Origin: a virus
Reading direction: 5' to 3' (one strand)
UHGV virus genome: UHGV-0036741
Length of the DNA: 38,952 bases
The translations under genes and the position numbers were made by a program. Each line of letters opens with the position of its first letter. Position 1 is the stretch's first letter. Under the pieces are notes generated by a model that saw only the letters and a program-made list of their open reading frames with translations, was not told where the DNA came from and made no database searches. Shown one piece after another: positions 1 to 38,952 of this stretch.

Positions 1-1060
1 CCCACTGGATAGCTAGATGGTCCTGTTGCAGCATCGCAGCCGCAGCGCGCTTCTCAATCTCAGCAAAGTTTTGATTGTTGTGGTTCAACCAAACGTTGCG
101 CCAGTGCTTATCTCCCCACACCATACGTGCTCGTGGTTCCATACGGTCACGCTCTCGGCTTGCCATACGAATCTTAGCGAGCGCCCTATCGCAGCGAGCA
201 TCGCGTCTCTTAGCGGCCTTACGCCACTTGCGGCGCTGCTTTCTGCCCTTCTGGAAGTCCCCGTTAGGGTCTCGACGTGCCTTTCTGCGCTTGCAACGGT
301 CGATTGCTTCCTGCGCCTTGATAGCTGCAATCTCAGCGATGAGTTCGTCAGGGTCGCAATGAAACTCGTTAGGCTTGAGCTTGTCGTCTACGCTGAAAGA
401 TACCGGGTCGGTGATGACCAGATTCCCATTGTTGTCTTTCATCATGTTACCGCTGTGACAGTCGAACGAAGCGATGCCCATGAAGAACGTGCGGATATCC
501 TTGCAGGTCTGGATGAATGCCTCACTGATTGGATGCGTATCGGCCCATTCGGTGTCGTTGTACTCAATGATTCCACGCGCTGCATGAAAGTGGTCGCTCA
601 CCTTATCGGTTTCACCCTCACACCACTGGCTAAGAGGCATAAGGTGGTCCAAAACGACCGTGTAACAGCCTGTGTGACGCTGAATGTCGTACACCGTAGG
701 GATACCCTCCCGGCCCTGATTCATGCGGCAGAAGGCAGCGTAGGCAGCGCCTGAGTCCTCTTTCTTGAAGCCTACCTTGATGACCTTGCCCGGTAACAGC
801 GGGTGACAGTAAGCCGCGCTAAAGTGACCGTTACCGAGGCGCACAAAGTCTACATCTGACAGGCGTTCGTAGAGTGTCGCCCAATAGTCCATACTTTCCA
901 GCGCCTTGTTGCCAGCGGCTTGAGTCAAGGCACCATCCATAGTCTCATCGTTCACTATGGTAGCCAGCAGTTCAACCAGCATAGGCTGGCGCTTATCGAG
1001 TTCACAGATAGGCAGGTTGCGGATAGCTTCGAGTGCGGCTTGTGCTTCGGTGTAAGTCAT
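1..1060 (-). CDS. 0.7: Gene 0.7 protein kinase / host transcription shut-off protein, N-terminal 353 codons (continues across the circular join to 38952)
   Basis: Minus-strand translation MTYTEAQAALEAIRNLPICELDKRQPML...GNGHFSAAYCHPLLPGKVIKVGFKKEDSGAAYAAFCRM... aligns closely with T7/T3 gp0.7. ATG at 1060. The frame is still open at position 1. Confidence 0.85.
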   Translation of the reverse strand, partial: MTYTEAQAALEAIRNLPICELDKRQPMLVELLATIVNDETMDGALTQAAGNKALESMDYWATLYERLSDVDFVRLGNGHFSAAYCHPLLPGKVIKVGFKKEDSGAAYAAFCRMNQGREGIPTVYDIQRHTGCYTVVLDHLMPLSQWCEGETDKVSDHFHAARGIIEYNDTEWADTHPISEAFIQTCKDIRTFFMGIASFDCHSGNMMKDNNGNLVITDPVSFSVDDKLKPNEFHCDPDELIAEIAAIKAQEAIDRCKRRKARRDPNGDFQKGRKQRRKWRKAAKRRDARCDRALAKIRMASRERDRMEPRARMVWGDKHWRNVWLNHNNQNFAEIEKRAAAAMLQQDHLAIQW

Positions 1061-1087
1061 CGTTAGGTGTCCTTCAAGAGTTGGAGT

Positions 1088-1252
1088 TTATGACAGAGAG
1101 TTTAAAATCAGACGTGCTTCTTTGATTGCTCGCGCCACCTTACGGGCAGGCAGACGCTTGCGGCCTAATGTCTTGCGTAACTTATGACCACTGGCACCAT
1201 AAGCCATTGCATACAGTGCTGTCTTAGTCAAGCGATTAATGCGTGGCAACAT
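1088..1252 (-). CDS. Small basic protein (gene 0.65-like; 54 aa from the internal ATG, or a +1-frame continuation of 0.6A analogous to 0.6B)
   Basis: ORF-track ORF 1088..1297 with an internal ATG at 1252 preceded by AGGTGG. K/R-rich. Overlaps the 3' end of the 0.6A-like ORF in the +1 frame. Confidence 0.35.
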   Translation of the reverse strand: MLPRINRLTKTALYAMAYGASGHKLRKTLGRKRLPARKVARAIKEARLILNSLS

Positions 1253-1433
1253 AAAATATACCCACCTTGTTTGCCTTAAAGCGTCCGTTGCGTTCACGGA
1301 CCGTAAACCGTGGGATGAATCCCCACTTAAAGTAGCTTAGCGTTGCCTTGTGTACGACCAGACCGCGCTTAAAGTCTCGCATAAAGTACATAGCGATGCA
1401 CAGATAGACCAGTGCAATGAAGAGTGTAAACAT
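1236..1433 (-). CDS. Gene 0.6A-like small protein with an N-terminal hydrophobic helix
   Basis: 65-aa ORF with a GGAGA RBS 4 nt upstream of ATG 1433. Position between 0.3 and 0.7 matches T7 gene 0.6. Confidence 0.45.
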   Translation of the reverse strand: MFTLFIALVYLCIAMYFMRDFKRGLVVHKATLSYFKWGFIPRFTVRERNGRFKANKVGIFYVATH

Positions 1434-1448
1434 AGTGTCTCCGTAATG

Positions 1449-1491
1449 TCAATCATAAAGGCCACCAGTGCGATGACCTTGAGTTTAACAC
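1449..1491 (-). promoter_or_regulatory. RNase III processing hairpin (R0.5-like)
   Basis: Member of the conserved family AATCATAAAGGCCAC...GACCTTGAGTTTAACAC seen at 8 sites in this genome. Confidence 0.5.
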
Positions 1492-1647
1492 TTACCAATC
1501 ACGTGCATCTAACCATAGGCGTGTCCCATTTGGAAGCCTACCGAAGCCGTGTTGCTGCCTAAAGCGCTTCCTTGCGTCCCGTTCGTTGATGCCGTAGCAG
1601 GTCAGAGAGCAAGCGAAGCCCGGTACATTGATGTAATAGCGATTCAT
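1492..1647 (-). CDS. Hypothetical 51-aa early protein (gene 0.4/0.5 position)
   Basis: ATG at 1647, four nt after the SAM lyase stop. Basic and Cys-containing, with no recognisable similarity. Its position corresponds to the T7 0.4-0.5 region. Confidence 0.35.
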   Translation of the reverse strand: MNRYYINVPGFACSLTCYGINERDARKRFRQQHGFGRLPNGTRLWLDARDW

Positions 1648-1651
1648 AGTA

Positions 1652-2110
1652 TTAAGCCACCTGCCAGCGACGACCGAACTCATCAATCGTAAAGTTCCCT
1701 TTGAGCGGTGCGCCTTTTGGTACTTCCTGTAAGGAGCCTTTGAGACGTGTCGCTTTGTACCCGATGATACCGTTAGCCTCTAAAAGTCCAGCCGTGTGAG
1801 TCTGTGATTTGTAGACCAGTACGCAATCTTGGTCCCACTCAGTGCAGGCCAGACGTGCAACCGCTAAGCATTGTTGTTTATCCTTGCAGCGTACACGGAT
1901 GGTTTTCTCTTCGGATGGAGCGCTAGCGATAGATTCACGGTAACATCCAGTCAAGTCTGTAGACTCTACGGACCCATAGATGCCCGGTGCGTTACGCAGA
2001 TTGTTCACTAAGTGACGGTGACGACTCATGTTAACTTCATCGTCGAGGTTAGAACGGAAAGCTGACACCAGTACATAGAAAACATTAGCAGGCTCTTTGG
2101 TGAAAATCAT
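1652..2110 (-). CDS. 0.3: S-adenosylmethionine lyase/hydrolase (T3-type gene 0.3 anti-restriction protein), 152 aa
   Basis: MIFTKEPANVFYVLVSAFRSN...FTIDEFGRRWQVA matches T3 SAMase in sequence and length. AAGGAA RBS. It is the first gene after the sigma70 promoters. Confidence 0.85.
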   Translation of the reverse strand: MIFTKEPANVFYVLVSAFRSNLDDEVNMSRHRHLVNNLRNAPGIYGSVESTDLTGCYRESIASAPSEEKTIRVRCKDKQQCLAVARLACTEWDQDCVLVYKSQTHTAGLLEANGIIGYKATRLKGSLQEVPKGAPLKGNFTIDEFGRRWQVA

Positions 2111-2135
2111 GATGTGATTCCTTTGGTTTAGTGAG

Positions 2136-2212
2136 TGAATATCATAAAGTGCCCTGTAAGCGCCCATTTTAGGCCCGTCTCGCGGTAGCTTTCAGTCGCA
2201 CTTGAGTTATTC
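2136..2212 (-). promoter_or_regulatory. RNase III site R0.3-like hairpin in the 0.3 leader
   Basis: ATCATAAAGTGCCC ... GCACTTGAGTTATTC inverted arms upstream of 0.3. Confidence 0.4.
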
Positions 2213-2289
2213 GCTTATAAGGTACACTCAAGAGCTATTTATCCAGATTGTTAAAGAGCAGTTCGGTCTGGTTTCGTTAGACCTAGCGC

Positions 2290-2318
2290 ATTATAGCGTT
2301 ACGCATCGCAAGAGTTAT
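2290..2318 (-). promoter_or_regulatory. Candidate host sigma70 promoter (perfect -10 TATAAT, weak -35)
   Basis: Minus strand CGCTATAATGCG. The -35 element 17 nt upstream is poor (ATAACT). Confidence 0.3.
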
Positions 2319-2354
2319 CATATGTGTGTTAGCTCATCGCTAACTTGTGGTGCC

Positions 2355-2383
2355 ATCCTACCGTGTTTTCGTTACCGTGTCAA
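2355..2383 (-). promoter_or_regulatory. Host sigma70 early promoter (A2/A3-like)
   Basis: Minus strand TTGACA, 17-nt spacer, TAGGAT. Confidence 0.6.
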
Positions 2384-2560
2384 CGCTTAGTTTAACTAGA
2401 AGATAACTTTAAGCCGCTCCGCGTAGTTCCTTCTGCAATCTTCCATTAGCGCATTGCTACGCTATACTGGCTAGACCATTCAACCTATCGGGCTACTCAG
2501 TGACGCTTCACAGCGTGGTTACTTTAGGTAGTGTCGTTAGGCTGTTGCCCTTCAACGAGA

Positions 2561-2593
2561 CGAATAATAACCTTAAAGGATTCTTTAAGTCAA
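2561..2593 (-). promoter_or_regulatory. Host sigma70 early promoter (A1-like)
   Basis: Minus strand TTGACT TAAAGAATCCTTTAAGGT TATTAT. The -35 element and downstream sequence resemble T7 A1 (TTGACTTAAAGTCTAACC). Confidence 0.6.
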
Positions 2594-2656
2594 CACTTAA
2601 TTATCATAAATCTTTAAATCATTAATTCCCTATAAAGAGAGACTTTACGTAGACCT

Positions 2657-2679
2657 ATTCCCTTTAGTGAGGGTTAATT
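2657..2679 (-). promoter_or_regulatory. T3-type phage RNAP promoter phiOL
   Basis: Plus strand TATTCCCTTTAGTGAGGGTTAATT, the reverse complement of the T3 consensus. Lies near the left genome end. Confidence 0.85.
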
Positions 2680-2745
2680 GATTTGATGATGGATAACTAC
2701 AGGGCGTCAATATGGGTCATCAATGGGTCTTATCGGTCTGGTTAA

Positions 2746-2942
2746 CTTTAGGGTAGCGCTGCTTTAGGTGATGGCTTTAGGGTTTACTTTAGGGTGATAC
2801 CTTAAGAGGGTAACAGATAGGGACACATAGAGGACTACATATAGTGTCATCAAGTCCCATTAAGCCCAACATATAGTAACATTAGGCCACCATCACTTTA
2901 GGTATTGACTTTAGGTCACACCATAGGATACACTTTAGGCCA
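2746..2942 (-). repeat. Left-end short repeat array (minus-strand ACCTAAAG / CCCTAAAG 7-8-mers, at least 7 copies)
   Basis: Plus-strand CTTTAGG(G/T) recurs at about 2746, 2762, 2775, 2787, 2896, 2909 and 2934, as in the T7 SRL elements. Confidence 0.7.
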
Positions 2943-3031
2943 TACCCAAGGTAAACCGAAGGGGTAGGGCTGTTCTTTGGGTGACTTGAAGAGGGCTATG
3001 GGGGGTATACTGAAAGTTTAAACTATGAGAT
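2819..3031 (-). repeat. Terminal repeat (single collapsed copy, about 213 bp). The left genome end corresponds to minus-strand TCTCATAGTTTAAAC... starting at 3031.
   Basis: The minus strand from 3031 reads TCTCATAGTT.... The internal boundary ...TGTGTCCCT|ATCTGTTAC at 2819 is nearly identical to the T7 TR/unique boundary (CTCTCTGTGTCCCT|ATCTGTTAC). Confidence 0.45.
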
Positions 3032-3068
3032 ACTCACAGAGATTTTTGTGGTAAATTCTTAAAGGGTC

Positions 3069-3185
3069 TCTTTAGGCTGACTCTTTAGGTAAGGCCACAC
3101 CTTTAGGTATGACCGTAGGAGACACCAGAAGACCCTGTAGGCCATAGCGAACTACAGGGCATCTTTAGGTATTACCCTTTAGGCT
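3069..3185 (-). repeat. Right-end short repeat array (CCTAAAG family, at least 5 copies) between gene 19.5 and the terminal repeat
   Basis: CTCTTTAGG / CCTTTAGG at about 3069, 3082, 3101, 3163 and 3176. Confidence 0.7.
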
Positions 3186-3270
3186 TGACTCTATAGGGAT
3201 GAGGTGGTGTAGTGACAACTATACCTCCGAATCCCTCGGTGGTCACAGGCGTCGGTCTCCCAGCAGCAAC

Positions 3271-3420
3271 TTAATCGCCACAAGAGAGTAGAGAGCAAAA
3301 GGCCATTTCCAGTGGACCGAGGTGGTCAGTAAGAGATGCGTACCCAAGGGAAGCACCAAGTACAATAAGAAATCGCCAAGTGACTCTATGACGCAGCAGG
3401 GCAATCAGCAAGCGTAACAT
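3271..3420 (-). CDS. 19.5: Gene 19.5 protein (49 aa)
   Basis: MLRLLIALLRHRVTWRFLIVLGASLGYASLTDHLGPLEMAFCSLLSCGD matches T7 gp19.5 MFRLLLNLLRHRVTYRFLVVLCAALGYASL.... AAAGGAGG RBS. Located between phiOR and the TR as in T7. Confidence 0.7.
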   Translation of the reverse strand: MLRLLIALLRHRVTWRFLIVLGASLGYASLTDHLGPLEMAFCSLLSCGD

Positions 3421-3564
3421 GAGCCACCTCCTTTGGTTTGCTCTTAGTGTAAGGTGGTTGTATTAATAACAATACCACCATAACAAGAAGGGAACCTAAA
3501 GTACCTATAGTATACTTATGCAGTATGCACTTGAATATAGCTTATAGTTAACTTTAGGTTCCCC

Positions 3565-3587
3565 TCTCCCTTTAGTGAGGGTTAATT
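3565..3587 (-). promoter_or_regulatory. T3-type phage promoter phiOR
   Basis: Plus strand TCTCCCTTTAGTGAGGGTTAATT, an exact reverse complement of the consensus. Confidence 0.85.
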
Positions 3588-3664
3588 ACAAGTGTCTGTA
3601 ATATAAGGAAATTGTTGGAGTTACCTTCCGTGGTCTCAATGCATCCTTATGCACTCCAACTGCA

Positions 3665-5428
3665 TTACCAGTCAAGGAACCTATCGCTGTTAACGTCATC
3701 GTCTTCCCAATAGAGTTCCATACCGTCAACCATAGCGGTGACAACATGACCGTGGGAGTGGATGGCGTTCTCCATGTGTTCCTCAAGGAATGCCTCAAGG
3801 ACCTCAGCTTCCACCTTCACGCTGTCCAGTTCCATCGTAGAGCGTAAGAACTCGACACCTAATGCCAATGCGTCAAGTCGGTCATCGTGGGCCACAGCGC
3901 CCTTCTCACGAGCCATACGGGTCATCTGGTAGAACAGCGAGTAGCGAACGTCGTGCTTACCATCAGCGTCACGCGCAGTCTGGTAGTCCTCGCGGATAAC
4001 CTCATCACGAATGACAAGACGGTGAGTAGACAGGACAGGCTCTAAGGTATCACAAATGCGAAGCTCCTTCATGCCACGCGCTCGGATTTCCTCAAGCTGC
4101 GCTGGGTGATGTTTCAGTAGCACCGGGCTAAAGACCTTCCCGAACATACCGTCACCGAAGTTACTCTCAAAGACTACCGTCTGGACCTTCCACTGCTTGG
4201 CCTTCTTAGCGAGAGACTCAAGGGTTCTGTCGGAGTAACCATCACGGAAACCACCAGCTTCCATCAGGTAGATGTAGCCGTTCAACGTGAACAAGACAGC
4301 ATAACCAGTCTCATCCTTACCGCGACCACTAGGGTCAATCACTAGGATGCGCTGTTGGTACGCCCCGGAGTTCTGGCTCACGGAATGATAACTATGAATG
4401 TCATCACCCTTAAGGCCAACGTTAGGAAGCTCTTCATTGCGATTCTGACGGTTCGGAAGCCACTGGTAATGCATCGGGGCCTTCTCGAAGTCCAGACCGC
4501 ACACGATAGCGTCACGGAGGCGTAACGGGTACTTCTCGGCGTCACTAAGGTTCGGGTTGAGCATGAACTGTAAAGTGAAGCCAGCCTTACCGTATTCCAA
4601 CTCACGTTCCCGGAGGTCGTCCATATCGAATCGAATCGGGTCAGTAGGTTGGCCTTGTAGCATCTCGAAGCCTTCGTCGTACTCGCCCTTGAGCATTGGC
4701 GCTAAGCGCTCCCCATAGTACAGGGCCTCTTCGCGGGTTCGCGGATAGAGAGCAGGCCAGATGATTGTGGTGTACCCACGGTTGTCCTCAAGCTCCTTGT
4801 AGAGCGTCATTTCGGTCTGCGGTGTACCAAGGTAGATTACGCGGGAAGTCGGCAGAGGTTTGAGCAGAGCCGCAAATTCCTGTACCAGAGTCCACAGTTT
4901 CTCACGAGCACCTTGAGTGGCACTGTTCGATGGAATCTCAACGTCATCCGCAATGATGATATCGGCACGACTACCAGTCAACTGACCAGTAATACCTACC
5001 GACTTCACAGACGGAGAGTGGTCAGGTTTGGCGGGGCCAACATCGAAACTAATCACAGAGTCACGCTGACCGGGGCGAGGCTTAAGCTCAGCCAAGAAGG
5101 GCAGCAGGTCGATGATGTTCTTGATGAAGATGGAGTTAGCATCCGCACGTTCTTTCGACGCAGACACAATCAGAATCTTCAATTGAGGGTCACGCCATAA
5201 CGTCCACACAACGAACGCACAGGTGATGAATGACTTCCCGATACCACGGAAAGCCTGTAGGATAAACTTCTTGTTGTCTCCGTTAGCCAAGCATCGTGCC
5301 ATATCAATCTGACACTTAGTCGGCGGCGGGAGAGCCAGAGCCTTCCACAAGACGAACAGGAAGGCCACGAAGTCACCCTTAAGCTGCGCAATGATTAGCG
5401 CATTACGGTTTGCTTGGGTGTCGCTCAT
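3665..5428 (-). CDS. 19: Terminase large subunit / DNA maturase B (gene 19), 587 aa
   Basis: Near-identical to T7 gp19 over the whole length ([29 protein letters not shown]...). Confidence 0.95.
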
Positions 5429-5855
5429 TCTGCATCTCCTTAATAGTGTTTTGTAGTGCCCTTACGTGGGCGTCAGCCCTTTGGGTCACTCCGATAATAT
5501 CTTTAGCAGTTGCTTCGTGTAGCTCGGCTCGACCATCAAACTCGCATCGACCGTCACCTTTCGGTTGTCCGGTAAGGGTCTTGATGCGGACTGACAGCCG
5601 CTTATTGTTGTCACGCAAATCAGCAAGCATCCTATCAGTGCTGCCTTCCAGCGCCGCAAGCTCATCTTGGTAATCTTGGGCGACTCGGTTGACTTCTTTT
5701 TGAGTTGCTTCTGTTGCAGCAGTTCTCGCAATGTATTCATTTTGGATTACCTCCTTCCAGTTGGCTTCCTCATGGGTTGACCCTAAGTGCCATCCACCCA
5801 TAAAGAGTGTCCCGGCGAGTACCCAAGGGAGAGCGCTACGTAAAAGTTTAAGCAT
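5403..5855 (-). CDS. 18.5: Gene 18.5 Rz-like inner-membrane spanin (150 aa from the internal Met)
   Basis: [26 protein letters not shown]... matches T7 gp18.5 MLEFLRKLIPWVLAGMLFGLGWHLGS.... Confidence 0.85.
5486..5740 (-). CDS. 18.7: Gene 18.7 Rz1-like outer-membrane lipoprotein spanin, embedded out of frame in 18.5
   Basis: [10 protein letters not shown]...[20 protein letters not shown]... matches T7 gp18.7. Lipobox TISGC. Confidence 0.8.
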   Translation of the reverse strand: MNTLRELLQQKQLKKKSTESPKITKMSLRRWKAALIGCLLICVTTISGCQSASRPLPDNRKVTVDASLMVEPSYTKQLLKILSE

Positions 5856-5900
5856 AACACCTCCCATCCTATTTGTAGATTTCACGTAGATGCACGAAAT

Positions 5901-5943
5901 AACATCCATAAAGGCCACCCGAAGGAGACCTTGAGTATGTCAC
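5901..5943 (-). promoter_or_regulatory. RNase III site R18.5-like
   Basis: AACATCCATAAAGGCCACCCGAAGGAGACCTTGAGTATGTCAC, same family as the other RNase III hairpins. Confidence 0.55.
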
Positions 5944-6004
5944 TTATATGCCATGTGCGTAGTCATCAAGAGCATCATAGTCCTCTTGCGTCCACTCACC
6001 GGGG

Positions 6005-6271
6005 TCACTGCAACGTGTATACGTCATCATCAGTTAACCCATCAGACCCTACGGTCTTCTTGTAGTCCTCCAAGCCCTCAGCGAGACCGCCAAGGATGTT
6101 AGCATCCGGGGTCAGCTTACTGATTTGGAACTTGTGGCGCTCTAACAGTTTGCCAATAGCGTTGTACAACTGCGGGGTACGCTTAGAGTCGTCCTGTAAA
6201 TCCTTAAGCATCCGCTGGGCCATCTCAGTGTCCAGCTTCTCAAGGAACATAATTAAAGTCTTGTCGCTCAT
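6005..6271 (-). CDS. 18: Terminase small subunit / DNA maturase A (gene 18), 88 aa
   Basis: MSDKTLIMFLEKLDTEMAQRMLKDL...GLTDDDVYTLQ matches T7 gp18. Confidence 0.85.
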   Translation of the reverse strand: MSDKTLIMFLEKLDTEMAQRMLKDLQDDSKRTPQLYNAIGKLLERHKFQISKLTPDANILGGLAEGLEDYKKTVGSDGLTDDDVYTLQ

Positions 6272-6275
6272 ATGG

Positions 6276-6479
6276 TTACTCCTTATTTGCACGTTTCCAG
6301 TCAATCATCTTATCGACTACCTTGGCACCAATCTGAACCACTGTGTAGGCGATAGCTGCAACGTAGAACCATTCGTTTAACGATAGGCCCCAAAAGAGTC
6401 GGGCCGCCCCATCAGCGACCCCTGTGCCAACAATCGGCGCAGCCTTAACGACTTCGTTGTTGAAGTCAAAAGATAACAT
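6276..6479 (-). CDS. 17.5: Class II holin (gene 17.5), 67 aa
   Basis: MLSFDFNNEVVKAAPIVGTGVADGAARLFWGLSLNEWFYVAAIAYTVVQIGAKVVDKMIDWKRANKE is about 90 percent identical to T7 gp17.5. Confidence 0.9.
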   Translation of the reverse strand: MLSFDFNNEVVKAAPIVGTGVADGAARLFWGLSLNEWFYVAAIAYTVVQIGAKVVDKMIDWKRANKE

Positions 6480-6491
6480 TATAACACCTCC

Positions 6492-6893
6492 TTATAGTGC
6501 TTTGAGTTCTTCTTGAAGTTTCAGGAGGTCAGCCATAATGTCCTCCTTCGTGCGCTCCTTCGGTTGAGACTTCTTGGGTTCCTGCTTGAAGAACTGTGAG
6601 CCGTCCCAGCGCCAGTACAACACGGACTCCTTCATGGCCTCCGGGATATCCTTAACGACCACCACGGTATCACCACGACGAGGGGCGTACTTACCGCTGA
6701 CACGACCATCGGTTGCCCATGAGGCATAGGTGTTATCCTGAATGCCAACAACCCAACGACCATCAAGGCCGTCAAGCTCATGCATAAGTTCATACCAGTC
6801 GTTGTCCTCAGCGTCCGTGATGATTGCCGCGAAGTCTCCACCGCCAATGTCAGGACCCTTGGCCCACTTCCAGTCCTTATACTCTTTAACCAT
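6492..6893 (-). CDS. Hypothetical 133-aa protein inserted between tail fibre and holin; candidate tail-fibre chaperone or accessory moron
   Basis: ATG 6893 lies 7 nt after TAAGGAGG, which contains the gene 17 stop codon. Its own stop is embedded in the holin RBS. T7 and T3 have no gene at this position. Confidence 0.6.
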   Translation of the reverse strand: MVKEYKDWKWAKGPDIGGGDFAAIITDAEDNDWYELMHELDGLDGRWVVGIQDNTYASWATDGRVSGKYAPRRGDTVVVVKDIPEAMKESVLYWRWDGSQFFKQEPKKSQPKERTKEDIMADLLKLQEELKAL

Positions 6894-6903
6894 TGTGTCC
6901 TCC

Positions 6904-8448
6904 TTACTGTGACCAAATGACTGCGTTCTGACCGTTGATATAGCCCTTCCACATTACACGGAAGAATAAGCCATCAACATATTGGTCGGACGAGTTGTTG
7001 CCTGCCTGCAAGGTAATACCCGTACATAGCTCACCTTGACCGTCCAGACGTCTGTCCTGACGACCACCAATAGCGCCATATGGCCCATTCCATGCCACAC
7101 CGGACAGCCAGATATCCCGGAGTGCCCCATCACGGATTCGCTCCAGAGCAGAGCCTAATGAGTTCGCGCCCGGAATGATACTAAAGATGGTCGGACCCCA
7201 ATCTTGGGTGATATCACCATTACCGTGAATACGGTGCGCTCGGTCCCCAAAGTTAATCTGTACAGACTGGTTGAAGATGGAGGGCCACGCAATGGCATCC
7301 TTCCCATCATACGTCCCGCGAGTAACGATTCGACTGGTACTGAACGTGCCATCCCCGACGAAGATGAAAGACTCAACGCCCGGCAGTCGTAGGTCCCTGA
7401 CAGTTAGTAGGGCACCTGCATCAACCTTGTTCCAGTACGCCGCCAACTCAGCCTGTCCACCATCCGCTTCAAAACGATTGGCATATGAGCGGTGTTCATT
7501 GGCAGGGTCAGGAACATTAGGGTTGACCGGAAGGGTCATCTTGGTTCCCCAGCGCACTTCTGGAATAGTGGTGTCCACGCTTTGGATGAGGCTCGCTAGG
7601 TCGTTCATGTCTTCCAGTTTATCGGCCTCTTCCTTAGCGCGCTCAGCGTCAGCCTTAGCGGATACCTCAGAAGCCTTAGCGTTGGTCTCAGATACCTTCG
7701 CGTTATCCTCGGAGACCTTCGCGGCGTTCTGTGAAGCCAAACTCGCAGCAGCACTAGCAGAAGCAGCATTGGCGCTAGCGGAAGCCTTACGGGAATAGTG
7801 ATAAGAGGAGAACTCAGAGTCGACCACAGGAGCATCCTCAGCCTTCTGCGCCCAATCGTGCGCTAGGTTCTCAGAGTTCTTTGCGTTGGTCTCAGAGGTT
7901 TTCGCCTTGGTCTCGGAAGCCTTAGCGTTATCCTCGGATACCTTCGCGGCGTTCTTTGAGTTCAGGGCTGATTCGTTCCACCGGGTGACTTGACCTAAAG
8001 TGATTGCGTCACCGGGGTCTACACCATCCGCTACGTTTACGATACGACGACCACGAGCATCGAGGTTGCCATCGTTGTTCACGCCAATGGTATCAGCCGT
8101 AAGGTCACGAGCCTCTTCTGCTACGTGCAGCGTCTGTACCTGTGAGATGTTCAAATCGTAGGCCCGAAGGATTGAACCATCGGTGAAGTCCACGAGTCGC
8201 TCGGTGGCAGACGTATAGCGTCGAACCTCAATCAAGGTGTAGTTATCAGCCGGACCCCAAGCTCGCGTAGTGGAGATGGTGGTCTTGGTGGCGAAGCGAT
8301 AGTCCTGATTAAGAATCAACTCTTTACGGTCTGGACCGATTAGCGTTACTCGGACGAACTTACGCGCTAGGTACTCGAACGGAACATTAAAGTCAGTCGT
8401 CGAGCCATCCAGCGGGTAAGTCATAACTGTCTTAATGTCCACAGCCAT
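6904..8448 (-). CDS. 17: Tail fibre protein (gene 17), 514 aa: conserved N-terminal tail-attachment domain, repetitive shaft and divergent C-terminal receptor-binding region
   Basis: The N-terminus MAVDIKTVMTYPLDGSTTDFNVPFEYLARKFVRV... is gp17-like for about 150 aa. The remainder is unrelated to the T7/T3 distal domain. Confidence 0.9.
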   Translation of the reverse strand: MAVDIKTVMTYPLDGSTTDFNVPFEYLARKFVRVTLIGPDRKELILNQDYRFATKTTISTTRAWGPADNYTLIEVRRYTSATERLVDFTDGSILRAYDLNISQVQTLHVAEEARDLTADTIGVNNDGNLDARGRRIVNVADGVDPGDAITLGQVTRWNESALNSKNAAKVSEDNAKASETKAKTSETNAKNSENLAHDWAQKAEDAPVVDSEFSSYHYSRKASASANAASASAAASLASQNAAKVSEDNAKVSETNAKASEVSAKADAERAKEEADKLEDMNDLASLIQSVDTTIPEVRWGTKMTLPVNPNVPDPANEHRSYANRFEADGGQAELAAYWNKVDAGALLTVRDLRLPGVESFIFVGDGTFSTSRIVTRGTYDGKDAIAWPSIFNQSVQINFGDRAHRIHGNGDITQDWGPTIFSIIPGANSLGSALERIRDGALRDIWLSGVAWNGPYGAIGGRQDRRLDGQGELCTGITLQAGNNSSDQYVDGLFFRVMWKGYINGQNAVIWSQ

Positions 8449-8493
8449 TGTGACCTCCTTATGTTAATGTGAAGGGAGGACCGAAAGTTGGCC

Positions 8494-8516
8494 TCTCCCT
8501 TTAGTGAGGGTTATTG
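8494..8516 (-). promoter_or_regulatory. T3-type promoter phi17
   Basis: TCTCCCTTTAGTGAGGGTTATTG. Overlaps the gene 16 stop, as in T7. Confidence 0.8.
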
Positions 8517-11500
8517 TTTCTTAGGTGGTTCCTTGATGCGAATCCCATTGGCCTCATAGATTTTCATAATGAGTTGCTGGGAGAGAGGGTCGTTAGGGAC
8601 AATCTCACGCATGGTGTTGAACATCCCGGTACGGAACTCCAACTCGGAAGCCTTGTTCGGTGAGGACAGAAGGGACGCAGCATTAATCACTGTACCACCA
8701 ACCTGACCAGCGAACCCTAAAGCCGGAATCTGCTCAGCCAGAGCGCCACCAATCATACCAGTGACCTGACGACCAGTGACCGCCTTGGTACGGTCTCGTT
8801 CCTCTTTCTCCTTCGGTAGAATCGTGGAGCGGGTGTACTTGTAGGTATCATCCCCAAGCATCCCAGCGAACATGTCGTAGACACTCAACGGAGCACCCAA
8901 GTGGGAACTACGGGAGATTGACGCATGGGCAATCATCTTCGGGTCCAAGGCGTTCTTGAGGTATTCCTTACGCTTGTGCTCTTGGAGCGCGTAAGACTTC
9001 AAGTGTGCCTGCCCAACGTAGTAACCACCAGCCAGCCCCATAGACAGCACAGAGGTCAGAGCCATGTCAATCGCTCGGTTGTTCTTCGTGGCCTCATAGA
9101 AGCTTCGGACGAACCGCGAGTTCAGTGACTTGATGACGAAGTTCTTGAACTGCATCACCATCTTGATGCTGGCACCGTAAGCCGTTGCATCCTGTGAGGA
9201 AACCTTATGAGGACGCAGCATGGTCTCATCGGCAACCTTATCAGCCAGACGCCACAGGTCCATAGTGCGCGGGTCATTAGCGAACGCCTGCTTGTCACGG
9301 ATAGTGAACTTGCCCTCAGCGTCACGAGTCGCGTGGTCACGGAACAACTGCTTAATCCCATTCCACTGCTCTTTGCTGATAGAGGCAGACTTAAGGTAAT
9401 TCGCTTTGCCGAACTTGGAGCCTTTACCTGCAAGGGCAGCACCAGCCACATCACCCAGCACACCCTGTCGGGCAGCGTCGAGAATGTAGTTAGTGGTTCC
9501 ATTAAGCATCTTCGTCCACGGAGAACGAGCGGCTAACTCTTGGGTCCCGAAACGAATCGTCCCGACAACCTCAGCAGCTACCACATTGGTGTCAGTGGAC
9601 TCACGCAGTCGTCTAACATGGTCCTCACGGCCCGGACGGATTAACTGGTCGAGTTCCTTACCGAACACCATACTGTGAATCTCCTTAATCTCGGAGGCAC
9701 GTAATGGCTTGCCACGGTTGACCCAATCGTTAATCACAGGGATACCATGAGTGACCGCAGAGACGTTACCTTTCGCCAGCATACCAGCAATCTCCGTGAA
9801 GTTCTGGAGAGGCATGTAGAAGTTCTTAGCGAAGAACGTTAGGTCATTCAGCGAACGCAAGGCTGTACCGAAAGCTCCCTCCGGGTCCTGTCGAGCACGA
9901 CCAGTGAGAATCTTAACGGTATCCTTAAGGGCTTCTACTTCACCCTTCATGGAGCCTTTACCTTCCGACTGCTTGTCCAAGGCCATGATTTCATCCTTGA
10001 GTTCCTTAGTGGTCTTACCGGAGCCGCCCATGATTGCAACGTCACCATCAACTCGACGGTCGTATGCAGGCAGAATGTCAGCCATATCGTAAGTCCTTAA
10101 GTCATTCACGGAGAACGTTTGACCGTCTGGAAGGGTAACAGCCATGTCGCTGTCGAACATGTTACGGGCCTCAAGGAAGTTGTTATTCTCGATACCGACC
10201 AGACCCTCAATGTTTTCCTCAATGATAGAGGACGCAGAGAACTGTTCGGTGTGGGAGATACCGTAAGCCTTGTCCATAGCGTGACGCTGGACCATCTCAG
10301 GGGTAACTTCCTGTACTGACTTGAGGCCGTTAAGCTCCATCAGATACTCATCGACACGTGCCTTGACTTCTGGGCGAGCACGATAGGAGGTCAGCCAGCT
10401 ACCAGCGATTGCCTCTTGGAGACCCTCGTTGCCGTAGCGGTTAATCATGTCCATCTTAGCTGCTCGGTCGTACACGTTAGGCACGTAGGTTCCCTTATGG
10501 CGACTGCCGGGGAAGATACTGACTGCCTTGGCGTTACCGAAGATTGCCGGATTCTCCATGATTTCACGCTTGAGGTCGAAGTGGTTTTTCAGAATGTCCA
10601 TCACCTTACGTTCACCTTTGGTCAGGTTCGCTTGGAGTTCTGGACGCTCGATAGCCAGCGCGGCTCGCTTGTAGATTTCCTGACGGATTTCTTTGCGGCT
10701 CATACTGGCCCCACCAGTGGAGAACTCAGGGTCCTTCATCGCGATACGCACAGCATCATAAAGCTGATTATAAGTGCGCTGATTGTTCGCGTGGAGTCGC
10801 TCCTTAATGTCAGAGGAGGTCGCACCGAACTTACCGGAAGTCCCTGACTCCATACCAGTCGGAGAACGAACGAGGTCAGACGCGATACGGCGAATGCCTT
10901 CATTCTCAGAGCGGAGAGTCTTAAGGCCAATCTCGGTGAATCCACCAAGGGAGATACCTCGTGCTGCTCGCTCAGGGTTGACCTGCTCGAACTCGCTCAG
11001 GGTCTGCGGGTTTAACGGGTTGGTGTCGCTAAGGATTTGACCTTGAGGCAACACAACGGCACCCGGCTCAGTCTCCAGAGACGAATACTGAACGCCAACA
11101 TGCTCACGGTCGAACACTCGGTTCTCGCTAGGCATCTTGGTCAGGTCCTCACCGCCTGCGTTAAAGGCAGACTCACGGGCTTCTAAGCGTTGTGCCATAG
11201 GGGCGAAGTCGTTGATAACCTCGGTCCCACGAGAGCGTCGAATGCCTGCGGCGATAGCGTCACTGATTGCACTCATGCCAGCACCGAACATAAGGCCACC
11301 CAAAGCTGCATCCGCGTAGTGAGCTTCACCGCCAGCCACAGAGGTACGCAGCGCCTCAGAGCCAACCGCAAGGGCTGCACTTTGAGTACCCACTACGAAA
11401 GCCTTGTTGACCACCTTGAGACCTTTACCTGCCACACCGACAAGCGGAACGTAACTCAGAGGGTCCACACCTGCGCCAATGATACCAGCAGTCAGCTTTG

Positions 11501-12473
11501 CGCCAACTCCCGCATCGGATGCTCGTGAGTCCATCTCATAGTTATCGTTAGCCATCTTAATGAGGGCGTCGAGGTTCTCAGGTGAACCGCCAGTTACCAC
11601 GTTGATGTAGTCTGGATTCTTCACCTCCTTACGAATACGGTCAAGCTCTTCTGGAGTCCATGTATGACTGTTCCAGCGAGTCGGAGTAATGGTGTCCTTA
11701 AACACATCGAAGCCATCATCAACACGACCAGCACGAAAGGCCACACCAAGTACGGAGTTGTGTAGCTCGGCACTTGTTGCATCCCCGATACCGAAGAAGG
11801 TTGAGCGTGAATTGAACTCTTCAACCGTTGTCCCGGTCTTCTCCCAAAAGTCCTTCGCGTAGGGAACATTCGGAGCCTTCTGCTCGGTCCCTTCCACCTT
11901 AAGGCCAGTCGATTCTGGAAGCTCAGTGCCTACCTTTCCAGCCTTTGCGATTCCAGCGAAAGCCTCATCAGCGGGGATTCCTTTGGCCTTTGGGGTGATA
12001 CCGCCGAACGCCTCAAAGTCTCCCTTACGCGGGCTGTTAGCCACATCCATAAGGTTGCGCATGTAGTTGCGACCTTCCTCAGAGATAGCGGCCCAATCGC
12101 CTTTATCGTAAGCCTGAACCTGCGGAGCACCGTTGCGTCCCTCACCTTGGTTGTACGCTAAGGCAGCTTTAAGCTCATCCCCATCGTATTTCCTGATGAG
12201 GTCACTCAGGTGTCGAGCGGCTGCATCCACAGCCAACTCAGGGTTATAACGGTCATCATCGTCACCGCCAGTAACGTTCAGGCCGAGACCTTTGGCTGTA
12301 CCTTTGGTGAACTGCATGAGACCCAGCGGACCTGTCGGGCTTTTGGCCTTCGGGTTGAAGCTGGATTCATTGAACGCCAGTTTACGAAGCAGGTCATAGG
12401 AGACCCCATGATTGTCTGCCGCTTTTTGAAATAAGCCATCGTATTCACTAGGCTTGTTCTTATCGTAGCTCAT
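8511..12473 (-). CDS. 16: Internal virion protein D (gene 16) with N-terminal lytic transglycosylase domain, 1320 aa
   Basis: gp16-like throughout. SLT motif GLMQFTKGTAKGLG near the N-terminus. Confidence 0.95.
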   Translation of the reverse strand: MSYDKNKPSEYDGLFQKAADNHGVSYDLLRKLAFNESSFNPKAKSPTGPLGLMQFTKGTAKGLGLNVTGGDDDDRYNPELAVDAAARHLSDLIRKYDGDELKAALAYNQGEGRNGAPQVQAYDKGDWAAISEEGRNYMRNLMDVANSPRKGDFEAFGGITPKAKGIPADEAFAGIAKAGKVGTELPESTGLKVEGTEQKAPNVPYAKDFWEKTGTTVEEFNSRSTFFGIGDATSAELHNSVLGVAFRAGRVDDGFDVFKDTITPTRWNSHTWTPEELDRIRKEVKNPDYINVVTGGSPENLDALIKMANDNYEMDSRASDAGVGAKLTAGIIGAGVDPLSYVPLVGVAGKGLKVVNKAFVVGTQSAALAVGSEALRTSVAGGEAHYADAALGGLMFGAGMSAISDAIAAGIRRSRGTEVINDFAPMAQRLEARESAFNAGGEDLTKMPSENRVFDREHVGVQYSSLETEPGAVVLPQGQILSDTNPLNPQTLSEFEQVNPERAARGISLGGFTEIGLKTLRSENEGIRRIASDLVRSPTGMESGTSGKFGATSSDIKERLHANNQRTYNQLYDAVRIAMKDPEFSTGGASMSRKEIRQEIYKRAALAIERPELQANLTKGERKVMDILKNHFDLKREIMENPAIFGNAKAVSIFPGSRHKGTYVPNVYDRAAKMDMINRYGNEGLQEAIAGSWLTSYRARPEVKARVDEYLMELNGLKSVQEVTPEMVQRHAMDKAYGISHTEQFSASSIIEENIEGLVGIENNNFLEARNMFDSDMAVTLPDGQTFSVNDLRTYDMADILPAYDRRVDGDVAIMGGSGKTTKELKDEIMALDKQSEGKGSMKGEVEALKDTVKILTGRARQDPEGAFGTALRSLNDLTFFAKNFYMPLQNFTEIAGMLAKGNVSAVTHGIPVINDWVNRGKPLRASEIKEIHSMVFGKELDQLIRPGREDHVRRLRESTDTNVVAAEVVGTIRFGTQELAARSPWTKMLNGTTNYILDAARQGVLGDVAGAALAGKGSKFGKANYLKSASISKEQWNGIKQLFRDHATRDAEGKFTIRDKQAFANDPRTMDLWRLADKVADETMLRPHKVSSQDATAYGASIKMVMQFKNFVIKSLNSRFVRSFYEATKNNRAIDMALTSVLSMGLAGGYYVGQAHLKSYALQEHKRKEYLKNALDPKMIAHASISRSSHLGAPLSVYDMFAGMLGDDTYKYTRSTILPKEKEERDRTKAVTGRQVTGMIGGALAEQIPALGFAGQVGGTVINAASLLSSPNKASELEFRTGMFNTMREIVPNDPLSQQLIMKIYEANGIRIKEPPKKQ

Positions 12474-12493
12474 GGAGCCTCCTTATGTCACTG

Positions 12494-14737
12494 TTAGTCT
12501 TCTTTACGCCCATAGATGTACTTAGGCGTAGCTCGTTGTTTCTCACGGACACGCTCACCAGCGGCCTTACGTGCCTGCGTAGCGCGGCTAATTGGTGCTC
12601 GCTTGTTGGCGTCCTTAAGAGCCTTCTCACGTGCTGCCTCAGCCTGCATCTGTGCGGTTCGCTGATACTCACGCTGGAGCAACTCTTGGTCATACCGAAT
12701 GCGAATCTGCCCGGTTGTATCCATCAGGTAGATTGAGTCGCCCTGTTGATACACGGAAAGTTGCTTATTGGTAATCCAAGGGTTGGCCTTGGTGATTCCC
12801 TTAATGGCCTCATCCAGAATGTTCTTACCCTGTTCCCATGAGCGCGGGTCATCGGAGACCGTTAAGATGTTCTTCGGTAGAACACCATAGGTGTTGCCTT
12901 CAACATCATCGCTGGAGAACGTGGTGGTAGAATCACTAAGGAACTTTGCCACCTGCTCAGTCGCCATGTCAGGGTTGCCAGTGCGGTACTTAACGGAGTC
13001 GTAAATCTTCCGGGCGTACCCTTGGATAGACGACGGCATGTACTTGATTTGAGGATTGGTGGAGTCGTTCATCATAGCCGCCCACGCTCGGTCGTCCTCA
13101 AACTGCATCTCCTTGGTCTTCGCTGTGCGGGACTTATCGGAGTCAATCAGTACCTGCGGGTCAATCCCTTGGTTGTCCAGCATGTCCATCGTAAGGAACA
13201 GTTCGGCCTTATCGGGGTATAAGGAAGCAATCAGGTCAGGGTCAGTGTTTCGGATTCGACGGAGGTTATCCATCGCTGGGGTACTCGCTGGCATCTTACC
13301 GTTAATCACAGCGGCTTGCCATTCGTTACCTGCGTCCGTAATCATCTCACCCATAGCGGTACGGAAAGCACCTTCCTTGGAGTCTGCCCGGAGGTAGTCT
13401 AATTTCAGCTTATCTTTCTGCGCATCGCTAATGTCCATCGCCTCAATCTCAGCCAGCTTGTTGTTGGCGTAGTTGACCATATCGCTGTGCGTGAACTCAC
13501 CAGTGTTCTCATTGGTCGGCATGTCCTTATAGGAAGTCGAAACGTATTCCCCACTGATTCGCTTCTGGAACTGCGCATCGATGACCGAGGTTTTATTCAT
13601 TGTCTTCTGTTGCTTGTCCATCAGCTTGGCTGTCTCAGCGGCCTCCTGCTTGAAGCGAGTCTGCATCTGCTCTTGGGCCGCGATAAGTTGCTGGCGCTCA
13701 GGAGTCATCTCTTCACCCGGTTGAATCTTATCGAGTTCAGCCTTGATACCTTGGAGGGTCTCCCAGCCTTTACCAACGTCCGCTTGGTTCAACGCAGAGT
13801 TAATGTCCAGTCGGAACCGTTCGTAACGCTTAGCGTCGTTGGTGAACTGCGAGTGCTGTGCCTTGACCATCATGGCCTGCCACTGTTCGTCACCCATAAG
13901 TTCACGATAGGTAGTCGTTGCGCCATTGAGTGTCACCTTACGGTTCTCAACGGACTGCAAGAAGTTTGCACCACCCGGACGCTGAATCACATCGTTGAGC
14001 GACCCCATGATTACCTGTTGGGCCTGTTGGTCGGTCATCCCGGTTACTAAGGAGTTGTCGATGTAGTTCTGGAAGAACTCACCGGACTCAGGACGAGACA
14101 GAAGGTCAGGGTCCGAAAGGACTCCGTTAAGTTCCACCTTTGAGTTAAGGATGGCACCCTTCTGTGCTTGGTCGCTAAGGAACACATCGTGAGCACCATA
14201 GATGGCAATGTTACGTTCAGTGATGTTGGCGTTGAAACCTTTCTGGTATTCTTCGTCAATCTCATTGATACCAAACTGCTCAGCGAATGACTTCGAGTGC
14301 TCCTGTAGGCGAGAGTATCGATACTGCTCCAGTTCCTCACGAGTACGGAAGCGTCCCTCTTTGATTGCCTGTTGCACCTCATCGTCTACCAAGAAGGCCG
14401 CATTACGACCAGTCTTGAACTTGAGGGCCTGCATTGCGTATGGGTCATCCTGATACAACAGTGTGCCGTTCTGGATAGCCTGTCGGCGTTGCTCAGGGGT
14501 CAGCTTACGGATAATCTCGTTGGAGCGCTCATCGGCTCGTTGCTTATCGAGAGCGTCCTTAGCCATGTACATATCGGCACCAGCCTTTGCGAATCGACCA
14601 ATGGAGTCCAGAAGACTTCCCTTTGGTTGTTCCTCGCGAATCGTTGCGGCCCGATAGTCCATCCCCTTTACTCCCCGGAGTCGTTCCATTCCGGGAGTCG
14701 CCATGTTACCTAAAACTGTGTTGAGTTTACTAGCCAT
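12494..14737 (-). CDS. 15: Internal virion protein C (gene 15), 747 aa
   Basis: Same length and position as T7 gp15. Coiled-coil-rich core protein. Confidence 0.9.
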   Translation of the reverse strand: MASKLNTVLGNMATPGMERLRGVKGMDYRAATIREEQPKGSLLDSIGRFAKAGADMYMAKDALDKQRADERSNEIIRKLTPEQRRQAIQNGTLLYQDDPYAMQALKFKTGRNAAFLVDDEVQQAIKEGRFRTREELEQYRYSRLQEHSKSFAEQFGINEIDEEYQKGFNANITERNIAIYGAHDVFLSDQAQKGAILNSKVELNGVLSDPDLLSRPESGEFFQNYIDNSLVTGMTDQQAQQVIMGSLNDVIQRPGGANFLQSVENRKVTLNGATTTYRELMGDEQWQAMMVKAQHSQFTNDAKRYERFRLDINSALNQADVGKGWETLQGIKAELDKIQPGEEMTPERQQLIAAQEQMQTRFKQEAAETAKLMDKQQKTMNKTSVIDAQFQKRISGEYVSTSYKDMPTNENTGEFTHSDMVNYANNKLAEIEAMDISDAQKDKLKLDYLRADSKEGAFRTAMGEMITDAGNEWQAAVINGKMPASTPAMDNLRRIRNTDPDLIASLYPDKAELFLTMDMLDNQGIDPQVLIDSDKSRTAKTKEMQFEDDRAWAAMMNDSTNPQIKYMPSSIQGYARKIYDSVKYRTGNPDMATEQVAKFLSDSTTTFSSDDVEGNTYGVLPKNILTVSDDPRSWEQGKNILDEAIKGITKANPWITNKQLSVYQQGDSIYLMDTTGQIRIRYDQELLQREYQRTAQMQAEAAREKALKDANKRAPISRATQARKAAGERVREKQRATPKYIYGRKED

Positions 14738-14739
14738 TA

Positions 14740-15333
14740 TTACCTCCCGGTTTTGGTCCCTTTAGCTGCGCTGATAGGAGCCGCTTGGCTTCCTCCTTTA
14801 CCGGAGAATCCACCAGACGCGTACTGACTTGCAGCCTCAGAAGCCATGATAGACAGCGGGTCAAGAACTCGCATCAGACCAGACTTACCTTTAGCTTCGC
14901 CCTTGTAGATGGCTGACACTTGGCTTGCGGTTGACTCGACTCGACCTACCTGTTGCGCAAAGATACTCGCATAGTCTCGTTGGTAGTTATCGGTGACGCT
15001 ATTGGCCTCCCGAATGTACTTGCCCTCTTCGAGACGCTTGATGCGCTTCATGGATTCACCTTCGAGCATACCCTCTCCGATAGCCGCCCGGATTGTTCCC
15101 ATAGCCTGTACCTTCTGCATGTTCCGCGAGGTCAGGTCCATAGAGGCCGCTTCGAGGGCGTCTCGTTGTTCCAGAGAGGCATTGGCGTTCTTGATGTTCA
15201 TCTCTTTGACCATTTCGATAGCCTGTCGGCGTCCCGCTTCGGTCTGTGCCACACGCGCCTTATCAGCACTGTTCTGGCTACTTAGAGCTTGAGCACCCAT
15301 CATCGCGATAGGAATTGCCGCCATCCAGCACAT
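14740..15333 (-). CDS. 14: Internal virion protein B (gene 14), 197 aa
   Basis: Position and size match T7 gp14. Confidence 0.85.
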   Translation of the reverse strand: MCWMAAIPIAMMGAQALSSQNSADKARVAQTEAGRRQAIEMVKEMNIKNANASLEQRDALEAASMDLTSRNMQKVQAMGTIRAAIGEGMLEGESMKRIKRLEEGKYIREANSVTDNYQRDYASIFAQQVGRVESTASQVSAIYKGEAKGKSGLMRVLDPLSIMASEAASQYASGGFSGKGGSQAAPISAAKGTKTGR

Positions 15334-15335
15334 AG

Positions 15336-15746
15336 TTACCTCCTATTGATAGTGAATAGTTGAAATTGACCATCAACGGTAAACTCATTATGGAATACCG
15401 CACCTATGGTCTTTAGGAAACGAATGTGTGACTTATTGCCTACCCATACGAAGTTCCATATGGACTCGTATTTGTTAAGCATCATATCACGATATTCAAT
15501 GATAAGTCTACGGAAGTCTCTCTTCATGGGAGCCGAAAGGTTCCACACTAAGTTAGACGTTACGAACCACACTCGGTCTCCCTGATTGCCACCCAAGGCT
15601 AACACAGAGTCGCCCAATAGCATGGCTACAGTGTTTTCATCATGAGTTACTTTAGGTTCAACACCCATAGCTTCTGCCTCAAGTTTGTCCTCTAGGGACG
15701 GCTCGAAGCGGTCAACATGGCTTTGTAAACACTTTGTTATATACAT
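15336..15746 (-). CDS. 13: Gene 13 protein (internal virion protein A / assembly), 136 aa
   Basis: Position and size match T7 gp13. Follows promoter phi13. Confidence 0.8.
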   Translation of the reverse strand: MYITKCLQSHVDRFEPSLEDKLEAEAMGVEPKVTHDENTVAMLLGDSVLALGGNQGDRVWFVTSNLVWNLSAPMKRDFRRLIIEYRDMMLNKYESIWNFVWVGNKSHIRFLKTIGAVFHNEFTVDGQFQLFTINRR

Positions 15747-15775
15747 AATGCTTTAACCCCTCGTATCTATTAGTG

Positions 15776-15798
15776 TCTCCCTTTAGTGAGGGTTAATT
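15776..15798 (-). promoter_or_regulatory. T3-type promoter phi13
   Basis: TCTCCCTTTAGTGAGGGTTAATT, exact. Confidence 0.85.
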
Positions 15799-15818
15799 CA
15801 CCGAAGGGAGACTTTAGG

Positions 15819-18203
15819 TTAAATACCGGAAGAACGACGCAGATAGTTACCCTCCCAGCCACACCCAATGATGTTCATCGGGGTAGTCTCATCGGACTCA
15901 ATGGTGACGATATTCGTCTGTGCATTACCGACAACCGGGAAACGATACTGACCTGTGCCAACGTTAAGGCGACCGACACGAAGCGCATCGGAGCCTAAGC
16001 GAGCACCTGCCATCGTATAGATGAACTCACGGGACAGGTTGTTGACCCGGATGGTAAACGCACCAGATTCCTCATAGTTCACCCAAGCGCGGCGAAGCTG
16101 CAAGCGACCAATGTCCTCGGTAGCCGTAGAGCCATCCTCAGCGGTCTTCTTAATGAGGAACTTCGAGAACGTGTAGGTGAACGGGATGTTGAACCCGATG
16201 TACACCGCTTGGCCCTCTTGGTTTCCGTCAAGGACAATGTTAGGTGCTCCATTCCATCCAGCAGCCGGAGGGTCGAACTCTACGATTTTACCGTCATGGA
16301 ACACCACAGAGACTTTACCTTTGGTGAAGTTCATCCCGTAAATCTCAGGGAGATTCAAGGTGGTCTCAAAGGTGTCATCGTTGTACTTGCCAGTCGGAAT
16401 CGTGTACTGAACCTTGGAGTCCAGATAGATTCGATAAGGCTCACCAACGATATCCACGGAGTTCTTCGTGAAGTGTAGTCTACTCATCCACACGTTGTGT
16501 TCGTTACCAAGTAGCAGCGTCATAGTAGAGTTGATTACCTGCGCAGCGAACACCCTTACGTTATCCCCGAAGTCCCAATGAGACCACGACTGTTGGCGAA
16601 TCTCTTCGTCAATATACAGGAACTTGTAGATGTACACACGGCTAGGCGCACCGCTCGTTAGGATTGCCGCAAAGTTCTCAGCGGTTGTCCCGGAGATACT
16701 GAACACACCATTCGGAATGTAGTTCGGAACGTGAGCCGTCATGTCCTCGGCGTTCTTCACAGAGCTTACATCCTGCACCGCATAGTAACGGTTGATGGAC
16801 GTAAAGGAAGCGCGAGGTGACGCAAAGTACACGTTACGGCCTACACCATACGGACGGGACTTATCCTGCACATCGAACTGTGTCGTCAGGTTCAACTCTA
16901 CGGAGCGGCTCGATAGGATACCGGAGGCAGTCAATACGAACTGCGCTTGGTCAGACCACAGGAGCAACTCTTCGGAGAACGGAACGGCATACTTCAAGAT
17001 GGACACACGGTTGTGACTCACCGCCACGTCGATTGGGTCATCGTCGGAGTAGTTGGACACGGACGCCGGGTAGAAGTTGAAATACTTTGAGGTTCGCGAC
17101 AAGATGATGTTCTCTCCGCTAAGGAAACCTAAACGGTTACGGAAGAAGAAGATATCGTTAATCGTCTGGCCCACGAACGAAGGGAACGGGTTGGTGTTGT
17201 CATCGCCCACACGTCGAGGGTCCCACTCAAGCATCTTGAAGTCAAAGTTACCATCAGCCGCACGAACTAGCGCCCACGGCATCGTGTGATAGTAGACGTT
17301 CAACAATTGGTTCCACCCCAAGGTCTCAGCCCACACCTTACGCGCAAGGTCGTACCTTACGTAATACTGGTCGGCAGTCTTTGAGGTATCACCGACAATC
17401 TTCACCATGTACCCATCAGGAGCGTTTAGAGGTAGCTTAGAGAACGATTGAGCGTAGTGCGTTACAGGGTTGATTAACTGGTCTGCATAACCGTCTCGCG
17501 TCTCCAGCTTCCAGATTCGGTTATTAGCTGGGGCCTCAATGTGAACGTAGCCGGGGCCTACGGTAGCCTTCCAGCCGTCCTTGCCCAAGTTACCGTTGAT
17601 TTGGTCGGCAATCTTCACAGCGATGTTCTGTGCGTCAACCTCCGGGGCCTGCGCAGCGTCATTACCATTAGGCAGGACAACGTGAGCCTGATGTGTATCG
17701 TTAATCCACACATCCAGAGTTCGACCATACTGACCACCACGGACGTTGATTAGAGCATCACCATCATCACGGTAGCCCGGAAGGTTCACAGCTTCTGGAC
17801 TCTTCTGTACGACCACCTTACGGTTAGTCACAAAGGTGTAGTCCGCTACAGTGACCATCCGAAGGTCTTCCCTTGGGTTGGCTGTCTGTACGTAATTCAT
17901 GTCACCACGCACAGCGTACTCTTTACCATCAAGGTCGAACACGCGGATGCCTGTGCCAGTGAACACAACGTAATACTGCTCGAACTCATCGCGGTTGATG
18001 AGGTGAACGTAAGGGTTCTCCCCAAGGGAGCCAGCGGCCCCAAGGGACCGAAGGTGCAGAGTAGGTGGTCTCTTCTGGAGGCCCTCAGACTCAGAGGACC
18101 ATCCGTTAATCTGAACGCTACCCTGTTCGGCGAACCGGAGGATATCCGGCTGTTGGCTAATGCCACCCTTGAGGTTCTTGATTGATTGACTGATAAGAGC
18201 CAT
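15819..18203 (-). CDS. 12: Tail tubular protein B (gene 12), 794 aa
   Basis: MALISQSIKNLKGGISQQPDILR... is near-identical to T7 gp12 and has the same length. Confidence 0.95.
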   Translation of the reverse strand: MALISQSIKNLKGGISQQPDILRFAEQGSVQINGWSSESEGLQKRPPTLHLRSLGAAGSLGENPYVHLINRDEFEQYYVVFTGTGIRVFDLDGKEYAVRGDMNYVQTANPREDLRMVTVADYTFVTNRKVVVQKSPEAVNLPGYRDDGDALINVRGGQYGRTLDVWINDTHQAHVVLPNGNDAAQAPEVDAQNIAVKIADQINGNLGKDGWKATVGPGYVHIEAPANNRIWKLETRDGYADQLINPVTHYAQSFSKLPLNAPDGYMVKIVGDTSKTADQYYVRYDLARKVWAETLGWNQLLNVYYHTMPWALVRAADGNFDFKMLEWDPRRVGDDNTNPFPSFVGQTINDIFFFRNRLGFLSGENIILSRTSKYFNFYPASVSNYSDDDPIDVAVSHNRVSILKYAVPFSEELLLWSDQAQFVLTASGILSSRSVELNLTTQFDVQDKSRPYGVGRNVYFASPRASFTSINRYYAVQDVSSVKNAEDMTAHVPNYIPNGVFSISGTTAENFAAILTSGAPSRVYIYKFLYIDEEIRQQSWSHWDFGDNVRVFAAQVINSTMTLLLGNEHNVWMSRLHFTKNSVDIVGEPYRIYLDSKVQYTIPTGKYNDDTFETTLNLPEIYGMNFTKGKVSVVFHDGKIVEFDPPAAGWNGAPNIVLDGNQEGQAVYIGFNIPFTYTFSKFLIKKTAEDGSTATEDIGRLQLRRAWVNYEESGAFTIRVNNLSREFIYTMAGARLGSDALRVGRLNVGTGQYRFPVVGNAQTNIVTIESDETTPMNIIGCGWEGNYLRRSSGI

Positions 18204-18227
18204 AGGGCCTCCTTATGGTTGTAGTCA

Positions 18228-18818
18228 TTAACGAGTAAGTAAACCAGACACGAAGGCGTCACCTTCAAGCATGTTGTAGTTACCGTAGTCAAGCTCATAC
18301 TCGAAGCAAGCTCGCCATGCCTCCTGCTCTTCCTCCTGCAACACTCCGTCTACTTCTGGAGCACCGAAGAATCGGTTGTTGAACTGGCGGGAAGCCTTGG
18401 TGACGATGTAGTTGCGGAAACACTCAGGCATCTCATCGTACTCTCGGAGACGAATAAGGTTCACCTGAACGCCAGCAGGAAAGCGGTCGGTCTTCGCAGA
18501 GCGGTCATAAAGATAACCACCACGGTTTACGTATTGGGTCTGACCACTGGTTGCCATTACGGACAGGTAGTCAGAGCTAAATGGAATCAGGTTGGAGAAC
18601 GCATCGGGCAGAAGGGTTACATCCTCTTCGATATTAAACGTCCAGCCACGCGATTGAATCTGTCGGTTAATTTTATTGAGTACACGTCGAGCGTTCGCTA
18701 CATCAGCGTTAGCATCGCCCTCAAGTGTGGACACAGGCGGCTCACCGATGGAAGCCAGAATGTCGTTGACCGCAGCCAACTCTTCGCCTGTCTCAATGTT
18801 CATCTCATAGGAACGCAT
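18228..18818 (-). CDS. 11: Tail tubular protein A (gene 11), 196 aa
   Basis: Same length as T7 gp11. Synteny. Confidence 0.9.
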
Positions 18819-18824
18819 AGCGCA

Positions 18825-18847
18825 CCTCCCTTTAGTGAGTGTTAAAG
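18825..18847 (-). promoter_or_regulatory. T3-type promoter variant (phi11-like) between Tphi and gene 11
   Basis: CCTCCCTTTAGTGAGTGTTAAAG, consensus with three substitutions. Confidence 0.55.
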
Positions 18848-18851
18848 TTGT

Positions 18852-18899
18852 GAAGCAAAAAACCCCTCAAGCACCCGTTAAGGCACCCAAGGGGTTTGC
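18852..18899 (-). terminator. Tphi late terminator for phage RNAP
   Basis: Minus strand AACCCCTTGGGTGCCTTAACGGGTGCTTGAGGGGTTTTTTG mirrors T7 Tphi AACCCCTTGGGGCCTCTAAACGGGTCTTGAGGGGTTTTTTG. Confidence 0.85.
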
Positions 18900-18910
18900 A
18901 TAAAGTTAAG

Positions 18911-19456
18911 TTACTCAGTCGTGACAGTCAGCGTCATTTCAGCAGACTCAGTGGATACGTTTGTATCCTTCACGGTAGCTTTGAGTTTATAAACCCCAGC
19001 ATCAGACTCAGCGACCTCCGCGATAGACTTGATGTAGAAATCCCCACCGAAAGACTCACTGTCGATAACCTCACCGTCCTTGGTTAATTCCCAATTGCAG
19101 TCTGTACGGTCGATAGTGGCTTGGATGGAGAATGCTTCACCTACCTTAGCGGTAGCAGTCTCAGGGAAGTCCTTGACGAACTTAGGAGCCGTTGGGTTGA
19201 CAGTGACCTTGCAGGACGCCTTAACGCCATTTACAGCGGTAGCCGTAATGTCTGCGGTCCCATAGCCCTTGGCTACAACCATTCCGTCTTCCCATACAGC
19301 AACCTTTTCGTCAGAAGACGTCCAGATTAGAGTTTGGTCAGCATCGGAAGGTTGTACGGTTCCAGTGAGGGTACGAGATGCACCCTCAAGTAACGTCATA
19401 GTCTTTTGACTAAGCGTAACACCCGTGGGGTCTGGAATTACGCTCCCGCCTTTGGG
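18911..19456 (-). CDS. 10B: Capsid 10B-specific C-terminal extension (about 179 aa, Ig-like/Big_2-like domains), reached from 10A by a -1 frameshift
   Basis: Frame -1 relative to 10A is open from the slippery site through ...GGSVIPDPTGVTLSQKTMTLLEGASRTLTGTVQPSDADQTLIWTSSDEKVAVWEDGMVVAKGYGTADITATAVNGVKASCKVTV... to a stop at 18911. Confidence 0.7.
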   Translation of the reverse strand, partial: PKGGSVIPDPTGVTLSQKTMTLLEGASRTLTGTVQPSDADQTLIWTSSDEKVAVWEDGMVVAKGYGTADITATAVNGVKASCKVTVNPTAPKFVKDFPETATAKVGEAFSIQATIDRTDCNWELTKDGEVIDSESFGGDFYIKSIAEVAESDAGVYKLKATVKDTNVSTESAEMTLTVTTE

Positions 19457-20481
19457 AGCACGATAGCACCAGATGCTTCCGGTCGCAGGCCACCATGACC
19501 CATCGCGTACTTAGCGATAATCTGGTCAGCCTGGAAGTTAGCACGACGAGCGCGCTCCAGAGCCAAGTCTTTCAGCTTCACCGTACCAACGGCAGAGCGA
19601 TGCTGGAACAGGCCCACAACGTTGTCCAGAGCAACCTTAACGTCACCACCAGAGGTAGCCGGGAAGGCGTGTTTCTGTGCAGCCGGAGTGTCCTCGCGGT
19701 CATCACCAGCACCACCAGCGGTCAGGTGCGGAACCTCAACCACTTCGAAGCCCATCACGTTACGGATAGTACCACGCTCAGGGTCAATAAGAGCCTGATA
19801 GTTTGCAGCGTTAGGCATCAGAGCAGCCAGAATCGCGGAGTAGTTATCCGGGGTGGTGTAGAAAGTACGGTCAGCAGCCGGAACGTAGTTCTTGGTCAGA
19901 GACGCACGAGCGATAGTTAACTGTGCAATAATAGCTTTACCAAGCTCTACCGGGTCAGTCAGGTCGCCAGTGGTCGGCTTAACCAGAGTCAGTACGGTCG
20001 GCTTACCGAGACCCGCAATGTTCTCGTTGGAGGCTTCCGGCAGGTTAACCAGACCAGCCAGTTCTGCCAGTACAGCACCATCAGCAGCCATCGCCAGAGA
20101 TTCACCAAGCTGGGAGGTGTACTCAGCGCGAACATCGTAGTGGTTCATTGCGTCTTCGATATCGTAAATCAGCACGTCCGCAGTCAGCAGGCCATCAATG
20201 TGGATTACTTTCTCGGTGTGTTTGATATCTTTACGCTTATCATCGAGGTTCTCACCCGGTTTCAGGTAAGCTGCTTTGGTACGACCAATCACAGGGAACT
20301 GTGCGGATTTACCAGAAGCAATGGAGCGCATCATGTGACGCGGCATAGTTACGGAAGTACGAGCGAACGCGGTCAGGACTTCACCGCCGAACACTTTCAG
20401 GAACAACGCCAGTTTGTCCGCTGGGGACTGACCTTTACCCTGATTAGTACCGATCTGCTGTCCACCTTGCATGTTAGCCAT
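19438..20481 (-). CDS. 10A: Major capsid protein 10A, 347 aa
   Basis: T7/T3 gp10A-like. Strong RBS AAGGAGA. Preceded by phi10. Confidence 0.95.
   Translation of the reverse strand: MANMQGGQQIGTNQGKGQSPADKLALFLKVFGGEVLTAFARTSVTMPRHMMRSIASGKSAQFPVIGRTKAAYLKPGENLDDKRKDIKHTEKVIHIDGLLTADVLIYDIEDAMNHYDVRAEYTSQLGESLAMAADGAVLAELAGLVNLPEASNENIAGLGKPTVLTLVKPTTGDLTDPVELGKAIIAQLTIARASLTKNYVPAADRTFYTTPDNYSAILAALMPNAANYQALIDPERGTIRNVMGFEVVEVPHLTAGGAGDDREDTPAAQKHAFPATSGGDVKVALDNVVGLFQHRSAVGTVKLKDLALERARRANFQADQIIAKYAMGHGGLRPEASGAIVLPKAGA
19450..19456 (-). other. Programmed -1 ribosomal frameshift heptamer C CCA AAG (X XXY YYZ) at 10A codons Pro-Lys, 4 codons before the 10A stop
   Basis: Minus strand ...CTC CCA AAG GCG GGA GCG TAA. 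The -1 frame continues CCC AAA GGC GGG AGC GTA ATT ... without a stop. Confidence 0.65.
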
Positions 20482-20646
20482 GTTGAATCTCCTTCTGTTA
20501 GTTTAAGATATAAATTTGGTTACTACTTGAATCGAGTTGGTTCTCAATGTTTCACCTACGGGAGCACTCTTACGCCAAGCCTCGGTAGCCAGATGCCCCA
20601 TCCGTCCGAAGACCACAGGCAACCACCAAACGTAAGATTCCATCTC

Positions 20647-20669
20647 TCTCCCTTTAGTGAGGGTTAATT
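20647..20669 (-). promoter_or_regulatory. T3-type promoter phi10
   Basis: TCTCCCTTTAGTGAGGGTTAATT, exact. Confidence 0.85.
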
Positions 20670-20671
20670 CG

Positions 20672-21607
20672 TTAGAAGCTCGAATCGATTACTTTCTGCT
20701 CTACCGCTTGGCGATATGCAGAGTCGCTACGGTAACGCGGGTCACTCATAGCTTTAATCATTTCGGCCTGAGTAGCGAAGCCCTCTTTATGTTTGACCAC
20801 AGGTTTAACTGGAGTCGCACGTTTGGTAACACTTCGGGCGGCAGGCTTACCGAATTTCTTCGTGTAGCTCTCACCAGCCAGATTGATGATTGCCTTAACG
20901 GTCGCCAAATCACGGTTAGCCATCGCGGTCTCTAAGGACTCAGCAGCAGCCGGATTGGTTGTCTCAAGGTGCGTATGGATTGCACTGAAACGCTCCTGAC
21001 CACCAGCGAACGCAACCACTTGGTTAACGTACTGGTCTACCAGAGCTTCCTGACCGGAGATGTAAGCGTCAACGAAAGAGCGGCTATAGCCAGCAGCTTC
21101 GAGTTCCGCATAGGACTTATCGGAGATACCTTTGTCGCCTTCGTACTCTTCATAGATGCGCTCAACGGATTCTGCCGGGAGACCACGCTCAACGGCCTGC
21201 TCAACCATAGACTGGAAGCCATCTTCGTGTTGGCCTAACTGTTCGGTGATTTGGGTCAGTTCTTCCGGGGTCTCGCCCAGCGGAGTAAACTCTTCCGGTT
21301 CACCTTCGGTCACTTCCTCAGCATTATCACTTCCGGTATCGAACTCAAGTTCATTACCATCTTCGCTGATACGGACCTGCATACGGCCTTCGTCGTCTTC
21401 ACCTTCTGCGAACGGGTCAACACCAGCCGCATAAGGGTCATCGTTCTGGACCGCAGGTTCTTCGCTAAGTACGATTGCATCATCGCCATCACGGGCAGCA
21501 ACATCGAGACTCAGCATATTCTGCTCGTGCTCAGTAGGTGTGCTTCCGGTCAATACCGCGCTGTTCACACCGAAGGACGCATAAACGTCTGCATTAGATT
21601 CAGCCAT
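20672..21607 (-). CDS. 9: Capsid assembly scaffolding protein (gene 9), 311 aa
   Basis: Highly acidic. Position and size match T7 gp9. Confidence 0.9.
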   Translation of the reverse strand: MAESNADVYASFGVNSAVLTGSTPTEHEQNMLSLDVAARDGDDAIVLSEEPAVQNDDPYAAGVDPFAEGEDDEGRMQVRISEDGNELEFDTGSDNAEEVTEGEPEEFTPLGETPEELTQITEQLGQHEDGFQSMVEQAVERGLPAESVERIYEEYEGDKGISDKSYAELEAAGYSRSFVDAYISGQEALVDQYVNQVVAFAGGQERFSAIHTHLETTNPAAAESLETAMANRDLATVKAIINLAGESYTKKFGKPAARSVTKRATPVKPVVKHKEGFATQAEMIKAMSDPRYRSDSAYRQAVEQKVIDSSF

Positions 21608-21688
21608 GTTTAAATCTCCTAAATTGTTAAAGATAAAGGGAAACCAAAGGACTCCAACCTTTAGTCATCGCTCATTTCAAAGATGAGG

Positions 21689-21711
21689 TCTCCCTTTAGT
21701 GAGGGTTTATT
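21689..21711 (-). promoter_or_regulatory. T3-type promoter phi9
   Basis: TCTCCCTTTAGTGAGGGTTTATT. Confidence 0.8.
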
Positions 21712-23317
21712 ATGGAGCGTCTAAGCCAGCCTGTGCAGCAGCACCTTGAAGCGCTTCTGGACTTGAGGTAGCCATAGCGCCAACACCAGCACCACCCGCA
21801 GCAGCCGCATTCTCGATACCGACCTGTGCTGCATCCTGCATCGTAAGGGCCTGCTTCTGCTCATCCGTAAGGAGAATACCGGAGGTATCAATCCCGATGG
21901 CGTTCGCAATGCGCAACTTAATGACCGCGAGGTTAATGTCCGGGTCTCCCTGTAAAGGAGCCAGAGCGCCCCACGCAGCGATACAACGTTCCAGCTTATC
22001 GAGGTCTTGACCACGACCGATTGCTTCCAAGCCTGTACTGATAGTCGGCTCAACGGCTTCTTTCGGTAGCTCAGGAATCTGTGAGGTTGCTTGGAGTTGC
22101 TTTAAGAGCACACGAACCAGAGGCAATTGCAGTTCTTGAGACAGAATCGAATAGACGCCACCAAGGGTATCTTCCAGTTCGGACGCAACGTATCGAATCT
22201 CTTCGGCGGTAACACGCTCACCTGTACGTTGTACGGCAGAGTTCAGCATAAAGGCATACGACAAGCGCGCCTCAATCTGGTCACTCACAGCTTTCGCTAC
22301 GGTAAAGTCAGCGGACTTCTCCAGTTGCAGGAAGTCAATGTCTTCGCGACGACCGGGAACAAAGTCACCAGTCTGCGCCTTGGTTAGTCTACGGGGCTGC
22401 GTAATGCCAGCCGGGTTCACCAAGCCAATGACCTTAGCACTAATCATGCTCATCTTAACGATGGCCTCTTGGAGATTCTCAAGTGACCGTAAGTCACCCA
22501 AGTATTCTTCACAGTAAGAGCGACCGTAAGATTCACCGTCAATGCGCACCATGCGAACAGGGACCCAAGGAAGAGCATCAGGCGGATATTGGGCATCAGA
22601 GCCATCAATCTCCACGTCCTCTACTTCTTCGTACTTGAGGTAATCGCCGGACTCTTCATCGAGATACACATGAGTGTACACATCCACGAGTTCGTCCATC
22701 TTCTTCTCACCGCCAGCCTTCTCCACTGCGGACCGAACGTCCTCCGGTAGAGCACCGAAAGCAATCTGGTCACGAGTAACCATTTGAAGCACATTGCCGT
22801 ATGCGTCTCGTTGGACAACATAAGAAGACAATCGGTACAGCTTCATCGGGTTATAGGAGCCTTCTGGTTCCGGTAAGTAGAGCAGGGCGTTACCCGCTAC
22901 GACCAACTGCTTGAGGCACTCAAAGAGAGTCACTCGGTAGCTGTTGGATTCGATGTAGTTCATGATGATACGCTCAACCATTGACAGACCTTCGTCCACC
23001 TTAGCGAGTCCATCAGGGTCTCCCACAAGCTGTTTCGCCTCGTACTCACTAATGGTCAGCTTCATCCACGACTGCATCGGGAATAACGCCAGCATTAACT
23101 TAGAGGCCAGATTGTTGAGACCACGAGCACCTACAGCCTGCCACGGAGTCGTGTAGTCGGTAGATTCGTTATCGGACTCCTTCGGGAACAAGGACGGAAT
23201 GGTGTATTGCGCACAGTTTTCCGCACGAGTCTCATAGGCTCGACGGTCGTTCGTTAGGCGCTCATAGGTAGTCTTAGCTCCCTCTTCGCCTAAACCTGTA
23301 CGTTTAGAATCAGCCAT
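21710..23317 (-). CDS. 8: Head-to-tail connector / portal protein (gene 8), 535 aa
   Basis: T7 gp8-like in size, position and sequence. Confidence 0.95.
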   Translation of the reverse strand: MADSKRTGLGEEGAKTTYERLTNDRRAYETRAENCAQYTIPSLFPKESDNESTDYTTPWQAVGARGLNNLASKLMLALFPMQSWMKLTISEYEAKQLVGDPDGLAKVDEGLSMVERIIMNYIESNSYRVTLFECLKQLVVAGNALLYLPEPEGSYNPMKLYRLSSYVVQRDAYGNVLQMVTRDQIAFGALPEDVRSAVEKAGGEKKMDELVDVYTHVYLDEESGDYLKYEEVEDVEIDGSDAQYPPDALPWVPVRMVRIDGESYGRSYCEEYLGDLRSLENLQEAIVKMSMISAKVIGLVNPAGITQPRRLTKAQTGDFVPGRREDIDFLQLEKSADFTVAKAVSDQIEARLSYAFMLNSAVQRTGERVTAEEIRYVASELEDTLGGVYSILSQELQLPLVRVLLKQLQATSQIPELPKEAVEPTISTGLEAIGRGQDLDKLERCIAAWGALAPLQGDPDINLAVIKLRIANAIGIDTSGILLTDEQKQALTMQDAAQVGIENAAAAGGAGVGAMATSSPEALQGAAAQAGLDAP

Positions 23318-23327
23318 TCAGTCCTCC

Positions 23328-23648
23328 TTAGATGTTGATACCGCCACCGGAGCTACGGGCAACACTCAAGGAACGCTTACCGCCAGCACGAGCTTTCTTA
23401 CGGGCCGCTTCGGTTTGCGCCTCGTCTTCACCCTCAGCACTCTCCTTCTCAGGGACCTCAGCTTGTAACGCTGGAGTCGGGGCTTGAGTAGCCGGAGGTG
23501 GCACAGGGGCCTGTTGCGCTGGTTGCTGGCCTGCACCTAAAGCACCCGCAACGGCACCCGCTACTTCCTTACCAGCTTTCTCGAACGGCTTACCAACGTC
23601 CTTAATGCCCTTCTTAACTACCTTTTTGATTTTCTTAAAGAATCCCAT
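23328..23648 (-). CDS. 7.3: Gene 7.3 tail/host-range protein, 106 aa
   Basis: MGFFKKIKKVVKKGIKD...RKKARAGGKRSLSVARSSGGGINI matches the T7 gp7.3 C-terminus exactly. Confidence 0.8.
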   Translation of the reverse strand: MGFFKKIKKVVKKGIKDVGKPFEKAGKEVAGAVAGALGAGQQPAQQAPVPPPATQAPTPALQAEVPEKESAEGEDEAQTEAARKKARAGGKRSLSVARSSGGGINI

Positions 23649-23674
23649 GATGAGTCTCCTTATGTGAGTTAGAC

Positions 23675-23923
23675 CTACTTGCCAAACGCTTTGGAGCGAA
23701 TGGAAGATTTACTTTTAGATTTTGCTGCGTTCTCATCCAGCGAGACCTTGAGGCTCGAACGGCCGGACTTAGAGGGAACCTCAGAGGAAGTTACACTCGT
23801 GTCCTCATCATCCTCACCTCCCCAAGCGATAGACTTAGGGGCTTCTGTGAGTGGCGCTGGTTCAGCAGCACGAATCTGGTTGGTGTCCATCTTAGGGACC
23901 TTTACCTTCGGTTGCCAGCACAT
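23675..23923 (-). CDS. 6.7: Gene 6.7 virion protein, 82 aa
   Basis: MCWQPKVKVPKMDTNQIRAAEPAPLTE... matches T7 gp6.7 MCFSPKIKTPKMDTNQIRAVEPAPL.... Confidence 0.8.
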   Translation of the reverse strand: MCWQPKVKVPKMDTNQIRAAEPAPLTEAPKSIAWGGEDDEDTSVTSSEVPSKSGRSSLKVSLDENAAKSKSKSSIRSKAFGK

Positions 23924-23928
23924 GATAA

Positions 23929-24174
23929 CTACTCCTGTCGAAGTTGTTCTTTACGCACTTCAATCTCGTCAAGTGTCCGAGAGGCAAGGTGTAGACCATG
24001 CATCACACCTGCAATGAACGCCTCGGAGTAACCAGCAGCACGTAGCTGTCGATACTCACCAGACTCCATCACATATGCGTGATTGAAGCGCACCTGTAGA
24101 TACTCTTTGGTGGCACGAGGCACACTAGGAATATCGTCGGGATAGGATAAAACATGATTGATTGGTTTTAACAT
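23929..24174 (-). CDS. 6.5: Gene 6.5 protein, 81 aa
   Basis: Follows phi6.5. GAGGTG RBS. Size matches T7 gp6.5. Confidence 0.65.
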
Positions 24175-24218
24175 AAATTCACCTCTTAAAGTTAAACCTT
24201 AAGGTTAAGTCTTAAAGT

Positions 24219-24283
24219 AATAATCATAAAGGCTCCCTTCTCCCTTTAGTGAGGGTTAATTAAGAGAGCCTTGAGTTTATCAC
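24219..24283 (-). promoter_or_regulatory. RNase III site R6.5 with phi6.5 promoter inside the loop
   Basis: AATAATCATAAAGGCTCCC ... GAGAGCCTTGAGTTTATCAC arms flank the promoter. Confidence 0.55.
24239..24261 (-). promoter_or_regulatory. T3-type promoter phi6.5
   Basis: TTCTCCCTTTAGTGAGGGTTAATT, exact. Confidence 0.85.
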
Positions 24284-24393
24284 TCTTTCTCAGAGTCTCG
24301 CTTGACGTCTCGGAGAATCATAGCGAACATCCAGAGACCACGCGCCAGCATCCCAAACAGGATGGCGATGGTTATAAACTTTGCGGCGTCCAT
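24280..24393 (-). CDS. 6.3: Gene 6.3 protein, 37 aa
   Basis: [37 protein letters not shown]. Size and position match T7 gp6.3. Overlaps the gene 6 3' end. Confidence 0.55.
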
Positions 24394-25286
24394 AAGTAAA
24401 TCTCCTTGTCAATGTAATTGTATTCCTCGAAGCGAAGAATGCGAGCCATCTGGCCTTGCTTAATGATTTCCTGTTCGGTCATCCCAGCTTTGGCACCAAT
24501 GGATACAATGCAGTCCCACAGCGTCTCAGTCGGCTCAGGAGCGCGTTTCACCCACTTGGTGACTGTCTGCCCCTTGTTCTTACCGGACTTCAACACGGAC
24601 TCTACAGGTTCCACAATGAACGGGTCATTCAGGAAACCCTCAGCGGTATCGCCCCAGCCCGGAATCCCGGAGTAACCATCGGTCATATCGCCTTTGATGG
24701 TCTGAAAGAGATGCCACCAATCGGCGGTCTCTTGGGTCTGCGTTAGGATGTTACCAGTGGTACACCACAGGAAGTCCACGTCCGGGATAGTCTTAAAGTC
24801 CTTATCACAGGAGACCAGCACCGCCTTACGGTAGCCGAACTCTTCATGACCAGACCCTAAGATGCCCATGACGTCATCACCCTCCAGCTTGTCCTCTTTG
24901 ATGTGCAGGAACTCTTCGCGCTCCCACAGCTTCGCTAAGAAGTCACGATAGCCCACAGGCTTACGGGTCGCCTTTCGGTTCTCCTTGTAGGTCTCATCAA
25001 CGAGCACCTTACGCCAGTTCACATCGTCGGTGTACGCTAAGACAACCGTGGCATCACGCCAAGCCTTCTTGCGGGTACGATAGGATTCAATGGCTGAATC
25101 AAGAATGCTGCGAGCTTTCGCGTGGTCGCACTCAAGGGTCCAGATATCGTCACCCCAATCGGTTTCCACTTCGGCAGCAGCCATCGCTTGATATACCAGC
25201 CAGTCACCGTCCATGACCAAGATGCCCTTCTCAGTAGGGGCACCGTGGCGGTATCTTGCGAAGTCTCTAATAGTCATCAGGCTCAT
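24372..25286 (-). CDS. 6: 5'-3' exonuclease (gene 6), 304 aa
   Basis: T7 gp6-like in size and position. Confidence 0.9.
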
Positions 25287-25627
25287 AAAACGTCCTCCCG
25301 CACTCCACGCACACCCACAGGTTCTGCTTCCACATTAGGCGGTGATGACACGTCAACTCGACGGTAAGCTGTGATAGTTTTCTCATATGCTTCTACCTCC
25401 CAAGCATCTTCGAACTCGGTCTCATAACCAGACCAGTGGGAGCCGTAGCGGGTGAATGTCACCATGAAGATTTTACCTGACTTGTGCGCAATTACCGCAG
25501 AGGCAGACTGGTATTTACCTTCGTCTTCCCAATCGCAGTCCTCAACGACACTCCAATCTTCGCTAGGCAGGTCAAATGTAAACGGCTCGTCCAGAAGTAA
25601 ATCTTTCAGTTCCTGCAAGGTACTCAT
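25283..25627 (-). CDS. Hypothetical strongly acidic 114-aa protein at the gene 5.9 position (candidate DNA-mimic / anti-RecBCD-type inhibitor)
   Basis: ATG 25627 follows GGGAGG. About 22 percent D/E (DLPSEDWSVVEDCDWEDEGKY...ETEFEDAWEVEAYE). No similarity to the 52-aa T7 gp5.9. Confidence 0.55.
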   Translation of the reverse strand: MSTLQELKDLLLDEPFTFDLPSEDWSVVEDCDWEDEGKYQSASAVIAHKSGKIFMVTFTRYGSHWSGYETEFEDAWEVEAYEKTITAYRRVDVSSPPNVEAEPVGVRGVREDVL

Positions 25628-25833
25628 ACGCAACCTCCCATTCGTTTCAAGAAGCGGACACCGGAAGATGTAACTTCCCATGCTCCACCATTACGTCCAC
25701 TCACAGTCAAACATGAGATGTGTCCACGAGAAGCGGCCTCAGCTACGAGAGCCGCATTGTTTCTCACATAGTTCGACTGAAAGGACTTTGGGCAACCTTT
25801 GATAGCTGCCAGCACTTTCAGGTATTCACTCAT
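25624..25833 (-). CDS. 5.7: Gene 5.7 protein, 69 aa
   Basis: MSEYLKVLAAIKGCPKSFQSNYVRNNAALVAEAASRGHISCLTVSGRNGGAWEVTSSGVRFLKRMGGCV is T7 gp5.7-like. Confidence 0.8.
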   Translation of the reverse strand: MSEYLKVLAAIKGCPKSFQSNYVRNNAALVAEAASRGHISCLTVSGRNGGAWEVTSSGVRFLKRMGGCV

Positions 25834-26129
25834 TAGTACACCTCGCGCACAGTCGCCGGGGAGAACTTGAACTGGTCTCTGTCGGAAAACTCTTCCCACA
25901 TCTCCTTGACACCCTCACGCATTGAGGTGCGGACGATAAACGCCACAGCACCATCCATACCATGAGTCAGGAATTGCACAATCAGTTCTCGCTGTTCCGG
26001 CCCCAGCTTCTCACCCTTGGAAGCCTTCTTGCACAGCCCAAGGATTTCTGCCAGTAGCTTCTGCTCGGTCACGCTGTCCATCTTGGTGGTCAGGTCAAAC
26101 GATACTTTAAATTTCTTAGTGATAGCCAT
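25833..26129 (-). CDS. 5.5: Gene 5.5 protein (H-NS-binding in T7), 98 aa
   Basis: MAITKKFKVSFDL...GVKEMWEEFSDRDQFKFSPATVREVY is T7 gp5.5-like. Confidence 0.8.
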   Translation of the reverse strand: MAITKKFKVSFDLTTKMDSVTEQKLLAEILGLCKKASKGEKLGPEQRELIVQFLTHGMDGAVAFIVRTSMREGVKEMWEEFSDRDQFKFSPATVREVY

Positions 26130-26147
26130 AAGATTTCTCCTTATGAA

Positions 26148-28271
26148 TTAGTGACATACGGCCCAATTCGGACCCATCTTGCCTTCGGTATCCAGAAGAC
26201 ACCGGAAGCTCCAGTGCTCGCCAACCCAGCGCATAGCTTCTTGGGCTGTGTCAATTACAACCTGTGCCAGTTCTGGTGTACGACAAGCTACCTGAATCTC
26301 ATCGTGGACCCAAGCCATGTACGCAAAGTCACCATCCCAGCCATGCTTCAAGCCTTTCTCGACGAGCATCTCTTCGGTCTTGATAATCCACAGTTTACAA
26401 ATCAACGCACCAGCAGACTGCAACAATGTGTTGAGCGCTGCGTGTGGAGACCTTACGTGAACCTTACGACCGTCGAGACCCTTAATCCAGCGGCGTTTCC
26501 ACTGGACTTTCTGCTCACCGCCAATCCAAGCGGAAGACTTAACGAGAGACTGTTGGATAGCCTCACGGAGCGCTGCAATCGCCGGGGTGTTCTCTAAGAA
26601 TCTCTTCTTGAGTTCCTTCCCGCGTTGCTTACCTGCACCAACAATCTGTCCAATCTTCTCATCGCCAGCCCCATAAAGGAAGCCATAGATGAACGTCTTG
26701 GCGTTGTCTCGCGTAGGCAACTCAGCAGCCATCTGGTTCTTCGTGTGAATGTCACCGTTCAGAATCTCGTTGGCATACTCACCGTTATCGAACCGGGCCA
26801 TGAAGTGAGCCAGACAGCGCAACTCCAAGCCACTCGCATCTATCCCTGCTTGGACCCACGGTTTACCTGTGATACCGTCGAGATGATGTTCAGCGCCAAA
26901 AGCACTACGACACTGCTCGCCGTAAGGAGAACGAACACCGGGTATCTGTGCAAGGTTAGGGAAGCTATGAGTAGCTCGACCAGTAACAGCACCGTTAGGG
27001 TTAACGGCTCCATGTATCTTTCCATCATCTTGAACATAACGCAACCACGCTTTGTCACCTTCTGCCGCCTGACCGATTCGCTTCTGAATCATCAGGTACT
27101 CTTTAATCAAGTCGATGCAAGCCTGCTTCTGCGGGTCATCAACACGAACGTGCTCTAAGACCTCATCATCCACTACTGGTGCACCCTTCTCGGTGAACTT
27201 CTCAGGCACCCATCCGGCCTCCTGTAGCTTCTTCTGAATGTGGTCTCGACTGCTCGGCTTGAACGTAACGAACTCGACTGGTGTATACGGTGCGCCTTCC
27301 ATGTAGTCTCTCGTATCGAGTTCACACGGTTCACGACCTTCACGTTGAGCCTTGTTCTTCGGCTTCTTGTAGACACCACCCTGCTTCGGAGTCTTCACTC
27401 GCGGATAATTCGGGAGTGGCTTTCCGGTTCTCGGATGTTTGAACAGTTCGGTTCCACCTTTCGGTTGATACCACGAGCCAAACGTTTCGATTAACTTTCG
27501 CAGAAGTTCGGCGCGTTTCGCTGCCAGTTCTACATAAAGTTCCTCAATGGCCTTGGTGTTGAACGGGAAGCCGTTACGCTCCTGCTTTGCCAATAGCCAC
27601 GCCGCTCGGTGCTCAATGTCCACAGCCTCAGACGCGAATGACCAGAAGTATTCAGCGTTCAGCTTTGTCCAACTAAGCGCACCATCGTTATCCGGGAAGT
27701 AATGTTGGTCGCTCAAGAATTTCTCCAAGAGCTTGACAGTCACCACAACGTCCTGAGCGTTATAGTCCATCATCGGCTCGTTGAACGAAACCCACTCAGC
27801 ACCATCAACGTACTCTTCGCCCTGCTCTTCCAGCATCGCCTTGAAGTCGTCCTTGTACTCACCTTTCATCTCACCTAAACGATAGCCCCATGCTTCCAGA
27901 GCGTGAGACCCGAAGCGACGACCGGGCAATTTGCCGGAACGAAGAAGCCCCATGTCTGTATCTTTTAGGTTCGCGTGAAGGAGTCTGGACAACACCAAGG
28001 TGTCTATGCAGTTCTCACGTGGTAACTTGAAGTCACGATTGAGTTGCAGCTTTGCGAGTTTCTCTAAAGCCGGAACGTCATACTTATGACCATTATGGAA
28101 AACAATTAAGCCGCCACGTTTCACCTCGGCTTCCAGCGCATCCAGATACGCCCCGAAGTCGCCCGGACGATAGCTATGATATTCACCATCTCGGTAATCA
28201 TAGATAACGCCACAGTGGAACTTGGTGACTTTCTCTAAGAGGTTGTTGGCCTCAATGTCACTTACGAGCAT
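26148..28271 (-). CDS. 5: DNA polymerase (gene 5), 707 aa
   Basis: Family A polymerase with a 3'-5' exonuclease N-domain. T7 gp5-like in length and sequence. Confidence 0.95.
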   Translation of the reverse strand: MLVSDIEANNLLEKVTKFHCGVIYDYRDGEYHSYRPGDFGAYLDALEAEVKRGGLIVFHNGHKYDVPALEKLAKLQLNRDFKLPRENCIDTLVLSRLLHANLKDTDMGLLRSGKLPGRRFGSHALEAWGYRLGEMKGEYKDDFKAMLEEQGEEYVDGAEWVSFNEPMMDYNAQDVVVTVKLLEKFLSDQHYFPDNDGALSWTKLNAEYFWSFASEAVDIEHRAAWLLAKQERNGFPFNTKAIEELYVELAAKRAELLRKLIETFGSWYQPKGGTELFKHPRTGKPLPNYPRVKTPKQGGVYKKPKNKAQREGREPCELDTRDYMEGAPYTPVEFVTFKPSSRDHIQKKLQEAGWVPEKFTEKGAPVVDDEVLEHVRVDDPQKQACIDLIKEYLMIQKRIGQAAEGDKAWLRYVQDDGKIHGAVNPNGAVTGRATHSFPNLAQIPGVRSPYGEQCRSAFGAEHHLDGITGKPWVQAGIDASGLELRCLAHFMARFDNGEYANEILNGDIHTKNQMAAELPTRDNAKTFIYGFLYGAGDEKIGQIVGAGKQRGKELKKRFLENTPAIAALREAIQQSLVKSSAWIGGEQKVQWKRRWIKGLDGRKVHVRSPHAALNTLLQSAGALICKLWIIKTEEMLVEKGLKHGWDGDFAYMAWVHDEIQVACRTPELAQVVIDTAQEAMRWVGEHWSFRCLLDTEGKMGPNWAVCH

Positions 28272-28301
28272 AATGCCCTCCTACTATATGTTGTGTCAAA
28301 T

Positions 28302-28348
28302 GATAATCATAAAGGCCACATCTAGTGGTGTGACCTTGAGTTTATCAC
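28302..28348 (-). promoter_or_regulatory. RNase III site (R4.7-like) upstream of gene 5
   Basis: GATAATCATAAAGGCCACATCTAGTGGTGTGACCTTGAGTTTATCAC. Confidence 0.55.
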
Positions 28349-28629
28349 TTCTCGATAATCTCCTGCATACCGGAGCCGAACTCAGCCAGACGGCCTTTGT
28401 CCAGACCGACCACCTTATCGGCAGCCATCGTCAGCGCACCCATCAGGCGACCAACCTGCTTGTCATCCAGAGTCATACGTTGTGTATGAGCCTTCGGTGA
28501 CTTGTGGTCTTTCCAGCGGTAGACCATTGTGACTTTCTCACCGCGAACGTTGATGTGGACTCGACGAGAGAACTGGTCAGCGGTGTCCGGCAGACGGATG
28601 GTGTTTGCGTGTTTGATAGAGTTGCTCAT
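28345..28629 (-). CDS. Gene 4.5-like small protein, 94 aa
   Basis: ORF between gene 4.3 and gene 5, at the T7 4.5 position. Confidence 0.55.
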   Translation of the reverse strand: MSNSIKHANTIRLPDTADQFSRRVHINVRGEKVTMVYRWKDHKSPKAHTQRMTLDDKQVGRLMGALTMAADKVVGLDKGRLAEFGSGMQEIIEK

Positions 28630-28642
28630 TGTGTGGCTCCTA

Positions 28643-28858
28643 TTACTCGTTAAAGAATTTGCTCATGGACTGTGCTTTGGATGCAATAGCAGCCGCCTTG
28701 TGGACGCCCTCGGTCGCGCGGTCAGCCTTCTCGCGGGACTCTTTCGCCAACTCAATGGCTCGCTTGGAATCAGCTTTGGCCTTGTTGTCCAGCTTGGCGG
28801 CTTCCATGAAGTACAGTTTAACTACAAGTTTACCTAAAGCATTGATAAGTTTAAACAT
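28643..28858 (-). CDS. Gene 4.3-like small protein, 71 aa
   Basis: Directly downstream of promoter phi4.3. Size matches the 70-aa T7 gp4.3. Confidence 0.55.
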   Translation of the reverse strand: MFKLINALGKLVVKLYFMEAAKLDNKAKADSKRAIELAKESREKADRATEGVHKAAAIASKAQSMSKFFNE

Positions 28859-28886
28859 GATGTGGTTCTCCTTTGTGGTTGTGAGT

Positions 28887-28909
28887 GTTCCCTTTAGTGA
28901 GGGTTAATC
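28887..28909 (-). promoter_or_regulatory. T3-type promoter phi4.3
   Basis: GTTCCCTTTAGTGAGGGTTAATC. Confidence 0.8.
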
Positions 28910-28955
28910 GTGTGATGGATAATGGCCCAACCAATCACAGCGAGGGCATTGACAT

Positions 28956-30722
<1,767 letters not shown>

Positions 30723-30724
<2 letters not shown>

Positions 30725-30830
30725 ATTCCTTCGTGTGTTCCTCAGCCCTGATTGGGTCCTTGCACTGACACTTACGTGACGGTACGCGACTCTTCAAGGG
30801 CTTGTCACAGCGTAGACAAATAAGACGCAT
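30723..30830 (-). CDS. 35-aa Cys-rich mini-ORF (zinc-ribbon-like) at the gene 3.7/3.8 position
   Basis: MRLICLRCDKPLKSRVPSRKCQCKDPIRAEEHTKE with CxxC...CxC, between lysozyme and primase. Confidence 0.3.
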
Positions 30831-30834
30831 GGTA

Positions 30835-31290
30835 TCACCCTCGGTCAGACGTTACCAGTTCGTTGGTATTCCACCAGCGCTGCACATCGAAGCTAGGACA
30901 GGCTTTAGGAGCCACGTCATGATGAGCACGAATCACAGACCCGGTGTACTTCGCTTGGAGAGTAACCAGAAGAGAGCGCAGAGCACTCATCTGTTGAGGC
31001 GTAAAGTTGGCTTCCGGTTTCATACGGTCGTCAATCCCACCTACGAGACACACGCCGATTGAGTTGTGGTTGTAGCCCTTTGCGTGGGAACCTACAGCGA
31101 ACTCATCACGTCCGGCCTCAACGGTCCCATCACGTTTGATGATGAAGTGATACCCTACGTCCAGCCAGCCCTGCTCTTTGTGCCACTGACGAATCTCACG
31201 GACACCGACGTTCTGGCTCGGCTTGGTAGCGGAGCAATGCACAAAGATTGCCTCGGTGGTTGCTCGCGGTTTGAATTGAACTTTAGCCAT
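30835..31290 (-). CDS. 3.5: Lysozyme / N-acetylmuramoyl-L-alanine amidase and RNAP inhibitor (gene 3.5), 151 aa
   Basis: MAKVQFKPRATTEAIFVHCSATKPSQNVGVREIRQWHKEQGWLDVGYHFII... is near-identical to T7 lysozyme. Confidence 0.95.
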   Translation of the reverse strand: MAKVQFKPRATTEAIFVHCSATKPSQNVGVREIRQWHKEQGWLDVGYHFIIKRDGTVEAGRDEFAVGSHAKGYNHNSIGVCLVGGIDDRMKPEANFTPQQMSALRSLLVTLQAKYTGSVIRAHHDVAPKACPSFDVQRWWNTNELVTSDRG

Positions 31291-31744
31291 TTTTCTTTAC
31301 TCCTTTCTTAGTCTTAAATTTATCGAACGGAACCTCCTTCTTCGGCTCCTTGAGCCACGCCACAGGAATCAACTTGTCTGCGAACAGAATGTTATGCTTC
31401 TCGCACCACTCACCGTATGAGGTCGGAGACCCTTTGTACAACTTAGAGCGGCTGGATGAGAAGACCAAGCGAATGTCCAGTTCAGGATGTTGCTCACGGA
31501 TTAATAGGTGTTTCTTTCGGTCATCGGAATCCCACAGCCCTTTGGTCTCAATGAAGATACCGTTGGGCAGCAGGAAGTCTGGAGTGTACATATGGTCACT
31601 CGCTGGGATGACGTAAGGGATACGCCAAAGTTCATAGTCGAACTTAATGCCCTTACTCTCAAGCTGCTTTGAGACTTTATCTTCTAGGCCGGAGCGGAAT
31701 GCCCCGACCTTTCGTACACCACGCGCAGCATACGCGCCAGCCAT
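31283..31744 (-). CDS. 3: Endonuclease I, Holliday junction resolvase (gene 3), 153 aa
   Basis: T7 gp3-like in sequence and position. Confidence 0.9.
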   Translation of the reverse strand: MAGAYAARGVRKVGAFRSGLEDKVSKQLESKGIKFDYELWRIPYVIPASDHMYTPDFLLPNGIFIETKGLWDSDDRKKHLLIREQHPELDIRLVFSSSRSKLYKGSPTSYGEWCEKHNILFADKLIPVAWLKEPKKEVPFDKFKTKKGVKKNG

Positions 31745-32439
31745 TAGAAGTCCTCGTCGTCTTCTACAGTTTCTTCGTGGTCATCTTCGCTCCACTCTTC
31801 CTCGTTGCGAGGTGCGCGAGATTCGGATGCCTCGTAGCCGCCTTCTTCGGTCTCATCAGACCAATCATCACCGCCACCACCAAAGGTAGCCAGTTCGACC
31901 AGCATCACGGACTCAAGTTGCAGCTTGACGGATGCACCTACAGCGGTGTTCCACTTGTACGGAATGCACTTGTACTTGACTTTCAGTTTAGAGCCACCGC
32001 CGATAATTGGCACTTCCTGAATCTTCTTGCCTTTTGCATCGACGACCACGAGATTGATGTGACGAGTCTCTTTGGTCTTCTTGTCTTGGAAAGAAGCGTA
32101 GCACTTGAACTTAAAGGTAGTCGTGCCATCACCATTATCGAAGAACGGCAGGTCGCCCTCATACGGCAGCAGAGGTTTCTTACCACGCTGAACCGGAGGC
32201 GGGTTGGTCTCGTACTCTTCCTTAGCAGCAGCATACGCTTCCTCGTGAATGCTCACGATTTCATCGACCATTGCTTGACAGCGCGGGTCTTTATTGGAAA
32301 GAGTCAGGTCTACCTTGTAGACACCACGAGGGTTGCCGAAGCCACGCTCTTCGTTACCGTAATCCGGCTTGCTCAGGTATGCGTAAGGTTCAGCAGTACC
32401 AAGACCAGAGGTAAATACTTTCTTGATGTTGAACGCCAT
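31744..32439 (-). CDS. 2.5: Single-stranded DNA-binding protein (gene 2.5), 231 aa
   Basis: MAFNIKKVFTSG... with the acidic C-terminal tail ...EDDEDF typical of gp2.5. Confidence 0.95.
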   Translation of the reverse strand: MAFNIKKVFTSGLGTAEPYAYLSKPDYGNEERGFGNPRGVYKVDLTLSNKDPRCQAMVDEIVSIHEEAYAAAKEEYETNPPPVQRGKKPLLPYEGDLPFFDNGDGTTTFKFKCYASFQDKKTKETRHINLVVVDAKGKKIQEVPIIGGGSKLKVKYKCIPYKWNTAVGASVKLQLESVMLVELATFGGGGDDWSDETEEGGYEASESRAPRNEEEWSEDDHEETVEDDEDF

Positions 32440-32471
32440 AATGTTTCTCCTTTGTGATTTAACTTTGGGTT

Positions 32472-32494
32472 GTTCCCTTTAGTGAGGGTTAATT
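32472..32494 (-). promoter_or_regulatory. T3-type promoter phi2.5
   Basis: GTTCCCTTTAGTGAGGGTTAATT. Confidence 0.8.
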
Positions 32495-32660
32495 AAGGCT
32501 TCACTTCTGGACGGATGCGGGTCACAACGAAACCAGCGTCCTCATAATGTTCAGCCTGTAGCGTTGCCTCTTCGAGAGACCGGGCGAATACCGGAACCTC
32601 AAAGGACTCGGTGTTACCTTCCATTGTCAGAAGGTATTTCTGTTCACGTTGCTCGGACAC
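32493..32660 (-). CDS. 2: Host RNA polymerase inhibitor (gene 2), 55 aa from a GTG start
   Basis: ...[43 protein letters not shown] matches T7 gp2 ...[38 protein letters not shown]. GTG start 6 nt after TAAGGAGG. Confidence 0.7.
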
Positions 32661-32793
32661 TTTGTGCCTCCTTAAGTCGTCGCTCCCATAGAGCGTACAT
32701 TTGTTGATAAGCATCAGCAGCCGCAGAGTCACCAGCTTCGATAGCCTCAGACCACTTAGCGGCACACCAATCGCAGCATTCTTTAAGTGACAT
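32644..32793 (-). CDS. 1.8: Gene 1.8 protein, 49 aa
   Basis: [49 protein letters not shown]. Size and position match T7 gp1.8. Confidence 0.55.
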
Positions 32794-32797
32794 TACG

Positions 32798-33322
32798 TTA
32801 GCCCTCCTGACACTCACCCATCAGGGCCGCATAGCCAATCAGGTCCAAGATGTTATCCCGGCGCTGTTTGCTTTGGTTGCGCACCAGCTTAAGGCAAATC
32901 ATGAAGAGCCACGCATCGCGCTCAGTCAGGTTGTGACCTGTGAGTGAGTTGAATATGGTCGCTACTTGGGCAGCACTACGCTCCTTGCCTGCATCATAAC
33001 CGTTGTCACTGCCTCGTTCCTCAACGATGCCAGCGGCCTCTTTGATTAACTCAAGGGTAACGTTGCGCTTGCATCCAGCGGCTTTAGGGATATCGCCACG
33101 GTAGGTTTCCAGCTTGCGAGCAGGTGCTCGTGGGTCCATCTTACGGACGTCGCCGATGGTCAGACCTTTATGGTGCTGCTTACTGATTGGGCAGTCGCTA
33201 CAGCGGATACCGGAGCATATCAGGTTGGAGCACCGGGCCTTATCCCCAGCGTGGGTGTTTGTATCGATAAGCTGCATGATAATACGTGGGTTAATGCCAC
33301 CGTTGGTAATTGGCGTTCTCAT
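32798..33322 (-). CDS. 1.7: Gene 1.7 nucleotide kinase, 174 aa from the internal Met
   Basis: ...QLIDTNTHAGDKARCSNLICSGIRCSDCPISKQHHKGLTIGDVRKMDPR... matches T7 gp1.7. AAGGAGG RBS before ATG 33322. Confidence 0.8.
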   Translation of the reverse strand: MRTPITNGGINPRIIMQLIDTNTHAGDKARCSNLICSGIRCSDCPISKQHHKGLTIGDVRKMDPRAPARKLETYRGDIPKAAGCKRNVTLELIKEAAGIVEERGSDNGYDAGKERSAAQVATIFNSLTGHNLTERDAWLFMICLKLVRNQSKQRRDNILDLIGYAALMGECQEG

Positions 33323-33323
33323 A

Positions 33324-33581
33324 TTACAGTACCTCCTTGACCCACTTGAAGAACAGACGGACGCGAGGCCAGTAAGTGACCACAGCTTCCAGATGCGGAC
33401 GCTCTTTGTTAGCAGCCTTAATGAACTCACCGCGAGTAATCAGCAGGTGAACGCAAGGTGACAGCGTTGCGACTGTACCAATCAGCGGTAGCTTAGCGTT
33501 GCGCTCAGATGCAAGAACAGTAGAGCGGTCTTTACGGCGAACCGAAAAGATACCATTAGATTTGTTGAAATGTAAACGCAT
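33324..33581 (-). CDS. 1.6: Gene 1.6 protein, 85 aa
   Basis: Position and size match T7 gp1.6. AAAGGAG RBS. Confidence 0.7.
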   Translation of the reverse strand: MRLHFNKSNGIFSVRRKDRSTVLASERNAKLPLIGTVATLSPCVHLLITRGEFIKAANKERPHLEAVVTYWPRVRLFFKWVKEVL

Positions 33582-33598
33582 AAGGTGTTTCTCCTTTG

Positions 33599-33682
33599 TT
33601 AGCAGTCAGGCCAAATGTTGTCGTCGATGGCTATCAACGAGAATGTGATGAGGAATACAACGGCTAGATAAATCACCAGCAT
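33599..33682 (-). CDS. Gene 1.5-like hydrophobic 27-aa peptide
   Basis: MLVIYLAVVFLITFSLIAIDDNIWPDC, immediately downstream of a phage promoter. Confidence 0.3.
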   Translation of the reverse strand: MLVIYLAVVFLITFSLIAIDDNIWPDC

Positions 33683-33692
33683 ATTGTGTGTG

Positions 33693-33715
33693 TCTCCTGT
33701 TAGTGAGGGTTAATT
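33693..33715 (-). promoter_or_regulatory. T3-type promoter, CTGTTAG variant (phi1.5/1.6)
   Basis: TCTCCTGTTAGTGAGGGTTAATT. Confidence 0.75.
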
Positions 33716-33732
33716 CGTAGGGTGTAGGCCAT

Positions 33733-33764
33733 AAACGACAAAAGGCCAGCCCGTAGGCTGACCA
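33733..33764 (-). terminator. TE-like rho-independent terminator for host RNAP (end of the early region)
   Basis: Minus strand GGTCAGCC-TACG-GGCTGGCC hairpin followed by TTTTGTCGTTT. Confidence 0.65.
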
Positions 33765-33773
33765 GTTAGTTTG

Positions 33774-33881
33774 TCAATCGAGGTAGCAGTCGTCGTCTCC
33801 TTCGGATACAACAAAGGCACCGAAGACTCCACCAGCGATGAATACGAGGATGCACGTGAGGATAATCTCTAAGGTAGTCAT
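33774..33881 (-). CDS. Gene 1.4-like 35-aa membrane peptide
   Basis: MTTLEIILTCILVFIAGGVFGAFVVSEGDDDCYLD. ATG 2 nt after the ligase stop. Confidence 0.3.
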   Translation of the reverse strand: MTTLEIILTCILVFIAGGVFGAFVVSEGDDDCYLD

Positions 33882-33882
33882 G

Positions 33883-34908
33883 TTAGATTTTCTCCTGTGG
33901 GTTGTCCTCAGTGCCTCGGAACTTCTCGAAGCTAGGGTGACGCAGGGAGCCATCCGGGGTCTCTTCCATGTAGTTGACCTGACAGGCCCACCCATTGTAG
34001 AAGTCCTCACCGTGTGCCTTAACGTTGGCTGTGAATTCGTCCATCAGTGCGCGAGAGATGTTGTTGGCGTCTACTAAACGACCAGTCTCAAGAAGCACAC
34101 TAAAGCCTATCACTTTGCCTTCGTTGGCTAAACCTTCGGTTCCCCAATTGACGCCCTGAATGATACCGTCAGCCTCACACTCAGGCTTGAGCTTCCACCA
34201 GCCCGACTTCTTGCCTCGCTTATAGATGCCTTGAGGGTCTTTGATAATCAGACCTTCGTGGCCTTCTTCTCGCTTGGCCTCATACAGTTCACTCAGCGAA
34301 TCCATATCGTAGACCTCAAAGGTCTCCGCGATAAGCCACTCGATTTCCGGGAAGTATTCAACCAGAAGAGAGCGCATGGCTTCCACATGATACGGCATCA
34401 GGAGGTTCTGCACATCGTAATCTTCGCCAGACTCCGCAATGTGAATCGGCATGACTGCATAGAGTCGAACGCTAAGGTGCTTAGGGTCGAGACGGAATGG
34501 TTGCTTGTTTCGGGACTTCCACTCATCATGGAACCATTCATGCTCAGTGAATGTAAAGTTGTCCAGCTTGAGCCACTTGGTACGAAGTAGGCCAGACCCT
34601 GTGTTGAAGTCTACACCTTTGACCATCAGTTCACCATCAAGCATGAAGCCATCCGGGAAGATGCAACGGTCATCGTCCAGCATACGTTGCCAGCGCTTAT
34701 CGAAGCCGTTCATGTGCTCAAGGGCCGGGATGAGTTTACCTACGCGGGACAGCCACGCACAGTCGGCGGTATTGTCAACCACAATGTTACCGCGAACGCC
34801 ATCATATTTAACGTCAGCAATCAGGTAGCCGGATGCGTCAAGTGCCTTACGCACAGCGGACTCTACGAATGACACAGCTTTGTAAGGGTTGGTCTTGAAG
34901 ATGTTCAT
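33883..34908 (-). CDS. 1.3: ATP-dependent DNA ligase (gene 1.3), 341 aa
   Basis: KYDGVRG adenylation motif. Collinear with T7 ligase (MNIFKTNPYKAVSFVESA...). Confidence 0.95.
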   Translation of the reverse strand: MNIFKTNPYKAVSFVESAVRKALDASGYLIADVKYDGVRGNIVVDNTADCAWLSRVGKLIPALEHMNGFDKRWQRMLDDDRCIFPDGFMLDGELMVKGVDFNTGSGLLRTKWLKLDNFTFTEHEWFHDEWKSRNKQPFRLDPKHLSVRLYAVMPIHIAESGEDYDVQNLLMPYHVEAMRSLLVEYFPEIEWLIAETFEVYDMDSLSELYEAKREEGHEGLIIKDPQGIYKRGKKSGWWKLKPECEADGIIQGVNWGTEGLANEGKVIGFSVLLETGRLVDANNISRALMDEFTANVKAHGEDFYNGWACQVNYMEETPDGSLRHPSFEKFRGTEDNPQEKI

Positions 34909-34948
34909 AAGGGTTATTCCTCGTGTTGGTTAATAGTTAATCAGTTCG

Positions 34949-34984
34949 AATCACAAAGGCCACCTGTTAAGATGACCTTGGGGA
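34949..34984 (-). promoter_or_regulatory. RNase III site R1.3-like
   Basis: AATCACAAAGGCCACCTGTTAAGATGACCTTGGGG. Confidence 0.5.
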
Positions 34985-34985
34985 T

Positions 34986-35008
34986 TCTCCTGTTAGTGAG
35001 GGTTATTA
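34986..35008 (-). promoter_or_regulatory. T3-type promoter phi1.3, CTGTTAG variant
   Basis: TCTCCTGTTAGTGAGGGTTATTA. Confidence 0.75.
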
Positions 35009-35278
35009 CTTCCAGTGTTGCAAGTCGCTGTGAACCTTACGGAGCCATGCGGTCTGCGCATTGATTCGCACATCGGCATCATTGTACTCGAAGGTTCGGG
35101 ACGCCACCAGATGCCCGGAGCGAGTGAACACTCGTAGAACCTCGCCGTATGACCTACGCAGCATCGCCGGGTTTTCACGGATGAATGTCTCCGTCGCCAC
35201 GGTTACAGCGTGGTCTTCGTTAAGGCGCTCAATGGCGTCCGTATAATCGTTCAGGTTTCCGCTATAGATGCGTCCCAT
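35006..35278 (-). CDS. 1.2: Gene 1.2 protein (dGTPase inhibitor in T7), 90 aa
   Basis: MGRIYSGNL... matches T7 gp1.2 MGRLYSGNL... and ends ...WK. Start overlaps the 1.1 stop (TGATG). Confidence 0.75.
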   Translation of the reverse strand: MGRIYSGNLNDYTDAIERLNEDHAVTVATETFIRENPAMLRRSYGEVLRVFTRSGHLVASRTFEYNDADVRINAQTAWLRKVHSDLQHWK

Positions 35279-35418
35279 CAGTTCCACTCCTTCTTGTTGC
35301 TACCGCCACGCTGTGTCTTATGACGTTTCTTCATGCGGTTGCGGCGCTCTTGCCACGCCTCGCCATGCTCGTTAACTACTGAATCACGTTTGGTGAACTT
35401 CTCAAAGTTAGTACGCAT
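35278..35418 (-). CDS. 1.1: Gene 1.1 protein, 46 aa, basic
   Basis: MRTNFEKFTKRDSVVNEHGEAWQERRNRMKKRHKTQRGGSNKKEWN matches T7 gp1.1 MRNFEKMTKRSNRNARDFEATKGRKLNKTKRDRSHKRSWEGQ. Confidence 0.65.
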   Translation of the reverse strand: MRTNFEKFTKRDSVVNEHGEAWQERRNRMKKRHKTQRGGSNKKEWN

Positions 35419-35445
35419 AGTTTACATCCTTCTGTTTGGTGTGTC

Positions 35446-35494
35446 ATTGAAAGTTAATCACGAAGGCCACTCAGTGAGCGACCTTTAGTTTAAC
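35446..35494 (-). promoter_or_regulatory. RNase III site R1.1-like
   Basis: AATCACGAAGGCCACTCAGTGAGCGACCTTTAGTTTAAC. Confidence 0.5.
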
Positions 35495-35495
35495 T

Positions 35496-35518
35496 CTTCC
35501 CTTTAGTGAGGGTTAAAT
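35496..35518 (-). promoter_or_regulatory. T3-type promoter phi1.1 (B-like)
   Basis: TCTTCCCTTTAGTGAGGGTTAAAT. Confidence 0.75.
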
Positions 35519-36058
35519 ACTCTCAGGTTTGGCGTAGTGTTTCTCAATGCGGCCCACTACGTCCGACTTCATGTACTCGAATTCCTTATGAGACCCATCG
35601 GTGTGCCATTGGCGCAGCACATAGCGGTCATCCAGTTCTTCCCAAGCGAGGCCGTCAACGGTAAGACCACAAGGGCCGACTCCGTGTTTGAACTCGGTGG
35701 TCGTTAGGCCCAACTGTGGGACCATCGCCTTGAACTTGATGCCTATGAGACTCTTGCGCTTACCTTCAAGTTTAAGGATGACTGACTGTAGGTTGAGGCG
35801 CTTCTGTGCTGAATCTCTCAGGTCTCGGCAGAGCGACTCGGTATGTGCCTTTAGGTCGGCGACGTCCTTCTCTAATGACATGCGCATCTTACGGGCCTGT
35901 ACCAACTCATAGTCGGACTTGTTGTACAACTCTCGCCATCTTTCAGTAGTCTTACGGGCCTCTTTGGTCTCCTTGCGGGACTCTTTCAGGTTCTTCCAGA
36001 GGCAGATTGACGTTGCAGCTAGAGCACAAGTTGTGAAGATGAAACCTAAAGTAATCAT
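35513..36058 (-). CDS. Hypothetical 181-aa protein with an N-terminal transmembrane helix and central coiled coil, at the gene 1.05 position between the origin-proximal promoters
   Basis: MITLGFIFTTCALAATSICLW followed by a charged heptad-like region KESRKETKEARKTTERWRELYNK...LEKDVADLKAHTESLCRDLRDSAQKRLNLQ, then a C-terminal globular part. T7 has no gene here. Confidence 0.6.
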   Translation of the reverse strand: MITLGFIFTTCALAATSICLWKNLKESRKETKEARKTTERWRELYNKSDYELVQARKMRMSLEKDVADLKAHTESLCRDLRDSAQKRLNLQSVILKLEGKRKSLIGIKFKAMVPQLGLTTTEFKHGVGPCGLTVDGLAWEELDDRYVLRQWHTDGSHKEFEYMKSDVVGRIEKHYAKPESI

Positions 36059-36059
36059 A

Positions 36060-36140
36060 AAGTAATCTCTCTCTTAGTATTAAGTCTTAAATTTAAACCT
36101 TAAAGTACCTAAAGTAAATCTCTAAGTACCTTAAGGTGTC
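36060..36140 (-). other. AT-rich block downstream of the first class II promoter: candidate primary origin of replication
   Basis: About 75 percent A+T with reiterated CTTAAAG / CCTAAAGT motifs. Position is equivalent to the T7 primary origin (phi1.1A/B plus AT-rich region). Confidence 0.5.
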
Positions 36141-36141
36141 T

Positions 36142-36164
36142 CTTCCTGTTAGTGAGGGTTTATT
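36142..36164 (-). promoter_or_regulatory. T3-type promoter, CTGTTAG variant (phi1.05 / phi1.1A-like)
   Basis: CTTCCTGTTAGTGAGGGTTTATT, 12 nt downstream of the gene 1 stop. Confidence 0.7.
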
Positions 36165-36175
36165 CTAAGTCATTG

Positions 36176-38830
36176 TTATGCAAAGGCAAAGTCCGACTTG
36201 AGAATGTCTTGAAGATTCAGCTTTCCTTTCTTCGGAAGCGGAGGCATCTTGTCGAGCTGCGACTCGTGTAACTGGTCTGCGAACTGGTCGTAGAAGTCAG
36301 CCAGCACATCGTTAGACTCATAAGTGATGACCATCGTCTCACGGACTGCCTTAAAGAGCTTACCAGCGTCTGCCGGGATGGTCCCAAAGGAATCATGGAT
36401 GAGCGCAAAGGACTCGACTCCGTACTTCTCATGGGCATACACAACGGTCATCCGAAGGTGACTACCATCCTGTGAGTGAACGAAGTTAGGTGCGATTCCA
36501 GACTCCTGTTTGTGGGCGTCAATGCCTGAATCCTTGAGGGTATTAATCGTCGGTTGCAGACGGAATTGCCCTAAGAAAATCATGTCGAGACGCTTCTGGA
36601 GCGGCTTACGGTATTCCTGCCAGACCGGGAAGCCATCCGGTGTAGTCCAGTGAACCGCGCAACGGTGACGCAGAATCTCTTTGGTCTTTTTGTCCTTGAC
36701 CTCAGCGGCTAACAGCTTAGCGGCAGACTTGAGCCAGTTCATCGCCTCAACCGCTGCGACTACTGTCACGCTCACCGCATCCCAAATCAGCTTAGCCATG
36801 TAGCCAGCCGCTTGGTTCGGTTGGGTGAACATCAAGCCCTTACCGCTGTCGATTGCAGGCTGAATGGTATCATCTAGTACCTGTTGACGGAAGCCGAACT
36901 CTTTGGAGCCATAGGCCAGCGTCATTACGGAGCGCTTAGTTACCCCACGGTTGACACCATAAGCTAACCACTGCTCAGCCAGTACCTGCGTACCCAGCTT
37001 GAGCTTCTCAGATATTTCCCCGGTGTCCTTGTCGGTCACTGTGATGACCTCGTTAGGCGTCCCGTTGATTGCGTCCTGCTTAAGAATCTCATTGACTTTC
37101 TGCGCAACGATACCGTAGATATCCTGAACGGTCTCGCTAGGCAGTAGGTTAACCGCACGACCGCCTACCTCATCGCGGAGCATCGCGGAGAAGTGCTGGA
37201 TACCGGAGCATGAACCATCGAACGCCAGCGGCAGCGAGCAGTTATAGCTCAGACCGTGGTGCGCTACGCCTGCATACTCGAAGCAAAACGCGAGGAAACA
37301 AAACGGTGAATCCTGCTCGGCCCACCAAGTGTTGTTGATTGGGTCTTTCGCGCAAGCCAGAATGTCGTCTACGTGCTTCTCAATGAACGCGATGCGCTCA
37401 GGGAAGGGAACCTTATCGACACCCGCACAGTTTGCACCGTGGATTTTCAGCCAGTAGAAACCTTCCTCACCGATTGGTTTCCCTTTAGCGAGGGTCAACA
37501 AGCCTTTCGTCATGTCGTTACCTTGCGGGTTGAACATCGGCACAGCGTACACACGACCGCGCCAGTCCATGTTGTAAGGGAACCAAATGGCTTTCTTGTT
37601 GGCGAACTTATTGGCTTGGTCGAGCATGAACTCTAGGCTAATCCTGCGAGACACGCGAGCTTTATCCAAGCGGTAGATACCAGCGGCAGCTTTCTTCCAC
37701 GCTTTACGTGCGGCCTCGTTGGTGTCAATGTCGTCCGGCTTAGGTGGTAACTCCTGACGCTCAAGCGCCGGGATATCTTCAACCGGACAATTCTTCCAGT
37801 TCACAATCTCATTGACAACCGCGAGGACTTTCTTATTGATTTTCCATGCGGTGTTCTGCGCAATGTTTACCGCCTTGTAAACTTCTGGCATGTACACATC
37901 TTCGTATCGCATCAAGCCCTTCTTAGAGTGAGTGCGAACTAGCGCAAGAGGGCGACGACCGTTAGCCCAATAGCCGCCACCTGTGATTGCTACCCAAGGT
38001 TTCGGAGGGACCACGCAAGGTTGGAACATCGGGCTAATACCAGCCAGAGCACCAGCACGTTTAGCTAACACATCGACGTACTCTTGGGTTAACTGGAGCG
38101 CCTCATGGTCCGAGCCTACGTGACCAGCGTTATGGCGTTGCAGTTCGACCAGACCAGTGGACTCTATGAGCATCTCAATCAGGCGAATGCCCACATGCAT
38201 GGTCGTCTCTTTGTCCCATCCAGACCACGCCTCACCACCTAACAGGCCGCGCCCAATCATATCGGCCTCGACTACCTGCATGAATGCTTTCTTGTAGATT
38301 TGCCCGTGGCGCTTGTTAAGCTGTTCCTCGACGTGCTTCTTAAAGTGCTTCGCTTCGAGGTCACGGATGCGACCGAAACGTGCCTCATCTTCGATGGCCT
38401 TACCGAGCATACCAGCGGCAGACTGAATGGTCGTCATACTGGTACTTGTCAGAGCCGCGAGGATAACTTTGAGCGTGATAAACGCAGAGGATTCAGGCTT
38501 GAGAAGCTGGAGCGGAGCATAAGCGGCTGGCTTACGACCACGTTTAGTTGCGGCCTCTTCGAGCCACTCAACGATGCGAGCGGTCAACTTCGGGAGGAGC
38601 GTAGCGAGTAATGGTTTAGCGGCCTGATTGTCTGCAATCTCACCTGCTTTCGCTTGGCGTTCGAGCATCTTAAGGAAGCGCTTCTCGCCTAACTCATATG
38701 ATTCATGCTCTAAAGCTAACTGCTCTTTAGCTAAAGCGCTACCGTAATGGTCAGCCAGTGTGTTAAACGGTATTGCCGCCAGTTCGATTTCGGAGAAGTC
38801 ATTCTTTTGGATGTTCTCAATGATGTTCAT
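36176..38830 (-). CDS. 1: Single-subunit DNA-dependent RNA polymerase (gene 1), 884 aa, T3 specificity
   Basis: MNIIENIQKNDFSEIELAAIPFNTLADHYG.... At 884 aa it is the T3 RNAP length, and all phage promoters are T3-type. Confidence 0.97.
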   Translation of the reverse strand: MNIIENIQKNDFSEIELAAIPFNTLADHYGSALAKEQLALEHESYELGEKRFLKMLERQAKAGEIADNQAAKPLLATLLPKLTARIVEWLEEAATKRGRKPAAYAPLQLLKPESSAFITLKVILAALTSTSMTTIQSAAGMLGKAIEDEARFGRIRDLEAKHFKKHVEEQLNKRHGQIYKKAFMQVVEADMIGRGLLGGEAWSGWDKETTMHVGIRLIEMLIESTGLVELQRHNAGHVGSDHEALQLTQEYVDVLAKRAGALAGISPMFQPCVVPPKPWVAITGGGYWANGRRPLALVRTHSKKGLMRYEDVYMPEVYKAVNIAQNTAWKINKKVLAVVNEIVNWKNCPVEDIPALERQELPPKPDDIDTNEAARKAWKKAAAGIYRLDKARVSRRISLEFMLDQANKFANKKAIWFPYNMDWRGRVYAVPMFNPQGNDMTKGLLTLAKGKPIGEEGFYWLKIHGANCAGVDKVPFPERIAFIEKHVDDILACAKDPINNTWWAEQDSPFCFLAFCFEYAGVAHHGLSYNCSLPLAFDGSCSGIQHFSAMLRDEVGGRAVNLLPSETVQDIYGIVAQKVNEILKQDAINGTPNEVITVTDKDTGEISEKLKLGTQVLAEQWLAYGVNRGVTKRSVMTLAYGSKEFGFRQQVLDDTIQPAIDSGKGLMFTQPNQAAGYMAKLIWDAVSVTVVAAVEAMNWLKSAAKLLAAEVKDKKTKEILRHRCAVHWTTPDGFPVWQEYRKPLQKRLDMIFLGQFRLQPTINTLKDSGIDAHKQESGIAPNFVHSQDGSHLRMTVVYAHEKYGVESFALIHDSFGTIPADAGKLFKAVRETMVITYESNDVLADFYDQFADQLHESQLDKMPPLPKKGKLNLQDILKSDFAFA

Positions 38831-38857
38831 TGCTTGCCTCTTTGTGTTAATAAATCG

Positions 38858-38900
38858 TATCTATTCAGGCCACCGAGCGATGACCTGTAAGATAAGACTC
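38858..38900 (-). promoter_or_regulatory. RNase III site R1-like between 0.7 and gene 1
   Basis: TTCAGGCCACCGAGCGATGACCTGTAAG, family motif. Confidence 0.45.
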
Positions 38901-38902
38901 TA

Positions 38903-38952
38903 TCAGCCTAGCAGTCGTGCGTCAAGATATGCATCAATGTGTATCGGCTTAC
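38903..38952 (-). CDS. 0.7: Gene 0.7 C-terminal 16 codons plus stop (in phase with 1..1060 when window ends are joined)
   Basis: Minus-strand KPIHIDAYLDARLLG-stop resembles the T7 gp0.7 C-terminus NIDKQLDAMLMG. Phase is continuous with position 1. Confidence 0.6.
   Translation of the reverse strand, partial: KPIHIDAYLDARLLG

Follow-up and report, generated by a model that had tools for sequence, protein, structure and literature searches.

A predicted T3-type frameshifted capsid protein 10B with a second immunoglobulin-like domain in a T3-like podophage

The stretch of DNA analyzed here (UHGV virus genome UHGV-0036741; 38,952 nucleotides, hereafter the window) is the genome of a T7-like podophage, read on the minus strand. 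Its structural half has about 83% nucleotide identity to phages of Klebsiella, Shigella, Serratia, and Enterobacter, mostly of the genus Teetrevirus, and the source phage is a T3-like podophage of the subfamily Studiervirinae, close to that genus. The capsid locus contains the following features, given in window coordinates.

20494-20489, minus strand: Shine-Dalgarno sequence AAGGAG of gene 10A
19438..20481, minus strand: gene 10A, major capsid protein, 347 aa, with stop codon TAA at 19440-19438
19450..19456, minus strand: slippery heptamer C CCA AAG, predicted -1 shift site, in X XXY YYZ phase, four codons 5' of the 10A stop
18914..19450, minus strand: predicted coding sequence specific to 10B, comprising 179 codons of the -1 frame, GGSVIPDPTG...TLTVTTE (from translation and codon adaptation)
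19413..19444, minus strand: candidate stimulatory hairpin, arms AGCGUAAUUCC / GGUGUUACGCU (RNAalifold consensus of eight distinct T3-type sequences)
19397..19399, minus strand: internal ATG, used by gene callers as the start of a 162-aa open reading frame (ORF; P0001), without a Shine-Dalgarno core
19205..19426, minus strand: Big_2 bacterial Ig-like domain, extension residues 9 to 82, with the conserved linker GGSVIPDPTG N-terminal to it
18914..19195, minus strand: second domain, extension residues 86 to 179, predicted Ig-superfamily fold of the I-set type, with C-x-W and D-x-G-x-Y motifs
18911..18913, minus strand: TAA stop codon of 10B
18860..18897, minus strand: Tphi-type intrinsic terminator, 13 nt past the 10B stop (terminator scan: 17-pair stem plus T run)

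The 10A product matched the Pfam family Gp10A-like (PF21703) with an E value of 6.9e-111 and 370.8 bits, above the gathering cutoff of 27, and at the nucleotide level the gene is 89 to 90% identical to the 10A genes of the T3 group, T3 included. Its zero frame ends in CTC CCA AAG GCG GGA GCG TAA, which places the heptamer C CCA AAG at 19456-19450, in the phase and at the distance of four codons from the 10A stop given in the original prediction. After a slip, CCC AAA would be decoded and the next codon would be GGC, starting at 19450. No CCCAAAG copy in the window other than that of gene 10 lies in phase with a long -1 frame. The predicted open frame of about 179 codons was likewise found, from 19450 to 18914 and followed by TAA at 18913..18911, and the sum of 344 and 179 codons agrees with the anticipated product of about 523 aa, whose 10A/10B fusion junction would read ...GAIVLPK-GGSVIPDPTGVTLSQK... 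The terminator 3' of 10B is homologous to the annotated Tphi of T3. Transcriptional slippage was also considered and rejected, the three-A run being too short.

The chance of 179 codons staying open was calculated as approximately (61/64)^179, i.e., about 2e-4. The sequence motifs cited in the original prediction for both parts of the extension occur exactly as given there. Codon use in the second domain scored 0.76 in the 10B frame versus 0.41 and 0.56 in the other frames, a value that falls within the range of the other genes (0.58 to 0.83). The first domain of the extension, in which the original prediction had quoted a Big_2-like motif, does contain that motif and matched Pfam PF02368 above its gathering cutoff (E value 1.4e-9; 38.2 bits versus 22.8); it also matched phrog_215 (E value 4.6e-20) and Big_2 domains in the PDB (E value 4e-6). 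Extension residues 1 to 85, comprising the linker and Big_2, are 80% identical to T3 10B. Taken together at the sequence level, the Big_2 score, the identity to T3 10B, and the frame-specific codon use clearly point to a coding -1 extension frame.

The closest known counterparts of this arrangement are T3 (AJ318471) and phiYeO3-12 (AJ251805), in which CTC CCA AAG G is found at an equal distance from the 10A stop and whose records annotate a joined 10B coding sequence via -1 ribosomal slippage. The gp10B proteins of T3 and T7 arise by -1 frameshifting and virions hold both forms (PMC3276506; PMC5009743); in T3, gp10B exceeds gp10A by 86 residues and is not needed for growth in the laboratory (PMC3276506). 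C_CCA_AAG has a strong tendency to shift in Escherichia coli, and the T3 extension is Ig-like while that of T7 is not (PMC5009743). We surveyed the capsid loci of reference phages together with 80 loci from IMG/VR, amounting to more than 90 loci from independent sources, and the layout of a 10A stop with a -1 extension was present in every relative. All T3-type capsids surveyed had C CCA AAG 0 to 4 codons before the stop, followed by 84 to 93 open -1 codons, and the T7- and K11-type capsids kept G GTT TTC, followed by 38 to 93 codons. The heptamer and its position were identical in T3, phiYeO3-12, KPP-5, Sekstaphage-1, Keithstache, the Logan contig L095 described below, and the T3-type loci of IMG/VR. 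The comparison thus lends support to the -1 frameshift mechanism of the original prediction, and by sequence that mechanism is not new but T3's own.

Because the nearest relatives are T3-type phages whose 10B already carries Big_2, T3 and not T7 is the right comparator for the extension. The window shares with T3 and phiYeO3-12 the capsid family, the heptamer, the -1 frame, the linker with Big_2, and the downstream Tphi. T3 10B has 433 aa and one Ig-like domain, whereas the protein predicted here has 523 aa and a second, I-set-type Ig domain, the DNA of which is represented in T3 only by a frame-broken relic within the spacer between 10B and Tphi. T7 differs in its shift site, G GUU UUC as opposed to C CCA AAG (PMC5009743), and in its extension of about 40 to 54 residues, which has a conserved LTPxQKAAxTRAxNKA motif and is not Ig-like, as opposed to the two Ig domains found here. 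The extension had been described as unusually long; this holds against T7, whose extension is indeed about 50 aa, but not against T3, from which it differs by just one extra domain, nor against the Pseudomonas relatives, whose -1 extensions are far longer (472 codons). The novelty at this locus is the second Ig domain, which gives a well-known recoding system a new domain architecture.

Downstream of the heptamer, the consensus hairpin starts after 5 nt and has an 11-bp stem and a 10-nt loop; the window sequence forms 10 of the 11 pairs, with a folding energy of -11.6 kcal/mol and a z score of -2.65. In the alignment, 96.6% of the cells were paired and only one pair showed a double change. Covariation did not rise above that of shuffles (184/500), there being too little variation among the sequences. 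The hairpin region also encodes a conserved peptide, and in L012, a metagenomic relative, a 15-nt deletion has removed the 5' arm. The spacing and size fit those of a classical -1 stimulator, and the hairpin is a candidate that may play this role. A search of the window against Rfam at the gathering threshold yielded zero family matches. The first 107 nt also gave a larger three-way fold (dG -40.4, z score -3.9), which was rejected because the alignment consensus did not retain it.

The second domain carries the Ig signature motifs DRTDCNW and SDAGVY. A HMMER search with this domain against 1.84 billion representatives gave 32 matches, the best of them P0002 (E value 1.1e-12, 52% identity) and nearly all others large multirepeat proteins; the eight matches examined contained Ig_3/I-set/Ig_2 domains, and of the seven of these others that were examined with Pfam, five had strong repeats and the two shorter ones matched these families more weakly. 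By sequence, the domain matched titin Ig with an E value of 1.3e-3. An AlphaFold2 model of the domain alone, built from a two-sequence alignment, had eight strands, a pLDDT of 88.2, and a pTM of 0.76, and in Foldseek it matched 298 PDB chains at an E value of ≤1e-3 with TM scores of 0.65 to 0.80, the leading matches being titin, obscurin, MyBP-C, NCAM, and antibody V domains. (In a single-sequence AlphaFold2 run on the whole extension, Big_2 had an unusable pLDDT of <50 and the tandem-Ig matches were weak.) Pfam scores remained below the gathering cutoffs for both I-set (PF07679; 18.7 versus 23.7 bits) and Ig_3 (PF13927; 19.4 versus 30), and the domain is therefore named I-set-like rather than filed as a Pfam member. 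HMMER, AlphaFold2, and Foldseek thus bear out, with Pfam below its cutoffs, the second beta-rich, Ig-like segment noted in the original prediction, and the modeled structure clearly argues for a genuine Ig-superfamily fold.

This domain is rare. In a word-indexed search among 5.8 billion protein clusters it was found in two members only, P0002 and P0001, the latter being the 162-aa ORF of the window itself, which recurs on three contigs (NCBI, Logan, and ENA). Comparison by BLASTN with 50,697 phage records gave no match within the domain for either the window or L095, the sole match with the window being the Tphi terminator, and peptide-pattern scans of IMG/VR, JGI metagenomes, and GTDB genomes identified no further carriers. 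Against Hoc phrogs the domain had no match (the only phrog recovered was phrog_853, with an E value of 1.6e-3); P0016, a distant homologue of the domain, does match Hoc-like phrogs.

P0002 is encoded on the 31,953-bp Logan contig L095 (reads SRR28250704), which represents a further T3-like phage and has the same heptamer as the window and a Big_2 extension. L095 has an extra T at the end of Big_2 (GCG CCT TAA GTT... versus GCT CCT AAG TTC... in the window) that creates a stop directly after this domain; the second domain follows in another frame, where it is open for 92 codons. Between the window and L095, the second domain shows a pN of 0.28, a pS of 0.74, a dN/dS of about 0.12, and a single one-codon indel (the dN/dS of Big_2 versus L095 is 0.20). 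With pN far below pS and one indel, the second domain has evolved as coding sequence through nearly all of the divergence between the two phages.

The L095 copy also gave access to the history of the domain in T3. Aligned to the T3 spacer between 10B and Tphi, it reached a local score of 43, compared with a mean of 16.9 (standard deviation, 2.4; maximum, 28) in 2,000 dinucleotide-preserving shuffles. The aligned part covers the ...SD(A/Y)GDYQ... region and the last strands, with at least five indels, and the phiYeO3-12 and Sekstaphage-1 spacers have a pattern like that of T3. The window domain did not align significantly with the T3 spacer (127/2,000 shuffles), the relic being detectable only through L095. 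By these alignments, the "non-coding" 10B-Tphi spacer of T3 is a decayed relic of the second domain. In the KPP-5 group the domain is absent. The gene-identity tree is (window, (L095, (T3 group, KPP-5 group))), which together with the T3 relic implies that the two-Ig 10B predates the T3 group and was not newly gained by the phage studied here. Judged from sequence, the two-Ig form is probably ancestral to the T3 lineage and was lost at least once, probably repeatedly. Interruption of the extension frame in close relatives, which had been raised as counting against the prediction, was thus found for the second domain only (out of frame in L095, decayed in T3).

The stop after Big_2 occupies an equal codon position in L095 (N-P-V-A-P-stop) and the T3 group (N-A-A-T-S-stop). 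One possibility is that the T in L095 arose recently by mutation or was introduced in assembly and that the coincidence with T3 stems from a deletion junction located there. Another possibility is that the stop is ancestral and that the second domain of L095 has been drifting undamaged. In a neutral simulation, the probability of the L095 domain containing no stop codon was about 0.22, and its openness is therefore only weakly informative in itself; drift without damage is disfavored by the lack of frame-breaking indels in this copy as against the at least five in the T3 relic. It is also conceivable, though quite improbable, that access to the second domain originally required two recoding events, the -1 shift at C_CCA_AAG and then a +1 shift at CCU_UAA_G. 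In L095, Big_2 closes with ...CCU UAA G, and the +1 frame beyond it encodes the second domain, intact and with signs of strong purifying selection relative to the window, unlike the decayed T3 copy. Provided that the shared stop is ancestral, L095-type phages would depend on both shifts and there would be three capsid isoforms, i.e., 10A, 10B (one Ig domain), and 10C (two Ig domains), and the phage of the window would carry a hard-wired fusion through the loss of one T.

We consider a T3-type frameshifted 10B with a two-Ig arm very probably the best explanation of the locus, with a predicted shift, display, and function. Most ribosomes would terminate at the TAA at 19440-19438, yielding the 347-aa 10A. 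A minority would slip one base back on C CCA AAG (19456-19450), the P-site tRNA-Pro and A-site tRNA-Lys re-pairing on CCC AAA, and the hairpin 5 nt downstream may aid the slip. The slipped ribosomes would then read 179 further codons to the TAA at 18913-18911, just 5' of Tphi, where the late capsid transcript would end. The resulting 10B (523 aa) would consist of the whole capsid body, a short linker, Big_2, and the I-set-type Ig domain.

The C terminus of T7-type capsid proteins faces outward and is exposed on the head surface, which is the basis of T7 display, so that a fraction of the capsid subunits would bear the two-Ig arm on the surface of the head. In phage K1F, foreign Ig-like domains placed on the frameshift-derived gene 10b product led to more epithelial-cell binding (PMC13370021). 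In the summary given by a recent preprint, the extension of T3 is a predicted Ig-like domain with a link to mucin binding, while an effect on bacterial adsorption was not demonstrated (PMC13320782). By analogy with the K1F display and the T3 mucin link, the most likely role of the two-Ig arm would be that of a weak, multivalent adhesin for carbohydrates on host surfaces, biofilm, or mucus. The second domain may contribute little, given that L095 has it out of frame and that it has decayed in the T3 group. Its repeated loss, together with the laboratory dispensability of 10B, suggests an accessory, environment-dependent function.

Two other accounts dispense with the frameshift. Initiation at the ATG at 19399 would yield a free 162-aa Ig-domain protein and no fusion, and it is true that protein databases carry exactly this ORF (P0001) and that the equivalent ORF is entered as a coding sequence of its own in the records of many deposited relatives. 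However, no Shine-Dalgarno core is present at positions -18 to -4 of this ATG, while 19 of the 23 long reference ORFs of the window have one. The 17 codons 5' of the ATG (..IPDPTGVTLSQKTM..) are conserved at the protein level in this phage, T3, the KPP-5 group, and phages as distant as those of Pseudomonas; being conserved, this part of the -1 frame before its first ATG must be translated, which only frameshifting permits. In all cases, moreover, the frame is -1 with respect to that of 10A and begins at a shifty site, and T3 10B is an established fusion (PMC3276506). The ATG at 19399 is thus probably not a real start, and a separate gene seems very improbable. An indel introduced by sequencing or assembly near the end of gene 10 could in principle split one continuous ORF. 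Single-base errors do happen in assemblies, and L095 may hold one; for the window there is no specific support of this kind, and the same layout recurs in the more than 90 loci from independent sources, the exact 162-aa ORF is found on three contigs, and the T3 frameshift has been experimentally verified (PMC3276506). We regard such an artifact as barely credible.

An account that keeps the frameshifted 10B is that its second domain is an unselected passenger nearing loss, one that serves no separate purpose in this phage. The 1-nt insertion that cuts it off in L095, its decay in T3, phiYeO3-12, and Sekstaphage-1, and its absence in the KPP-5 group would all fit, as would the dispensability of the whole gp10B for T3 in the laboratory (PMC3276506). 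In the window, however, the domain is intact, in frame, and phage-typical in codon use, its core Ig motifs are conserved, and its divergence from L095 is mainly synonymous; neither copy has a frame-breaking indel, as opposed to at least five in the T3 relic. A passenger is accordingly rather unlikely, if the least improbable of these alternatives.

A two-Ig 10B of the T3 type can be placed among several known systems. The Pifdecavirus phages of Pseudomonas (vB_PpuP-Eino; Phi-S1, "minor capsid protein") also have a multidomain -1 extension after the major capsid gene, and it likewise opens with the linker and Big_2 (45% identity). Their shift site is ATC GAA AAG G and the extension has 472 codons, compared with C CCA AAG and 179 codons here, and what comes after Big_2 is a GDSL/SGNH esterase-like domain and then another C-terminal region, with no I-set Ig. 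T4 Hoc and Hoc-like proteins present I-set-type Ig domains on the capsid surface, as predicted here, and these are proposed to adhere weakly to mucin glycans or cell surfaces. Hoc, however, is a protein in its own right that attaches to the capsid after assembly, whereas in 10B the Ig domains would be covalently part of the capsid subunit and dosed by frameshifting. The 10B protein would not be a member of the Hoc family, the resemblance being functional only. Ig-like domains added by frameshifting have also been described in Lactobacillus phage A2 and Listeria phages A118, A500, and PSA (Fraser et al. 2006; PMC5009743). These share with the present locus the placement of an accessory Ig-like domain on a fraction of the structural subunits via programmed frameshifting; the proteins, hosts, and shift sites are others, and the Ig-like domain is usually single.

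Across T7-type capsids, the 10B variants comprise a short helical tail (T7 type), a beta-rich domain of 91 to 93 aa (K11 type), Big_2 (T3 type), Big_2 plus the I-set-like Ig (this phage), and Big_2 with both a GDSL esterase-like domain and an extra region (Pifdecavirus). The frameshift-dosed C terminus would thus be a natural display slot in which domains are swapped, stacked, and lost, and the natural two-Ig arm a wild counterpart of the Ig-like adhesin display engineered on K1F gene 10b. The locus does not overturn current understanding. Of greatest interest among the by-products is the second-domain relic in T3, which indicates that the capsid arm was longer in an ancestor of this classic laboratory phage and gives a function-based origin to a stretch of T3 formerly treated as a noncoding spacer.

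In public databases, the extension of the window is present only as the stand-alone 162-aa ORF; it should be joined to gene 10 as its -1 product. The labels assigned by gene callers to the equivalent ORF of relatives include "hypothetical protein," "structural protein with Ig domain," and "major tail protein," the last of these because Big_2 resembles the C termini of tail proteins.

The second Ig domain of the 10B extension (window positions 18914-19195) is far more divergent than the adjoining genes when the window is compared with L095, the Logan contig of a T3-like phage, the sole other phage found to carry the domain: pS is 0.74 and pN 0.28 for the domain, versus 0.46 and 0.03, respectively, for gene 11 and a pS of 0.30 for the capsid gene 10A. 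Because its divergence so greatly exceeds that of the flanking genes, the comparison suggests a display domain that either evolves more quickly or exchanges alleles. In L095 (31,953 bp, SRR28250704), one additional T within positions 3955-3965 creates a TAA directly behind the Big_2 domain, at the codon position of the T3-group stop; the second Ig domain is intact but lies in the +1 frame as a result. The additional T could have arisen by genuine mutation or by misassembly, or it could belong to a second recoding site, CCU_UAA_G.

In T3 itself, the "non-coding" spacer that separates the 10B stop from the terminator Tphi is a decayed remnant, with a broken reading frame, of the second Ig domain's 3′ half; local alignment to L095 places it as follows.

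L001 (T3, AJ318471), locus positions 2950-3028, about 22258-22336 of the record: second-Ig-domain relic

This alignment scored 43, the highest score among 2000 shuffles being 28, and SDYGDYQ is still readable in the T3 spacer. The same relic was found in the corresponding spacer region of phiYeO3-12 (L002) and Sekstaphage-1 (L091).

Pseudomonas phages also have such extensions, among them vB_PpuP-Eino.

L004 (Pseudomonas phage vB_PpuP-Eino), 1504-2922: −1-frame extension of 472 codons after the capsid gene

Big_2 comes first in it, followed by a domain resembling GDSL/SGNH esterases (Pfam Lipase_GDSL_2, E 1e-9) and lastly by a C-terminal region that Pfam does not match. Slippage would take place at ATC GAA AAG G. 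This arrangement implies that the Eino capsid displays a predicted enzyme. In BIM BV-46 (L093), the extension is cut down to 116 codons, and in Phi-S1 (L094, JX173487) the −1 frame is interrupted after 21 codons (around 1482-1560), the annotated "minor capsid protein" (1525-2898) running on past the break in a different frame. The deposited Phi-S1 sequence may contain an indel at this break. The K11/KP32-type capsids with G GTT TTC (L017-L061 and similar loci) have a −1 extension of 91 to 93 codons with the conserved beta-rich sequence SVNTFSARTVTPSEYEVQTVAI..GDSLKV...FKLVVTN, which had no Pfam match and may be a further unclassified display domain.

In many records, the Big_2 extension open reading frame (ORF) is annotated as a separate coding sequence that begins at an internal ATG, as in the following and in further records.

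L003 (KPP-5), 1552-1785: separately annotated Big_2 extension ORF
L092 (Keithstache), 1552-1785: separately annotated Big_2 extension ORF

The product is called "major tail protein," "hypothetical protein," or "structural protein with Ig domain," the first of these because Big_2 resembles domains found at the C terminus of major tail proteins (phrog_341, phrog_853, and phrog_41).

The T3-type L012 (IMGVR_UViG_3300038674_000011) has an in-frame 15-nt deletion immediately 3′ of CCCAAAG (around 1190-1215), owing to which a TGA directly behind the heptamer becomes the 10A stop and the conserved hairpin lacks its 5′ arm.

Two other elements were identified in the window.

11988-11994, minus strand: second CCCAAAG in X XXY YYZ phase, inside a 1320-aa ORF (8511-12473)
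about 18825-18852, minus strand: ACTTTAACACTCACTAAAGGGAGG, resembling a T3-type phage promoter, between Tphi and gene 11

The −1 frame at the second heptamer ends after 6 codons, so a slip there would merely truncate the protein, which is gp16-like in size and position. The promoter-like sequence is the counterpart of the annotated phi11 promoter of T3.
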